In this document: in pieces, positions 1 to 64,000 of the stretch
How the letters are laid out: the number at the start of each line of letters is the position of its first letter
Numbering within the stretch: the stretch's first letter is position 1
From: an uncultured Actinomycetes bacterium
GTDB lineage: Bacteria; Actinomycetota; Acidimicrobiia; IMCC26256; DASPTH01
NCBI GenBank assembly: GCA_963726965.1
Contig: CAVSEI010000006.1
Span: 454,448 to 518,447, forward strand
Direction of reading: 5' to 3'
Length of the DNA stretch: 64,000 nt
The notes under the pieces: model-generated
Seen by the model: the letters and a program-made list of their open reading frames with translations, nothing else
Databases searched by the model: none
Told to the model about the DNA's origin: nothing
Made by a program: the position numbers and the translations under genes

Positions 1-1056
1 TTCGTGATCGCGGGCAAGGGCGTGCGCAACGACGGCGTCGTGCCCCGTGCCGGTCGCTTGGTCGACGTCGCTCCGACCATTGCCGAGTTGCTCGGCTGTT
101 CGACCGACGCCAATGGGCACCACCTCACCGGGCAGGACGGCATCGTGCGCGCCGACGTGCTCGACCTCGCAGACGGTCGGCCCGCCCACGTCGTCGGCTT
201 CCTGTTCGACGGCGTCAACCCGAACGTGCTCTACGCGATGGCCGCCGCGGGTCAGGCGCCGAACGTCGCTCGGCTGATCGAGATGGGGACCGCGTACGAG
301 TGGGGCGCCATGGCCGGGCTTCCCACCGTCACCCTCGCCAACCACACCTCGATCCTCACCGGCCGCCTCCCGGGCCATCACGGAATCCTGCACAACGCGT
401 GGTACGACCGCGCCACCGACCAGCAGGTGATCACCAACTCGCAGGCCACGTGGCCGTGGGCGATGCAGCACCTCACGAGCGGGGTCGAGTCCTTGCACGA
501 TGCCATTCACCGCGCCGACCCCGACGCCTTCACCGCGTCGGTGAACGAGCCGTGTGACCTCGGTGCCGACTACTCGACGTTCGACTACTTCCGCCGCGGT
601 GAAGTGCCACCGATCCCGGAATCCGCCGACGGCCTGCCCCACACGACCGAGCGGTTCGTGCGGCCGTCGAAGGACTACTCGTGGTCATCGGTGGTCGACC
701 ACATGGGTGCCGAGCAGGCCGTCGGCATCTGGAGCGGTGTGTACCGCGACACGTCGTTCCCGGCCCCGCGCTTCATGTGGTGCAACTTCACGCTCACCGA
801 TTCCGCGTTCCACGAAGGCGGTCCGTTCTCTGAGATCGCCGAGGCGTCGGTACACGATTCCGATGCGCGCGTGGGTGACGTCATGGCCGCGGTCGAGCAC
901 GCGGGGGTGCTCGATGACACCGCGTTCCTGCTCGTCGCTGACCACGGAATGCAGGAGACCGACCCGGCGGTGCGCGGCGACTGGGACGACGAGCTCCGTG
1001 CTGCGGGTGTCGAGTTCCGCGACGAGGGCTACAGCTTCCTCTATCTCACTGCGTAG
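1..1056 (+). CDS. alkaline-phosphatase-superfamily protein (nucleotide pyrophosphatase/phosphodiesterase-like), 5' end beyond window
   Basis: Frame is open from base 1 to TAG 1054-1056. AP/NPP-type motifs FDGVNPNVLY, TVTLANHTSILTGRLPGHHGI and LLVADHGM. The first ~30 aa look like the tail of a preceding AP-type domain. Family call from motif recognition only. Confidence 0.6.
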   Translation, partial: FVIAGKGVRNDGVVPRAGRLVDVAPTIAELLGCSTDANGHHLTGQDGIVRADVLDLADGRPAHVVGFLFDGVNPNVLYAMAAAGQAPNVARLIEMGTAYEWGAMAGLPTVTLANHTSILTGRLPGHHGILHNAWYDRATDQQVITNSQATWPWAMQHLTSGVESLHDAIHRADPDAFTASVNEPCDLGADYSTFDYFRRGEVPPIPESADGLPHTTERFVRPSKDYSWSSVVDHMGAEQAVGIWSGVYRDTSFPAPRFMWCNFTLTDSAFHEGGPFSEIAEASVHDSDARVGDVMAAVEHAGVLDDTAFLLVADHGMQETDPAVRGDWDDELRAAGVEFRDEGYSFLYLTA

Positions 1057-1825
1057 GAGCACGCAGCGCGATGCGGGGTCGCGCCGAAGGATCGAGCCAA
1101 CGCAGCACGTCGAGCAGCTGTGACTCGGGCAGTGACACGCAGCCCAACGTGGCCGAACCGGTGGAGACGTGGAGGAAGATCGCGCTCCCGAGCCCCGGTG
1201 TGCGGTCGTCGTTGTAGGCGATCACGGCACCGTACGAATACGCGGGTTCGTTGTCCATGGGCTCGGGATCGACCCCGGCGTCGGTGGTGTCGGTGTCCAC
1301 CCATTCGTTGTAGTGCTCGCTCGACGGGTCGTCGTCCCACACGATCGACGGTCCCGTGATCTCACGGTAGGAGAGTCGAACCCCAGGATCGGGCTGCACG
1401 CCGAACGCGAAGTCGAACCCGTACACGCCCGACGGGGTGCGGCCATCGCCTTCGCGCTTCTCGCCGATGGGCGCAAATCCGTTGGTACCGACGTTGGCGT
1501 CCCACGGACCGAAGGCCAGTTGCCACGCGCCGTCGACCCGCTCATACGCGTTGAACGTGGCCCGAGACTGGTCATCGACGTTCGCCACGACGGTGATCAC
1601 CTGGTCGGCGTCCTCCGCACCGATCAGCTCCGCGGGGAGCAATGGTCCGCTCGACGACGCGCGCCCGACGGTCGCCGCGGGCGTGCTTCGGGTCGACACC
1701 GGTGCCGACGTCGTCGCGACGCGCACGGAGGCGCCGTCGTCGCCACGGGTGAAGAACCAGACCAGGGCGGCCGTGGTGACGAGTCCCGCGGCCACGAGCG
1801 CGACCAGGAGCAGTGCGCGCTTCAA
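1046..1825 (-). CDS. L,D-transpeptidase family (YkuD-like) protein with N-terminal membrane anchor
   Basis: 259-aa ORF. Hydrophobic N-terminus LLLVALVAAGLVTTAALVWFF. C-terminal His/Cys motif FLHVSTGSATLGCVSL. 3' end overlaps the convergent AP gene by 11 nt. Confidence 0.7.
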   Translation of the reverse strand: MKRALLLVALVAAGLVTTAALVWFFTRGDDGASVRVATTSAPVSTRSTPAATVGRASSSGPLLPAELIGAEDADQVITVVANVDDQSRATFNAYERVDGAWQLAFGPWDANVGTNGFAPIGEKREGDGRTPSGVYGFDFAFGVQPDPGVRLSYREITGPSIVWDDDPSSEHYNEWVDTDTTDAGVDPEPMDNEPAYSYGAVIAYNDDRTPGLGSAIFLHVSTGSATLGCVSLPESQLLDVLRWLDPSARPRIALRAPTQ

Positions 1826-1831
1826 CGACGG

Positions 1832-2956
1832 CTACACGCTCTGGCCGACGGCCTTGCCGACGAAGAACGTCACCAGCGCGACCGCGCTGCCGATGAGCGC
1901 CATGCGCAGCCCGGCGCGGCCGGCGTGACGACCGGTGAAGATCGAGGTCGCGGCACCGACCGCGAAGAGCGCGATCACCGAGAGCACCGCCGCCACGATC
2001 GTCGGCGCGGCACCACTTCCGAACAGGAACGGGATCACCGGTAACGCCGCACCCAACCCGAACGCGGCAAACGACGAGATCGCCGCCACCCACGGCGAAC
2101 CGAGCGTGGCCGGATCGAGGCCGAGCTCCTCGCGCGCCAACGTGTCGAGCGCGACATCGTTCCGGGTCATGATCGTGTCGACGAGCGCCCGGGCATCGTC
2201 GGCGGCGATCCCCTTGGCCCGGTAGATCATCTCGAGCTCGTCGCGCTCCTCCTCGGGGAACGCCCGGAGCTCTTCCTGCTCGATGCGCAACTCGTTCTCG
2301 TAGAGCTCGCGCTGCGACCGGATCGAGATCCACTCCCCGGACGACATCGAGAACGCGCCTGCCACCAGGCCCACGATGCCGGCGAGGAGCACGATGCTGT
2401 TGTTGGTGGTGCCGCCGGCGATGCCCATCACCAACGAGAAGTTCGACACGAGGCCGTCGTTCACCCCGAACACGGTGGCGCGCAACACGCCGCCGACCTC
2501 GGCGCGGTGCCGGCCTTCCGAGCGGGCGATGCTGCCCCCCTCGGGGATCCCCTGCATGGCGGCGATGGTGCGTCCGGCCGCGGCTTCCTGTTGGGCCATG
2601 GCGTCGGTTGCCTCGGCGTCGTCGCGATAGCGGTCTGCTTCGGCCGCCTCGGTACGCAGCATCAACGGCAGCACCGCCTCGGTGCCGAGATGCCGGGCGA
2701 GGAAGCACAACGCGCGCACGCGGAACGGCAGCCGCGGCGTATGTGGCTCCACCCCCGCCTCGCGGAGGAGTCGGGCCCAGTGCTCGGCGTGGCGTTCCTC
2801 GGCCGCCGCGAGTTGGAGGAACACGTCGCGCCGTTGGTCGTCGGCGTGATCGGCGAGCCCGCGGAACAGCGCGCCGCCGTTGACTTCGTCGGCGTACATC
2901 TCGCGCAGTCGATCGATGCGCTTTTCGTCGGGCGCGGTCTTCGCCACGACGAGCAC
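1832..2956 (-). CDS. erythrin-VIT1 fusion (MbfA-type ferritin-like / CCC1-family iron transporter)
   Basis: 374 aa. N-terminal ferritin/rubrerythrin-like helices (AAEERHAEHW, EAAEADRY) fused to a VIT1/CCC1 membrane domain (GVNDGLVSNFSLVMG plus several hydrophobic helices). Confidence 0.75.
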   Translation of the reverse strand: MLVVAKTAPDEKRIDRLREMYADEVNGGALFRGLADHADDQRRDVFLQLAAAEERHAEHWARLLREAGVEPHTPRLPFRVRALCFLARHLGTEAVLPLMLRTEAAEADRYRDDAEATDAMAQQEAAAGRTIAAMQGIPEGGSIARSEGRHRAEVGGVLRATVFGVNDGLVSNFSLVMGIAGGTTNNSIVLLAGIVGLVAGAFSMSSGEWISIRSQRELYENELRIEQEELRAFPEEERDELEMIYRAKGIAADDARALVDTIMTRNDVALDTLAREELGLDPATLGSPWVAAISSFAAFGLGAALPVIPFLFGSGAAPTIVAAVLSVIALFAVGAATSIFTGRHAGRAGLRMALIGSAVALVTFFVGKAVGQSV

Positions 2957-2965
2957 GCTACCGGG

Positions 2966-3736
2966 CTAGTAGCCCACTTCCCAGAGGCAGAGTCCGTGAG
3001 GTGCGCCTACCCTTCCCGCCGCGTTGCGATCACGAGCACGGATCAGACGGAGGATGTCACCCGGTCGGATCTTGCCGGTGCCGACGTCGACGAGCGTGCC
3101 GACGATCGACCGCACCATCTGCCAGCAGAACGCGGTCGCGGTGATGTCGTACCGCAGCACGCCGTCGCCGAGATCGTGCCAGCTCGACTCGAGCACCCGG
3201 CGCGTCGTCGTGGTGCCGGGTGGCCCCTTGCGGCAGAACGTGGCGAAGTCGTGCTCACCCAGGAACGGATCCGCGCCCAACCGGAGGCGGCGGAGGTCCA
3301 GTGGTTCCGGCACCCACCACGCCGTCCGAGCGAGAAACGGATCGGGGACCGGTCGGTTCACGACCGTGTAGCGATAGGCCCGCCACCGCGCTGAATGCCG
3401 CGCGTCGAATGGCGCCGCAACCACTTCGGCGTCGCGCACGACGACCTCGGGGCCGAGTTGCCCGTTCACGGCGCGCCCGACGCGCACCGGGTCGATGTTC
3501 TCCACGCTCACCGAACAGGTGACGACCTGACCCCACGCGTGCACACCCGCGTCAGTACGACCCGCGCACGCGAGCTTCACGTCGGCGCGCAGCACCCGCG
3601 ACACGGCGGTCGTCAGCACCCCTTCGACGGTGCGCGTGTCCGGTTGCGCGGCGAACCCGTGAAACTCCGTACCGTCGTACGCGACCGTGAGCTTGAGTAC
3701 CTGCCCCGGCCCGTCGCCGAACGGCAGTTGGGTCAA
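2966..3736 (-). CDS. truA: tRNA pseudouridine(38-40) synthase TruA
   Basis: 256 aa. Motifs FHGFAAQP, AGRTDAGVHAWGQV (catalytic Asp) and FCWQMVR. TTG start overlaps the rplQ stop (TTGA). Confidence 0.9.
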   Translation of the reverse strand: MTQLPFGDGPGQVLKLTVAYDGTEFHGFAAQPDTRTVEGVLTTAVSRVLRADVKLACAGRTDAGVHAWGQVVTCSVSVENIDPVRVGRAVNGQLGPEVVVRDAEVVAAPFDARHSARWRAYRYTVVNRPVPDPFLARTAWWVPEPLDLRRLRLGADPFLGEHDFATFCRKGPPGTTTTRRVLESSWHDLGDGVLRYDITATAFCWQMVRSIVGTLVDVGTGKIRPGDILRLIRARDRNAAGRVGAPHGLCLWEVGY

Positions 3737-4082
3737 ACCAGTTCGACGCGCGCCATGGGCACGTTGTCACCGGGCCGCGGACCCAGTTTGAGGATGCGCA
3801 GGTAACCACCCGGACGGTCGCGGTAGCGCGGCCCGATCTCGGCGAACAGCTTGTGCGTGACGTCCTGATCGTGGATCGTCGCGATCACCTGACGCCGTTG
3901 GTGGACGCCACCGGCCTTGGCCTTGGTGATGAGGTGCTCCGCGTACGGTCGGAGGTGCTTCGCCTTCGCCACGGTGGTGACGAGGTACCCGGCCTCGAAC
4001 AGGCTGGACGCCATGTTGGCCATGATCAGGCGCTGGTGCGCGGGTCGCGCCCGAATCCCGCGCCCTTCTTGGGAGTCGGCAT
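3733..4082 (-). CDS. rplQ: 50S ribosomal protein L17, reading frame broken as given (one base apparently missing near 4038-4044)
   Basis: ATG at 4082 gives MPTPKKGAGFGRDP. The protein then continues in the -1 frame as PAHQRLIMANMASSLFEAGYLVTTVAKAKHLRPYAEHLITKAK... to the stop at 3733. The downstream frame has no start codon after its upstream TAA. Confidence 0.85.
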
Positions 4083-4086
4083 CGTG

Positions 4087-5019
4087 TTACTCCTTGACCC
4101 GCAGGGACAGACCCCGCTCGTCGAGCTTCTGGAGGACTTCCTCGAGCGACTTCGAACCGAAGTTCGTGATCGCCAGGAGGTCGTCTTCGGTCTTGGTGAC
4201 GAGCTGGCCGATGGTGTCGACGCGGGCCCGCTTGAGGCAGTTGCGCGGACGCTCCGACAGCTCGAGCTCCTCGATGGGCAGCTCGAGGTCGGGCGACGCG
4301 GTCGACGGCGCAACCTCGCCGAGCTCGAGCCCGCGGGGCTCGTCGCTCAGGTCGGCGACCAACGCCACCAGGTTGCGCAGGGTGTCACCCGCCGACGACA
4401 GCGAGTCACGGGGTGAGATCGAACCGTCGGTCTCGATCTCGAGCGTGAGCTTGTCGTAGTTGGTGGCCTGCTCGACGCGCGTGGGCTCCACCGAGAACGC
4501 CACCCGACGCACCGGCGAGAAGATGGCGTCGACCGGAATCAGCCCGATGGTCGACGTGCGCTTGTTGCGCTCCGCCGAGAGGTAACCCCGCCCCTGCTCG
4601 ACGGTGAGATCGAGCGCCAGGCGACCCTTGGCATTGACCGTCGCCAGGTGCAGCTCGGGGTTGAGGATCTCGACGTCGGCAGTGGTCTGGATGTCCCCCG
4701 CCGTCACTTCACCCGGACCACGGGCGTCGAGACGCAGGGTCACCGGTTCCTCGGCCGAGCACGTGAGCACGAGGTCCTTGATGTTGAGGATGAGGTCGGT
4801 GACGTCTTCCTTCACGCCGGGGATGACGTCGAACTCGTGCAGCGCTTCGTCGAAACGCACCTGGGTGACGGCAGCCCCCGGGATCGACGAGAGCAGCGTG
4901 CGGCGCAAGCTGTTGCCGAGCGTGTGACCGAAGCCCGGCTCGAGGGGCGCGATGGTGAATTGCTGGAGGTTGCCCTCCGCCTCGCCGGCCTCGACTTGGG
5001 GACGCTGGATGATGAGCAT
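4087..5019 (-). CDS. rpoA: DNA-directed RNA polymerase subunit alpha
   Basis: 310 aa. N-terminal domain FGHTLGNSLRRTLLSSIPGAA. C-terminal domain LELSERPRNCLKRARVDTIGQLV. Confidence 0.95.
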   Translation of the reverse strand: MLIIQRPQVEAGEAEGNLQQFTIAPLEPGFGHTLGNSLRRTLLSSIPGAAVTQVRFDEALHEFDVIPGVKEDVTDLILNIKDLVLTCSAEEPVTLRLDARGPGEVTAGDIQTTADVEILNPELHLATVNAKGRLALDLTVEQGRGYLSAERNKRTSTIGLIPVDAIFSPVRRVAFSVEPTRVEQATNYDKLTLEIETDGSISPRDSLSSAGDTLRNLVALVADLSDEPRGLELGEVAPSTASPDLELPIEELELSERPRNCLKRARVDTIGQLVTKTEDDLLAITNFGSKSLEEVLQKLDERGLSLRVKE

Positions 5020-5091
5020 GGATGCATCGCCTCTGATCTGGTGAGCTGGCCTGCTCGGTCCGCGGCCGCCGCGGACGGAGGATGACGGGGG

Positions 5092-5715
5092 TTACTTGGA
5101 GTAGAGCTCGACGATCAGCTGCTCGCGCACGGGCACGTCGATCTGGTCCCGCAGCGGCACGTCGCGGACGACGGCCTTGAACTCGCTGGGGGTGACCTCG
5201 AGCCACATCGGCACACCGCGGTCGAGGGTGTCGATGTTGTGGCGGAGCACGATCATCTTCTGGGCCTTGGGCGACATCTCGACGACGTCACCCTTCTTCA
5301 CCTGGTACGACGGGATCGTCACCCGCTTGCCGTTGACCAGCACGTGACCGTGGCGCACGAACTGGCGCGACTGGTTGCGGCTGGCGGCGAACGCGGTACG
5401 GAACACGACGTTGTCGAGGCGCAGCTCGAGCATCCGCAGCAGGTTCTCGCCGGTGATGCCCTTCTCGCCGTTCGCGACCGCGTAGACGTTGCGGAACTGC
5501 TTCTCGAGCATGCCGTAGATGCGCTTCGCCTTCTGCTTCTCGCGCAGCTGGAGCAGGTACTCGCTCTCGCGGATGCGACCGCGGCCGTGCTGGCCGGGCG
5601 GGTACGGCTTGCGCTCCACCGGGCACTTCATGGTGTCGCACTTCGGACCCTTGAGGAACAGCTTCATCCGCTCGCGCCGACACAGTCGACAGACGGCTCC
5701 GGTGTATCTCGCCAT
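5092..5715 (-). CDS. rpsD: 30S ribosomal protein S4
   Basis: 207 aa, MARYTGAVCRLCRRERMKLFLKG..., S4 domain. Confidence 0.95.
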   Translation of the reverse strand: MARYTGAVCRLCRRERMKLFLKGPKCDTMKCPVERKPYPPGQHGRGRIRESEYLLQLREKQKAKRIYGMLEKQFRNVYAVANGEKGITGENLLRMLELRLDNVVFRTAFAASRNQSRQFVRHGHVLVNGKRVTIPSYQVKKGDVVEMSPKAQKMIVLRHNIDTLDRGVPMWLEVTPSEFKAVVRDVPLRDQIDVPVREQLIVELYSK

Positions 5716-5718
5716 GAT

Positions 5719-6117
5719 TCAGACCCTCCGGCGCTTCGGCGGCCGACAACCGTTGTGCGGGATGGGCGTGACGTCCTTGATGCCGACGACTTCGATCCCG
5801 GTGTTCTGGATGGTGCGGATGGCGGTCTCACGACCGGAGCCCGGGCCCTTCACCACGACGTCGACCTTGCGGACGCCGTGCTCCATGGCGCGCCGGGCCG
5901 CGGTCTCCGCGGCGAGCTGCGCCGCGAACGGCGTGCTCTTGCGCGAGCCTTTGAAGCCCACGTTTCCGGCCGAGGCCCACGCGATGGTGTTCCCCGACTG
6001 GTCGGTGAAGGTGATGATGGTGTTGTTGAAGGACGACTTGATGTGCGCCGTCCCGTAGGCGATGTTCTTGCGCTCGCGCCGCTTGGGACGACGACCGCCG
6101 GCAGCCGGCTTGGCCAT
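5719..6117 (-). CDS. rpsK: 30S ribosomal protein S11
   Basis: 132 aa, ...[28 protein letters not shown]... Confidence 0.95.
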
Positions 6118-6247
6118 CTCTACTGCTCCGCTTCCACTGCGTTACTTCCGCTCACTTCGTTCGCTCCATCTCTCTGGGTCGCTCGCTGCGAGCCGGGTTA
6201 CCCGGCTCGCACACCGCTCGCTCGCCACTTCGTTCCCGGCTCTCTGG
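6118..6247 (-). repeat. palindromic intergenic repeat element, copy A (rpsM-rpsK spacer)
   Basis: 130-nt spacer with a perfect 23-nt palindrome GCGAGCCGGGTTACCCGGCTCGC at 6188-6210. 10-bp direct repeat GTTACTTCCG at 6141-6150 and 6247-6256. The 23-nt block 6118-6140 matches 12679-12701 at 22/23 positions. Related cores at 12720-12742 and 62005-62027. Confidence 0.65.
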
Positions 6248-6625
6248 TTACTTCCGGGCCTTCTTGCGACCGGCCACGGTCTTCTTCGGTCCCTTGCGCG
6301 TACGCGCGTTGGTGCGGGTGCGCTGGCCGCGCACGGGGAGACCTCGGCGGTGCCGCAGTCCCTCGTAGCTGCCGATCTCGACCTTGCGCTTGATGTTGGC
6401 GGCGACCTCGCGACGGAGGTCACCCTCGACCTTCAGGTTCTGGTCGACGTAGGCGCGCAGTTGCGCGACCTCTTCCTCGGTCAGGTCACGGACCCGCGTG
6501 TTCGGTGAGATGCCCACCGCACCGCAGATCTCCTTCGACCGCGTACGGCCGACACCGAAGATGTAGGTGAGCGAGATCTCCAACCGCTTCTCGCGGGGGA
6601 TGTCGACTCCTGAGATTCGAGCCAC
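6248..6625 (-). CDS. rpsM: 30S ribosomal protein S13
   Basis: 125 aa, [26 protein letters not shown]... Confidence 0.95.
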
Positions 6626-6634
6626 TCAGTTCTC

Positions 6635-6748
6635 CTAGCCCTGGCGCTGCTTGTGACGGGGGTTCGAGCAGATGACGCGCACCGAGCCATGGCGGCGAAT
6701 CACCTTGCACTTCTCACAGATCTTCTTGACCGACGGTCGGACCTTCAT
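6635..6748 (-). CDS. rpmJ: 50S ribosomal protein L36
   Basis: Hand translation gives [37 protein letters not shown] plus TAG. Too short for the ORF track. Confidence 0.9.
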
Positions 6749-6760
6749 GCTCGTTCTCTC

Positions 6761-6985
6761 TCACTTGTAGCGGTAGGTGATACGACCGCGACTGAGGTCG
6801 TAGGGGGTGAGCTCCACTTGCACCCGGTCACCGGGCAGGATGCGGATGTAGTGCATCCGCATCTTCCCGGAGATGTGCGCGAGCACCTTGTGGCCATTCT
6901 CGAGCTCGACCCGGAACATGGCGTTGGGCAACGGTTCGACGACCGTTCCTTCGACCAGGATCGTGTCGTCCTTGGGCTTGGCCAG
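6761..6985 (-). CDS. infA: translation initiation factor IF-1, apparent CTG start
   Basis: Hand translation gives (L)[73 protein letters not shown]. In-frame TGA at 7003-7001 with no ATG/GTG/TTG in between. SD-like GGTGGAG just upstream. Confidence 0.85.
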
Positions 6986-7052
6986 GACTCTCCACCTACT
7001 TCAGATCGGGCGCGCCAAAAGGCGCGCAAAAGCTTCTAGGAGCCGACCGACC

Positions 7053-7082
7053 ATGCTATATGGTCCGACGCCCCCGTGACAA
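7053..7082 (-). promoter_or_regulatory. candidate sigma-70-type promoter upstream of infA
   Basis: Minus strand reads TTGTCA (7082-7077), an 18-nt spacer, then TAGCAT (7058-7053), which fits TANNNT. Motif match only. Confidence 0.3.
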
Positions 7083-7112
7083 TCGGACATTTCGACCACG
7101 CCGAAGGTGCAC

Positions 7113-7865
7113 CTACCAGGGCAGGGTGAGCACCTCGGGACCGTGGTCGGTCACCGCGATGGTGTGCTCGAAGTGGGCGGAGCGACGGCCGTCGGCGGTG
7201 ATGACGGTCCATCCGTCGTCGAGGACCTCGGTCTCGGCGGTCCCCACGTTCACCATCGGCTCGATGGCGAGCACATGGCCCTCCTTGAGCTTCATCCCCC
7301 GACCCGCGGGACCGTAATTCGGCACCTGCGGATCCTCGTGCATGGCCGTGCCGATCCCGTGCCCCACGTACTCGCGCACGACCGTGAACCCGGCCCGTTC
7401 GGCGATGCCCTCCACCGCCGCGCCCACGTCACCCAGTCGATGCCCCTCGACGACCTGGTCGATCGCGGCCTCCAGCGACCGGCACGTCACCTCGATGAGC
7501 CGCCGGGACTCGTCGTCGATGTCGCCGACCGGCACGGTGACCGCGGCGTCCGCATGCCAACCTTCGATGATCGCCCCGCAGTCGATCGAGAGGATGTCGC
7601 CGTCCTCGAGCACCACCGAATCGCTCGGGATGCCGTGCACGATCACGTCGTTCGGCGACGTGCACACCACCGCCGGAAACCCGTGGTAGCCGAGGAAGTT
7701 CGAGCGGGCGCCCCTGCGCTCGATCACCTCACGGGCCGCGGCGTCGACGTCGAGCGTGGTTGCGCCCGGCTTGGCCGCGCGGATGCAGACCTCGTGCATC
7801 TCGGCCACGACCTTGCCGGCACGTCGCATGAGCGCGATCTGCTCAACGCTCTTGCGGGTGATCAC
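7113..7865 (-). CDS. map: type I methionine aminopeptidase
   Basis: GTG at 7865 overlaps the adk stop (GTGA). 250 aa: ITRKSVEQIALMRRAG..., DILSIDCG, EYVGHGIG, LAIEPM, AHFEHT. Confidence 0.9.
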   Translation of the reverse strand: MITRKSVEQIALMRRAGKVVAEMHEVCIRAAKPGATTLDVDAAAREVIERRGARSNFLGYHGFPAVVCTSPNDVIVHGIPSDSVVLEDGDILSIDCGAIIEGWHADAAVTVPVGDIDDESRRLIEVTCRSLEAAIDQVVEGHRLGDVGAAVEGIAERAGFTVVREYVGHGIGTAMHEDPQVPNYGPAGRGMKLKEGHVLAIEPMVNVGTAETEVLDDGWTVITADGRRSAHFEHTIAVTDHGPEVLTLPW

Positions 7866-8536
7866 GGCCGGGCAGGGTCGAAACGCCCGTCGATCTCCTT
7901 GAGCAGGCGCTCGTGCACCTCGTCGCCCGCGCCGTCTCCGTTGACCACCACGAGCTTCCCGAGCTTCTCGTAGAAGTCGATGATGGGAACGGTCTGCGTG
8001 GCGTAGACCTCGAGCCGTCGCGCGACGGCTTCCTCGGTGTCGTCGTCGCGCTGGACCACGTCGCCACCGCAGACGTCGCACGTCCAGTCGATCGCGGGTC
8101 GTTTGTTCACGTGATAGGTCGCGCCACAGGTGATGCACGCCCGTCGCCCCGCGATGCGGTCGAGGATCGTCTCGGTCGGGACCTCGATGTCGAGGACGAC
8201 GTCGAGGGGGTGTCCGATCAGCACCTGCTCGAGCTCTTCGGCTTGCGGCAGCGTCCGCGGGAACCCGTCGAGGATGAAGCCGGCCTCGAGCGGACCACCC
8301 TCCGCGAAGTGCTCGTCGACCAGGCGGATCACGATGTCGTCGGGCACCAGTTCGCCGGTGTCCATGAAGACCTTGACCTCGAGTCCGGTCGGCGTGCCCT
8401 GCGCGACCGCGGCGCGGAACACGTCGCCGGTGGAGAGGTGCTCGACGCCGTAGTGCTGCGAGAGCAGCGCAGCCTGTGTCCCCTTGCCGGAGCCCGGCTT
8501 GCCGAGCAACACGAGGCGTACCCCGGAAGCGGCCAT
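7862..8536 (-). CDS. adk: adenylate kinase
   Basis: ATG at 8536. 224 aa. P-loop LLGKPGSGKGTQA. Zinc lid CITCG...CDVCGG. Confidence 0.92.
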   Translation of the reverse strand: MAASGVRLVLLGKPGSGKGTQAALLSQHYGVEHLSTGDVFRAAVAQGTPTGLEVKVFMDTGELVPDDIVIRLVDEHFAEGGPLEAGFILDGFPRTLPQAEELEQVLIGHPLDVVLDIEVPTETILDRIAGRRACITCGATYHVNKRPAIDWTCDVCGGDVVQRDDDTEEAVARRLEVYATQTVPIIDFYEKLGKLVVVNGDGAGDEVHERLLKEIDGRFDPARP

Positions 8537-8538
8537 GG

Positions 8539-9847
8539 TCAGGCCAGGAAACCTTCGTAGTTCCGCATCATCAGCTGGCTGTCGATCTGCTTCATCGTCT
8601 CCAACGCCACACCGACGGTGATGAGCAGCGCGGTGCCACCGAACGGGAACTGTCTGATGTCCCAGAACGCGAACACGAGCAACGGGATGACCGCGATGGT
8701 CGCCAGGAACAGCGACCCGGGCAGGGTGATCCGGTTCAGCACCTTGGCGAGGTACCGCTCGGTGGGTGGACCGGGGCGGATGCCGGGAATGAACCCGCCC
8801 TGTTTGCGGATGATGTCGGCCTGTTGTGCGGGGTTGAACGCGATCGCGGTGTAGAAGTACGCGAAGAAGATGATCAGCACCGTGTAGAAGCTGATGTACC
8901 ACCAGCCCTGGCGATTCACCAGGTTGTCGTTGATCCACTGCTGGACCCCGACGAAGTTGTCACCCAGCGCCGACGCGATCAGCGCGGGGAACGACAGGAT
9001 CGAGCTGGCGAAGATCACCGGGATCACACCGGACTGGTTGACCTTCAGCGGAATGTAGGTGCTCTGCCCGCCGTACATGCGGCGGCCCACGACACGTTTC
9101 GCGAAATTGCACAGGGATTCGCCGCTGCCCCGATTCCACGAACACGATCCCGACGATCATGCCGATTCCGATGAGGATGATCGTGAAGAACTGGAACTTG
9201 CTGCCCTCACTCCAGATGGCGGCGCCCTGCGCGGGGAGGCGCGACACCACGGACGCGAAGATCAGGATCGACATGCCGTTGCCGATACCGCGTTGGGTGA
9301 TGAGCTCGGCGAGCCACATCACCATCGCCGTCCCGGCCGTCCAGGTGAGCACGATGAGCGCGGCTCGGCCCGCGTCGAAGTGCGGGATGAGGTCCTGGCC
9401 GTTGAACCCGGAGAACCCGAGCAGACCACTCTTGCCCTGGTGCAGGGCGAACACGAACCCGGTGGACTGCACCAGCGCGAGGCCGATGGTCACGTAGCGG
9501 GTCCACTGCGTGATCTTCTTCTGCCCGACCTGGCCTTCGTTCTGCCACTGCTCGAGCTTCGGGATCACGACACCGAGCAGCTGCATGATGATCGACGCCG
9601 TGATGTACGGCATGATCCCGAGGAAGAAGATGGCGACGTTGGTGATCGCGCCCCCGGAGAAGAGGTCGAGGAAGCCGACCACGCCGCTGTTGTCCGCCTG
9701 GTTCTGGAGCTGCTTGATCGCCGAGAAGTCGACGTACGGCACCGGCAGGTGAGCACCCAACCGGTACACCGCGATGATCCCGATGGTGAAGAGGATCTTG
9801 TTGCGGAGGTCGGGCACCCGGAACATGTTCCGCAGGCGGGACAACAT
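8539..9847 (-). CDS. secY: preprotein translocase SecY, frame broken as given (one surplus base near 9104-9108)
   Basis: N-terminal part (ORF 8960..9847) reads ...VESGQRRIPVQF. The expected continuation AKRVVGRRMYGGQSTYIPLKVNQSGVIPVIFASS... is in the next frame (ORF 8539..9090). The junction lies at CAATTTCGCGAAA. Confidence 0.9.
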
Positions 9848-9897
9848 GACGGGCGCGACCTCCTTGCTGACGTTCTGGGCGGGGGAAAACTGCGAGC

Positions 9898-10389
9898 TTA
9901 CCGGTTGGTCAGAGCGTTCCCACGAGCGGGCGGGCGGCCTTCACCCCAGGGTGCGGGGATGATCTCGACCCGTCCGCCGGCGCCTTCGATGGCGGTGACG
10001 GCACCCTGCGAGAACGCGTGCGCACGGACGGTGAGGGCCCGGGTCAGCGCCCCGCGACCGAGGATCTTCACCAGTCCACGCTTGGCCACCAGACCGTGTG
10101 CACGGAGGACACCGGGATCGACCTCGGAGCCGGCGTCGAGACCCTCGAGCGTGTCGAGGTTGACGACGACGTATTCCACGCGGAACGGGTTCTTGAACCC
10201 CTTCGCCTTCGGCGTGCGGCGGTGCAGCGGCGTCTGGCCGCCCTCGAAGCGGGGCGCGATGTTGTTGCGAGCGCCCTGACCCTTCGTCCCGCGGCCGGCG
10301 GTCTTTCCGCCCTTCCCGGCGATGCCACGCCCGACGCGGCGTCGGGGCGTCTTGGCGCCCGGTGCAGGTTGCAGGTCGTGGATCTTCAT
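9898..10389 (-). CDS. rplO: 50S ribosomal protein L15
   Basis: 163 aa, [38 protein letters not shown]... Confidence 0.95.
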
Positions 10390-10577
10390 GCGCTGACCTC
10401 TTCGACGACGACGAGGTGCGGGACGCGGGCGACCATGCCCCGGATCTCCGGACGGTCGGGCAACTCGACGGTGTGGTTGATGCGACGGAGCCCGAGCGCG
10501 CGCATCGTGCCGCGGTGCTTGGGCTTCGTGCCGATCGTGGACTTCACCTGGGTGACTCGCAACATTCCTGGCATCAC
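10386..10577 (-). CDS. rpmD: 50S ribosomal protein L30
   Basis: 63 aa, ...[28 protein letters not shown]... The true start may be a few codons internal. Confidence 0.9.
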
Positions 10578-11122
10578 ACGACCTCGGTGACTTCTGTCTT
10601 CTTCATGTTGCGCTCCCGGTAGGCGCGCAGCATGCCGGCGGTCGACACTTCTTCCGGCGACTTCCCACGGAGACGAGCCACCTCTTCCGGACGCCGCAGC
10701 TCCTGGAGCCCGTTGATGGTCGCGCGCGACACGTTGATCGCGTTCGACGAACCGAGGGACTTGGCCAGCACGTCGTGCACCCCGGCGGCTTCGAGGATGG
10801 CGCGGGCCGCGCCGCCGGCGATGACACCGGTACCGGGCGCCGCGGGCTTCAGCAGGACGCGCGCGGCGTCGTGCTCACCGATGATGGTGTGGGTGATGGT
10901 GTCGCCCGCGAGCGGCACGTTGAAGAGGCGCTTACGCGCTTCCTCCATGCCCTTCTGGATCGCCGCGGGCACTTCCTTGGCCTTGCCGTACCCGAGACCC
11001 ACGTTGCCGGCGCCGTCGCCGACCACGACGAGCGCGGTGAACGAGAACCGCCGGCCGCCCTTGACGACCTTGGCGACGCGGTTGATGGCGATGACTCGCT
11101 CTTCGAACTGGCCTTCGGCCAT
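10574..11122 (-). CDS. rpsE: 30S ribosomal protein S5
   Basis: 182 aa, ...[29 protein letters not shown]... Confidence 0.95.
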
Positions 11123-11146
11123 GGTGAGATCCTCTTCTTCTTCGAG

Positions 11147-11497
11147 TTAGAGCGTGAGCCCGGCTTCGCGGGCACCGTCGGCGATACCGGCCACACGACC
11201 GTGATAGCGGAAACCACCGCGGTCGAGCACCACGGTTTCGACGCCCGCACCCTTGGCGCGCTCGCCGACGAGCTTCCCGATCTTCTTCGCCGCGTCGACG
11301 GTCGCGGTGGCGCCGTCGAACGACTTCTCGATGGTGGACGCCGAGGCCAGCGTGACGCCGTTCACGTCGTCGATCACCTGGGCGTAGATGTGCTTGTTGG
11401 AACGGAACACCGCGAGACGCGGTCGCGCCGCGGTACCGCGGACCTTCTTGCGGACGCGCCGGTGGCGGCGTTCCCTGGCGACCTGACGGTTCTGCAT
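11147..11497 (-). CDS. rplR: 50S ribosomal protein L18
   Basis: ATG at 11497. 116 aa, [44 protein letters not shown]... Confidence 0.93.
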
Positions 11498-11522
11498 GAT
11501 CGTCTTCTCTTCTCCGGCGCTT

Positions 11523-12062
11523 CTACTTCGCCGACTTGCCGGCCTTGCGCAGGACGCGCTCGTCGGCGTAGCGGATGCCCTTGCCCTTGTACGGCTCGGG
11601 CTTGCGAATCTTGCGGATGTCGGCGGCCACCTGACCGACGAGCTGCTTGTCGTAGCCCCGCACGGTGATGCGGGTCGGGATCGGCACCTCGAACTCCACG
11701 CCCTCCGGCGCGTCGACGGTGACCGGGTGCGAGAACCCGAGCTGCAGGTCGAGGTGCTGGGGACCGGCGGCGGCGGCGCGATACCCGACGCCGACGATCT
11801 CGAGCTCCTTGACGAAGCCCTCGGACACGCCCACCACCATGTTCGCGATGAGCGACCGGGTGAGGCCGTGTAGCGCACGGTGCTCGCGCTCGTCGTCAGG
11901 TCGACCGACGATGAGGTCGTCGCCCTCGCGCGAGACGGTGATGTCCGCGGGCGCGTCGTGCTCGAGGGTCCCCTTGGGGCCCTTCACCGTGACGTGGCCA
12001 CCGTCGAGCGTGACCTCGACCCCGCTCGGGATCGGGATGGGCTTCTTGCCGATACGAGACAT
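11523..12062 (-). CDS. rplF: 50S ribosomal protein L6
   Basis: 179 aa, [21 protein letters not shown]... Confidence 0.95.
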
Positions 12063-12074
12063 AGGAGGACTCCG

Positions 12075-12476
12075 TTACCAGACCTGGCAGAGGACTTCGC
12101 CGCCGACGCGACGCTGACGCGCCTCGCGGTCGGTCATGAGGCCCTGGTTGGTCGAGAGGATGGCGATGCCCATCCCGCCGAGGACGCGCGGCACGTCGGT
12201 CGACGCCGAGTACACGCGGAGCCCGGGCTTCGAGACGCGCTTCAGTCCGGAGATCGTGCGCTTGCGATCCGGCGTGTACTTCAGTTCGATCTTGAGCTGC
12301 TGTCCGGGCTTGGTCGCGTCCTTCGAGACGTCGAAACCCGCGATGTAGCCCTCGCGCTCGAGGATGCGCGCCAGCGCCTCCTTCAGCTTCGAGGACGGCA
12401 TCAGGACCTCGTCGTGGAACGCGATGTTGGCGTTGCGCAGACGGGTCAGCATGTCGGCGATCGGGTCGGTCATCAT
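12075..12476 (-). CDS. rpsH: 30S ribosomal protein S8
   Basis: 133 aa, [15 protein letters not shown]... Confidence 0.95.
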
Positions 12477-12492
12477 GAGCGCACCAACCTCC

Positions 12493-12678
12493 TCACCACG
12501 AGGCCTTGGTCACACCGGGCACTTCGCCGGCGTGGACCATGGTGCGGAAGCAGATCCGGCACAGGCCGAAGCGCTTGTACACCGAGCGGGCGCGGCCACA
12601 GCGGCGACACCGCGTGTACCCGCGCACCTTGAACTTCGGCGTGCGCTGTTGCTTCTGGACGAGGGCTTTCTTTGCCAT
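12493..12678 (-). CDS. rpsN: 30S ribosomal protein S14, zinc-binding type Z
   Basis: 61 aa with CRRCGR...CRIC. Confidence 0.95.
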
Positions 12679-12796
12679 CTCTATTGCTCCGCTTCCACTG
12701 CCACGATGGCTCGCTCCCTGCGGCTCGGGATACCCGAGCCGCGGACGGTCGCTCGCGTGCGAATTCCGTTCGCGTTGATCGTGTCCGGTTGATGGT
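12679..12796 (-). repeat. palindromic intergenic repeat element, copy B (rplE-rpsN spacer)
   Basis: 118-nt spacer. Palindrome GCGGCTCGGGATACCCGAGCCGC at 12720-12742, which differs from copies A and C by three compensated base pairs. Shares the 23-nt start-proximal block with copy A. Confidence 0.65.
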
Positions 12797-13378
12797 TCAT
12801 GATCCGCTCTGCTCGTCGCGGCGGAACGGGAAACCGAGAGCTCGGAGCAGTGCCCGGCCCTGGTCGTCGGTCGTGCCCGTGGTGACGATGGTGATGTCCA
12901 TCCCCCGGACGCTGTCGATCTTGTCGTAATCGATCTCGGGAAAGATCAGCTGCTCGGTGACGCCGAAGGTGTAGTTCCCCCGGCCGTCGAACACGTTCGG
13001 GTTGAGGCCACGGAAGTCGCGGATCCTCGGGATCGCGATGCTCACGAGGCGGTCGTAGAACTCCCACATGCGGTCACCGCGCAGGGTGACCTTGGCCCCG
13101 ATGGCCTGGCCCTCACGGAGCTTGAAGCCCGCGATCGACTTCTTGGCCCGGGTGACGAGCGGCTTCTGGCCCGTGATCAACGTGAGGTCGGCGACCGCGC
13201 CGTCGAGCAGCGACTGCTGCACCGTGGCCCGACCGACTCCGCAGTTGAGGACGATCTTCTCCATGCGCGGCACCTGCATCACGTTGCCGAGCTCGAGCTC
13301 GTCCTTGAGCGCGGGCATCAACTCGGTGAGGTACCGCTCCTTGAGGCGCGGACGCACGGCAGTGCTCTCGGGGCTCAC
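12797..13378 (-). CDS. rplE: 50S ribosomal protein L5
   Basis: GTG at 13378 overlaps the rplX stop. 193 aa, ...[41 protein letters not shown]... Confidence 0.93.
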
Positions 13379-13707
13379 AGCTCGGCTCCACACTTCCGAC
13401 AGACGCGGTGCTTCTCGCCGTTCGGATCGATGCGGTATCCGACCTTGACCGGGCCGTCCTTGCCGCACACGAGCATCAGGTTCGAGACGTGGATCGGCAT
13501 CGCCTTGTCCTGGATGCCACCCTGCATCGTCGCTTTGGTCGGCTTCTGGTGCTTCTTGGCGACGTTGATGCCTTCGGAGCTCTCGACGATCACCTTGTTG
13601 CGCTCGGGGAACACGTGCGCGATCTCGCCCCGCTTGCCGATGTCCTTCCCCTGGATGACCTGCACGTGGTCACCCTTCTTGAGCTTCATCTTCGGCTTCA
13701 CGGTCAT
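13375..13707 (-). CDS. rplX: 50S ribosomal protein L24
   Basis: ATG at 13707. 110 aa, [29 protein letters not shown]... Confidence 0.93.
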
Positions 13708-14075
13708 CACAGCACCTCCGGTGCCAGCGAGACGATGCGCATGAACCGACGGTCGCGCAGCTCCCGGCCCACCGGGCCGAAGATGCGCGTCCCGCGGGGC
13801 TGCATCTGCTCGTTGATCAGCACCGCCGCGTTCTCGTCGAAACGGATGTAGCTCCCGTCCGGACGGCGGCGTTCCTTCTTCGTGCGGACGACGACGCATT
13901 TCACGACGTCACCCTTCTTGACTGCTGCACCGGGCACCGCGTCCTTCACGGTGGCGACGAAGATGTCGCCGATGCCCGCATAGCGCCGGCGGGTACCGCC
14001 GAGCACCTTGATGCAGAGCACCTCGCGCGCACCGGAGTTGTCGGCCACCTTGAGCCGGCTCTCCTGCTGGATCAT
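13707..14075 (-). CDS. rplN: 50S ribosomal protein L14
   Basis: 122 aa, [27 protein letters not shown]... Confidence 0.95.
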
Positions 14076-14350
14076 CGCTGCCTCTCCAGCACTTCGAGGA
14101 CACGCCAGTGCTTCAGCTTCGAAAGCGGACGGGTCTCCGCCACCCGCACCCGGTCACCCTCTTGGGCCTCGTTCTTCTCGTCGTGTGCGTAGAGGTGACT
14201 CGTCTTCTGCAGGGTCTTGCCGTAGCGACGGTGACGGACGCGGGCGACCACGGCGACCACGACGGTCTTGTCCATCTTCACGGAGATCACGATCCCTTCC
14301 TTCACCTTGCGGCGAGTGGTCCGTGTCTCCTCGGTGGTGTCGTCAACCAT
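14072..14350 (-). CDS. rpsQ: 30S ribosomal protein S17
   Basis: 92 aa, ...[33 protein letters not shown]... Confidence 0.95.
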
Positions 14351-14359
14351 GGGTGACTC

Positions 14360-14578
14360 CTACGCTTCCAGCTGTTCGGCGGCGGCGATCTCGCGCTCGC
14401 GCAACAGCGTCTCGATGCGGGCTACTTCGCGTCTCACCTGCGGGATCCGCGCGATGTTGTCGAGCTGGCCGGTGGCGTTCTGGAAGCGGAGGTTGAAGAG
14501 CTCCTCCTTCGCCTCCCCCAGCCGGTGCTCGAGTTCGGTGTCGTTCAGTTCGCGCAGCTCTGCTGCTCGAGTTGCCAT
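14360..14578 (-). CDS. rpmC: 50S ribosomal protein L29
   Basis: ATG at 14578. 72 aa, [39 protein letters not shown]... Confidence 0.92.
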
Positions 14579-14583
14579 CGCAA

Positions 14584-15000
14584 TCAACCCTCGTCCTGGC
14601 GGACCACGAAACGGGTCTTGATGGGGAGCTTGTGCATCGCGAGCCGCATGGCCTCGCGCGCGGTGGGCTCCGGGACGCCGGAGAGCTCGAACATCACTCG
14701 TCCGGGCTTGACCACGGCGACCCAGTGCTCGGGGTTGCCCTTCCCCGAACCCATGCGGGTCTCCGCCGGCTTCTGGGTGACGGGCTTGTCCGGGAAGATG
14801 TTGATCCAGACCTTCCCACCGCGCTTGATGTAGCGGGTCATCGCGATACGGGCGGCCTCGATCTGGCGGTTGGTGATCCACCCGGGCTCGAGCGCCTGGA
14901 TCCCGAAGTCGCCGAAGGTCACGCGCGTGCCACCCTTCGAGATACCGGTCATCCGGCCTCGGTGGGTCTTGCGGTGACGAACCTTGCGGGGCATCAGCAT
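14584..15000 (-). CDS. rplP: 50S ribosomal protein L16
   Basis: 138 aa, [24 protein letters not shown]... Confidence 0.95.
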
Positions 15001-15005
15001 CGCGA

Positions 15006-15932
15006 TCAGTCCTCGTCCCCGTGGAACTTGGGTGCTTCGTGGTGCTGGCCCTGACGGGTCCGACGCTCGATCTCTTCCTCTTCGGCGAGGAGTCGCTCGA
15101 GCTCGGGGTCGGCTTCCTTGACCAGCGGGGCGGCCTCGTCGGGCAGATCGTCCGGTGCACCTTCGACCTGCGTGGCTTCGCCCGCCGGGCGACGACGACC
15201 GCCACCGGCGCTGACCACGCGCCGTTGCGGACCCTGGCCCGAGGTCTCGCCGACGGCCATCGCCGCTTCCTTCTGGATCTTGTCTTCTGCGGCCGACTTG
15301 TAGGGGAGGATCTCACCCTTGTAGATCCACACCTTCACGCCGATGCGACCGAACGTGGTCTTGGCTTCGGCCTCGCCGTAGTCGATGTCGGCGCGCAACG
15401 TGTGCAGCGGCACCCGACCCTCGCGGTACCACTCCTTGCGCGACATCTCCGCGCCGCCGAGCCGTCCGCTGCACTGGACGCGGATGCCCTGGGCCCCCGC
15501 CTTCATCGCGGTCTGGACCGCGCGCTTCATCGCCCGCCGGAAGGAGACGCGGCCGGTGAGCTGATCGGCGACACCCTGCGCGATGAGGGTGGCGTCGAGC
15601 TCGGGCTGCTTGATCTCCTGGATGTTGAAGTGGATCTTCGGGTTCCCGGTGATCTTGAGCAGCCCGGCGCGGAGACGGTCGGCCTCGGCGCCACGACGAC
15701 CGATGACGATGCCCGGACGCGCGGTGTAGACGTCGACGCGCAGCCGGTCGCGCGTGCGCTCGATCTCGACCCGGCTCACCGCGGCGCGCTCCAGTTGGCG
15801 CTTGAGGTAATCGCGGATCTTCCAGTCCTCGATGAGGCTCTCGCGGTATTCCTTGTCCTCCGCGAACCACCGCGACTTCCAGTCGGTGGTGATCCCGAGG
15901 CGGAACCCGTAGGGGTTGACCTTCTGACCCAT
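15006..15932 (-). CDS. rpsC: 30S ribosomal protein S3 with long charged C-terminal tail
   Basis: 308 aa, [24 protein letters not shown]... Roughly the last 90 aa are a low-complexity charged extension. Confidence 0.95.
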
Positions 15933-15934
15933 TC

Positions 15935-16585
15935 CTACTCCACTTCCTGGTCGCGCTCGCTCGACGCCGGGGTGCCCGTCGTCGCCCCTTCGGGGTCGCT
16001 CGGCTGCTCCGAACCTTCAGGCTTCTCGGCCGTCTCGTCCTCGGCGGCTTCTGCGTCGACCTCGACCTCATCGACCTCGTCGACTTCTTCGTCATGGTCG
16101 TGGTCGTCGTGATCGTGATCGTGTTCCGCCTCGCGGGCGGCCTCACGCTCGGCCTTGCGCTGGCTCCCGGCCACCCGGCGACGACGACTGGCGCGCTGGG
16201 CCTGGGTGTCGGCGGCCTCGCGCTTGCGACGCTGCTCGAGCTCGTCGTCCTCGTAGCGCGCCACGATGACGGTGATGTGGCTGGTGCGCTTGCGGATGCG
16301 GGTCCCGCGACCGCGGGCACGCGGGCGCCACCGCTTCATCGTGGGGCCCTCGTCGGCGAAGGCGCGCGTGACGAAGAGCTCCTCCTCGGGCACGTTGTCG
16401 TTGTGCTCGGCATTCGCGACCGCGGAGTCGAGCAGCTTCATGACCGTCTCGGCGGGACCACGCTCACAGAAGCGCAGGATCTCGCGGGCGTCGGCGACGT
16501 CCTTGCCGACGATCAGGCGGAGCACCTGGCGGACCTTGGTCGGCGAGGTGCGGTGGTGGCGCAGGCGCGCGACGGTCTCGGGCAT
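15935..16585 (-). CDS. rplV: 50S ribosomal protein L22 with ~100-aa acidic/His-rich C-terminal tail
   Basis: ATG at 16585 overlaps the rpsS stop (TAATG). The core [30 protein letters not shown]...[10 protein letters not shown] is followed by ...[24 protein letters not shown]... Confidence 0.9.
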
Positions 16586-16863
16586 TATCGACGACTCGAT
16601 CGCTCTTGGCCGGCGTGGTACCGGAACGTGCGGGTGGGGGCGAACTCGCCGAGCTTGTGACCGACCATCGCCTCGGTGACGTAGACGGGCACGTGCTTGC
16701 GCCCGTCGTGCACCGCGAGCGTGTGCCCGACCATGTCGGGCGTGATGGTGGATCGGCGCGACCACGTCTTGATCACCTTGCGTTCGCCGGCCGCGTTCAT
16801 CGCGTCGACCTTCTTCTGCAGGTGGTCGTCGACGAACGGCCCCTTCTTCAGGCTGCGCGGCAT
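16585..16863 (-). CDS. rpsS: 30S ribosomal protein S19
   Basis: 92 aa, [19 protein letters not shown]... Confidence 0.95.
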
Positions 16864-16866
16864 CGC

Positions 16867-17705
16867 TTACCTCCGGGCTCCGCGGCCACGACGGCGGCGG
16901 ATGATGAGCTCGTCGGACTTCTTGCCCTTCTTGCGGGTACGCCCTTCGGGCTTGCCCCACGGCGACACCGGGTGGCGTCCCCCGGAGCTCTTGCCCTCGC
17001 CACCACCGAGTGGGTGGTCGACGGGGTTCATGCGCGACGCCCCGCACGTGCGGACGCTTGCCCTTCCAGCGGTTGCGACCGGCCTTCCCGATCTTGACCA
17101 GCGCCGGCTTCGCTGTTCCCGACCGAGCCGACGGTGCCCCGGCAGTCGATGGGGACGCGGCGCATCTCGGTGGAGGGCAGCCGCAAGGTCGCGAACTGAC
17201 CCTCCTTGGCCACCAGCTGGATCGACGCGCCGGCGCCGCGGCCGAGCTTGCCGCCCGCACCGGGCTTCAACTCGACGTTGTGCACGGTGGTACCGACCGG
17301 GATGTACCGCAGCGGAAGCGCGTTGCCGGGCCGGATCTCCGAACCCTGGCCGCTCTGCAGCAGATCGCCGACCTCCAGACCCTGCGGGGCGATGATGTAG
17401 CGCTTCTCGCCGTCGAGATAGTGGAGCAGCGCGATGCGCGCGTTGCGGTTGGGGTCGTACTCGATCGACGCGACCTTCGCGGGAACGCAGTCCTTGTTGC
17501 GACGGAAGTCGACGACGCGGTACTTCTGCTTGTGGCCACCACCGCGGTGACGCGACGTCATGCGGCCGTACGAGTTCCGTCCACCGGTGCGCGGCTTCGG
17601 CTTGGTGAGCGACTTCTCGGGCTTGTCGCGGGTGATCTCGGCGAAGTCGGAGACGGTCTGGAACCGGCGACCGGGACTGGTGGGCTTGCGCTTGCGGACC
17701 GGCAT
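16867..17705 (-). CDS. rplB: 50S ribosomal protein L2, frame broken twice as given (surplus bases near 17100-17106 and 17031-17036)
   Basis: [16 protein letters not shown]...[19 protein letters not shown] in frame 1. [23 protein letters not shown] in frame 2. [54 protein letters not shown] plus TAA at 16869-16867 in frame 3. Length minus 2 nt gives 278 aa. Confidence 0.9.
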
Positions 17706-17707
17706 CG

Positions 17708-18005
17708 TCAGCTCCCGAAGATCTCGATGCGGTCGCCCTCGGCGAGAGAGACGATCGCCCGCTTGGCGTCGGGGCGCGAGCCGAAGCGTGCCGCTGCGGC
17801 GGTTGCGCTTGCGCTTGCCCTTGCGGTTGATCGTGTTCACGTTGGTGACCCGCACGTCGAAGATCGTCTCGATGGCGTTGCGGATCTCGATCTTGTTGGC
17901 ATCACCAGCGACGACGAACGTGTACACGTTCTCGTCGAACGCGGCGTAGGACTTCTCGGAGACGACGGGCCGGATGATGATGTCGCGGGGGTTCTTGTTG
18001 CTCAT
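17708..18005 (-). CDS. rplW: 50S ribosomal protein L23, frame broken as given (near 17786-17795)
   Basis: [32 protein letters not shown]...[14 protein letters not shown], then the expected tail [25 protein letters not shown] plus TGA (17710-17708) in the next frame. As given, the ORF runs on into rplB. Confidence 0.88.
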
Positions 18006-18683
18006 GCGGTGTCACCCGCTTCCTCATCGGCAGCCGGCTTCGCCCCGAAACGCGCGACCGCGGCTTCGAGGGTCGGCTTGCTGAAGACCAGCCAGTCGTT
18101 CACCAGGATGTCGTAGGTGTTGAGCTCGTCTGGGATCACGAGCTGCACGCGGTGCTCCGAGGTTGCGGAACGACTTCCACACCGCTTCCTCGTCGCGCTG
18201 GAGCACGAGGAGCACGCGCTCGTCGCGCTCACCGGCGGTTCGCAGCCCGACGGCCGCGAGCAACTCGATCGCGGCCTTGGTGCGGGGCTCGGTGATCCCC
18301 CACTCGTCGAGGACGAGGACCTTGCCCTCGGCCGCCCGGTCCGACAGCGCGGAACGCAGCGCGAGACGGATCATCTTCTTGGGGGTGCGCTGGCGGTAGT
18401 CGCGTGGCTTCGGGCCGTGCGCCACCCCGCCACCGCGCCAGTGCGGGGCGCGGATCGAACCCTGGCGGGCCCGGCCGGTGCCCTTCTGGCGCCACGGCTT
18501 GGCCCCGCCACCGCGGACCTCGGCCCGGGTCTTGGTGCTGTGGGTCCCCGATCGGGCGGCCGCGAGCTGGGCCGTGACCACCTGGTGCATCACCGAGGTG
18601 TTCGGCGTGATCCCGAAGAGCTCGTCCGGCACGTCGACCGTGCCGGCAGCGGCGCCGCCCGCCGACTTCACGTCGAGCTTCAT
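18002..18683 (-). CDS. rplD: 50S ribosomal protein L4, frame broken as given (near 18153-18160)
   Basis: [10 protein letters not shown]...[32 protein letters not shown]...[11 protein letters not shown], then [38 protein letters not shown]... in the next frame (ORF 18002..18232). Confidence 0.88.
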
Positions 18684-19387
18684 GCCGCACCTCCCTGCCG
18701 TTCCGGCACGGAGCCGGCTTGCCGTTCCGGCACGGAGCCGGCTTGCACGACCGGCTTCTTGGCCGCGTTCTTGACGAACACGAGGCTGCCGTTCGGACCG
18801 GGCACCGCGCCCTTGACCAGGAGAATGCCGCGCTCGGCGTCGCCCTCGACCACCTCGAGGTTCTGGGTGGTCGTCCGCTTGTTGCCGTGCTGGCCTGCCA
18901 TCTTCATGCCCTTGAACACGCGGGCGGGAGTGGCGCAGGCGCCGATCGCGCCCGGGGACCGGTGCTTCTTGTGGTTCCCGTGCGATGCGCCCTGACCCTT
19001 GAAGTTGTGCCGCACCATCGCCCCGGTGAAGCCCTTGCCCTTGCTGATGCCGGTGACGTCGACGCGCTCGCCGGCGCCGAACACGTCAGCACCGATGACC
19101 TGGCCGACCTCGAAACCCGAGAGGTCGTCGACCCGGAGCTCGGCAACGTGGCGCAGCGGCGGCGCGTCGGCCTTCTTCAGATGGCCGAGCTCGGGCTTGG
19201 AGAGCCGGCTCTGCTTGGTGTCGCCGAACGCGAGCTGGACGGCCGCGTAGCCGTCGCGCTCGGGCGTCTTGAGCTGGACGACGCGACACGGCCCGGCTTC
19301 GATCACCGTCACCGGGACGACACGGTGCTCGTCGTCCCAGATCTGGGTCATGCCGAGCTTGCGCCCGAGAATCCCTTTGGCAGACAT
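18680..19387 (-). CDS. rplC: 50S ribosomal protein L3 (C-terminus carries a perfect 24-bp tandem duplication)
   Basis: 235 aa, [34 protein letters not shown]... The tail reads ...[21 protein letters not shown]. Confidence 0.95.
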
Positions 19388-19409
19388 GATCAGTCTCGCT
19401 TCACGCGAA

Positions 19410-19439
19410 CGCTCCGCCCGGTGAAGTACCGGCGGAGCG
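19410..19439 (-). promoter_or_regulatory. perfect 9-bp stem-loop in the rplC 5' leader
   Basis: CGCTCCGCC, a 12-nt loop, then GGCGGAGCG, located 23 nt upstream of the rplC start. Function unknown. Confidence 0.3.
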
Positions 19440-19650
19440 TCGATCGGTTGTGCTGCGTGGTTCTGAACCAGGGACGGCTCAGCCTGCGCAGACTTCGGTT
19501 GGCGAACGTTTCGAGTAGTGCGCCGTCAGCCGTGGACAGGGCCGAGTGGCGAGCCCAGAAAGACTACAGGCTGGGCCTCGGGGCCACCAAGTCGGCGCTC
19601 ATCCCACGTGGATGATGACGTGCGGGCGGGGCGCGCCGTAGGTTGACGCC

Positions 19651-20528
19651 GTGTCCGGGTCCTACGTCGCGCTGCCCGAAGACTGGGAACGGGCCGATCC
19701 CGGGGGCCTGGGCCCGTTCGTGACGCGGGAGTCGTTCCTCGCCCCCGACGGGTCGGTGGTGGCGTGGTCGTCGCGGGAGCACCGCAAGCAGGCCGGTCGC
19801 TTCGACGCCGGTCGCGGCTCGACCTGGTGGGCACCCTCGGCCATGGGCTGGTGGATCGGCGTGCTCTTCGCCATCGGTTCGCTGTGCTTCACCGTCGGCC
19901 CCTTCCCCGGCTTCGTCGGCCTGGTCGGGACCGACGCCGACGCGATCGTGTTCTTCGTCGGCTCGATCTTCTTCACCAGCGCCGCCTTCCTGCAGTACCT
20001 GCAGACGGTCAACGCCCCCCACGCCCTCGCCGCGGGAGCCGGCGACCGGTTCCGCTTCTGGACGTGGGAGCCCGGTCGGATCGACTGGAGTGCGAGCCTC
20101 GTGCAACTCGTCGGCACGGTCTTCTTCAACGTCACCACCCTCGCCGCCATCGACACCACCCTCAACGCGACGCAGGCGCATCGCCTCGTGTACGTCCCCG
20201 ACGCGGCCGGCTCCGTGTGCTTCCTCGTTGCCAGCGGGCTGGCCTGGTTCGAGGTCAGCCACGGCTGGTGGTCCTGGAACGCGCGCAGCGTGTCGTGGCG
20301 CATCGCGGCGCTGAACCTCGCCGGGTCGGTCGCGTTCGGCGTGTCCGCGGTTGCGTCGAAGATCGTCCCGACGACGGGTGACCCGCGCAACATCATGCTC
20401 GTGAACCTCGGGACGGCCGTCGGCGGTGCCTGTTTCCTCGTGGGTGCGCTCCTCCTGCTTCCGGAACGCACCCTTCCGGAACGCACCTCCCGGAACGCGC
20501 CCCCACTCCGTCCGCGACAATGCACTGA
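19651..20528 (+). CDS. multi-pass membrane protein of unknown function, frame broken near 20486-20488 as given
   Basis: Six hydrophobic segments, each with a G-S/T-x-x-F-like motif (IGSLCF, VGSIFF, VGTVFF, AGSVCF, AGSVAF, VGGACF). As given, the ORF overruns gadB by 229 nt. Restoring one C in the third LPER repeat gives ...LPERTLPERTLPERAPTPSATMH plus TGA at 20526-20528, just before the gadB SD. Confidence 0.6.
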
Positions 20529-20543
20529 ACCAAGGAGGCTGCA

Positions 20544-21930
20544 GTGGCCCTGCACCGCAAGATCGTCGACGACAGTCCCATCGACCTCAACCCGCTCTAC
20601 TCGCAGAAGGCGGAGGGCGGGCACGCGCCGCGCCACACCCTGCCCGACCACGAGCTCGACCCCGACATCGCGTTCCAGATGGTGCGCGACGAACTCATGC
20701 TCGACGGGAACTCACGACTCAACCTCGCCACGTTCGTCACCACGTGGATGGAGCCGCAGGCGCAGGCGCTGATGGCCGAGACGTTCGACAAGAACATGAT
20801 CGACAAGGACGAGTACCCGCGCACGGCGGAGATCGAAATGCGGTGCGTCAACATGCTCAGCCGGCTGTGGAACTCGCCCGACGCCGAGGAAGCAACCGGC
20901 ACGTCGACGACCGGCTCGAGCGAGGCCGCCATGCTCGGCGGGATGGCACTGAAGTGGCGCTGGCGGGATCGTCAGAAGGCGGCGGGCAAGGCCACCGACC
21001 AGCCCAACATGGTGATGGGTTCCAACGTGCAGATCTGTTGGGAGAAGTTCTGTCGCTACTGGGACGTCGAACCGCGCCTCGCACCGATGGAGGGCGACCG
21101 GTACCACCTCAACGCCGAGGAGGCGGTGAAGCGGTGCGACGAGAACACCATCGGTGTCGTCCCCGTGCTCGGATCGACGTTCGACGGCAGCTACGAGCCG
21201 GTCGCCGACATCTGTGCGGCGCTCGACAAGCTCCAGGCCGACCAGGGACTCGACGTCCCCGTACACGTCGACGCGGCATCCGGCGGTTTCATCGCGCCGT
21301 TCCTCGATCCCGACCTCGTGTGGGACTTCCGGTTGCCGCGCGTGCAGTCGATCAACACGTCGGGCCACAAGTACGGCCTCGTCTATCCCGGCGTCGGTTG
21401 GGTGATCTGGCGCAATCCCGACGCGCTCCCCGACGACCTGGTGTTCGACGTGAACTACCTGGGCGGCGACATGCCGACCTTCGCGCTCAACTTCTCCCGA
21501 CCCGGCAACCAGATCGCGGCGCAGTACTACAACTTCCTCCGCCTCGGCTTCGAGGGCTACCGGCGGGTGCAACAGGCGTCACGTGACGTCGCCCGCTTCC
21601 TCGCCGACTCGGTCGCCGCGATGGACCAGTTCGACCTCATCACGGACGGCAGCGAGTTGCCGGTGTTCGCATTCACCTTGAAGCCGGGGATCGAGAACTA
21701 CACCGTCTTCGACCTCTCGGAGCGGTTGCCGCGACCGCGGGTGGCTCATCCCGGCCTACAGCTTCCCGGAGAACCGCCAGGACCTCGACGCGCTCCGCAT
21801 CGTCGTCCGCAACGGGATGTCACGCGACCTCGCCGATCTCCTGATGACCGACCTCCGACGTCACGTCGAGTACTTCGACCAGCTCACGTCGCCGCTCCCC
21901 GGGGCCGGCGGCAAGAGCTTCAGCCACTGA
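20544..21930 (+). CDS. gadB: glutamate decarboxylase (PLP-dependent), frame broken near 21727-21731 as given
   Basis: GTG start after AAGGAGG. Motifs NLATFVTTWMEP, DKDEYPRTAEIE, HVDAASGGF and SINTSGHKYG (PLP Lys). After ...FDLSERL the expected RDRGWLIPAYSFPENRQDLDALRIVVRNGMSRDLADLL...GKSFSH plus TGA is in the next frame. Confidence 0.85.
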
Positions 21931-21933
21931 CGG

Positions 21934-22690
21934 ATGGGGCGGCTCGACGGGAAGACGATTCTGGTCATCGGCGGCGCGCAGGGCATCGGGCGCGGCTGCG
22001 TGCTCGCGGCGGCGTCCGAGGGTGCACACGTCGTCATCGGTGACATCAACGCGCGCGGGGCCGTCGACGTCGCCGCGGAAGCGACCGCACGCGGCGCGCG
22101 TGCCGTCGGCATGGAGGGTGACGTCGTGGATCGGGCCAGCGTCGACGCGATGGTCGCGACCGCGGTCGGCGAGTTCGGCCACCTCGACGGGTTGGTGAAC
22201 CTGGCCTACCACCACGATTCCCCGGCGCCGGTCGTCGAGCTCAGCGTCGAAGCGTTCCGCCGGGAACTCGAGGTCGATGTCATCGGCTGTCTCGTCGCCA
22301 TGCAGGCTTCGTACACCGAGCTGCGGGCGACGGGTGGGAGCGTCGTCAACTTCAGCTCCGGCGCCGGAGTCGAAGGGCTCGCCGGACGGCCCGGTGTACG
22401 CCGCGGCCAAGGCCGCGATCCGAAACCTGAGCCGGACGACCGCGCTCGAATGGGGTGCCGACGGGATCCGGGTGAACTGCGTCTGCCCGTTCGCGATGTC
22501 GCCGAGCCTGATCGAGGCGGTGCAGGCGGGCACCGTCGACCAGGCCCAGCTCGACGCGGTGAGCCCGCTCGGTCGACCCGGCGATCCGGAGCTCGACATC
22601 GGCGCGGGCGTCGCGTTCCTGCTCAGTGACGACGCTCGCTACGTGACCGGTCAGACCTTCATGCTCGACGGCGGTGGGCTGGCGCTCTGA
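21934..22690 (+). CDS. short-chain dehydrogenase/reductase family oxidoreductase, frame broken near 22368-22385 as given
   Basis: Rossmann motif TILVIGGAQGIGRG. After ...NFSSGAGVEG the catalytic Y-x-x-x-K region PVYAAAKAAIRNLSRTTALEWG...YVTGQTFMLDGG is in the next frame (ORF 22277..22690). Confidence 0.8.
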
Positions 22691-22700
22691 CCAGCCGGGG

Positions 22701-23594
22701 TCAGACCGCGCCCGACACCCCGACCACCAGCGACGAGACGTAGCCGTTGGTCGCGTTCCCCGTCATCGACGGCGTTTCCAGCGAGACGCCGTCCCGGAAC
22801 ACCATGTCGGTGTCGAGCGAGACCTGCGACAGGTTGCTCACGCTCTGCTCGTAACCGCTGGTGGCGTACACCGCGTCGCACGTGTCCTTGGGGATCGCGA
22901 TCTGCGACGTCGCGAGCTTGTTGGTCCCACTGGTCGCGGCGTCGACGCTCGGGTACACCTCGAAGTGCACGTGCGGCCAACGACCGTCGTAGCAGGCGGG
23001 AAAGATGCTCGTGAAGGTCACGACCCCGTTGCCGTCGACCTGCTGCACCCCCCGCAGGTAGTTGGCCTCGGGGGCCGAGTACATGGAGTAGTGGCCGTCG
23101 CGATCGGCGTGCCACACGTAGACGGCCGCGCCGGCGAGCGGCTTGCAGCCGTTGCCGGTGTCCACCACCGTGAACTGGATCGTGTACGGCACACCCCGCG
23201 CGGTTCCGCTCTTGCCGTCGAAGCTCGTCGTGATGTCCTTGCGCACGACGCCGTGCTCGGCGAGCACATTGGGACCGTTCGACCCGTCACCCGGGAACGG
23301 GCCGCCGGTCTCCTCCGGGATCACCGCACAGCTCGTGACGGCAGCTGACGCCCCGGTCGTGGTCGTGGCGCCGGCGGTGGTCGAGGTCGTCGCCGACGAG
23401 CTCGCGCCCTCCGTCGTCGCGGTCGCGCTGCTCGAATCGTCGCCACTCGAACACCCCGCCACCGCGAGACCGAGCCCGCCGAGGAGCACGAGCGCGCCAC
23501 GTCGAGTGACCGGACGGGTCAAGAGTCGGAGTTCGTCGTCGTCAGAAGCAGTCATGGCGAACAGGTTGCCCGATCGACCTTCACCAATTGGCAA
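22701..23594 (-). CDS. exported (Tat-motif, lipobox-like) intradiol-dioxygenase-fold protein
   Basis: TRRGALVLLGGLGLAVAGC, a Ser/Thr-rich linker, then EETGGPFPGDG, VWHADRDGHYS and GRWPHVHFEV. The start codon is uncertain (TTG 23594 or ATG 23555). Confidence 0.6.
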   Translation of the reverse strand: MPIGEGRSGNLFAMTASDDDELRLLTRPVTRRGALVLLGGLGLAVAGCSSGDDSSSATATTEGASSSATTSTTAGATTTTGASAAVTSCAVIPEETGGPFPGDGSNGPNVLAEHGVVRKDITTSFDGKSGTARGVPYTIQFTVVDTGNGCKPLAGAAVYVWHADRDGHYSMYSAPEANYLRGVQQVDGNGVVTFTSIFPACYDGRWPHVHFEVYPSVDAATSGTNKLATSQIAIPKDTCDAVYATSGYEQSVSNLSQVSLDTDMVFRDGVSLETPSMTGNATNGYVSSLVVGVSGAV

Positions 23595-23652
23595 GAGACT
23601 CTCAGAACGACGCGAGAATGCGCACGACGCCGTTCTTCAGAGAGGAACACCC

Positions 23653-24279
23653 ATGGGCAAGCTCATCGTGACCGAGTTCGTGACGCTGGACGGGGTGGCG
23701 CAGGCGCCCGGAGCGCCTGACGAAGACGACGGCGGCGGCTTCTCGCACGGCGGATGGCAGGCACCACTGGCGGACCAGGAGGGCGACGACATCTTCGAAC
23801 ACGCGAAGAGCATGGATGCCCTGCTCCTCGGGCGACGGACCTACGAGATCTTCGCCAACTACTGGCCGAACGCTCCCGAGGAGATCCCGTTCACCGGCCT
23901 GCTCAACGGTGTCCCCAAGTACGTGGCCAGCCGCACGCTCGCCGATCCTCTGGACTGGCGAGGCTCGACCGTGGTCAGCGAGTCCATCGCCGAGGGCGTC
24001 ACCTCCCTCAAGGAGCGCCACGCTGAAGTCCACGTCATCGGCAGCCTCGACCTCGTGCAGTCACTGCTGCGCTTCGGCCTGGTCGACCGGCTGGAACTGT
24101 GGCTGTACCCGGTGCTGCTGGGCAGCGGCAAGCGGGTGTTCGCCGACGGGACCGTGCCGACCACGCTGCGGCTGCTCGAATCGGTCACCCATCCCAATGG
24201 CGTGGTGCACCTCATCTACGACACCGCCGGAACACCGACGTACGGCCGAATGGGCTCGCCGGAGCTGACGAGCGACTGA
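23653..24279 (+). CDS. dihydrofolate-reductase-family protein (RibD C-terminal-domain-like)
   Basis: ATG at 23653. 208 aa, [20 protein letters not shown]..., [24 protein letters not shown]. Confidence 0.7.
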
Positions 24280-24303
24280 GGCCGACGACCACCGAGCGGG
24301 GCG

Positions 24304-24630
24304 TTATGACGCTTGGATCTTGATCTCGATGTCGACGCCGGCGGGGAGGTCGAGGCGCTGGAGCGACTCCACCGTCTTGCTGGTCGGCTCGACGATGTCG
24401 AGCAGGCGCTTGTGGATCCGCATCTCGAAGTGCTCGCGCGAGTCCTTGTCGACGTGCGGTGAACGGATCACGCAGTAGCGACGGATCTCGGTCGGGAGCG
24501 GCACCGGACCGCGGACCTTGGCCTGGGTGCGCACGACCGTCTCGACGATCTTCTTCGTCGACTGGTCGATGATCTCGTGATCGTAGGCCTTGAGCCGGAT
24601 CCGGATCTTCTGACCCTTGGACTCGGCCAT
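24304..24630 (-). CDS. rpsJ: 30S ribosomal protein S10
   Basis: 108 aa, ...[26 protein letters not shown]...[32 protein letters not shown]... The ATG directly abuts the tuf stop. Confidence 0.95.
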
Positions 24631-25821
24631 CTACTTGATGACTTTGGTGACGACGCCGGAACCGACGGTGCGGCCACCCTCACGAATGGCGAACCGCAGG
24701 CCCTCGTCCATGGCGATCGGCTTCTGCAGCTCGACCGTCATGACCGTGTTGTCGCCGGGCATCACCATCTCGACGCCCTCTTCCAGCTCGATGGAGCCGG
24801 TGACGTCGGTGGTGCGGAAGTAGAACTGCGGGTGGTAGTTGCCGAAGAACGGCGTGTGCCGCCCACCCTCTTCCTTCTTCAGCACGTACACCTGGGCGGA
24901 GAAGTTGGTGTGCGGCGTGATCGAGCCGGGCTTCGCCAGCACCTGGCCACGCTCGACCTCTTCCTTCTTCGTGCCGCGGAGGAGCGCGCCGATGTTGTCA
25001 CCGGCGCGACCTTCGTCGAGGAGCTTGCGGAACATCTCGACACCGGTGCAGGTGGTCTTCGTCGTCGTGCGCAGACCGACGATCTCGATCTCCTCACCGA
25101 CCTTGACCATCCCGCGCTCGACGCGACCGGTCACCACGGTGCCGCGACCGGTGATCGAGAAGACGTCCTCGATCGGCATGAGGAAGGGCTTGTCGATGTC
25201 GCGCGGCGGCTCGACGATGAACGAGTCGACCGCTTCCATCAGCTCGTTGATCTTCGGCGTCCACTCGCCGTCGCCCTCGAGGGCCTTCAGCGCGGAGACC
25301 CGCACGATGGGCGTGTCGTCACCCGCGAACTCGTACTCGTTGAGGAGCTCACGCACCTCGAGCTCGACCAGCTCGAGGATCTCCTCGTCGTCGACCATGT
25401 CGGCCTTGTTCAGCGCGACCACGATCGACGGCACGCCGACCTGGCGGGCGAGCAGCACGTGCTCACGCGTCTGGGGCATCGGGCCGTCGGTGGCGGCGAC
25501 CACGAGGATCGCGCCGTCCATCTGCGCGGCACCGGTGATCATGTTCTTGATGTAGTCGGCGTGGCCGGGGCAGTCGACGTGCGCGTAGTGACGGTTGGGC
25601 GTCTCGTACTCGACGTGCGCGATGGAGATGGTGATGCCTCGTGCCTTCTCCTCGGGCGCCTTGTCGATCTGGTCGAAGGCGTAGAAGGAGTTGTTGCTCG
25701 GGTCGTTGTCGGCCATCACCTTGGTGATCGCCGCGGTCAAGGTGGTCTTGCCGTGGTCGATGTGCCCGATCGTCCCGATGTTGAGGTGCGGCTTCGTCCG
25801 CTCGAACTTCGCCTTGGCCAT
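24631..25821 (-). CDS. tuf: elongation factor Tu
   Basis: 396 aa, [32 protein letters not shown]... Confidence 0.97.
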
Positions 25822-25854
25822 GGCTGTCCCTTTACTCCTTGATTCCGTCGAGAA

Positions 25855-27978
<2,124 letters not shown>

Positions 27979-28283
27979 CTCTTCGATTCTCTTCTTCTCA
28001 TCTCCCCCGGGGGAACGGAGGAGTCGAACTTCGGATGAACGTTTTGCAGCACCGAGCCGTTCCCGCCGACGGTCATCGACCAGCGGAGAAGACGGACGGT
28101 GGTCTGCCGGGCAGTTGGCCCCGCCGAGGGAGACCCGCCCCGAAGGGGCGACTTTTCGCCGGAGGCGGAAAGTCGCAGGGGCTCGCTCGGAAGAAGGGGC
28201 CAGCCCGGCAGGCGACCGGCCGGCTTCGGAGCGGAAGCCGGACTAGGCGAGTAAGTACTTGAACAGCACCCGAGACAAAGGCA

Positions 28284-28754
28284 TCACCACCGGTAGTGCG
28301 CGAACGCCTTGTTCGACTCGGCCATCTTCTGCAGATCGTCCTTGCGCTTGATCGACGCGCCGATCCCGTTGCTGGCGTCCATCAGCTCGTTGGCGAGACG
28401 CTCGGCCATGCTCTTCTCGCGCCGCTGGCGGGAGTAGCCGACGATCCAACGCACCGCGAGCGTGGTCGCGCGACGAGGGCGAACCTCGACGGGCACCTGG
28501 TAGGTCGCGCCGCCGACACGCCGGCTGCGCACCTCGAGCGCGGGACGAACGTTCTCGACCGCGCGCTTCAACACCGCGACGGGGTCGCCACCAGCACGCT
28601 TCTCGATGTCGGCGAGCGCGTCGTAGACGATCTTCTCGGCGATCGAGCGCTTGCCCGCTTGCAGGATCTTGTTGACGAGTTGCGTCACGACGACCGACCG
28701 GTAGACCGGGTCGGGCATGAGGTCACGCCGCGGTGCGGGTCCCTTGCGCGGCAT
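28284..28754 (-). CDS. rpsG: 30S ribosomal protein S7
   Basis: ATG at 28754. 156 aa, [29 protein letters not shown]...AFAHYRW. Confidence 0.95.
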
Positions 28755-28755
28755 C

Positions 28756-29127
28756 TCAGGCGTCCTTCTTGGCGCCGTAGCGGCTGCGGGCCTGCTTGCG
28801 GTTGGCGACACCGCTCGCGTCGAGCGCGCCGCGGACGATCTTGTACCGGACACCGGGGAGGTCCTTCACCCGGCCACCGCGCACGAGCACGATCGAGTGC
28901 TCCTGCAGGTTGTGGCCGATCCCGGGGATGTAGGCAGTGACCTCGATCCCGGACGTGAGCCGGACCCGGGCGACCTTGCGCAGCGCCGAGTTCGGCTTCT
29001 TCGGGGTGTGGGTGAAGACGCGCGTGCAGACGCCGCGCCGCTGGGGTGAACCCTTCAGCGCCGGTGTCTTCGACTTTTCCGGCTTCGTTTCCCGTCCCTT
29101 GCGGACGAGTTGTTGGATCGTGGGCAC
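28756..29127 (-). CDS. rpsL: 30S ribosomal protein S12
   Basis: GTG at 29127. 123 aa, [54 protein letters not shown]... Confidence 0.95.
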
Positions 29128-29307
29128 AAGACTCCTACGCGCGTGGATTCGTCGAGAAATTTCAGATCGAGCGGACGTGTGGCCGGTGTCGCCGGGGTGG
29201 GCGACGAAGCGATTTCGGGCCGACAGAAAAGGATAGCGGTTGGACCAGGTTGTTCGCCACGCAGCGGGTTCGCGGCCCGACGGCGAGAAAGCACTACGCT
29301 GTAGCAC

Positions 29308-29667
29308 ATGGAGCAGATCGGGGTGCGCGAGCTGCGTCAGCAGGCGAGTCGTTATCTGCGCCGAGTCGAAGCGGGCGAGTCGTTCACCATCACCGACTAC
29401 GGAAGACCGGTCGCAGTGCTCGCCCCCACGATGGAGGCGGTGCGCGCGCAATCCGAAGCGGTGGTCCAGCGTCTCGTCGATGCCGGCGAGTACGCATCGT
29501 CAGCTGACGCCGTCGCTGCCGACATCCACCAGCTCGTCGAGCTGGCGCGCCAGCGCATCATCGGCGACGCGATCGTCGCCGGATACCTGCGTGTCCCCCA
29601 GACGCCGGAGGATGTCGCTGCGGCGCGGGCCGCCGGTCTCCGCGCGATTTCGACCGAGCCCTGGTGA
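29308..29667 (+). CDS. type II antitoxin, Phd/YefM-like N-terminal domain with ParD-like (RHH-type) C-terminal extension
   Basis: 119 aa. [40 protein letters not shown] is Phd-type. [27 protein letters not shown] resembles the ParD G-x-Y-x-S-x-S-E helix region. The stop overlaps the toxin start. Confidence 0.7.
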
Positions 29668-29981
29668 GCCCCGTGCAACGCGGAGAAGTCTGGTGGGGAG
29701 AGGAGCCGTCGATCGGGCGTCGTCCATTTCTCGTCTTCTCGAGCGACGAGGTCATACCGGTGTTGCGTACCGTGCTCGCGGTGCCGGCCACCCGCACCAT
29801 CCGCGGCATCCCGTCCGAGGTCCGTCTCGGACGGGACGACGGGATGCCCGATGACTGCGCGCTCTCGTTCGACAACGCAACGGTGCTCGACCAGTCACTG
29901 CTCGTCGAGAGAATCTGCCGACTCGATCCCGCGACGCTCGCGGCCGCGTGCCGCGCCTGGCGTGCCGCGGCGGCGTGTTGA
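29664..29981 (+). CDS. PemK/MazF-family toxin (mRNA interferase-like)
   Basis: 105 aa. RGEVWWGE...RPFLVFSSD...AVPATRTIRGIPSEV...GMPDDCALSFDNATVLDQSLL. Confidence 0.7.
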   Translation: MSPVQRGEVWWGEEPSIGRRPFLVFSSDEVIPVLRTVLAVPATRTIRGIPSEVRLGRDDGMPDDCALSFDNATVLDQSLLVERICRLDPATLAAACRAWRAAAAC

Positions 29982-30682
29982 TGCACCTGCCGGACCCGGC
30001 TCCACTCGACCCATCGTCGCTCGACAACGCGGCGTGGCACGCGCTCTCCACCGTCCACCAGCGCTTCGCCCAGACGACCGGCCAGGCCGCGCGCTACGAC
30101 CCTGCGGTGTCGGTGTTTGCGGCGGTCGACAACTTCGACGACAGTTCGTGGCACGACCTCGCGTCGGTCGTCGGTCCCGGGGGCAGCGCCGTCCTCTTCC
30201 GCGACACCGTCCCCGAGCCACCACCGGGTTGGACCCGGCTCGGCGGTGGGGTGGGCCACCAGATGGTGCTCGGCGAGCTCGCGGCGGTGACGATTCCCGA
30301 GGTCCGGACGCTCGGGCCCGACGACGCCGGCGAGATGCTGGCGTTGGTCGAGCTCACCCAGCCCGGGCCGTTCCGCCCGCGCACGGTCGAGCTCGGTGCG
30401 TACTTCGGCGTGTTCGACGACGCTGCGCTGGTCGCCATGGCCGGTGAGCGTCTCCGGTTTCCGGGCTTCTGTGAGATCAGCGCGGTGTGCACGCATCCCG
30501 ACTGGCGCGGGCGCGGGCTCGCCGCCGGCCTCACCGCGCTGGTCGCGCGCGGCATCCAGGCGCGGGGCGAACGCCCATTCCTCCATCACGCAGCCGCCAA
30601 CGACCCGGCGCGACGGGTCTATGAAGCACTGGGATTCGAGTTCCGGCGGGAGATCGCCATCGCCGTGGTCGGCGCGCCCTGA
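29981..30682 (+). CDS. GNAT-family N-acetyltransferase (two-lobed, FR47-like C-terminal acetyl-CoA site)
   Basis: ATG at 29981 overlaps the toxin TGA (TGATG). EISAVCTHPDWRGRGLAAGLTALV matches the Q/R-x-x-G-x-G/A motif. Confidence 0.7.
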   Translation: MHLPDPAPLDPSSLDNAAWHALSTVHQRFAQTTGQAARYDPAVSVFAAVDNFDDSSWHDLASVVGPGGSAVLFRDTVPEPPPGWTRLGGGVGHQMVLGELAAVTIPEVRTLGPDDAGEMLALVELTQPGPFRPRTVELGAYFGVFDDAALVAMAGERLRFPGFCEISAVCTHPDWRGRGLAAGLTALVARGIQARGERPFLHHAAANDPARRVYEALGFEFRREIAIAVVGAP

Positions 30683-30692
30683 CCGGCGCGCG

Positions 30693-34751
<4,059 letters not shown>

Positions 34752-34790
34752 AGGTCCCTCACTTCTCTCTTCGTCGTCTTGTTCTCGTTC

Positions 34791-34839
34791 GTTTTGGCGT
34801 CACTCGTGCGCCGTAGCGACGCACCAGTGACGCCAAAAC
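34791..34839 (-). other. 20-bp inverted repeat (19/20 paired) in the rpoB-rpoC spacer
   Basis: Minus strand: GTTTTGGCGTCACTGGTGCG, a 9-nt loop, then CGCACGAGTGACGCCAAAAC. One G-G mismatch. Confidence 0.7.
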
Positions 34840-34840
34840 C

Positions 34841-34857
34841 GGGGGGGGGGGGGGGGG
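34841..34857 (-). repeat. 17-nt homopolymer (C17 on the coding strand) directly after the rpoB stop codon
   Basis: Plus strand has G x17 at 34841-34857, followed by TTA (the rpoB TAA) at 34858-34860. Confidence 0.9.
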
Positions 34858-38358
<3,501 letters not shown>

Positions 38359-38489
38359 TCCTTGGTGATGCAGGGGAAAGGGTCGATCGAGCTAGCGGTG
38401 GGCGCGCGCGGGCCGATTCGAAGAACGCTGGCGATGGCACGGCCGGGCAGACACGACTGATGAACAATCTAGTCCGTCAAACATTCCCG

Positions 38490-38525
38490 TGCAAGAACAC
38501 CAGAGAACAGACCCCGAGGGGTCTG
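38490..38525 (-). terminator. attenuator/terminator-like hairpin upstream of rpoB
   Basis: Minus strand: CAGACCCC-TC-GGGGTCTG followed by TTCTCTGGTGTTCTTG, about 150 nt before the rpoB start. Confidence 0.35.
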
Positions 38526-38608
38526 GTCGCTGGCGGCAGGTTACGACACCGCTCCCGTCAGGTCAAGGTTCCGCTCGGGGTCTGTGCAGACTTCTGTATA
38601 GTTTCGTG

Positions 38609-38878
38609 ATGGCCGAACCCCTCAGCGTGACCGAAGCGAGCCGGCGTGGCATCGCCCGCCTGGTCGCCGACGCCGCCCACGGCAGCGAGGTGGTGATCCA
38701 GCGCCACGGGCGACCGGTCGCCGCCATCGTCGGCTACGAGCGCTTCACCGAGTTGGAGCAGCTGCGCGACGACCTCCGCGACCTGGCGCTGACGATCGGG
38801 CGCTCGGCCACCGACGACGGTCGCCGGACGACCCTCGACGACGTCGTCGACGCGTTCGGCCGGGCGAGGAACCGCTGA
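38609..38878 (+). CDS. type II antitoxin, Phd/YefM family
   Basis: ATG at 38609. 89 aa, MAEPLSVTEASRRGIARLVADAAHGSEVVIQRHGRPVAAIVGYERFTELE... TATAGT (38597-38602) lies 6 nt upstream of the ATG, suggesting a leaderless mRNA. Confidence 0.7.
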   Translation: MAEPLSVTEASRRGIARLVADAAHGSEVVIQRHGRPVAAIVGYERFTELEQLRDDLRDLALTIGRSATDDGRRTTLDDVVDAFGRARNR

Positions 38879-38881
38879 AGG

Positions 38882-39386
38882 ATGGCGGGAGTCGTGCTCA
38901 CCGATCCTGCGCTCGACGACGTGCGCCGCGCCGGACCGGTCCTCGCCGCGCTCCTCCTCGGGCGCCTGCGTGCGCTCGACGTCGAGCCGGATGCCGGGTC
39001 CGCGCTGGTCGACGAATCGACCGGCTACCGGGTGCTCCACGCGCTCGACCGCACCGCCCGCATCATCTACACACGGGACCGCGCGTGCGTGACCGTGCAC
39101 GCGATCTGGGTCGACGGTGTGCGGGGTGAGGGCGAAGCCCACGCCGAAGCTCTCGACCGGATGCGCGGCGCGGACCCGCCCGAACAGGTTGCGCTGGCGC
39201 AGATCGTGCGCCGGCTCGGTCGTCTCACCGGAGTGCGGCCGGTCCCGCAGGACCGCCTGCGGGCGCCGGTGCCGGACTGGCTGGCGGACGCGCTGACCGG
39301 CCGAGCGGGCTGGTCACGTCTCGCCGTGGCCGCGATGGACGCGGCCACGGCATTCGAGACGTGGAACACGTTTCTGGAGGACGCGG

Positions 39387-39394
<8 letters not shown>
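38882..39394 (+). CDS. RelE/ParE-like toxin domain with ~85-aa C-terminal extension of unknown function
   Basis: 170 aa. The N-terminal half ends with ...[34 protein letters not shown], the ParE/RelE-type beta-strand pattern. The rest has no recognisable family. The 3' end overlaps the convergent rplL by 8 nt. Confidence 0.5.
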
Positions 39395-39782
<388 letters not shown>

Positions 39783-39812
39783 GGGAATGCTCTTTTCTCC
39801 GGTGATTCGGAC

Positions 39813-40454
39813 TTATTCGGACTCGGTGGATTCGGGCGCGGGCGCGTCGTCCGCGGTGACTTCGACCGGCGCTTCGTCGACAGCAGGCGCTTCGTCGACA
39901 GCAGGCACTTCCTCGGCGACCGGCACCGCTTCTCCGCCGGCGACCCGCTGGTCGATCAGCGCCTGGACGCCGTAGGCGAAGTTGCGGGTGAAGGCCTGGA
40001 ACAGCCCGGCCGCCTTGGTCAGCGGCGCCTGGAACATGCCCGCGATCTGCGTGAGCATCACCTCGCGCGAGGGGAGTTCGGCCAGCGCGTCGATGTCAGC
40101 GGGCGAGATGACCCGCTCTCCGAGCAGGCCGCCCTTCACGACCAGCGCCGGGTTGTTCTTCCCGAAGTCGCGCAGCGCCTTGGCGGCCGCCGCGGCGTCG
40201 CCCCGCACGAAGGCGATGGCGACCGGACCCTCGAACAACGACGCGATCTCGTCGAGCCCCGCGCCCTCGACCGCCCGCCGGGCCAGCGTGTTCTTGAAGA
40301 CCTTGTACTCGGTGCCCGACCCGCGGAGCGAGCCGCGCAGATCGGCGAGGTCGTGGACGGTCAGACCCCGGTACTCCGTGAGCACCGCCGCGTCTGACTC
40401 CTCGAGCTTCGTGCGGATTTCCTCGACGACCGCAACCTTCTCGGGTCTCGCCAT
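39813..40454 (-). CDS. rplJ: 50S ribosomal protein L10 with acidic repeat tail
   Basis: ATG at 40454. 213 aa, MARPEKVAVVEEIRTKLEESDAAVLTEYRGLTV... The tail reads EEVPAVDEAPAVDEAPVEV... Confidence 0.93.
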   Translation of the reverse strand: MARPEKVAVVEEIRTKLEESDAAVLTEYRGLTVHDLADLRGSLRGSGTEYKVFKNTLARRAVEGAGLDEIASLFEGPVAIAFVRGDAAAAAKALRDFGKNNPALVVKGGLLGERVISPADIDALAELPSREVMLTQIAGMFQAPLTKAAGLFQAFTRNFAYGVQALIDQRVAGGEAVPVAEEVPAVDEAPAVDEAPVEVTADDAPAPESTESE

Positions 40455-40642
40455 GCTTCGTGCCTCTCGCAGAAATGAACGGGGACGCCACCGCAGACAC
40501 GCGGGACGTCCCGTCTGGCAAGAGGGCGCCTCGTCCGGCGGGCCCGGCAACCGCTTCCCGAGAATTCACGAGAAGCGGCGGGGACCCATTACCTCGAAGA
40601 GACCGGAGGTCTGTGGCAGAGATTCAGTTGTGGGGGACGACG
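40455..40642 (-). promoter_or_regulatory. structured 5' leader of rplJ (possible L10-leader-type autoregulatory element)
   Basis: 188-nt untranslated gap between rplA and rplJ containing palindromes such as CGGGACGTCCCG. Assigned by position only. Confidence 0.3.
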
Positions 40643-41365
40643 TTACTCGCTGGACGCATTCACCGGCTCGTCGAGCCGGGTCACCGTCGGATCCACCTTC
40701 ACGCCGGGACCCATCGTCGAGCTCACGGTCACGGCCTTGATGTAGCGACCCTTCGACGCCGCGGGCTTGGCCCGCATCAACTCGTCGAGCACCGAGTGGT
40801 AGTTCTCGAGGACGGCGTGGGTGTCGAAGCTCGCCTTGCCGAGCGGTACGTGGACGTTGCCGTAGCGGTCGGTGCGGTACTCGACCTTGCCCGCCTTGAA
40901 CTCGGCGACGGTCTTGCCGACGTCCATCGTGACGGTGCCGGTCTTCGGGTTGGGCATGAGACCGCGCGGGCCGAGCGTTCGACCGAGCTTGCCCACCTGG
41001 GCCATGAGGTCGGGAGTCGCGATGGCGACGTCGAAGTCGAGGAAACCGCCTTCGACCCGGGCGATCAGATCATCGGCGCCGACGACGTCGGCGCCGGCTT
41101 CCTGGGCTTCGCGGGCGGCGTCACCGGCGGCGAACACGGCGACCCGCACGGTCTTGCCGGTGCCGTGGGGCAACGAAACCGTGCCCCGGATCATCTGCTC
41201 GGCCTTGCGAGGGTCGACCCCGAGGCGAACCGCGGCCTCGACCGTCTCGTCGAAATTGCGGGTGGCCATCGACTTGACCAGTTCGAGCGCCTCGGCCGGC
41301 GAGAACACCTGCTCGCGGTCGTATCGGCGTTGGGCATCGACGGTCTTCTTGCCGGGCTTGGTCAT
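40643..41365 (-). CDS. rplA: 50S ribosomal protein L1
   Basis: ATG at 41365. 240 aa, [31 protein letters not shown]... Confidence 0.94.
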
Positions 41366-41441
41366 GGTGTCGCGCTCCTCGAGCTCCCTCGGTGAACCCG
41401 GATCCGGTCGCGAGGTCCTCGACCGGGGGGTGAACGTCGTG

Positions 41442-41870
41442 CTAGCCGCTGATCTCGATGCCCATCGAACGGGCGGTGCCGGCCACCTGGGCGATGGCGC
41501 CGTCGAGGTCGATGGCATTCAGATCGGGCATCTTGGTCTCGGCGATCTCGCGCACCTGCGCGCTCGTGACCTGGCCCGCCTTGTCGGTGCGCGGGTTCGA
41601 CGCGCCCTTCTCGATCCCGGCCGCCTGGCGCAGCAGGAACGGCGTCGGCGGCGTCTTGGTGACGAAGGTGAACGACCGGTCCTCGAAGATCGAGATCTCG
41701 GCCGGGATCACCATGCCGCGCTGGTTCTCGGTCTCGGCGTTGTACGCCTTGCAGAAGTCCATGATGTTGATGCCGTGCGGACCGAGCGCGGTACCCACCG
41801 GCGGAGCCGGGGTCGCCTGACCCGCAGGGATCTGGATCTTCACGATCGCCGCGAGCTTCTTCTTCGCCAT
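41442..41870 (-). CDS. rplK: 50S ribosomal protein L11
   Basis: ATG at 41870. 142 aa, [44 protein letters not shown]... Confidence 0.95.
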
Positions 41871-42006
41871 CTCATTCGCTCCTTCGTTGCGGCGCAGGGT
41901 ACCTGCGCTCGCGGTCACTCGTCGCTGGCGAGCAACCTCCGGCTCACGCCTTCGGCTGCCGCTTCCGCCGGACGTTCCGGCTCAGCGGCTGAGTCGTGTC
42001 GATTAC

Positions 42007-42771
42007 CTACAGTTTTGCGACTTGGCCGAGTTCGAGTTCGACGGGGGTTTCACGGCCGAAGATGTTGACCAGCACGGTGAGCTTCGAGCGGGCGACGTCG
42101 ATGTCGGAGATCGCGCCGTTGAAATCGGCGAAGGGCCCGGTCGTGACCCGCACCTGTTCACCGACCTCGTACTCGAGGCGCGGCCGCACCTTCTTCTCCT
42201 GACCGGGCTCGACCGCGGCGCCGGAGCCGAGGATCCCCTCGACCTCCTTCCGGGACAACGGGGTCGGGCGGGCGCCGTTCCCGACGAAGCCGGTGACACC
42301 CGGCGTGTTGCGCACGACGTACCACGAGTCGTCGTCGAGGGCCATGCGCACCAGCAGGTACCCGGGGAACACCTTCTTCTGCACGACGACCTTGCGGCCA
42401 CCCTTGAACTCGATGACGTCCTCCATCGGGATGACGACCTCGAAGATCTGTTCCTCGACGTTCATCGAACGCACCCGGCTGGCGAGGTTCTGCTTGACCT
42501 TGTTCTCGTAGCCCGCGTAGGTGTGCACCACGAACCAGTCGCCCGGCCGCTCGAACGGGCTCGGCTCGCGCGGCGCGACCTCTTCGTCGTCCTCCTCGGC
42601 GATGACGTCGAGCAGTTCGGCCTCGGCGAGATCACCGGGCTCGACCACCTCGACGACCTCGACGACCTCTACCACCTCGGCGATCTCGGCGATCTCGGCG
42701 ATCTCGGCGATCTCCTCGTCGGCGCGGTTGTCAGGTTCGGGAAAGACAGCAGTCATGGGTACATCGATCAA
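42007..42771 (-). CDS. nusG: transcription termination/antitermination factor NusG with repetitive acidic N-terminal extension
   Basis: 254 aa. N-terminus [25 protein letters not shown], then the NGN domain [18 protein letters not shown] and a KOW domain. Confidence 0.93.
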
Positions 42772-43064
42772 TCGAAGAGGAAGAGCACGAATTTGGAGGA
42801 CGCGTAGTCGAAACCGAAGATCAGGGATGTCATCACGACGACCGCGATCAACACGATGATCGTGGAGTTGATGACTTCCTTCTTGGTGGGCCAGGCGACC
42901 TTGCGCAGCTCACCTCTGACCTCGGAGAGGTACTCCTTCGGGCCGATCTTCTCCCGGGTCGGCGCCGCAGACGGTGGACGGCGCTTCTCGTCGGACGCGC
43001 GCGACTTGGGCTTGTCGGTGCCCTGCTTCGCCATCATGCGCTTCGTCTGTCGGTTCATCGACAC
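42768..43064 (-). CDS. secE: preprotein translocase subunit SecE
   Basis: 98 aa. ...YLSEVRGELRKVAWPTKKEVINSTIIVLIAVVVMTSLIFGFD... Confidence 0.9.
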   Translation of the reverse strand: MSMNRQTKRMMAKQGTDKPKSRASDEKRRPPSAAPTREKIGPKEYLSEVRGELRKVAWPTKKEVINSTIIVLIAVVVMTSLIFGFDYASSKFVLFLFD

Positions 43065-43110
43065 GGCGTCGCCGTCCTCAGGATGCTCGTCATCAAGTCG
43101 TCGTTCGCTG

Positions 43111-43183
43111 CAGGGCAGGAGGGAATCGAACCCCCAACCGCCGGTTTTGGAGACCGGTGCTCTACCAATTGAGCTACTGCCCT
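43111..43183 (-). tRNA. tRNA-Trp (anticodon CCA)
   Basis: AGGGCAGTAGCTCAATTGGTAGAGCACCGGTCTCCAAAACCGGCGGTTGGGGGTTCGATTCCCTCCTGCCCTG. Cloverleaf folded by hand. Anticodon loop CTCCAAA. Confidence 0.9.
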
Positions 43184-43259
43184 CCGGGCGCGGTCGGCCG
43201 GACCCACAAGGTTAGCAGCGGGATTCGCGGGCGGCCGAGGCGGCATCCCCGGTCCGGAC

Positions 43260-46200
43260 TCAGAACTGCACCACCGACCCGGTGCTGAACGAGCCGCTGA
43301 TCGCGGTGCCGACGGCGTTCTTGATCGCGCTGTCGGGGGTGTAGGTGGCGGTGCTGGTCCCGACGGTACCGAGGGTCCCGGCGCCGGCCGAGGCGCCGAG
43401 GGTGACGGTCAGCGTCCAGTTGGTCGCGTCCCAGGTGATGGTCGACGCCGAAGCCCCCGAGCCGCTGAAGGTCCGGTTTCCGCTGGTCACGTACCCGACC
43501 GCCCCCAGGTTCAAGGTCCCCAGGTGGAACGTGCACGTGGCACTGGTCACGGTCACGGTGTCGTTGCCGGCCCCGCCGTCGGTGAGGGTCACCGTCACGT
43601 CGTTGGCCCCGGACAGGGACTGGTCGGTGAGGTTGCCGCTCCACGTCGAGCACAGCGAGGCCACCCCGAGGGTCTCGGAGTAGGTCACGACGATGCGATC
43701 ACCGGCCTGGACCCGCCCCGCGGTGCCGCCACCGTCGACCAACTGGACCGCGATCGTGTTCGGCGCGGCATTCTGCACTTCGACCGGGATCACAGGTGAC
43801 GTGAAGGTGTTCCCCGCCTTGTCGGTCGTGACAACCCGTACGTCGTAGCGCCCGTCGGCGAATCCCGAGGTCGTGTTCCAGGTGACCGAGTACGGCGAGG
43901 TCGTGTCGGCCGCGCCGAGGTTGGTCCACGTACCCGCGCCGCGCGGCGACGTCTGGAATTGGGCCGAGGACACACCTGAGCCGCTGTCGGCCGAGTTCGC
44001 CGACACCGCGACGCTCGCGCCGGACACGAACGCGTTGGTGGCGGGGGCCGTGACCGAACCGGACGGCGCGGTGTTGTCGACCCGCACGCCGGCGATCGTC
44101 GCCGACGTGAACGTGGTTGCCAGGTTGTCCGTCGTGATCACCCGGAGGTCGTAGAGCCCGTCGGCGAACGCCGTCGTGTCCCAGGTGGTGGCGTACGGCG
44201 TCACCGTGTCAGCCGCGCCCAGGTTCGACCACGTCCCCGCGCCCGCGGGCGACACCTGGAACTGCGCCGAGGCCACCCCGGAACCGGCGTCGGCCGAGTT
44301 CGACGTGACCGCCACCGCGGATCCTCGGACGTTCGCTGCGGCCGCCGGCGCGGTCACCGATCCGGTCGGGGCGGTCGAATCGATCGTGAACGTGAACGCG
44401 CTCGTCGCGGTGTTCCCCGCCGCGTCGGCCACCGTCACCGTGTAGGTCCCCGGCGCCGACGCGCCGCTCGTCCACGTGAACGCGCTCGACGAGTAGGGCC
44501 CACCCGACGGCGTCGTCACCGTCTCGACCGCGTGCGTCCAGCCCGCCGTCGCCTGCACCGGGAAGGACGCCGACGCCGGGCCCGATCCCGCATCGGTGAC
44601 CGTCGCGACCAGGCTGAAGCTGCCCGCCGCGCTCGCCTTGAAGTAGATCTTCGTGCCGACTCGGAACGCGCCCGTCGCGCCGGGCGCGACCACGGTCGAC
44701 ACCGTCGGGACCGTGTTGTCGACGCGGACCGTCGTGAGCGCCGACGTGAAGGTGTTGCCGGCCTTGTCGGTGGTGATGACCTGGAGGTCGTAGAGGCCGT
44801 CGGTGACCCCGGTCGTGACCCAGCTCGCGGAGTACGGCGACGTCGTGTCGGCGGCGGCGACGTTGGTCCACGTGTTGGTCCCCGCGGGCGAGCGCTGGAA
44901 CAGCGCCGAGGAGACTCCGGATCCGGTGTCGGCCGAGTTCGCACTGATGGTCACCGTGGCCCGGAGGTTGGCCGATGCGAGTGGCGCGGTGATCACGCCG
45001 GTGGGCGCAGTGTTGTCGACGCGAACGCTGGCGATGGTGGCCGAGGTGGTCACGTTCCCGGCGACGTCGGTGGTGATCACCCGCAGGTCGTAGAGCGCAT
45101 CGGCGAACGTCGTGGTGTCCCAGGTCACCGCGTACGGCGCGCCCGTGAGCGTGGCGCCGAGGCTGGTCCAGGTCGCGGCCGAGTGGGGCGTCGACTGGAA
45201 TTGCACCGTGGCCACGCCCGAGCCGGCGTCGGCCGAACTCGACGTCACTGCGACCGCGGTCCCGCGCACGTTGGCCGACGCCGCGGGCGCGGTGACCGCA
45301 CCCGTGGGCGCAGTGTTGTCGACCCGCAGGTTGGTGACCACCGGTGAGGTGAACGAGTTCCCCGCCTTGTCGGTGGTGACGGCGCGCAGGTCGTAGAGAC
45401 CGTCAGGGGTACTCGTCGTCGTCGTCCAGGTGACGGCGTACGGCGCGGTCGTGTCGGCAGCACCCTGGCTGCTCCACGTGTTCGTGCCCGCCGGCGAGCG
45501 CTGGAACTGCACCGACGTGACGCCGGAACCGACGTCGGCGGAGTCGGTCGACATCGTGATGGCGCCGCGGAGGACGCCGTTGGTGGCCGGGGCCGTGACC
45601 GAGCCGGACGGCGCGGTGTTGTCGACCCGCACACCGGCGATCGTGGCCGACGTGAAGGTGTTCCCGACGTTGTCGGTCGTGATCACGCGCAGGTCGTACA
45701 ACCCGTCGGCGAACGCGGTCGTGTCCCACGTCGCCGCGTACGGCGTCACCGTGTCGGCCGCGCCGAGGTTCGACCACGACCCCGCACCGGTCGGCGATGA
45801 CTGGAACTGTGCCGACGCCACGCCCGACGATGCGTCTGCAGAGCTCGACGTGACCGCGACCGCCGATCCGCGGACGTTCGCGGCGGCCGCCGGCGCGGTG
45901 ACCGAACCCGTCGGCGCGGTCGAGTCGATCGTGAACGTGACCGCGCTCGTCGCGGTGTTCCCCGCCGCGTCCGTCACCGTCACCGTGTACGTCCCCGGCG
46001 CCGACGCGCCGTTCGCCCACACGAACGAACTCGAGGTGAAGGGGCCATTCGCGGGCGTCGACACGGTCTCGGCGGCGTGTGTCGTCCAGCCGGCCGCGCT
46101 CAGGATCGGGAAGGTCGCCGAACCGCCGCCCGAGCCCGCGTCGGTGACGGTGGCAACCAGCCGATACGAACCCGCCGCGTTCGCCTTGAAGTAGACCTTG

Positions 46201-47681
46201 CTGGTCGCCGCGTTGAAGAACGCGCCCGTCGGACTGGCAGCCAACGCCAGCGAGACCGCGGGCGCGGTGTTGTCCACCCGCACGCTCGTCACTGCCGCGG
46301 ACGTGAACGCGTTGCCGACGTTGTCGGTCGTGACAACGCGCAGGTCGTAGAGACCGTCGGTGAACGACGTGGTCGTCCAGGTCGTGCTGTACGGCGCGGT
46401 GACGTCGGCGGTCCCGAGGTTCGACCACGACCCCGCTCCCGCGGTCGAGATCTGGAACTGCGCCGATGCGACACCCGATTGCGTGTCTGCGGAATCCGCG
46501 GTGACCGTCACCGTCGCCCGCACGTTGGTCGACGCACCGGGCGCGGTCACCGAGCCCGACGGCGCCGTCGTCTCGGCGGCGAAGCTGACCGTCGACGTCG
46601 AGCTGTTGCCGGCGACGTCCGTGGCGGTGACGGTGTACGCGCCCGGGGTACCCGCGGCGTTCACCCAGGTGAACGTGGTCGACGAGTACGGACCGCCGAC
46701 GGGCGACGCGACGGTCTCCGCGGCGTGCGTCGTCCACCCGGCGGCGGTGAGCACGGGAAAGGTCGCGGACGCCGCGCCCGATCCTGCATCGGTGACCGTG
46801 GCCACCAGACCGAAGTTCCCGGCACCACCCGGATTGAAGAAGACGGTGGAGCCCACCGTGGCCGCGTTGTTCGCGCCCGCGGCCAGCGCGATCGACACCA
46901 CCGGTGCGGTGTTGTCGACCCGCACGTTCGTCACCGCCGCCGACGTGTGGGCGTTCCCGACGTTGTCGGTCGTGACCACGCGCAGGTCGTAGAGACCGTC
47001 GGTCACCGCGGTCGTGTCCCAGGCCACGGAGTACGGCGACACGGTGTCCGGGGCCCCGATCGTGGTCCACGTGCTGCCGCCGTGCGGCGCGCGTTGGAAC
47101 CGAGCCGAGGCGACCCCGGACTCGGCGTCGGCGGAGTCCGACGTCACCGCCACCGCGGTGCCCCGTACGATCGCGCCTGCCGCAGGCGCGGTCACCGCAC
47201 CAGTCGGCGGGGTCGAGTCGGGATCGTCGACGTTGAGGGCGTCGCTCACGTCGCTCGTCGCGGTCCAGCTGGAGAAGTTCGCGGTGACCTGCCACACGTA
47301 GGTCCCGGCACCCGGCACGTCGGAGCACGTCGTCGTGGTGATCCGGATCGTCGGTGACGTCCCGCACACGTCGGTCCACGTGGAGTCGTTCTCGTCGAAG
47401 CGTTCGACGCGGTAGTCGACGGTGCCGGCCCCGGGGGGGCTCGCCGCCGCCCAGTCCAGCGAGACCACGCCGTTCGTCGCCGAGACCGACGGGACCCCGG
47501 GCTCGCCGAGGGTGCCGGCCACTGACGGGGCGGCACCGAAGCCCCCGGTGGTCCAGAACCCGAACGCGAGGGCCGACAGCGCGCCGAGGGCGACGGTCGA
47601 CAGGGCGAGCAGGAGCAGGCGGCGGGGGGCTGAGGTCATGACGGGAAGCCGGGTTCGGTGGGGGCGTGGCGTCGCGCGCAC
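43260..47681 (-). CDS. 1473-aa cell-surface protein built of Ig-like repeat modules (N-terminal anchor/signal, FN3-like domain, 8 type-A + 3 type-B ~95-aa modules, distinct C-terminal domain)
   Basis: Single uninterrupted ORF. Hydrophobic N-terminus RRLLLLALSTVALGALSALAFGFW. Type-A modules end in VRVDNTAP and carry SGV-x-S-x-QFQ...PY...W-T/D-TT...DGLYDLRV-x-TTD-x-x-GN, which I recall as Big_7-type Ig domains. Type-B modules carry [11 protein letters not shown]...GWT-x-HA-x-ETV...YTVT-x-x-D-x-AGN. No LPXTG motif. Confidence 0.8.
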   Translation of the reverse strand: MRATPRPHRTRLPVMTSAPRRLLLLALSTVALGALSALAFGFWTTGGFGAAPSVAGTLGEPGVPSVSATNGVVSLDWAAASPPGAGTVDYRVERFDENDSTWTDVCGTSPTIRITTTTCSDVPGAGTYVWQVTANFSSWTATSDVSDALNVDDPDSTPPTGAVTAPAAGAIVRGTAVAVTSDSADAESGVASARFQRAPHGGSTWTTIGAPDTVSPYSVAWDTTAVTDGLYDLRVVTTDNVGNAHTSAAVTNVRVDNTAPVVSIALAAGANNAATVGSTVFFNPGGAGNFGLVATVTDAGSGAASATFPVLTAAGWTTHAAETVASPVGGPYSSTTFTWVNAAGTPGAYTVTATDVAGNSSTSTVSFAAETTAPSGSVTAPGASTNVRATVTVTADSADTQSGVASAQFQISTAGAGSWSNLGTADVTAPYSTTWTTTSFTDGLYDLRVVTTDNVGNAFTSAAVTSVRVDNTAPAVSLALAASPTGAFFNAATSKVYFKANAAGSYRLVATVTDAGSGGGSATFPILSAAGWTTHAAETVSTPANGPFTSSSFVWANGASAPGTYTVTVTDAAGNTATSAVTFTIDSTAPTGSVTAPAAAANVRGSAVAVTSSSADASSGVASAQFQSSPTGAGSWSNLGAADTVTPYAATWDTTAFADGLYDLRVITTDNVGNTFTSATIAGVRVDNTAPSGSVTAPATNGVLRGAITMSTDSADVGSGVTSVQFQRSPAGTNTWSSQGAADTTAPYAVTWTTTTSTPDGLYDLRAVTTDKAGNSFTSPVVTNLRVDNTAPTGAVTAPAASANVRGTAVAVTSSSADAGSGVATVQFQSTPHSAATWTSLGATLTGAPYAVTWDTTTFADALYDLRVITTDVAGNVTTSATIASVRVDNTAPTGVITAPLASANLRATVTISANSADTGSGVSSALFQRSPAGTNTWTNVAAADTTSPYSASWVTTGVTDGLYDLQVITTDKAGNTFTSALTTVRVDNTVPTVSTVVAPGATGAFRVGTKIYFKASAAGSFSLVATVTDAGSGPASASFPVQATAGWTHAVETVTTPSGGPYSSSAFTWTSGASAPGTYTVTVADAAGNTATSAFTFTIDSTAPTGSVTAPAAAANVRGSAVAVTSNSADAGSGVASAQFQVSPAGAGTWSNLGAADTVTPYATTWDTTAFADGLYDLRVITTDNLATTFTSATIAGVRVDNTAPSGSVTAPATNAFVSGASVAVSANSADSGSGVSSAQFQTSPRGAGTWTNLGAADTTSPYSVTWNTTSGFADGRYDVRVVTTDKAGNTFTSPVIPVEVQNAAPNTIAVQLVDGGGTAGRVQAGDRIVVTYSETLGVASLCSTWSGNLTDQSLSGANDVTVTLTDGGAGNDTVTVTSATCTFHLGTLNLGAVGYVTSGNRTFSGSGASASTITWDATNWTLTVTLGASAGAGTLGTVGTSTATYTPDSAIKNAVGTAISGSFSTGSVVQF

Positions 47682-47709
47682 GCCCCCACCATTCCCTCGG
47701 AGCCGAGGA

Positions 47710-48180
47710 CTACGGGTTGGCGGTGTAGTCGACGGTGATGGTGACGCTCTTGCAGTTGTCCTGGTTCAGGCCGTTGTCCAGCATGCTGACGGTCAGGCCG
47801 GACCACGAGCCGACGCCGGTCCCGTTCGGGACGACGATGGCGCCGGTGCCGGCGCCGCCGATGGCGAAGTCCGCTGCAGTACAGGTCGGCTTGTTGACGT
47901 CGGCCTGTGCGGTGAACGCGTGGACCGCGGCGGTCACTGAGGAGATGTGCACCGGGTGCGCGTTCGGGTTGTCGAACGTGCCCGACAGTGCCGCAGCCGG
48001 ACCACCCGGGTAGAGCCCCGTCGGTGATCCGGTCTGGTTGACGGTGATCGCGACCGTCGAACCCGTACTGGCCGTCCCCGAACCGTTCCCGCCTTGGGTC
48101 CAGTACGCGTAGGCGAGGCCACCGAGCACGAGCGCAGCGACCAACGCGGCGATAGCGGCGAACCGCTTCTTGATCTTCAA
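47710..48180 (-). CDS. small exported protein of unknown function (156 aa)
   Basis: TTG start 8 nt after AAGGAG. MKIKKRFAAIAALVAALVLGGLAYAYWTQGGNGSG..., two Cys, Gly/Thr-rich beta-type composition. 28 nt upstream of the giant ORF. Confidence 0.7.
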   Translation of the reverse strand: MKIKKRFAAIAALVAALVLGGLAYAYWTQGGNGSGTASTGSTVAITVNQTGSPTGLYPGGPAAALSGTFDNPNAHPVHISSVTAAVHAFTAQADVNKPTCTAADFAIGGAGTGAIVVPNGTGVGSWSGLTVSMLDNGLNQDNCKSVTITVDYTANP

Positions 48181-48322
48181 AGAACCGCTCCTTGTGGAGG
48201 AATTGCCCCAGACGCGGTCTGTTACCTGCCTGCCCGCGCCGCCAACCGGGTGGCCGACCTGTTGGGTATCGGCCGGATGACGGAGCTCTGAACCCCGAAT
48301 GTCGCTTTTGGGAGCGCTCGGC

Positions 48323-48691
48323 TCAGCCCGCGGCGGGGACCCGACGGACGCGGGAGCGGTGCACGATCACTGCGGTGGCGGCGGCGCCGGCGGCGACCGC
48401 CGCACCGCCGATCGCACCGGCGTAGGCCAGTCGACGCCCCGAGAGGACCGAACGCATGGCGTGACGTTCGCCCGCCTCTTCGAGCGCGGCGAGGGTCTGG
48501 GCGAGCAACCCGGGGGCGGGTTCGAGATACCGCGTCCGCAGCAGTTGCAGCCCCCGCAGCATCTTGCGGTAGCGGGCGAGCTCGGCCTGGCACCGGAGAC
48601 AGGTCTCGATGTGGCGCTGCACCGACAGCTCCACCGCCGCACCCCCCTCGACCGCTTCGGGCAGGAGCCGGGCGACCTCGTCACACTGCAT
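48323..48691 (-). CDS. anti-sigma factor, zf-HC2 type, single C-terminal TM helix
   Basis: 122 aa. H-x3-C-x2-C in QRHIETCLRCQ. TM helix [23 protein letters not shown]. The start overlaps the sigma gene by 11 nt. Confidence 0.75.
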   Translation of the reverse strand: MQCDEVARLLPEAVEGGAAVELSVQRHIETCLRCQAELARYRKMLRGLQLLRTRYLEPAPGLLAQTLAALEEAGERHAMRSVLSGRRLAYAGAIGGAAVAAGAAATAVIVHRSRVRRVPAAG

Positions 48692-49319
48692 GCTCCCACC
48701 TCTTTCCTTCTTGTTCTTCTTCGTACAACAGGTCGCGCAGGCGCTTGCGGCCCCGGTGCAGGCGCACCTTCGCGGCCGCGACGGAGATCCCGAGCTCCTC
48801 GGCGATCTCCTCGTGTGAGAGGCCGTACACGTCCTTGAGGACGACGAGCACCCGCAGCTTGGGCGCGAGCTGGTCGAGCGAACCCGACAAGCGGGCCAGC
48901 ATCGCCGACTGCTCGGCCGATTCCTCCGGCTGCGCTTCGATCCGGGTCTCCACCGGCTCCTCGAGCAGGGCGTCGAGTGAGTCGGCGCGGTGCCGGCGAC
49001 GGCGCTTCACCGTCGTGTAGGCGGTGTTGGCGGTGATCCGGTACAGCCACGTCGTGAACTGCGCGTCGCCGCGGAAGCCCTTGAGGCCCTTCCAGGCCCG
49101 GAGATAGGTCTCCTGCACCACGTCGCGTGCGTCCTCCTCGTGGGCCGTGAGACGCATCGCGAGCGTGTAGGTGTCGACGTAGGTCCGGCGGACCAACTCG
49201 TCGAAGGCCGGGCGGTCACCGTCGCGGGCGGCGATGACCAGCCGGTCGAGCTCGGTCGGCTCCCTCGGCAGTTCGTTGGTGGTCAACTGAGACTCACCAA
49301 CGTCCTCCGGGGTTACCAA
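48681..49319 (-). CDS. ECF-type sigma-70 family RNA polymerase sigma factor
   Basis: 212 aa. Region 2 FDELVRRTYVDTYTLAMRLT...DVVQETYLRAWKGLKGFRGDAQFTTWLYRITAN. Region 4 VLVVLKDVYGLSHEEIAEELGISVAAAKVRLHRGRKRL. Confidence 0.85.
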   Translation of the reverse strand: MVTPEDVGESQLTTNELPREPTELDRLVIAARDGDRPAFDELVRRTYVDTYTLAMRLTAHEEDARDVVQETYLRAWKGLKGFRGDAQFTTWLYRITANTAYTTVKRRRRHRADSLDALLEEPVETRIEAQPEESAEQSAMLARLSGSLDQLAPKLRVLVVLKDVYGLSHEEIAEELGISVAAAKVRLHRGRKRLRDLLYEEEQEGKRWEHAV

Positions 49320-49337
49320 CCGCGGTGCGGGCCACGC

Positions 49338-49499
49338 TCAGCGGGTCTCCTTGTGGAGCGTGTGTCGGCGGTCGAACCGGCAGTACTTCTTCATCTCGAT
49401 CCGCTCACGATCGTTGGTCTTGTTCTTGATCGTGATGTAGTTCCGCCGTTTGCAGTCTTCACACGCGAGGGTCACCTTGACTCGCTTGTCGCTCGCCAT
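49338..49499 (-). CDS. rpmG: 50S ribosomal protein L33
   Basis: Hand translation gives [53 protein letters not shown]. Confidence 0.9.
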
Positions 49500-49534
49500 T
49501 TCCTAGCTCCTGACGCTTCTCGAGGACCGATCGG

Positions 49535-49608
49535 TAGCGGTGGCGGGACTCGAACCCGCGACAACGCGATTATGAGCCGCGTGCTCTGGCCACCTGAGCT
49601 ACACCGCC
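49535..49608 (-). tRNA. tRNA-Met (anticodon CAT, elongator-like)
   Basis: GGCGGTGTAGCTCAGGTGGCCAGAGCACGCGGCTCATAATCGCGTTGTCGCGGGTTCGAGTCCCGCCACCGCTA. Anticodon loop CTCATAA. Confidence 0.88.
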
Positions 49609-49625
49609 TTACATCCCTGGCGGGA

Positions 49626-49701
49626 TGGAGCCCCCTTACGGACTTGAACCGTAGACCCCTTCCTTACCATGGAAGTGCTCTGCCGACTGAGCTAAGGGGG
49701 C
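49626..49701 (-). tRNA. tRNA-Thr (anticodon GGT), CCA encoded
   Basis: GCCCCCTTAGCTCAGTCGGCAGAGCACTTCCATGGTAAGGAAGGGGTCTACGGTTCAAGTCCGTAAGGGGGCTCCA. Confidence 0.9.
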
Positions 49702-49740
49702 GGAACGGAACAGGATAGCAACGTCGACCCTCGCGCTACC

Positions 49741-50256
49741 GTGCCCGGGATGCACGAGCCTCCGGCCGCGGTCACGATCCGCCTCGCCGAACGGCGCGAC
49801 GCCGGTGGGATCCGGGCGATCTACAACCACTACGTCACCGAATCGACCGCCCTGTTCGACATGGTGCCCCGGACCCTCGACGAGCAGGTCCAGTGGATCG
49901 ACGAGCACTCCGGGGGTCATCCGGCGGTGGTCGCCGAGCTCGACGGCACCATCGTCGGGTTCGGCTCGCTCTCGCGCTTTCGGGCCCGGCCGGCCTACGC
50001 CACCACGGTGGAAGACTCCGTCTACCTCGTCGACGGCCATCAGGGTCGCGGCATCGGGCGCCAGGTGCTCTCCGAGCTGCTGCGGCTGGCCGCGGCCCAC
50101 GGATTCCACGCGGTCATCGCCCGGATCACCGGGGAGAACGAGGCCTCGATCCGGCTGCACGCGGCCTGCGGGTTCGAGATGGTGGGTACGGAGCGGGAGG
50201 TCGGCCGGAAGTTCGGGCGCTGGCTGGACGTGGTCGAGATGCAGCGCATGGTCTGA
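49741..50256 (+). CDS. GNAT-family N-acetyltransferase (phosphinothricin-acetyltransferase-like)
   Basis: 171 aa. IRLAERRDAGGIRAIYNHYVTESTALFD..., YLVDGHQGRGIGRQVLSELL, NEASIRLHAACGFEMVG. Confidence 0.75.
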   Translation: MPGMHEPPAAVTIRLAERRDAGGIRAIYNHYVTESTALFDMVPRTLDEQVQWIDEHSGGHPAVVAELDGTIVGFGSLSRFRARPAYATTVEDSVYLVDGHQGRGIGRQVLSELLRLAAAHGFHAVIARITGENEASIRLHAACGFEMVGTEREVGRKFGRWLDVVEMQRMV

Positions 50257-50267
50257 ACAAGAAAGGT

Positions 50268-50303
50268 CTGAAGACAAGAAGAAGCCCGCCGTACGTGGCG
50301 GGC
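50268..50303 (-). terminator. Rho-independent terminator after tRNA-Tyr
   Basis: Minus strand: GCCCGCC-ACGTAC-GGCGGGC followed by TTCTTCTTGTCTTC. Confidence 0.5.
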
Positions 50304-50315
50304 GGGAGTCAAGAG

Positions 50316-50396
50316 TGGGCCGGGTTGGATTCGAACCAACGTAGATCGCTCAGCAGGTTTACAGCCTGCCCCCTTTGGCCACTCGGGAACCGACCC
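50316..50396 (-). tRNA. tRNA-Tyr (anticodon GTA), long variable arm
   Basis: GGGTCGGTTCCCGAGTGGCCAAAGGGGGCAGGCTGTAAACCTGCTGAGCGATCTACGTTGGTTCGAATCCAACCCGGCCCA. Confidence 0.85.
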
Positions 50397-50451
50397 GGGG
50401 GCGCATACAGTATCAGGCCGCCCCGAATGCCCACCTTCCGGAGACGAGCCC

Positions 50452-50940
50452 ATGCCCACCTTCGACGTCGTGTCCGAACTCGACATGCAGGAGGTCCGCA
50501 ACGGGGTCGACCAGGCCTCGCGTGAGATCTCGACCCGCTACGACTTCAAGAACACCGGCAGCTCCATCGAGCTGAAGGACAAGGAAATCGAGCTCAACAC
50601 CGAGAGCGAGGCGCGGCTCACCGCGCTCACCCAGGTGCTCCAGGAGAAACTGGTGAAGCGCCAGGTCTCACTGAAGGCCCTCGGCTACGGGAAGATCGAG
50701 GAAGCGTCGAAGGGCGCGGTGCGTCAGACCGTCAGCCTCAACGTCGGCATCTCCACCGACAAGGCGAAGGAGATCGGGAAGTTCATCAAGGAGCTGGGCC
50801 TCAAGGGTGTGTCGCACCAGATCCAGGGCGACCAGCTGCGGGTGAGCGGCAAGAAGCGCGACGACCTCCAGACCGCGATCGCCGCGCTCAAAGAGCACGA
50901 CTTCGCGGTCCCGCTGCAGTTCACCAACTTCCGCGACTGA
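50452..50940 (+). CDS. yajQ: YajQ-family nucleotide-binding protein (UPF0234)
   Basis: 162 aa, MPTFDVVSELDMQEVRNGVDQASREISTRYDFKNT... Confidence 0.85.
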   Translation: MPTFDVVSELDMQEVRNGVDQASREISTRYDFKNTGSSIELKDKEIELNTESEARLTALTQVLQEKLVKRQVSLKALGYGKIEEASKGAVRQTVSLNVGISTDKAKEIGKFIKELGLKGVSHQIQGDQLRVSGKKRDDLQTAIAALKEHDFAVPLQFTNFRD

Positions 50941-50951
50941 CACTCCGGGAT

Positions 50952-51777
50952 TCAGTACGCCTCGGTGCGGAGGCGTCGGATGCGCTCCGCGGTCGGGGGG
51001 TGCGAGCTGAACATGCTCCCGAACTGCACCTTGCGACCGGCCAGCGGGTTGATGATGTACGCCTGGGCCTGCGCCGGGTTCACGTTCATCGGCCGTTGCT
51101 TCGCGTAGGCCTCGATCTTCTCGAGCGCCCGCGCGAGCGGCTCACCGTCGTGCAGCAGGTGTGCACCGCTGGCGTCGGCTTCGAACTCGCGTGATCGCGA
51201 GAGCGCCATCTGGAGGAGACCGGCGGCGATCGGCGCCAGGATCATCATCAGGAGCGCGCCGAACACGTTGCCTTCGCCGTCACCGCCGAACCAGAACGCG
51301 ATCCGGGTCGACCAGATGATTCCCATGGCGACGGCCGCCGCGACCGATCCGATGAGGATGTCTCGGTTCTTCACGTGCGAGAGCTCGTGGGCGAGCACGC
51401 CGCGCAGTTCGTCGTCGTCGAGGACCTGCAGGATCCCTTGGGTGACCGCGACGGCGGCGTGGTCGGGGTTGCGACCGGTCGCAAACGCGTTCGGCTGGGC
51501 TTCCGGGGACACGTAGATCCGGGGCATCGGCATGTCGGCGCGCCGGGTCAGGTCTTCGACGATGGCGTAGACCTGGGGCAGTTGCTCGCGTGTCGCCGGC
51601 ACCGCGCGCGGCCTTGATCGCCAACGAGTCACTGAACCAGTACGAGCCCCCGACGAACGCCAAGCCGAGGAGCAGGCCGATCAGCAGCCCGGTGCTGCCA
51701 CCGACGATGACGCCGACGCCCATGAACAGGGCGCCGAGGCCGGCCAGCAGGGCGGCGGTCTTCATTGCGTTCTTCAT
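50952..51777 (-). CDS. htpX: M48-family zinc protease HtpX, frame broken near 51598-51612 as given
   Basis: N-terminal TM part (ORF 51280..51777) reads ...[13 protein letters not shown]. It continues as [18 protein letters not shown]...[10 protein letters not shown]... in the next frame (ORF 50952..51632). Confidence 0.85.
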
Positions 51778-51857
51778 CGTTGCTCACCTCGCTGGGCCCG
51801 GGGAGTGGGCCCGACACTCGTGCAACGCTCGGACCCCGCCCCGCGTTCCCTCGCAGG

Positions 51858-52364
51858 TCAGTCGTAATAGCCGCTGTGGAAGTAGATGCAGGGGACGCCT
51901 TCGGAGCGGAACATGGCGACGTTGCGACGGTCGTCCTCGATGGCGAGGCGCAGTTCGAAGCCGTAGTTGCGGAGGTCCCACACCGACGCCTGTTTGAAGT
52001 CGCGGGCCATCTCGTAGTCGCCCCACGGTCGCATGAGGAGGACGTCCCACCGGATGCGATACCGGCGGAGCCACGCCTCGGTGAGGTGGTGGACCCGCTC
52101 GGGTCGGGCGGTGAGCAGCACGACCCGCAGCGCCGGGTCCACCAGGTCGAGGAGGACCTTGACCTCCTCGATCACCGGGTCGTCGCCGCACGCCTCGAAG
52201 AACGCGTTCCAATTCCGTCTCGGGGCCTCGAGGTAGTGCTGACGGCTGGCGGCGTCGGAGAGCACGCCGTCGATGTCGACGACGACGGCCGGCCCGGGAT
52301 CGATCGTCCCGTCGTGCCAGGTCCAGTGGTCGGGGACGTAGCCCGTCCCCGGGTACCGCGCCAC
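51858..52364 (-). CDS. HAD-superfamily phosphatase-like protein
   Basis: 168 aa. DxDGV motif in VVVDIDGVLSD. The LLTARPE and AIEDD motifs are reminiscent of polynucleotide-kinase-type 3'-phosphatase domains. Confidence 0.55.
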   Translation of the reverse strand: MARYPGTGYVPDHWTWHDGTIDPGPAVVVDIDGVLSDAASRQHYLEAPRRNWNAFFEACGDDPVIEEVKVLLDLVDPALRVVLLTARPERVHHLTEAWLRRYRIRWDVLLMRPWGDYEMARDFKQASVWDLRNYGFELRLAIEDDRRNVAMFRSEGVPCIYFHSGYYD

Positions 52365-52367
52365 CCG

Positions 52368-54339
52368 CTAGTCGTCTTCGGTCGCGGCCGCGAGGTACCG
52401 CGCCTTGATGCCTTCGACGACCGACGGGTCCGCCAACGTCGTCGTGTCCCCCAGCGCCTGGTCCTCGGCGACGTCGCGAAGCAGGCGGCGCATGATCTTG
52501 CCCGAGCGGGTCTTGGGCAGGTCTTCGGTGAACAGCACGGTCTTGGGCTTGGCGATGGGGCCGATGGTGTGCGCCACGTGGTCGCGGAGTTCGGCCACGA
52601 GTGCCTCCGTCGGCTCGTTCCCGGTGCGCAGGATCACGAACGCGCCGATGGCCTGACCGGTGGTCGCGTCCTTGGTGCCGACGACCGCGGCCTCGGCCAC
52701 GGCCGGGTGACCGACGAGCGCGTGCTCGACTTCGGCGGTCGAGATGTTGTGCCCCGAGACGAGCATGACGTCGTCGACCCGACCCAGGAGCCAGAACAGA
52801 CCGTCGTCGTCACGCTTGGCGCCGTCGCCCGCGAAATACCTGCCCGCAAAGCGGCTCCAGTAGGTCTCGCGGTAGCGCTCCGGGTCGCCCCAGATCCCGC
52901 GCAGCATCGACGGCCACGGTCGGGTCAGCACCAGGTATCCCCCACCGGGGATCGCGACCGGCTCACCGGCGTCGTCGACGATGTCGGCACCGATCGCGGG
53001 GAGCGGGAAGGTCGCGCTCCCCGGCTTCAGCGTCGTCGTGCCCGGGAGCGGACTGATCATGATGGCGCCGGTCTCGGTCTGCCACCACGTGTCGACGACG
53101 GGACACCGCTCACCGCCGATGTGGCGCCAGTACCAGATCCACGCCTCGGGGTTGATCGGCTCGCCCACACTTCCGAGCAGACGCAACGACGACAGGTCGC
53201 GACCGTCGGGGAACTGCGGACCCCACTTCATGAACGTCCGGATCGCGGTCGGCGCGGTGTAGAGGATGGTCACGCCGTACTTCTCGATGATCTGCCAGAG
53301 CCGATCCTTCTCGGGGTGATCGGGGGTGCCCTCGTACATCACGCTGGTGGCGCCGTTCATCAGCGGCCCGTAGACGATGTACGAATGACCGGTGACCCAC
53401 CCGACGTCGGCGGCGCACCAGTACACGTCGGTGTCCGGGTGGAGGTCGAAGACGTACTTGTGGGTCCACGCCACCTGGGTGAGGTACCCCCCGGTGGTGT
53501 GCATGATGCCCTTCGGCTTCGCGGTGGTGCCGCTGGTGTACAGCAGGTAGAGGAGATCTTCGGAATCCATCGGCTCCGGCGGGCATTCCGTGGGCTGCGC
53601 GGGCACGAGGTCGTGCCACCACACGTCGCGCCCGTCCGTCATCGGCACGTCCTGCTCGGTGCGGCGCAACACGAGCACCTTCTCGATGGTCGGGCACTCG
53701 GCGACCGCGATGTCGGCGGTCTCCTTCAGCGGGACGATGGTGCCGCGCCGCCACGCGCCGTCACCCGTGATCAACACCTTGGCGCCGGCGTCTTGGATGC
53801 GATCCCGGAGCGAGTCGGAGGAGAACCCACCGAACACGACCGAGTGAGCCGCGCCGATGCGCGCGCAGGCAAGGAGCGCCATCGGGAGTTCCGGCACCAT
53901 CCCGAGGTAGATGTTGACGCGGTCACCCTTCTCCACGCCGAGCGACTTGAGCGCGTTCGCGAGCCGCGCGACATCATGCAGGAGTTCGGCGTAGGTGATG
54001 GTGCGAGTGTCGCCGGGTTCCCCTTCCCAGTGGTACGCAACCTTGTCGCCGGCCCCGGCGTCGACGTGCCGGTCGAGGCAGTTGTACGACCGCGTTCAGC
54101 GTGCCGCCCAGGAACCATTTGGCGAACGGGCGATCCCACTCGAGCACGGTGTGCCACGGCTCGTACCAGTCGAGGAGGTCACGGGCCTGATCGGCCCAGA
54201 ACTTCTCGAAGTCGGCGTCGGCCTCGGTGTACACGTCGGAGGTGCTGATCAGCGCGTCACCCGTGAAACTCGGTGGGGGCGGAAAGGTGCGGCCTTCCAG
54301 GAGCAAGGACTCGATCGTGTCCGACTTGTCGACCATCAC
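52368..54339 (-). CDS. acs: acetyl-CoA synthetase (AMP-forming), frame broken near 54087-54092 as given
   Basis: N-terminus (ORF 53974..54339) reads ...[13 protein letters not shown]. The expected [26 protein letters not shown]...[12 protein letters not shown]... is in the next frame, joining ORF 52368..53936. AMP motif [11 protein letters not shown]. Confidence 0.88.
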
Positions 54340-54388
54340 CCGAACCCCCGTCGCGCTGAAGGAAACCGGGCGTCAGGCTACCCGGACG

Positions 54389-55537
54389 TCACCGCGTGAA
54401 GACCAGGACCCGGTGCGCGCCCAGGCCCGACGGATCGGTGAGCGCGGCGGCCTCGGTCACCCGGCTGCGGTGACGTATCGCTTCGAGATCACCGACGTGC
54501 GCGCGCGCGTCCCACCGATCACGGGCCTCCGTCGCGAGTGCGTCGATGCCGAGGCTGGCGAGCCACGCGGCCTGCGTGGTCTCGGTGGTGAGATGGAAGC
54601 CCGCCCGCCCGGCCGCGTGGACGAGGTATTCGATCGGGACGTCGATGGTGATGTCCTGCTCACCGGGGGTGACGAGGGGCGCCACGCCGCGATCATGGCC
54701 GCGGTACGTCCGGAGCCATCCGCGGTCGCCGCGCTCGACCAACTCCGCGCCGGTGGCCGCGTAGTCGATCACGACGAGTGTCCCGCGCCGGAGCCCGCCC
54801 GCGCACGCATGGAGCCAGTCGGCGATCGCGGTCGGCACCGGCAGTCGGGTACCCACCCGCGCCGCGCCGGCGGCGACGAGCTCGGCTTCGGAGGCGAGCT
54901 CGTCAGCGGCCGGTAACCGCGCTTCCGCGAACTCCTCGCCGTCGACTGCGACCCGCACTTCCATCCAACCATTCGCCGCGAGCTCGACGATGCGGAACGG
55001 CAGGTTGTCGAGCAGCTCGTTGGCGACGATCACCCCGGTGAGGGGAACCGCGGGCAGCTCGGCGAGCGCGGTGGCGATGGGTCCCATGCCGAGGACCGGG
55101 ATCGGCGCGTCCTCGTCGGTGCGCACCATGGGTCCGAGCGCGTCCTCGAACGGTTCGAGCACGAGGAGCTCGCGTTGCGCGGTGCGCAGTTCCGCCGATC
55201 GCTCCACCAGGACGTAGCGGAGCGCGGCCGCGCATTCCGGCGTCGCCGCGAGCACGTCGGCCGCGAGTCGCCCGCGTCCGGCGCCGGCGTCCACCACCAG
55301 GAACGGATCAGGTGCGTCGAGCTCGAGCCACCACTCGTCGAGCGCACGCGCGACGAGGACGCCGAACAAGGGCCCGACCTCGGGACTGGTGACGAAGTCC
55401 CGTCCTGCCCGCCCCGCTCCCCGCGCCCGGGTGAAGAACCCCCCGTCCCCGTAGAGCGCCACTTCGACGAACGCATCGAACGGAATCGGCCCCTCCCGCC
55501 CGATCCTCTCGATCAGCTCGTCGCGAACCGCGCTCAT
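54389..55537 (-). CDS. MidA/NDUFAF7-like class I SAM-dependent methyltransferase (DUF185-type)
   Basis: 382 aa. PIPFDAFVEVALYGDGGFF...GRDFVTSPEVGPLFGVLVA...VVDAGAGRGRL matches the MidA-family signature as I recall it. Confidence 0.7.
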   Translation of the reverse strand: MSAVRDELIERIGREGPIPFDAFVEVALYGDGGFFTRARGAGRAGRDFVTSPEVGPLFGVLVARALDEWWLELDAPDPFLVVDAGAGRGRLAADVLAATPECAAALRYVLVERSAELRTAQRELLVLEPFEDALGPMVRTDEDAPIPVLGMGPIATALAELPAVPLTGVIVANELLDNLPFRIVELAANGWMEVRVAVDGEEFAEARLPAADELASEAELVAAGAARVGTRLPVPTAIADWLHACAGGLRRGTLVVIDYAATGAELVERGDRGWLRTYRGHDRGVAPLVTPGEQDITIDVPIEYLVHAAGRAGFHLTTETTQAAWLASLGIDALATEARDRWDARAHVGDLEAIRHRSRVTEAAALTDPSGLGAHRVLVFTR

Positions 55538-55590
55538 TCACAAAGCTTGTCAGAGCACGTCCGACCCGAGCCGCACGCGGCGATCGAGCG

Positions 55591-57060
55591 TCAGAGCTGG
55601 AACGCCCACTCGCCGACGCGGGCGAAGATCTGCGGGTAGACCCCGACGACGATGACGACGACCGACGTGAGGCCGATCGCCACCGTGAGCGCGGCCGGCA
55701 CCGGCTTCGTCGCCACCGCAGCTTCGGGTGCGGGGTCGTGGAACCAGATCCTGCGGGCCACCGCGGCGTAGTAGAAGAACGCGACGACGGACATCACCGC
55801 CGCGATGACCCCGAGCACGATGGCCGACGGGGAGCTGGCGTCGAGCACGGCGCGGAACATCACGAACTTGGCGAACCATCCTGCGAACGGCGGGATCCCG
55901 GCCAGCGAGAACATGAAGAACGTCATGGTGATCCCGAGCCAGGGTGCGGTCTGGCCGAGCCCGGAGTACGAGTTGATCTCGGCGGTGCCGGTGCGGCGTG
56001 CGACCGCGATCGCCACCGCGAAGGCACCGAGGTTCATGGCCGCGTAGATGAAGAGGTAGATGACGACCGCTTCGAACGAAGACCGCGCCGCCGAACCGTC
56101 GCCCGCGACCGCGAGGGGCACGAGGATGAAGCCCCCTTGCGCGATCGACGAGTAGGCCAGCATGCGGATGATGTTGGTCTGGCGGAGCGCGACCAGGTTC
56201 CCGAAGATCATCGATGCGGCCGACAGGACCCAGAGCACCGGCTCCCACGAATCCTGCGACGGGAAGAACCCGAACTTGATGATGGTGAGCAGCGCGACGA
56301 ACCCACCCGCCTTGGACGCGACGGACAGGAAGGCGGTGACCGGGGTGGGCGCGCCCTCGTAGGTGTCGGGGGTCCAGAAGTGGAACGGCACCGCGCTGAT
56401 CTTGAACGCGAAGCCGGCGATGGTGAGAAAGATGGCGACCGCGAGCAGGGTCGTGGTGCCGTGGACCTCGATGTAACGCGAGATGTCGCGCAGCAGCGTC
56501 GATCCGCCCGTCTCGCCGAAGACGATCGACATCCCGTAGAGCATGATCGCCGACGACAACACGCCGATGATGAAGTACTTGATCGCGGCTTCGTTGGACT
56601 TCGAGTCGTGTTTGCGCCATCCCGCGAGGACGAACGTCGGAATCGTGATGGTCTCCAGCGCGACGAAGATCGAGATGAGATCTCTCGCCGATGCCATCGC
56701 CAGCATGCCCAGCACCGACGTGAGCATCAGGAAGTAGAACTCGCCCTGGTAGTAGTCGCCGTCCGAGATGTAGTCAGACGACATCAGCAGGACGACGTAC
56801 GTGACGACGAGGAAGAAACCTTGGAACGCGAGCGCGTAGTTGTCGATGACGAACGCGCCGCCGAAGAGGGATCGCTGCGTCCCGTCCGCCGCCAACGTGA
56901 TCACCGGGATGAGCGCCGCGAGTACGCCGACCGACGCGATGCGCGAACTCGTGAACCGGGAGCGCTCCGGCCAGATGAGATCGGCGAGCAACACGACGAT
57001 GATCGTCGCGGTGAGAACGAGCTCGGGCGCGAGCGCGTGGAAGTCGACGTGCGGATTCAC
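55591..57060 (-). CDS. nuoN: NADH-quinone oxidoreductase subunit N
   Basis: 489 aa polytopic antiporter-like subunit, last in the nuo order. Confidence 0.88.
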   Translation of the reverse strand: MNPHVDFHALAPELVLTATIIVVLLADLIWPERSRFTSSRIASVGVLAALIPVITLAADGTQRSLFGGAFVIDNYALAFQGFFLVVTYVVLLMSSDYISDGDYYQGEFYFLMLTSVLGMLAMASARDLISIFVALETITIPTFVLAGWRKHDSKSNEAAIKYFIIGVLSSAIMLYGMSIVFGETGGSTLLRDISRYIEVHGTTTLLAVAIFLTIAGFAFKISAVPFHFWTPDTYEGAPTPVTAFLSVASKAGGFVALLTIIKFGFFPSQDSWEPVLWVLSAASMIFGNLVALRQTNIIRMLAYSSIAQGGFILVPLAVAGDGSAARSSFEAVVIYLFIYAAMNLGAFAVAIAVARRTGTAEINSYSGLGQTAPWLGITMTFFMFSLAGIPPFAGWFAKFVMFRAVLDASSPSAIVLGVIAAVMSVVAFFYYAAVARRIWFHDPAPEAAVATKPVPAALTVAIGLTSVVVIVVGVYPQIFARVGEWAFQL

Positions 57061-58611
57061 TTACAACGCTCTCGACAGCCCGTGGACCAGCTGCGTGACG
57101 GGAAGGTCGGTCATCTTGAAGATCAACTGTGGGTAGATGCCGAGGGCGATGATCAGCCCGAGGAGCGGCGCCCACGCGATCCACTCCGACACGTGGACGT
57201 CGTGGATGTGGGCGTGCTCGAACTCCGGCTTCACCTTGCCCATCGCCACCCGCTGGAACATCCAGAGGAGGTAGCCGGCGGCCAGCACGGTGCCGATGGC
57301 GGCGATCACCATGTAGGTGCGGAACGTCCAGAGCGTGCCGTCGCTGCCACCCCACAATCCGAACGGCAGGGTGGGGTTGTAGGCCGACAGGATCGACGGG
57401 AACTCACCCCAGAACCCCGCCAGTCCGGGCAGACCCAGTGACGCCATGGCCGAGAACCCGAGCAGCCAGCCGAGGTGCGGAGCCTGGGTGAGGATGCCGC
57501 CGAGACGGCTGATCTCGCGGGTCCCGTAGCGCTCCTGGATTGAACCGGCGAGGAAGAACAGCATGCCGGTGATCAGACCGTGCGCGACCATCCCGAAGAT
57601 GGCGGCGTTGATGCCGAAATCGGTGAGGGTGGCGATGCCGAGCATCACGAAGCCCATGTGCGCAACCGACGAGAACGCGATGAGGCGCTTCATGTCGCGT
57701 TGCGCGAGGCAACACAATGCGCCGTAGATGATGCCGATCACCGCGAGCAGGCCGATCCACGGCGCCCACGACTGCGCCGCGCTCGGGAGCATCGGCAGCG
57801 CGATGCGGATGAAGCCGTAGGTACCGAGCTTCAGCATGATCGCGGCCAGGAGCACCGAGCCGACGGTCGGCGCCTCGGTGTGGGCGTCGGGCAGCCAGGT
57901 GTGGAAGGGGAACATCGGGACCTTGATCGCGAACCCGAGGAACATGCCCCCGAAGATGAGGAGTTGCGTGCCGTGGACGATCCCGTCGCCGTGGAGACGC
58001 GTCAGCGTGACCATGTCGAAGGTGTGCACCTTCGAGAGGAAGAAGAGCGACAGGAAGCTCAAGAGCATCAGCGCGGAACCGAACAGGGTGAAGAGGAAGA
58101 ACTTGATCGATGCGTACTCGCGGTTCGGTCCGCCCCACACGCCGATCATGAAGAACATCGGGAGCAGGACGATCTCGAAGAAGATGAAGAAGAGGATCAG
58201 GTCCTGGGCGACGAACGTGCCGATCATGCCCGTCTCGAGCAGGAGGATCAGCGCGAGGAACGCCTTCGGGTTGTGGGGCTCGGGGAAGTGGTTCCACGAG
58301 TAGATGATGCACACCACGGTGATGAGCATCGTGAGGAGCACCATCGGCAGCGAGATGCCGTCGATCCCCACGTGGTAGCGGCTGTTGATGACCTCGATCC
58401 AACGCTCGTTGGCCTGGAACTGCAGATGGCCGTCGTCGAGGTTGAAGTTGGCCAGGATGCCGATGCCGACCGCGCCGGTGAGCAGGGTGGTTGCCAGCGC
58501 GGCCACCTTGATCAGGTTTTCCTCGGCCTTCGGGATCATCAGCACGATCACCATGCCGACGATGGGGATGAAGACCGCCAGCGTCAGGGCCCAGTCGTCG
58601 AACCAGTCCAT
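57061..58611 (-). CDS. nuoM: NADH-quinone oxidoreductase subunit M
   Basis: 516 aa antiporter-like subunit. ...FPFHTWLPDAHTEAPT... Confidence 0.9.
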   Translation of the reverse strand: MDWFDDWALTLAVFIPIVGMVIVLMIPKAEENLIKVAALATTLLTGAVGIGILANFNLDDGHLQFQANERWIEVINSRYHVGIDGISLPMVLLTMLITVVCIIYSWNHFPEPHNPKAFLALILLLETGMIGTFVAQDLILFFIFFEIVLLPMFFMIGVWGGPNREYASIKFFLFTLFGSALMLLSFLSLFFLSKVHTFDMVTLTRLHGDGIVHGTQLLIFGGMFLGFAIKVPMFPFHTWLPDAHTEAPTVGSVLLAAIMLKLGTYGFIRIALPMLPSAAQSWAPWIGLLAVIGIIYGALCCLAQRDMKRLIAFSSVAHMGFVMLGIATLTDFGINAAIFGMVAHGLITGMLFFLAGSIQERYGTREISRLGGILTQAPHLGWLLGFSAMASLGLPGLAGFWGEFPSILSAYNPTLPFGLWGGSDGTLWTFRTYMVIAAIGTVLAAGYLLWMFQRVAMGKVKPEFEHAHIHDVHVSEWIAWAPLLGLIIALGIYPQLIFKMTDLPVTQLVHGLSRAL

Positions 58612-58630
58612 TGGAACGATTCCCCTCGAA

Positions 58631-60637
58631 TCAGGTGTTGGTGAGCAGGATGGCGAGGCTCAGGAGACCCACCGCAGCGAACATGAGCAGTGCGTACCGC
58701 TGCACGCGGCCCGACTGGAAATAGCGCAGGAGACCACCGCTCTCGCCGGTGATCTCGGCGACGCCGTTGACCGCGCCGTCGACACCCTTCTGATCAAGGG
58801 TGTTGTAGGCGAAGTCGCCGACCGACTTGGCGCCGCGCCCGGCGCCGTTGATGACCGCATCGATGACGTTCTGGTTGACCCAGTACGCGCCGCGGGCGAT
58901 ACCGCCCTTGATCGATGCGACGATGACGCCTTCGTACAGTGCGTCGAGGTAGTACTTGTTCTCCAGGAACATGTAGCCCACGTGCGCGGCCTTGTTGCGT
59001 TGAGTGAGCCCCTTGAAAAACCCGAGCTCTTCACGGCGGAACCAGAAGAACGCCGCGATCCCGATGCCGAGCGCGGCAACCGACACGGAGATGATCGCCT
59101 TCGGGTAGTCGAACTCCGGATGGACCAGCGCGGGGAACGACACGTGCGGTTCGACCCACTCGGCGAACTTCTCGACGTGGATCGCCGCCGCGTTCAGGAA
59201 TCCGGCAAGGATCGAGAACACGGAAAGGATGATGAGCGGCACCGTGATCGCGGGCTCGGACTCGTGCGGATGCCCGTGGCCGCGGTACTCACCGAAGAAG
59301 GTGAGGTACACGCAGCGGGTCATGTAGGCCGCGGTGAGGAACGCACCGACGAGGCCGACGACGAGGAAGAAGTCGTACCCGGACCTCCCCGCGGTCACCA
59401 GGATCTCGTCCTTCGACCAGAACCCCGCGAACGGGAAGATGCCTGCCAGCGCCAGGGTGCCGATCATGAACGTCCAGAAGGTGATCGGCATGTACTTGCG
59501 CAGGCCGCCCATGTCCTTCTTCATGTCGAAGGAGTGGTGGGAGCCGGAGTGGCTCACCGACCCGGCACCGAGGAAGAGCAGCGCCTTGAAGAACGCGTGG
59601 GTGAAGAGGTGGAACACCGCGGCCACCCAGGCGCCGGCGCCCAACGCCATGACCATGTAGCCGAGCTGCGAGATCGTGGAGTACGCGAGCACCTTCTTGA
59701 TGTCGTCCTGCACGAACGCGAGGACGGCGCCGATGATGATCGTGATGCCGCCGATCAGCACCATGAAGTTCACGCCCCCGGCCGCGATCGAGAACCCGTT
59801 GAAAAACACCGGGTACAGGCGGGCACCGAGGTAGACGCCGGCGACGACCATGGTCGCGGCGTGGATGAGCGCGGACACCGGCGTGGGACCCGCCATGGCG
59901 TCCGGGAGCCAGGTGTGGAGCGGGAACTGACCGCTCTTGCCGATGATGCCGATGAAGAGGCACGCGGAAGCGGCGAGCAGCATCCCGTGGTCGGCACCCG
60001 GACTCAGCGCGTAGGCGTTGCTCACACCGATGTTGAAGCTGCCCACGGTGAAGAAGAGGATGATGATCCCGATCATCAGACCGATGTCGCCGGTGCGGGT
60101 GGTGAGGAAGGCCTTGAGCGCGGCGGCGCTGTTCTCCTTCTCCTCCCACCAGTGCCCGATCAGCGCGAACGAGCAGAGCCCGACGCCTTCCCACCCGACG
60201 AGGAGCTCCAGCGTGTTGTCCGACACGACCAGCAGGAGCATCGCAGCGGTGAAGAGGCTGAGCATCGCGTAGTAGTGGGTGAAGCGGATGTCGTCGTGCA
60301 TGTACACGGTGGAGTAGATGTGCACCAGCAGCGAGATCAAGGTGACGACGAAGAGCATCATCACCGCGAGGCCGTCCATGCGGATGCCGACACCGAAGTC
60401 GATCCCCCCGTTCTGCCACCACGTGATGTGGTGCAGCACGGGTTGGACGCGTTCGCTGGTCGCGGAGTCGACCCGGTCGATCCACTGGTAGACCGCGACG
60501 CACGAGAGGACGAACGACGCGCCGACGGCAACGATGCCGATCTCGGAACCGTGGCGCGGCATGCGCTTCCCGAAGAAGAGGATCAGGCAGAAGGACACCG
60601 CAGGGATGACCGGGATGATCCAGCCGTAATTCAGCAC
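58631..60637 (-). CDS. nuoL: NADH-quinone oxidoreductase subunit L
   Basis: 668 aa. ...QFPLHTWLPDAMAGPTPVSALIHAATMV... with a long C-terminal [12 protein letters not shown] region. Confidence 0.9.
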   Translation of the reverse strand: MLNYGWIIPVIPAVSFCLILFFGKRMPRHGSEIGIVAVGASFVLSCVAVYQWIDRVDSATSERVQPVLHHITWWQNGGIDFGVGIRMDGLAVMMLFVVTLISLLVHIYSTVYMHDDIRFTHYYAMLSLFTAAMLLLVVSDNTLELLVGWEGVGLCSFALIGHWWEEKENSAAALKAFLTTRTGDIGLMIGIIILFFTVGSFNIGVSNAYALSPGADHGMLLAASACLFIGIIGKSGQFPLHTWLPDAMAGPTPVSALIHAATMVVAGVYLGARLYPVFFNGFSIAAGGVNFMVLIGGITIIIGAVLAFVQDDIKKVLAYSTISQLGYMVMALGAGAWVAAVFHLFTHAFFKALLFLGAGSVSHSGSHHSFDMKKDMGGLRKYMPITFWTFMIGTLALAGIFPFAGFWSKDEILVTAGRSGYDFFLVVGLVGAFLTAAYMTRCVYLTFFGEYRGHGHPHESEPAITVPLIILSVFSILAGFLNAAAIHVEKFAEWVEPHVSFPALVHPEFDYPKAIISVSVAALGIGIAAFFWFRREELGFFKGLTQRNKAAHVGYMFLENKYYLDALYEGVIVASIKGGIARGAYWVNQNVIDAVINGAGRGAKSVGDFAYNTLDQKGVDGAVNGVAEITGESGGLLRYFQSGRVQRYALLMFAAVGLLSLAILLTNT

Positions 60638-60644
60638 GTCGAGA

Positions 60645-60945
60645 TCAGCCCTTCAACTGGTCGACATCGTCGAGATCGACAGTGTGCGCGTTGCGGTAGA
60701 TCAACAGCACGATCGCCAGACCGATCCCGACCTCGGCGGCCGCGATCGTGATGATGAACAACGCGAACACCTGGCCGGCAACCACCCGGTGGAAGGCGGA
60801 GTACGCCACGAGATTGATGTTCACCGCGTTCAGCATCAGTTCGATGCTCATGAGGACGAGCACGGCGTTCCTCCGGGCGAGGACGCCGTAGATCCCGGTG
60901 CAGAACAGGAACGCGCTCGAGAATGAGGAAGTTGTTGAGGGCCAT
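60645..60945 (-). CDS. nuoK: NADH-quinone oxidoreductase subunit K, frame broken near 60914-60920 as given
   Basis: MALNNFLIL, then [39 protein letters not shown]... in the next frame. Length minus 1 nt gives 99 aa. Confidence 0.85.
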
Positions 60946-60949
60946 CGCG

Positions 60950-61474
60950 CTAGTCCCTCCGCGCGATCACGACGGCGCCGACCAGCGCGGCCAGGAGCAA
61001 CATCGACACGACCTCGAACGGCACGAGGTAGTCGCGGAAGATGCTCGACGCGATGGTGCTCGAGCGCCCGATCGCGACGAGATCGCCCTTCAGTGCGATC
61101 TCTTTACCGCTGTAGGCGTCGATGAGGAGCGCGGTGATGACGCCGAAGAGAAAGAGGCTGACCGCGCCGGCGGCGACCCGCTGGTCGTTGTCGAGCTTGC
61201 CGTCAGCGCCCATCGGCGCGCGCGTGAGCATGATGCCGAAGAGGAACAGGATGACGATGGCACCGATGTAGATGAGCACCTGCACCCAGGCCACGAACTC
61301 GGCGGCGACGAGGATGTACTGCGCCGCCGCGCCGGCGAGGACGATCACCAGGAACAGCGCCGCGTGCACGACGTTCTGTGAGCGCACCACGCCGATGGCC
61401 GCGGCGGCCATCGAGATCGCCAGGATCCAGAACGCGACGCTCTGCGCCACCATGGTGCTCACGACGATCGGCAT
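60950..61474 (-). CDS. nuoJ: NADH-quinone oxidoreductase subunit J
   Basis: ATG at 61474. 174 aa hydrophobic protein in the nuoJ position. Confidence 0.85.
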
Positions 61475-61476
61475 GG

Positions 61477-61971
61477 TTACTTCTTCACCTCGGCGCCGAT
61501 CTCGAGCGGCTCGGGAACGGGAACGGATTCCATCCATTCGCCGAGCTTGCGCTTGTCGTGCAGCAGGTTGGCGATGTTGGACTCGGAGTACTCGTAGTCA
61601 GGACTCCAGAACAACGCGTCGAACGGGCAGACCTCGACGCAGATACCGCAGTACATGCAGAGCGCGTAGTCGATGTCGAAGCGATCGAGCACGCTCACCG
61701 TACGGTCGCGTCCGCCCTCACGACGCGGCGGACGTTTCTCCTTGTGGCCCTCGATGTAGATGCACCAGTCGGGGCACGATCGCCCACAGAGCATGCAGAC
61801 CGTGCAGTTCTCTTCCTTCAGCGCGATCACACCGCGTGCACGCGTCGGCGGGTCTTCCCGCTCGTGGGGGTACTGCACCGTCACCGCCGGCCGCAGCATC
61901 GTCTTGAACGTGATGCCGAGACCGCTGATGACGCCGGGGACCTTGGGCTTCTTCATCGTGAATATTCCCAT
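61477..61971 (-). CDS. nuoI: NADH-quinone oxidoreductase subunit I (2x[4Fe-4S]); possible 36-aa N-terminal extension from ATG 62079
   Basis: MGIFTMKKPKVPG... with CTVCMLCGRSCP and CMYCGICVEVCP. The frame stays open upstream through repeat copy C to a second ATG that overlaps the nuoH stop. Confidence 0.9.
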   Translation of the reverse strand: MGIFTMKKPKVPGVISGLGITFKTMLRPAVTVQYPHEREDPPTRARGVIALKEENCTVCMLCGRSCPDWCIYIEGHKEKRPPRREGGRDRTVSVLDRFDIDYALCMYCGICVEVCPFDALFWSPDYEYSESNIANLLHDKRKLGEWMESVPVPEPLEIGAEVKK

Positions 61972-62078
61972 CAGAACGCCACCTTCATCATGGCGTCGCT
62001 CACTGCGAGCCGGGATACCCGGCTCGCGGCCGTTTGCTCCACCGCGTACCTCTCCCGCGTCTCGGCTCCGCCTGCCCA
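61972..62078 (-). repeat. palindromic intergenic repeat element, copy C (nuoH-nuoI junction)
   Basis: Palindrome GCGAGCCGGGATACCCGGCTCGC at 62005-62027. 16-bp direct repeat CCCATCAGAACGCCAC at 61967-61982 and 62075-62090, exactly 108 bp apart. Confidence 0.7.
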
Positions 62079-63122
62079 TCAGAACGCCACTTTGAAAACA
62101 CCCGTGAGGAGGATGTTGATCAGGCCGATCGGGATGAGGAACTTCCACGCCAGGGCCTGCAGCTGGTCTTCGCGCAGTCGTGGGTAGGTGAAGCGCACCC
62201 AGAACATGAGGAACGAGACCGCCATGATCTTGGCGAACAGGACACCGGGGCCGAGGAAGCGCATGACGCCGTCGGAGATCCCCCACGACGCGGGGAGCGC
62301 CCAGCCTCCGAGGAACAGCGTCGCCGCGATCGCGGAAAACGCGAACGCGGTGCCGAACTCGCCGATGAAGAAGAAGAGAAACCGGAAGCCGGTGTACTCG
62401 ACCATGTACCCCGCGACGAGTTCGCTCTCGGCGACCGGCATGTCGAACGGCGTCTGCGTGAGCTCGGCCTGCGACGCGATCAGGAAGAGGGCGAACCCGA
62501 CGAACTGGGTGAGGATGAACGGGAAGCCGAGGCCGCTCCACCCGAAGATCGAGCCGTTGCTCTGCACCAGCACGATGCCCTGCAGGCTCATGGTGCCCGC
62601 CTGGATGACCACGCCGACGACTGCGAGGAGGAGCGGCAACTCGTAGGCGATCAGCTGCACGGCGGCGCGCAGCACGCCGAGCAGCGAGAACTTGTTGGCG
62701 CTGGCCCACCCGGCCATGAGCACGCCGACGACCGAGAGGCTCGACACCGCCAGTGCGTAGAACACGCCGACGTTGAGGTCCTTGACGATGATGTCGGGCC
62801 CCGCCGGGATCACGAGGAAGATCAAGAACGTCGAGATGACGACGACGGCCGGCGCGAACGCGAAGACACGCTTGTCGGCCCGGGCCGGAATGATGTCTTC
62901 CTTCTGGATGAACTTGATGCCGTCACCGACGAGCTGGAACCAGCCGTGGAAGCCGCCCGGGTCCATGGGACCGAGACGGCTCTGCATGTGGCTCATCATC
63001 TTGAGGAGGAACACGTAGCCGAGCACCAGGGCGGTGAGCGGCACGATCATCAGGATGAAGACCGTCTTGATCGCGAGGGTGGTGCCCCACCCGATGTCGA
63101 GCGCGAGCAGTGAATGGATCAC
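62079..63122 (-). CDS. nuoH: NADH-quinone oxidoreductase subunit H
   Basis: 347 aa polytopic. ...YELPLLLAVVGVVIQAGTMSLQ..., ...FRFLFFFIGEF... Confidence 0.9.
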   Translation of the reverse strand: MIHSLLALDIGWGTTLAIKTVFILMIVPLTALVLGYVFLLKMMSHMQSRLGPMDPGGFHGWFQLVGDGIKFIQKEDIIPARADKRVFAFAPAVVVISTFLIFLVIPAGPDIIVKDLNVGVFYALAVSSLSVVGVLMAGWASANKFSLLGVLRAAVQLIAYELPLLLAVVGVVIQAGTMSLQGIVLVQSNGSIFGWSGLGFPFILTQFVGFALFLIASQAELTQTPFDMPVAESELVAGYMVEYTGFRFLFFFIGEFGTAFAFSAIAATLFLGGWALPASWGISDGVMRFLGPGVLFAKIMAVSFLMFWVRFTYPRLREDQLQALAWKFLIPIGLINILLTGVFKVAF

Positions 63123-63132
63123 CGGTGGCGCC

Positions 63133-64000
63133 TCATCGGTCGATGTCTCCGAGGATGAAGTACAACGACGCCAGGATGGTGATGACGTCGGGGACGAACA
63201 CCCCGCGGAGCAACCACGGCAGGATCGACACGTTGCTGAAGGACGCCGAACGGATCTTCACCCGGAACGGGCCGGTCGCGCCCTTGGACACGACGTAGTA
63301 CCCCATCTGGCCGAGGGGGTTCTCGGTCTCGACCCAGGCCTCACCCTCGGGCACCTTGATGATGCGAGGGACCTTGGCCATGATCGGCCCGGCGGGCATC
63401 TGCTCCAACATCTGCAGCACCATGCGTGCCGACTCACGCGTCTCCTGCAGTCGCACCCAGTACCGCGCGAACGAGTCGCCGTCGGGATGCGTCCAGACCT
63501 TGAAGTCGAGCTCCGGGTAGACGAGATAGGGCTTGCCGTCGCGCCGGAGATCCCAGTCGACCCCCGAGGCGCGGATGTTGGAGCCCGACACGCCGTAGGC
63601 CGCGCCGAGCTCCGGCGGAATGATCCCGATCGACCGGGTGCGGGCCTGGAAGATCTCGTTGCCGACGAGGAGATCCTCGAACGTGTCGCACGCGTCGAAG
63701 ATCGTCTTCATCGCGGTGCGGGTGTCGTTGATCCAACCCCAGGGGAGATCGTCCTTGACGCCACCGATGCGGTTGAAGTTGGGGTGGAACCGACCACCGG
63801 TCGCGGCCTCGATGAGGTTGAGGATGTGCTCGCGGTCACGGAAGCCGTAGAACGCGGGCGTGAGCGCGCCGACCTGGAGACCCATCTCACCCAGGAAGAG
63901 CACGAAGGTGGCGATCCGGCTCAGCTCGGTGAGGATGGTGCGGATGTACTGGGCGCGTGGTGGCGCCTGCACGTCCATGAGCATCTCGGCCGCGTCGATG
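63133..64000 (-). CDS. nuoD: NADH-quinone oxidoreductase subunit D, C-terminal part (5' end beyond window)
   Basis: The frame is open to the window edge. ...RIGGVKDDLP..., ...ETENPLGQMGYYVVSKG..., ends ...LASLYFILGDIDR. 10 nt from the nuoH start. Confidence 0.88.
   Translation of the reverse strand, partial: IDAAEMLMDVQAPPRAQYIRTILTELSRIATFVLFLGEMGLQVGALTPAFYGFRDREHILNLIEAATGGRFHPNFNRIGGVKDDLPWGWINDTRTAMKTIFDACDTFEDLLVGNEIFQARTRSIGIIPPELGAAYGVSGSNIRASGVDWDLRRDGKPYLVYPELDFKVWTHPDGDSFARYWVRLQETRESARMVLQMLEQMPAGPIMAKVPRIIKVPEGEAWVETENPLGQMGYYVVSKGATGPFRVKIRSASFSNVSILPWLLRGVFVPDVITILASLYFILGDIDR

Follow-up and report, generated by a model that had tools for sequence, protein, structure and literature searches.

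Palindrome-bearing repeats at the rpsM-rpsK spacer and other intercistronic junctions in an order of soil Acidimicrobiia

The genes for ribosomal proteins S13 (rpsM) and S11 (rpsK) are normally separated by a short gap, and the junctions of the alpha and spc ribosomal-protein operons are among the most conserved gene boundaries in bacteria. In the genome of an uncultured acidimicrobiial bacterium (3.3 Mb in 12 contigs, 69% G+C, 59% complete) the two genes lie 130 nt apart, which raises the question of what fills this spacer, how it came to be there and how the operon is expressed across it. A first-pass annotation of the window (the whole 64,000-nt stretch of DNA analysed, whose positions are used throughout) had described a palindromic element of a small REP/MITE-like family, bounded by a 10-bp target-site duplication. 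The element in this spacer is here called copy A.

Structure and origin of the rpsM-rpsK spacer

The genes and the parts of the spacer (6118-6247, with minus-strand genes on both sides) are as follows.

6248-6625, minus strand: rpsM (S13), stop codon TAA at 6248-6250
6247-6256, minus strand: left copy of a 10-nt repeat, sense CGGAAGTAAC, made of the native rpsM end and the first spacer base
6211-6247, minus strand: 5' arm of copy A, sense CCAGAGAGCCGGGAACGAAGTGGCGAGCGAGCGGTGT
6151-6187, minus strand: 3' arm of copy A, sense AGCGAGCGACCCAGAGAGATGGAGCGAACGAAGTGAG
6118-6164, minus strand: tail block bearing a Shine-Dalgarno sequence, sense ATGGAGCGAACGAAGTGAGCGGAAGTAACGCAGTGGAAGCGGAGCAGTAGAG, with the right copy of the 10-mer at 6141-6150
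6126-6129, minus strand: rpsK Shine-Dalgarno GGAG, 8 nt before the ATG and within the tail block
5719-6117, minus strand: rpsK (S11), ATG at 6115-6117

The rpsK start is backed by alignment with relatives, and the C-terminal rpsM codons CGG AAG TAA are identical in congeners. Frame breaks occur elsewhere in the assembly (secY), and single-copy reading frames could be off by an indel.

Between the two arms lies a perfect 23-nt palindrome, GCGAGCCGGGTTACCCGGCTCGC, at 6188-6210. As RNA it reads GCGAGCCGGG-UAA-CCCGGCUCGC, a 10-bp stem with nine G-C pairs. The 10-mer GTTACTTCCG occurs twice, 106 nt apart, at 6141-6150 and at 6247-6256, where it includes the rpsM TAA. The first-pass annotation had located both features correctly, and its remark that internal segments are duplicated on the two sides of the palindrome corresponds to an imperfect direct repeat, CACTTCGTTC...CTCTCTGG, at 6153-6177 and 6226-6247. 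The 5' arm carries the family-typical flank GCGAGCGAGCGG, and over its first 22 nt (6226-6247) it imperfectly repeats the unit end at 6153-6177; the 3' arm consists of the family consensus AGnGAGCGAnCC followed by an ATGGAG...TGA unit end. Copy A is a composite of about 1.5 hairpin units and the tail block. Of 2000 mononucleotide shuffles, 12 produced a word of at least 10 nt common to the rpsM end and the remaining spacer. The 10-nt repeat is therefore non-random, though the purine richness of the spacer makes it less extreme than 4^-10.

The short gap expected at this junction is what the congeners have. In ten same-genus genomes read directly, the spacer is 16-38 nt long and has no hairpin (for example TAA-CCAGCACGCAGGAGAAGGAACGCAAGC-ATG in G013 and TAA-GAGAAGAGAAGAGGGAACGCAAGC-ATG in G003), and in four more it is about 22-27 nt by coordinates. 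Since all 14 same-genus genomes have 16-38 nt here and no element, copy A is a lineage-specific insertion, and it replaces the roughly 27-nt spacer of the congeners. Elsewhere in the order, unrelated long spacers separate these genes in G027 (~154 nt) and G032 (~216 nt, both by coordinates), and G029 and G022 have long family-like inserts there; the rpsM-rpsK junction is a hot spot across the order.

The reading of the 10-bp repeat as a classical target-site duplication did not hold. The annotation had proposed to check whether removing 106 bp restores the spacer of relatives. The deletion leaves TAA-CGCAGTGGAAGCGGAGCAGTAGAG-ATG, which resembles congener spacers only in CGCAG and in purine richness, and is identical at 23 of 24 positions to the rpsZ leader of G021, a member of a different genus. 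The present spacer is essentially wholly element-derived. The predicted empty site, GGAAGTARCGCAGTGGAAGCGGAGCA, had no match in metagenomes, and a second metagenome pattern found one JGI contig (L167), which has another filled rpsM-rpsK allele, not an empty one.

A block made of at least the last 47 nt of copy A is found again at other gene junctions. Its internal junction, GTGAG followed by CGGAAGTA, is the same there, and identity between junctions and genomes is 92-95%. This tail block stands at rplE-rpsZ in G021 and G015, at the start of rplK in G023, at the start of an acyl-CoA dehydrogenase gene in G026, and at rpsM-rpsK in G023 (tandemly duplicated) and in L167, a soil contig, where the tail is ~95% identical and the coding flanks, judged by eye, roughly 80%. 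Before rpsZ, rplK and the acyl-CoA dehydrogenase gene its last letters are always TAGAG or TAGAC, with the ATG immediately after. In G003, G009 and G011 a shorter form related to the tail lies just ahead of a gene that starts with GTG and follows an rdgB-like gene; degraded versions occur in two more congeners. The rpsK Shine-Dalgarno (GGAG, 8 nt from the ATG) belongs to the element. The right-hand CGGAAGTAAC likewise sits inside the recurring block and is therefore element sequence, not a fresh target-site duplication; the 10-bp repeat would be at most a fossil duplication carried with the tail. Two explanations best account for its perfect match to the native rpsM end: the block may have originated at an rpsM-rpsK junction and later been copied elsewhere, or the right-hand 10-mer may instead be a microhomology that was used for integration.

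A repeat family at intercistronic junctions

The degenerate pattern proposed in the first-pass annotation matches three sites in the window (6188, 12720 and 62005), with 6 strand-matches observed against 0.10 expected from shuffles and none of 100 shuffles reaching 6. The related elements that it had reported at two other junctions lie at rplE-rpsZ (12720) and nuoH-nuoI (62005).

12679-12796, minus strand: copy B, in the rplE-rpsZ spacer, with the same tail as copy A
61968-62091, minus strand: copy C, at the nuoH-nuoI junction, hairpin at 62005-62027

The hairpin of copy B, GCGGCTCGGGTATCCCGAGCCGC, has three compensated pairs. Its whole spacer is taken up by a single 39-codon mini-ORF, which overlaps the rplE stop as ATGA and finishes in TAGAGATG at rpsZ, with its TAG 2 nt before the rpsZ ATG. 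In copy C, 108 nt are in frame with nuoI, and the overlap between the nuoH stop and the nuoI start is duplicated over 16 nt on its two sides (61968-61983 and 62076-62091). All three copies lie inside ribosomal-protein and nuo operons.

The family extends beyond the window. The strict form of this pattern finds 5 loci in the genome, looser searches find a related 56-nt unit, GTGAGCGTGAGCGAG[C/G]CGGGTATCCCG[G/C]CGAGTAGCGAACGCCCAATGGAGnnnGC, single or in arrays of 2-4, and profile searches find ~33 units at ~24 loci, often in 56-nt tandem arrays. Further hairpin variants, such as GCGGCGCAGGTAYCCTGCGCCGC, stand between the same GAGCGA-rich flanks. The units are GAGCG-rich and about 55-60 nt long, built around a G+C-rich hairpin. 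Gene context was established by reading the junctions directly at 17 loci, and at all 17 the element points the same way as the gene whose stop adjoins it; junctions with copies include rpsM-rpsK, rplE-rpsZ, nuoH-nuoI, ksgA-ispE and iscS-mnmA. These observations support a dispersed, palindrome-bearing repeat family that colonises intercistronic junctions, those of essential operons included. This part of the REP/MITE-like proposal stands; the assignment to the REP/MITE class does not, given that no RAYT gene was found in the genomes with elements and that terminal inverted repeats are absent. A literature search on repeats in Acidimicrobiia found no paper on such repeats, and this family of small hairpin repeats is apparently undescribed.

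Orthologous junctions in the genus show both empty and filled states. Most congeners have a plain GTGA/ATGA stop-start overlap at ksgA-ispE, at iscS-mnmA and before an arsA-like gene, and the junctions before alr are more varied among them; at all four, the presence and the copy number of the element vary across the genus. Filled orthologous sites hold 1-3 units, each closed by a sequence nearly identical to the final 7-13 nt of the upstream gene. The duplicated upstream end matches at 13 of 13 positions both for GGAGCTGGCATGA in the genome under study and for GGAGGCGGCGTGA in G009, duplications that belong to the arsA-like and iscS junctions. The G009 unit at the arsA site carries an iscS-type end, so that whole 56-nt units get copied, an earlier duplication included. 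In G010, three units repeat ~13 nt of the start of the downstream gene. At rplE-rpsZ, 13 congeners have the empty junction ...GAGCAGAGC-CAGGGGTAA-CGCACAG-ATG, and the filled junction of our genome, G009, G015 and G021 reads ...GAGCAGAGC-GGATCATGA-AC...TAGAG-ATG; here the insert has overwritten the final two rplE codons together with the stop and the 7-nt spacer. The filled G009 allele reads TGA-CATGA at the junction. Flanking duplications are a real trait of the family, with lengths of 4, 7, 10, 13 or 16 nt, and such variable flanks, together with strict orientation and tandem amplification, fail to fit a DDE or Y1 transposase.

A strict pattern of hairpin plus 3' flank was present in 7 of 9 sampled same-order genomes, in up to 109 copies, and in none of 32 genomes from other orders of the class; a reversed-pattern control gave 0 in every genome. 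The genome with 109 copies (G063, 3.6 Mb) has arrays of up to 8 units of 84-86 nt, whereas G034 and G043 have no copies. Among the matches listed in public genomes, those with family flanks are all in Acidimicrobiia-type MAGs, mostly from soil, some of them with no label finer than Actinomycetota or Actinomycetes and a few labelled 'Bifidobacteriaceae'. One 'Bifidobacteriaceae'-labelled match is the same DNA as the family relative G019. Matches to the hairpin core in Kribbella, Streptomyces, Pseudomonas, Solirubrobacterales and others lacked the family flanks in those checked, and such flankless matches outside the Acidimicrobiia are read as chance or coding sequence. At least one of them was read by eye as coding (...SEAGIPA...). 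No Mycobacterium appeared among the 80 records listed (at least 115 stretches) in the hairpin-core scan of public genomes. The family is confined to one order of soil Acidimicrobiia.

Hairpin, mini-ORFs and translation across the element

Stem pairing was compared across 26 distinct hairpins from this genome and its relatives, a set restricted to stems in which at least 9 of the 10 positions pair. Compensatory double changes occur at 6 of the 10 stem pairs and 98% of cells are paired, values reached by none of 500 shuffles; slid controls are 34-50% paired. The changes include A-U to G-C in 8 and C-G to G-C or U-A in 6, and the outermost pair occurs as G-C, G-U and A-U. A short-stem subfamily keeps the 6 inner pairs with a 2x2 tandem GA/AG internal mismatch. 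In these alignments the family stem covaries and is conserved as a structure. In the predicted fold of the copy A spacer the hairpin is the sole robust structure, and the rpsK Shine-Dalgarno is unpaired in the centroid fold.

Several familiar identities were considered for copy A and rejected. No terminator-like site was called in 5600-6800, and the hairpin is followed by AGCGAGCGACCC with no U-tract, whose absence speaks against an intrinsic terminator. A known structured RNA, such as a ribosomal-protein leader, was discarded because an Rfam search of both strands of 3500-14000 gave no match at E<=1. A CRISPR array was set aside since the would-be spacers are identical, with a period of 56. 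No promoter-like sites were found around copy A.

The reading frame through the hairpin is nearly always xCG-GGT-AxC-CCG. The ORF in this frame stops in a GTGA/ATGA context in 21 of the 27 copies in the genome, and exactly 39 nt after the loop in 14 of the 27. With such stops each 56-nt unit forms an ORF of 19 codons, its stop overlapping the start that follows. Copy A contains the following mini-ORFs.

6142-6228, minus strand: alternative mini-ORF 1, GTG...TAA, 28 codons
6152-6214, minus strand: mini-ORF 2, from GTG at 6214-6212 to TGA at 6154-6152, 20 codons, VCEPGNPARSERPREMERTK
6120-6155, minus strand: mini-ORF 3, its GTG overlapping the TGA of mini-ORF 2 as GTGA, 11 residues

Mini-ORF 2 is in the rpsM frame and in the usual hairpin frame of the family; past the rpsM stop, the rpsM frame stays open through 32 codons of copy A. 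Mini-ORF 3 ends with TAG at 6122-6120, followed by AG and the rpsK ATG (TAGAGATG), which places its stop 2 nt before the start; its frame is kept in four other assemblies (G021, G015, G023 and L167). Mini-ORF 1 ends at the duplicated TAA, 24 nt before rpsK. No start codon in copy A overlaps the rpsM stop, and the first in-frame GTGs lie 19 and 33 nt downstream; the first link of a ribosome relay is therefore weak, and the Shine-Dalgarno alone may suffice.

Taken together, copy A is probably a MIRU-like intercistronic repeat that is compatible with translation and supplies the initiation signals of the downstream gene, a member of a non-autonomous family confined to one order. The units sit exactly at stop/start junctions in the direction of transcription, often in tandem arrays whose number of copies differs between species. 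The mini-ORF of each unit begins at or near the upstream stop; its end overlaps the start that follows (GTGA/ATGA) or lies 2 nt short of it (TAGAGATG), and the tail supplies a Shine-Dalgarno. Such units would be translationally transparent, by which the element appears to be tolerated in essential operons. Copy A would then be co-transcribed without terminating, and rpsK would be translated from the element's own Shine-Dalgarno, from a ribosome relay through mini-ORF 2, GTGA, mini-ORF 3 and TAGAGATG, or from both. The hairpin may be neutral, or at most modulate mRNA stability. Spread might have occurred without a dedicated transposase, through duplication-generating recombination or template switching at short homologies that contain a stop codon, and perhaps also through homologous exchange of filled spacer alleles between lineages.

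Known repeat classes and alternative origins

In the REP, BIME and REPIN systems of Enterobacteria and Pseudomonas, short G+C-rich palindromes occur in many copies together with RAYT, and the hairpins can stabilise upstream mRNA. Correia/NEMIS and ERIC-type MITEs have terminal inverted repeats, a fixed TA or short duplication, and both orientations. A transposase-mobilised palindrome of either kind, inserted at rpsM-rpsK with a 10-bp target-site duplication, would agree with the perfect palindrome, with the 10-nt direct repeat that includes the rpsM stop, and with the clear target duplications elsewhere (16 nt at nuoH/nuoI, 13 of 13 at the arsA-like and iscS sites, ~13 nt in G010). The general likeness is also real: REPs are short, G+C-rich, abundant and sometimes intercistronic, and Correia/NEMIS and ERIC elements are likewise small and non-autonomous, are transcribed along with genes and can alter mRNA processing. 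Yet the Y1/RAYT domain (PF01797) is absent from our genome and from 39 of 40 relatives, control genomes having given matches, and the lone match lies in a genome without elements (G034). Terminal inverted repeats are absent, the GAGCGA flanks being direct on both sides, and the flanking repeats vary from 4 to 16 nt with no fixed duplication length. Copies occur only singly or in direct tandem arrays, in the sense orientation that follows the genes, with no inverted doublets and not in both orientations as Correia/NEMIS and ERIC elements do. REPs, which lie loosely downstream of genes, differ from the mini-ORFs and Shine-Dalgarno placed exactly on stop/start junctions here. With the right-hand 10-mer inside a conserved block known from other junctions, and the excision of 106 bp failing to restore the congeners' spacer, this explanation is quite improbable.

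It is unlikely, too, that the hairpin is a selected cis-regulatory RNA (a stabiliser, RNase site, attenuator or ribosomal-protein site) and the repeats its by-product. The covariation of the stem, including G-U intermediates, fits a constraint at the RNA level, orientation strictly follows the mRNA, and the tail is ~95% identical between lineages whose flanking coding DNA is ~80% identical. Against this, the hairpin is missing from the same junction in 14 congeners and present in unrelated operons (nuo, iscS-mnmA, ksgA-ispE), there is no U-tract, terminator call or Rfam match, and since S13 and S11 are needed equally, a differential-stability device would have no obvious use. Import of a ready-made filled spacer by homologous recombination, with the conserved rpsM and rpsK as arms, deserves more weight as a possibility, if a doubtful one. 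Filled rpsM-rpsK spacers with the same tail are patchy in three distant lineages (our genome, G023 and L167) and absent from the 14 congeners and from G016, of the same genus as G023; the tail is more conserved than its coding flanks; and the filled rplE-rpsZ allele with its changed rplE C-terminus is common to our genome, G009, G015 and G021 as against 13 empty congeners. But the adjacent coding DNA is closest to that of the congeners (94-98%, versus 78-87% to G023), no recombination tract is visible, and the hairpin core differs between filled alleles, so that further events in situ would be needed anyway. Import concerns only the origin of the spacer and is compatible with a MIRU-like element. 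As for an artefact of the long-read assembly, frame breaks do occur elsewhere in the window; indel errors, however, do not create structured inserts of 130 nt, and the family recurs with the same flanks across dozens of assemblies made independently, including short-read assemblies and a contig from a JGI metagenome, which makes this explanation barely credible.

The MIRU-like reading draws on a described system. MIRU are mycobacterial repeats of 40-100 bp that are intercistronic and transcribed with their operon (Supply et al., 1997, via PMC12548453 and PMC3184786). They insert at start codons and carry an internal ORF that couples by a 4-nt overlap, and they show short direct repeats, empty sites in relatives and variable tandem copy number (PMC12548453; PMC3184786). 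The present family shares all the functional features of MIRU that were compared. It resembles MIRU in its 55-60-nt units at tens of loci (copy A being a 130-nt composite), in its position between co-oriented operon genes in the sense orientation (17 loci of this genome), and in an ORF with a 4-nt overlap, found in 21 of 27 copies and only in part in copy A. Copy number varies in both, with arrays of 2-4 in this genome, 0-3 units at congener loci and arrays of 8 in G063, and short flanking direct repeats, empty sites in relatives and the lack of a known transposase are likewise shared. The differences are that the host belongs to another class of Actinomycetota; that the unit is built on a strong G+C hairpin that covaries; that a second type of 3' end exists, with a Shine-Dalgarno and a stop 2 nt before the ATG; and that flanking duplications reach 13-16 nt and some insertions replace the end of the upstream gene. 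We therefore file the family as MIRU-like and not as MIRU, as the taxon differs and the likeness is one of functional features. MIRU is a closer analogue than REP/MITE. Rickettsia palindromic elements (RPE) and other repeats fuse in frame with genes (PMC3184786). The family shares with RPE one stop-free frame, copy C being an exact in-frame addition of 108 nt to nuoI, and differs in that copy A lies outside coding sequence and the family targets junctions, not gene interiors.

A further reading, rather unlikely in our estimate, sees in the family a new kind of mobile, transposase-independent cassette with its own stop, coupling mini-ORF, hairpin and Shine-Dalgarno, which would overwrite stop/start junctions, those of the most conserved operons included. 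It would have spread within one order of Acidimicrobiia by an unrecognised mechanism, either an enzyme directed by the hairpin or stop codon or recombination seeded by captured junction sequence, and its tail would be a fossil rpsM-rpsK junction carried to rpsZ, rplK and other genes. To our knowledge, the MIRU phenomenon has so far been known only from mycobacteria. The MIRU-like reading would extend it to an uncultured soil order, with up to more than 100 copies per 3.6-Mb genome and a covarying hairpin core, and would offer a second, independent system in which to study the movement of repeats without a transposase and the limits that translational coupling sets to mobile DNA. The insertions show that even junctions of the alpha and spc operons can be overwritten by a small repeat, and a possible route to tolerance is that the element rebuilds the translational signals that it disrupts (stop, coupling ORF and Shine-Dalgarno). 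Arrays of variable copy number could serve as strain markers in soil metagenomes. The repeats are also a source of annotation errors, in the form of spurious N-terminal extensions and false ORFs.

Gene ends and spacers at element junctions

Where the repeat occupies the rplE-rpsZ junction (copy B), the final two rplE codons, the stop and a 7-nt spacer have been lost to the insert. The C-terminus of L5 accordingly reads ...EQSGS in genomes with the element, versus ...EQSQG otherwise. Since these codons and the stop are replaced by the insert, the repeat alters the 3' end of a gene that is essential.

rplE C-terminus site: window 12797-12810; in the relatives G010, G012 and G001, loci L181-L183

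In a genome of another genus (G023:C94:27540-27800, L151), the rpsM-rpsK spacer is filled by a tandem duplication of a hairpin-less unit of ~65 nt that terminates in the tail block of copy A, the element in this spacer in the window.

Reading frames through the element

The element is free of stops in the frame of one adjacent gene in copies A and C. In the rpsM frame, no stop follows the gene's own TAA for another 32 codons, through the hairpin, until a TGA at 6152-6154 (window 6152-6262, minus strand), and copy C (nuoH-nuoI) is likewise in frame with nuoI.

A separate observation concerns secY, which is apparently split. SecY was recognised by eye in both of its overlapping ORFs, with a frame shift near 9090, and the likely cause of the split is an erroneous indel in the assembly. 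This break is a warning that reading frames in this MAG are not wholly reliable.

secY: window 8539-9847, minus strand; ORFs 8960-9847 and 8539-9090

Search specificity and spread of the family

The hairpin core GCGAGGCGGGTATCCCGGC is also found as ordinary coding sequence in unrelated bacteria (L039 and similar public-genome loci), where visual translation gives ...ASEAGIPA... and the gene is apparently one for glutamate 5-kinase; pattern searches with the core only therefore return false positives.

Repeat elements are clustered in the ribosomal-protein region of the genome studied here (G000), with two further loci before the window start:

C6:446106-446215: two-unit 56-nt array, 5' of an alr-like gene, 8.2 kb before the window start
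C6:451555-451599: copy with a different hairpin (GCGGCGCAGGTACCCTGCGCCGC), just outside the window, 2.9 kb before its start

A 3.6-Mb genome of the same order (G063) holds 109 strict matches (hairpin plus 3' flank), with arrays of 7-8 units at a period of 84-86 nt (e.g., C1:595112-595726 and C1:2414738-2415278), a large expansion of the family that would lend itself to statistics on mechanism and orientation.

Follow-up and report, generated by a model that had tools for sequence, protein, structure and literature searches.

A dispersed Acidimicrobiia repeat in the nuoH/nuoI overlap, flanked by a duplicated junction

In a 64-kb stretch of DNA from an uncultured member of the Acidimicrobiia (hereafter the window, meaning the whole stretch analysed), a short insert separates the stop codon of nuoH from the start codon of nuoI. 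The reading that we favour, with somewhat more confidence than doubt, is that this insert (copy C) is a dispersed non-coding repeat of the Acidimicrobiia that landed in the overlap of both genes, and that the duplicated junction around it likely keeps nuoI translatable, with translation crossing the insert. Overlapping stop/start junctions are thought to be nearly closed to insertions, since a single short segment is at the same time coding end, ribosome-binding site and start. Judging from the loci compared here, the nuoH/nuoI junction of this essential respiratory operon appears to have admitted an insert on at least three or four occasions, in separate lineages, and each of the inserts seems to have come with the same repair, namely a duplicate of the junction and, in most cases, a relay ORF. 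The case offers a concrete picture of selfish or semi-domesticated repeats living within operons, and extends the idea of the MIRUs past mycobacteria, to a little-studied class of bacteria with abundant members in soil and water. Moreover, it points to an annotation hazard, as such inserts yield spurious N-terminal extensions and fused NuoH-NuoI calls.

Anatomy of the interrupted junction

The nuoH gene (62079-63122, minus strand; 347 aa from the listed GTG) ends in KVAF-TGA, and 76 related loci have a NuoH that matches its C-terminal 69 aa; its assignment also draws on PF00146, carried by fused gene calls among the protein-search matches. The 3' end reads TTC AAA GTG GCG TTC TGA, with the TGA at 62081-62079 overlapped by an ATG at 62079-62077. 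An earlier note on this DNA had described a pair of 16-mers, 108 nt apart, on both sides of a hairpin-bearing insert, and the sequence confirmed its coordinates: GTGGCGTTCTGATGGG lies on the minus strand at 62090-62075 and again at 61982-61967, 108 nt from start to start. When up to two mismatches were allowed, these were the only two matches in the 64 kb, for an expectation of 0.09, and none of 100 shuffles contained two. The upstream copy (DR1, 62075-62090) comprises the last nuoH codons, the TGA, the overlapping ATG and GG, and the downstream copy (DR2) occupies 61967-61982. The repeat is actually longer, with 18 of 19 positions identical (AAA or AAG followed by GTGGCGTTCTGATGGG), so that DR1 reaches 62093 (62093-62075) and DR2 reaches 61985 (61985-61967); the sole mismatch, AAA in DR1 versus AAG in DR2, is the third base of a Lys codon and is synonymous. 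Lys is encoded by AAG in 101 of 104 cases in nine window genes and by AAA in only 3, and the codon that is AAA in the upstream copy is AAG in nearly all relatives. Through this change the Shine-Dalgarno-like AAGGTGG is weakened to AAAGTGG in the upstream copy.

The two copies enclose 92 nt (61983-62074, minus strand), of which the 5' 34 nt (62074-62041) had no match in any locus fetched, and the 3' 58 nt (62040-61983) are the family unit described below. The core of the unit (61993-62040), as defined by nhmmer and alignment, is composed of GGAGCAAACGGCC, a hairpin, AGTGAGCGAC and GC. The hairpin, GCGAGCCGGG-TAT-CCCGGCTCGC at 62027-62005, would fold in the RNA as a 10-bp G+C-rich stem closed by a UAU loop (GCGAGCCGGG UAU CCCGGCUCGC), and it does lie between the nuoH and nuoI cistrons, as had been proposed. 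A scan of perfect arms of at least 9 bp over 61983-62074 found this central hairpin only; no T-run follows 3' of 62005, and a terminator scan does not flag it as an intrinsic terminator.

The ORF that starts at the ATG of 62079 runs without a stop through to nuoI, and the reading frame of nuoH is likewise open across the insert. A possible NuoI N-terminal extension of 36 codons (MGRRSRDAGEVRGGANGREPGIPARSERRHDEGGVL, 61972-62079, minus strand) would start at this ATG, in frame with nuoI. Such an open frame is unremarkable at 67% G+C, where the chance of 36 stop-free codons, estimated from base composition, is about 0.44 per frame, and an insert length divisible by 3 has a chance of 1 in 3. The small ORF that had been reported to re-create the TGATG coupling at the nuoI ATG is present on the minus strand at 61991-61971 (ATG ATG AAG GTG GCG TTC TGA, MMKVAF-stop): its ATGs belong to the element (GCC ATG ATG AAG), the remainder is the duplicated nuoH end, and its TGA overlaps the ATG at 61971-61969. 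From this ATG, nuoI (61477-61971, minus strand) encodes 164 aa. The putative Shine-Dalgarno site AAGGTGG (61979-61985, minus strand) is placed 7 nt before it, in a sequence and at a spacing found in the empty sites of relatives, which supports the proposal that the duplication restores the coupling geometry at the true nuoI start. The conserved NuoI N-terminus of close relatives (MKKPK or MRKPK) aligns to the next ATG, at 61956, and the window therefore has 15 further extra nt (61971-61957) that are missing in the closest empty sites. An exact look-up of the NuoI products from the three possible starts, of 200, 164 and 159 aa, found none of them on record.

The junction in related genomes

The comparison covered 76 NuoH/NuoI loci of relatives. 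The distance from the nuoH stop to a conserved PG codon is 14-49 nt in 73 of them, which we regard as empty sites, and these compact junctions (44 with TGATG or TAATG) uphold the idea of an insertion into the stop/start overlap. The uninterrupted junction usually reads AAGGTGGCGTTCTGATG. The closest relatives (L003-L006, with 94-96% amino-acid identity in NuoI by tblastn) carry GTGGCG(T/A)TCTGATG or TAGATG with M(K/R)KPK immediately after it, and AAGGTGG occupies positions -12 to -6 of the nuoH stop in 59 of the 76 loci. A soil contig (X3) has the empty site as well, its alignment skipping 123 nt of the window (61957 to 62081).

Three other lineages have inserts at this same junction, each of them with the junction duplicated around it. 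The insert of locus L020 measures 110 nt, with AAGGTGGCGTT[T/C]TGA duplicated and a small ORF that resembles the one in the window (..MKKVAF-stop); that of L027 measures 92 nt and has a degenerate duplication; and L053 shows a duplication of ~30 nt with a period of 107 and different hairpins. At the DNA level the flanks of these three loci share only ~80% identity with one another, and for each of them there is an empty relative that is closer. Small tandem duplications of the junction, devoid of any element, are seen in two further loci (L017 and L012).

A repeat family with a conserved hairpin

The family core, GAGCGA-N-hairpin-AGNGAGCGA-NCCAT, had at least 137 exact pattern matches, and the pattern GCGNNNCGGGTAWCCCGNNNCGCNNNGAGCGA was found in at least 117 stretches, nearly all of them, among the matches listed, from Acidimicrobiia or Actinomycetota MAGs. 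A profile search gave 183 matches in 865 kb of pattern-collected loci and exactly three in the window, that is, two more besides copy C, whose membership of a repeat family had been suspected before. Copy C is the best match of the window to the nhmmer profile (131 copies; 62039-61993, E = 1.6e-13). Copy B (12706-12755) is located between rplE and rpsN (type Z S14), with a hairpin at 12720-12742 that shows compensatory arm changes and an orthologous copy in L111, and copy A (6175-6224) between rpsM and rpsK, with its hairpin at 6187-6211. All three are on the minus strand, between minus-strand genes.

Throughout the family, sense copies outnumber antisense ones by 37 to 15 between co-directional genes when orientation is judged by a heuristic frame test (GC3 minus GC2), although the search pattern used to collect the loci fixes most of the core, so that orientation ratios, like family diversity and copies per genome, are biased. 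An estimate of orientation from stop-to-stop ORFs was dropped because high-G+C ORFs run through the element. Named from their first translated codons, the genes preceded by copies include atpG, tuf, rplN, rpsJ, rpsK, rpsN, nuoJ and ku. Tandem arrays contain 2-4 units, always head to tail, that repeat every 54-60 nt or, in other arrays, every 77-119 nt; the window copy is single. Inverted pairs are few (L177 at 57 nt, L194 and L119 at ~160-200 nt, others at least 1 kb apart), and the one widely spaced pair read for a transposase between its copies encloses a CoA-transferase-like ORF, named from its sequence. The consensus unit ends are direct (GGAGCGA... and ...GAGCGA-NCCAT), and not the terminal inverted repeats of a MITE. 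At the gathering threshold, Rfam reported only tRNAs, both in the window and in 18 loci that carry the element, and the sub-threshold matches seen at copy C under permissive thresholds were at chance level. Our literature search found no description of an Acidimicrobiia repeat, nor of REPIN/RAYT in Actinobacteria, and the family, which is common in Acidimicrobiia, is apparently undescribed.

The stem shows marked covariation. Alignment cells are paired in 94% of cases, and those changed on both sides number 77, versus 19.6 +/- 4.3 in shuffles, a value that none of 500 shuffles reached. The covariation score, likewise unmatched in the 500 shuffles, is 0.372, compared with 0.05-0.08 when partners are slid, and double changes affect 6 of the 10 pairs. 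At the three stem positions left free in the search pattern, full pairing is found in 80% of copies versus 33% in shuffles, and the UAU loop is near-invariant across the family. This pattern of change argues that the pairing is under selection.

Long duplications at tight junctions

The earlier note interpreted the 16-mer as a target-site duplication and expected similar repeats around other copies. The first idea holds in so far as the 16-mer is duplicated target sequence that other family copies lack, although a classical duplication of the transposase type is doubtful. As for the second, flanking repeats of at least 12 nt do occur, with lengths of 13-29 nt, but in only about 5 of 89 solo copies, and they are not general: the longest flanking repeat is mostly 6-8 nt, the same as in a control of mismatched pairs. 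Consequently, the fixed-length target duplication at every copy that defines a MITE is not found. The copies with long duplications that were inspected (window, L135, L195, L182) either split a gene junction or sit in a tandem array; at L107 the long duplication is part of a tandem unit. The architecture of the window copy recurs at other gene pairs. In L135 the duplicated segment measures 23 nt and comprises the Shine-Dalgarno motif, the ATGA overlap and 3 codons, an ORF of 34 codons leading from ATGA to ATGA, and in L195 it measures 26 nt. L120 carries two units, with ATG AAG GCG GGN TGG TGA (MKAGW-stop) after each, a small ORF of the same design as MMKVAF in the window. All five long duplications that were aligned have their left edge at a Shine-Dalgarno-like motif (AAGGTGG in three, (T/A)AGGTG and GAGGAG), and Shine-Dalgarno-like 4-mers are ~3.5-fold enriched 5-14 nt past the core.

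The periods of the seven long-duplication cases are 108, 107, 110, 92, 98, 128 and 77 nt, six of them being 2 mod 3; the binomial probability of at least six of seven falling in one given residue class is ~0.007, for a test that was picked after seeing the data and for n=7 cases chosen for having long duplications. ORFs that lead from the start codon of the first junction to the stop of the second were found in four cases (L027, L053, L135 and L195). The window, with a period of 108 (0 mod 3) and hence an ORF that fuses to nuoI, is the exception. Preservation of the frame had previously been taken as a selected property of these insertions, a view that the other inserts at the nuoH/nuoI junction contradict (110 nt in L020, 92 nt in L027 and a 107-nt period in L053, within the six of seven periods that are 2 mod 3): as this periodicity creates a separate relay ORF and not a fusion, the selected property would be coupling.

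A model for insertion and translation

At an intact junction, the last nuoH codons AAG GTG GCG TTC TGA would double as the ribosome-binding site and spacer of nuoI. Since the end of nuoH has this second function, an insert is expected to persist only when the segment is present twice: DR1 would complete nuoH, and DR2 would supply nuoI with AAGGTGG-N7-ATG and a stop overlapping the start. In our model, ribosomes most likely traverse the insert, melting the hairpin, by either of two routes. In one, they would begin again at the ATG that overlaps the nuoH stop, and in the window this ATG reads in frame into NuoI; in the other, they would use the element-borne ATGs of the 6-codon MMKVAF ORF, which ends in TGATG. 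A third route to NuoI would be direct initiation at the Shine-Dalgarno-like motif of DR2. This translational relay is deduced from the arrangement of starts, stops and motifs, and selection may be the reason that tight junctions are the only places where long duplications were observed.

As to the origin of the duplication, we would guess at a copy-in guided by microhomology, through a double template switch or through illegitimate recombination, perhaps anchored on the Shine-Dalgarno-like GGAG/AAGG that also starts each family unit, rather than a transposase with a fixed staggered cut. Going further, the family might colonise the overlapping junctions of essential operons by a dedicated or strongly biased route, in which the segment from the Shine-Dalgarno site of the downstream gene to the stop of the upstream gene is copied beyond the insert, with a period of 2 mod 3, so that the orphaned start and the duplicated stop bound a relay ORF that passes ribosomes on; we put this forward tentatively, as a possibility that we would sooner doubt than accept. 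If true, the family would have a generally 'operon-safe' way of inserting, to which MIRUs have come by convergence, and termination-reinitiation over a stable hairpin could be studied in a natural system; a new insertion mechanism might also be indicated, with long duplications anchored on the Shine-Dalgarno site.

Alternative explanations

The hairpin unit could be mainly a host-serving RNA element, involved in mRNA processing or stabilisation, protein binding or translational enhancement, with copy C tuning the NuoH:NuoI ratio or the stability of the transcript. We find this somewhat unlikely, despite the strong covariation and the near-invariant loop, the excess of sense copies, the recurrence before the ribosomal, respiratory and other genes listed above, the conservation of copy B in a relative (L111) and the presence of the core in soil metatranscriptome contigs, from libraries that may include DNA. 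Copies occur in both orientations and beside unrelated genes, the closest relatives have no unit at nuoH/nuoI, no Rfam family matches, and selfish repeats typically show tandem arrays and a patchy presence in close relatives, as here. An unlikely history, in our opinion, is that the copies of the window, L020 and L027 descend from one ancient vertical insertion, lost repeatedly by recombination between the flanking repeats and otherwise kept because both repeats are separately selected. A hairpin enclosed by direct repeats of 15-20 nt does favour precise deletion, both junction copies are constrained (one as coding end and stop, the other as ribosome-binding site and start), and the window core is 86% identical to that of L027. 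However, many independent precise losses would be needed, as 73 of the 76 loci lack an insert, among them those of the nearest relatives of every filled lineage; L020 is 95% identical to the empty L014, suggesting that filled loci are nested within empty clades. Moreover, the inserts of the window, L020 and L027 share no related sequence in their 5' parts and differ in length (108, 110 and 92), the cores of L020 and L027 are just 73% identical even though the host flanks are similarly diverged in all three pairs (79-84%), and L053 has another hairpin at the site.

More doubtful still is a non-autonomous transposon (MITE) mobilised by a transposase in trans through staggered cuts, for instance an enzyme of the IS1634/IS1549 type, with the 16-nt repeat as its target-site duplication. 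Elements of this type make long direct repeats of variable length, the duplicated sequence here derives from the target and directly flanks the insert, the element-less tandem duplications in L017 and L012 could be excision footprints, and flanking 10-mers are enriched at solo copies (11% versus 3%). Against it, the unit lacks terminal inverted repeats, flanking repeats do not exceed the background at ~85% of solo copies and the long ones range over 13-29 nt, no transposase was seen beside copies (with one inverted pair read), and a random stagger would not start every aligned long duplication at a Shine-Dalgarno-like motif. A functional 36-residue extension, that is, a longer NuoI in this organism, seems improbable. 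The frame is open in the window, as the earlier note pointed out, the ATG overlapping the nuoH stop favours re-initiation, the N-terminus of relatives varies in length (14-49 nt before the PG codon) and in-frame fusions of repeats to genes are known (PMC3184786). The extension is nevertheless not conserved, since the upstream ATG is gone in L020 (TGAAAG), and the ORF from the first ATG of L027 is out of frame and stops at the second TGATG; in addition, no protein-search match aligns to it (query coverage 72-90%), the upstream Shine-Dalgarno-like motif is weakened, and its Arg/Gly/Glu-rich composition is that of the element read in one frame. Finally, an assembly artefact that duplicated the junction is very hard to credit. 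No public run contains this genome, the best having at most 10% of the sampled words; four of these contain related organisms only, one with an empty site, and family cores in other contexts. Yet the 92 nt between the copies include a genuine unit of the family, a repeat of 16 nt is not long enough to lead an assembler astray, and the same architecture is found in independent assemblies (L020, L027, L053, L135 and L195), which makes an artefact unlikely.

Comparison with known bacterial repeats

The closest parallel is offered by the MIRUs, mobile units described as inserting at start codons in such a way that an internal ORF is coupled to the gene at a spacing of -4 (PMC12548453, after Supply et al. 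1997). The Acidimicrobiia family likewise consists of short, non-coding, apparently mobile intercistronic units in operons, with a small ORF that overlaps the stop and start of its neighbours (here MMKVAF with its TGATG, and the relay ORFs of L027, L053, L135 and L195). A possible contrast is that the relay ORF is here partly built from the duplicated host junction. MIRUs form head-to-tail arrays of 50-100-nt units, and such arrays also exist in the Acidimicrobiia family. To our knowledge, MIRUs have been described as devoid of dyad symmetry, unlike this family with its conserved, covarying 10-bp hairpin. The hosts are Acidimicrobiia and not Mycobacterium, and the likeness drawn here is one of behaviour; by analogy, the family may work like a MIRU, but we do not file it as one.

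REP, BIME and REPIN sequences are small G+C-rich extragenic palindromes in many copies, with compensatory stem changes, often located after genes or between cistrons (PMC3184786, PMC2817692). A G+C-rich hairpin maintained by compensatory change is shared with this family, whereas its arrays are head to tail instead of alternating, the inverted pairs of REPINs are not its usual arrangement, direct GAGCGA motifs flank the stem in place of a GTAG-type leader, and no RAYT was seen in the one widely spaced inverted pair inspected. We know of no description of junction duplications as a feature of REP. The palindromic elements of Rickettsia are repeats fused in frame to genes (PMC3184786); in-frame read-through adding residues would be shared by the possible NuoI extension, though here the fusion is at the extreme N-terminus and looks incidental (one of seven cases), the usual outcome being a relay ORF. 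MITEs such as Correia, ERIC and RUP are short, non-autonomous, intergenic, foldable and sometimes co-transcribed, and their definition requires terminal inverted repeats plus a target duplication of fixed length (PMC3184786). This family is short, intergenic and foldable too, but shows neither of those defining features.

A 10-nt repeat at copy A (CGGAAGTAAC) was considered as a second target duplication and rejected: its downstream copy belongs to a separate, dispersed GA-rich module, which also occurs in L103, in tandem and without the hairpin, and in two unrelated places of L110.

A duplicated nuoH-nuoI junction around a hairpin insert

The nuoH gene of the window (62079–63122, minus strand) ends in TTC AAA GTG GCG TTC TGA, and its stop codon is overlapped by an ATG (62079–62077) in the form TGATG. 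The 16-mer GTGGCGTTCTGATGGG occurs on the minus strand at 62090–62075 and again at 61982–61967, giving two copies of the junction 108 nt apart from start to start, with no third match in the window at up to two mismatches (0.09 expected). When the preceding Lys codon is included, the repeat extends to 18 of 19 positions, the sole mismatch being AAA in the upstream copy versus AAG in the downstream one. The 92 nt separating the copies contain a perfect 10-bp stem with a UAU loop (62027–62005, minus strand), which has no T-run after it and was not flagged by the terminator scan. The frame from ATG 62079 runs stop-free into nuoI, the nuoH frame is likewise open through the insert, and a short ORF, ATG ATG AAG GTG GCG TTC TGA (61991–61971, minus strand), terminates at ATG 61971 in another TGATG. 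The earlier note had described the 16-mer, the 108-nt distance, the open frame, the mini-ORF and the second TGATG, and all these factual statements hold. A stop-free insert is uninformative at 67% G+C, where the chance is about 0.44 for each frame (estimated from composition) and 1/3 for a length divisible by three.

The series AAGGTGG, 7 nt and ATG has the geometry of a Shine-Dalgarno site, which we take to be its role. In the window, the upstream copy of the junction reads AAA where nearly all relatives have AAG, and Lys codons in nine window genes are AAG 101 times and AAA 3 times. The AAA would weaken the Shine-Dalgarno-like motif before the extension ORF, with AAGGTGG retained downstream, although a single base is only suggestive.

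Empty sites and repeated gain

The NuoI relatives carry names of Acidimicrobiia or Acidimicrobiales MAGs, and the related sequences compared were MAG or metagenome contigs throughout. A metagenome scan with NuoI yielded 80 loci and, after adding the related loci L001 and L002, both gene ends were present in 76. The compact junction without the 108 nt, as predicted for relatives in the earlier note, was found in 73 of the 76, with 14–49 nt separating the conserved Pro-Gly codons from the nuoH stop. Within the same set, 44 loci have TGATG or TAATG at the junction, 18 a stop and then an immediate ATG or GTG, and 59 the motif AAGGTGG at −12 to −6 of the nuoH stop. The closest relatives (94–96% identical in NuoI amino acids by tblastn) have the junction ...AAGGTGGCG(T/A)TCTGATG or ...TAGATG, followed immediately by M(K/R)KPK. 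Compared with them, the window has a surplus of 108 nt plus 15 nt (61971–61957, MGIFT), and a soil contig lacks exactly 123 nt at this site.

An insert at this junction is also present in three further lineages. The locus L020 shows AAGGTGGCGTTTTGA, an element with the same core as the window insert and ATGAAG AAGGTGGCGTTCTGATG (insert of 110 nt), L027 shows AAGGTGGCCTTCTGATG, the core and ...CCATGTAGGTGAGTTCTGATG (insert of 92 nt), and in L053 about 30 nt (AAGGTGGTGTTCTGATGRAACGCCTGCAGC) are duplicated on either side of a different hairpin, with a period (start-to-start distance of the junction copies) of 107. The gene flanks of the insert-bearing lineages share only about 80% DNA identity. 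For each of these lineages there are nearer relatives with an empty site; L020, for instance, is 95% identical to the empty L014. The inserts show no relation to one another in their 5′ parts, and host similarity is not tracked by core similarity. From these comparisons we read the nuoH-nuoI inserts as repeated gain, with one old gain followed by many precise losses as a less likely alternative.

Some junctions hold extra nucleotides without a hairpin, such as 15 nt of the junction duplicated in tandem in L017 (3081–3118), a mini-ORF (MAVAF-stop) similar to the end of NuoH in L012 (3972–4022), 21 nt in L001 (9999–10043) and the 15 nt at 61957–61971 of the window. All of them, including the element-free tandem junction duplications of L017 and L012, may represent precursors of element insertion or footprints left by it. 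The 21 nt of L001 (ENA contig_66839), a 95%-identical relative, should be treated with care because its nuo operon is fragmented into numerous short gene calls, with NuoH split into 260 + 61 aa and NuoI-J fused, which looks like indel errors of long-read assembly.

The NuoI N-terminus before PG(L/V)I-GLG shows variable short Pro/Lys repeats (MPKLPKPKVPG and similar; L008, L011, L014, L019, L021, L028, L035, L036), which suggests frequent small duplications and tolerated length change. Among the database proteins, P0007, P0020 and P0116 have the NuoH C-terminus fused to NuoI (e.g., ...KVAFCMKREIKG, where the stop reads TGC), either by real read-through or by sequencing or frame errors at the junction. 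P0002 and P0039 are NuoI-NuoJ fusions, and P0016, a NuoI relative, carries an internal duplication within its Arg-rich loop (RRPPRERGRERTASAPPRGEGGRERTVS).

A family of hairpin repeats

The insert, copy C, is one of three window members of a repeat family, together with copy B (rplE-rpsN, 12706–12755) and copy A (rpsM-rpsK, 6175–6224), all on the minus strand and each between minus-strand genes. They share the pattern GAGCGA-N(3-6)-[GCGNNNCGGG TAW CCCGNNNCGC]-AGNGAGCGA-(N)CCAT. A scan of one genome per species with this pattern gave at least 117 stretches, nearly all of them in MAGs of Acidimicrobiia or Actinomycetota; exact matches number at least 137, window and L020/L027 included, and a profile built from them gave 183 matches in 865 kb of loci among the matches listed, in a sample gathered by pattern and so biased towards it. 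Among the matches listed, some units stand alone and others form head-to-tail arrays of at most four units, spaced at a period of 54–60 nt. Longer units of 77–119 nt are likewise present. A long form has an added 5′ module ending in CTCGCCAG. Copies precede many unrelated genes, identified by the translation of their first codons. The sense orientation predominates between co-directional genes without being exclusive (37 sense versus 15 antisense among the matches listed, with orientation inferred from composition).

In an alignment of 59 copies, most of them without constraint from the search pattern, 94% of stem cells are paired and both-side changes occur in 77 cells versus 19.6 ± 4.3 after shuffling (none of 500 shuffles reached 77), with a covariation score of 0.372 versus 0.05–0.08 for slid partners. 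Three pattern-free stem positions are fully paired in 80% of 137 copies versus 33% when shuffled, through at least 13 different complementary triplets. Judged by this covariation, the hairpin is under selection.

In several lineages, family copies also lie at intercistronic junctions of the nuo operon downstream of nuoI, mostly between nuoI and nuoJ (L027 4441–4494, L034 1509–1560, L017 3628–3679, L008 1960–2011, L129, L152); the window has none at its nuo operon junctions downstream of nuoI. Contigs of the RNA library X2, a soil metatranscriptome run, contain 100% identical copies of the 47-nt core (window 61994–62040) embedded in other sequence, which hints that family members are transcribed, DNA carry-over being possible. 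Six element-bearing contigs (L099, L127, L131, L135, L148, L152) are labelled as Bifidobacteriaceae or Bifidobacterium breve MAGs. They are probably mis-binned or mislabelled Acidimicrobiia, since their G+C content is 66–73% and that of B. breve is near 59%.

Coupling and the origin of the duplication

Duplicated junctions were also found at other gene pairs. In L135, 23 nt are duplicated, beginning at GAGGAG, crossing an ATGA overlap and reaching the fourth codon. The duplication of L195 is 26 nt long, and L120 has two units, both with ATG AAG GCG GGN TGG TGA after them, restoring the upstream gene's ...GGG TGG TGA. In L027, an ORF of 30 codons starts at the ATG that overlaps the nuoH stop, and its TGA in turn overlaps the ATG of nuoI. 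Such relay ORFs, from the first junction's start codon to the stop of the second copy, have 36 codons in L053, 34 in L135 (ATGA to ATGA) and about 43 in L195. L020 has lost the upstream ATG (TGAAAG) and keeps an internal ORF ending ...KKVAF-stop at TGATG. A separate relay ORF requires a period of 2 mod 3, as seen in six of the seven periods (108 in the window, 107, 110, 92, 98, 128 and 77); at least six of seven in one given class has a probability of about 0.007 (binomial, by hand, for a small post hoc sample). The exception is the window, at 0 mod 3, whose orphaned ATG reads into NuoI. Reading-frame preservation, which the earlier note, together with coupling, took as a sign of selection, is not borne out: because the window alone is 0 mod 3 and the other periods are 2 mod 3, the property that recurs in these sequences is coupling.

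To the same note, the repeat looked like a target-site duplication. Target DNA is indeed present twice around the insert, but the behaviour of the duplication is unlike that of a transposase signature. In most of 89 solo copies among the matches listed, the longest flanking repeat is 6–8 nt, as in the mismatched-pair control; repeats of at least 12 nt flank only about 5 of the 89, with flanking 10-mers somewhat enriched (11% versus 3%). Long duplications range from 13 to 29 nt, and no terminal inverted repeats were found in the repeat unit. In the five long duplications aligned, the left edge is always the downstream gene's Shine-Dalgarno-like motif. Shine-Dalgarno-like 4-mers are enriched 5–14 nt 3′ of the core, where either the next unit (GGAGCGA) starts or the gene's ribosome-binding site lies.

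Two non-exclusive readings of the duplication may be considered, neither preferred here. Under selection, where the ribosome-binding site sits in the upstream gene, only events duplicating at least the segment from Shine-Dalgarno site to stop would survive. As for mechanism, microhomology of the unit boundary (A/GGAG) with the Shine-Dalgarno site of the target could anchor a copy-in event, in which the left edge would be fixed and the right edge would stay free.

Comparison with known repeats

In a passage of PMC12548453 citing Supply et al. 1997, MIRUs are described as mobile and as inserting at start codons, so that the unit's ORF is coupled to the gene, and the behaviour of the Acidimicrobiia repeat matches that written description. 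The repeat also resembles REPs as a small G+C-rich palindrome maintained by compensatory change (PMC3184786, PMC2817692), but differs from them in its head-to-tail arrays. MITEs are defined by terminal inverted repeats and a fixed target duplication (PMC3184786), whereas this repeat has neither. No Rfam family was matched and no description was found in the literature searched; the family is apparently undescribed. Our call is that it looks like a REP and probably works like a MIRU, with a putative relay ORF built partly from the duplicated host junction. Repeats fused in frame to genes are known (PMC3184786), and the in-frame fusion of the window element to NuoI looks incidental.

Other repeats in the window

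Copy B is conserved in the relative L111 (RplE and RpsN 95–98% identical). The intergenic region of copy A also holds a second dispersed module, GA-rich (...GAACGAAGTGAGCGGAAGTAACGCAGTGGAAGCGGAGCAGTAGAG-ATG), and the apparent 10-nt duplication of the rpsM end at copy A was rejected as a target duplication, as it sits in this module. The module (...GGAGCGAACGNAGTGAGCGGAAGTAGCGNAGTGGAAGCGGAGCARTAGAG-ATG) has no hairpin, lies at 6118–6174 and 12679–12705 (minus strand), directly before rpsK and rpsN, and ends in TAG two nt before the start codon. It recurs in L103 (3555–3700) as a 62-nt tandem without hairpin and in two unrelated places of L110 (2282–2327 and 6163–6187), and may act in translational coupling or as a translational enhancer.

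Diverged direct repeats of about 300 nt (43788–47154; six copies, 60–84% identity, spacing of 300–650 nt) lie inside one apparent long gene and are probably repeated protein domains. At 42636–42728, a 9-nt unit (CGGCGATCT / CGACCTCGA type) is repeated in tandem as a short minisatellite that keeps the frame.
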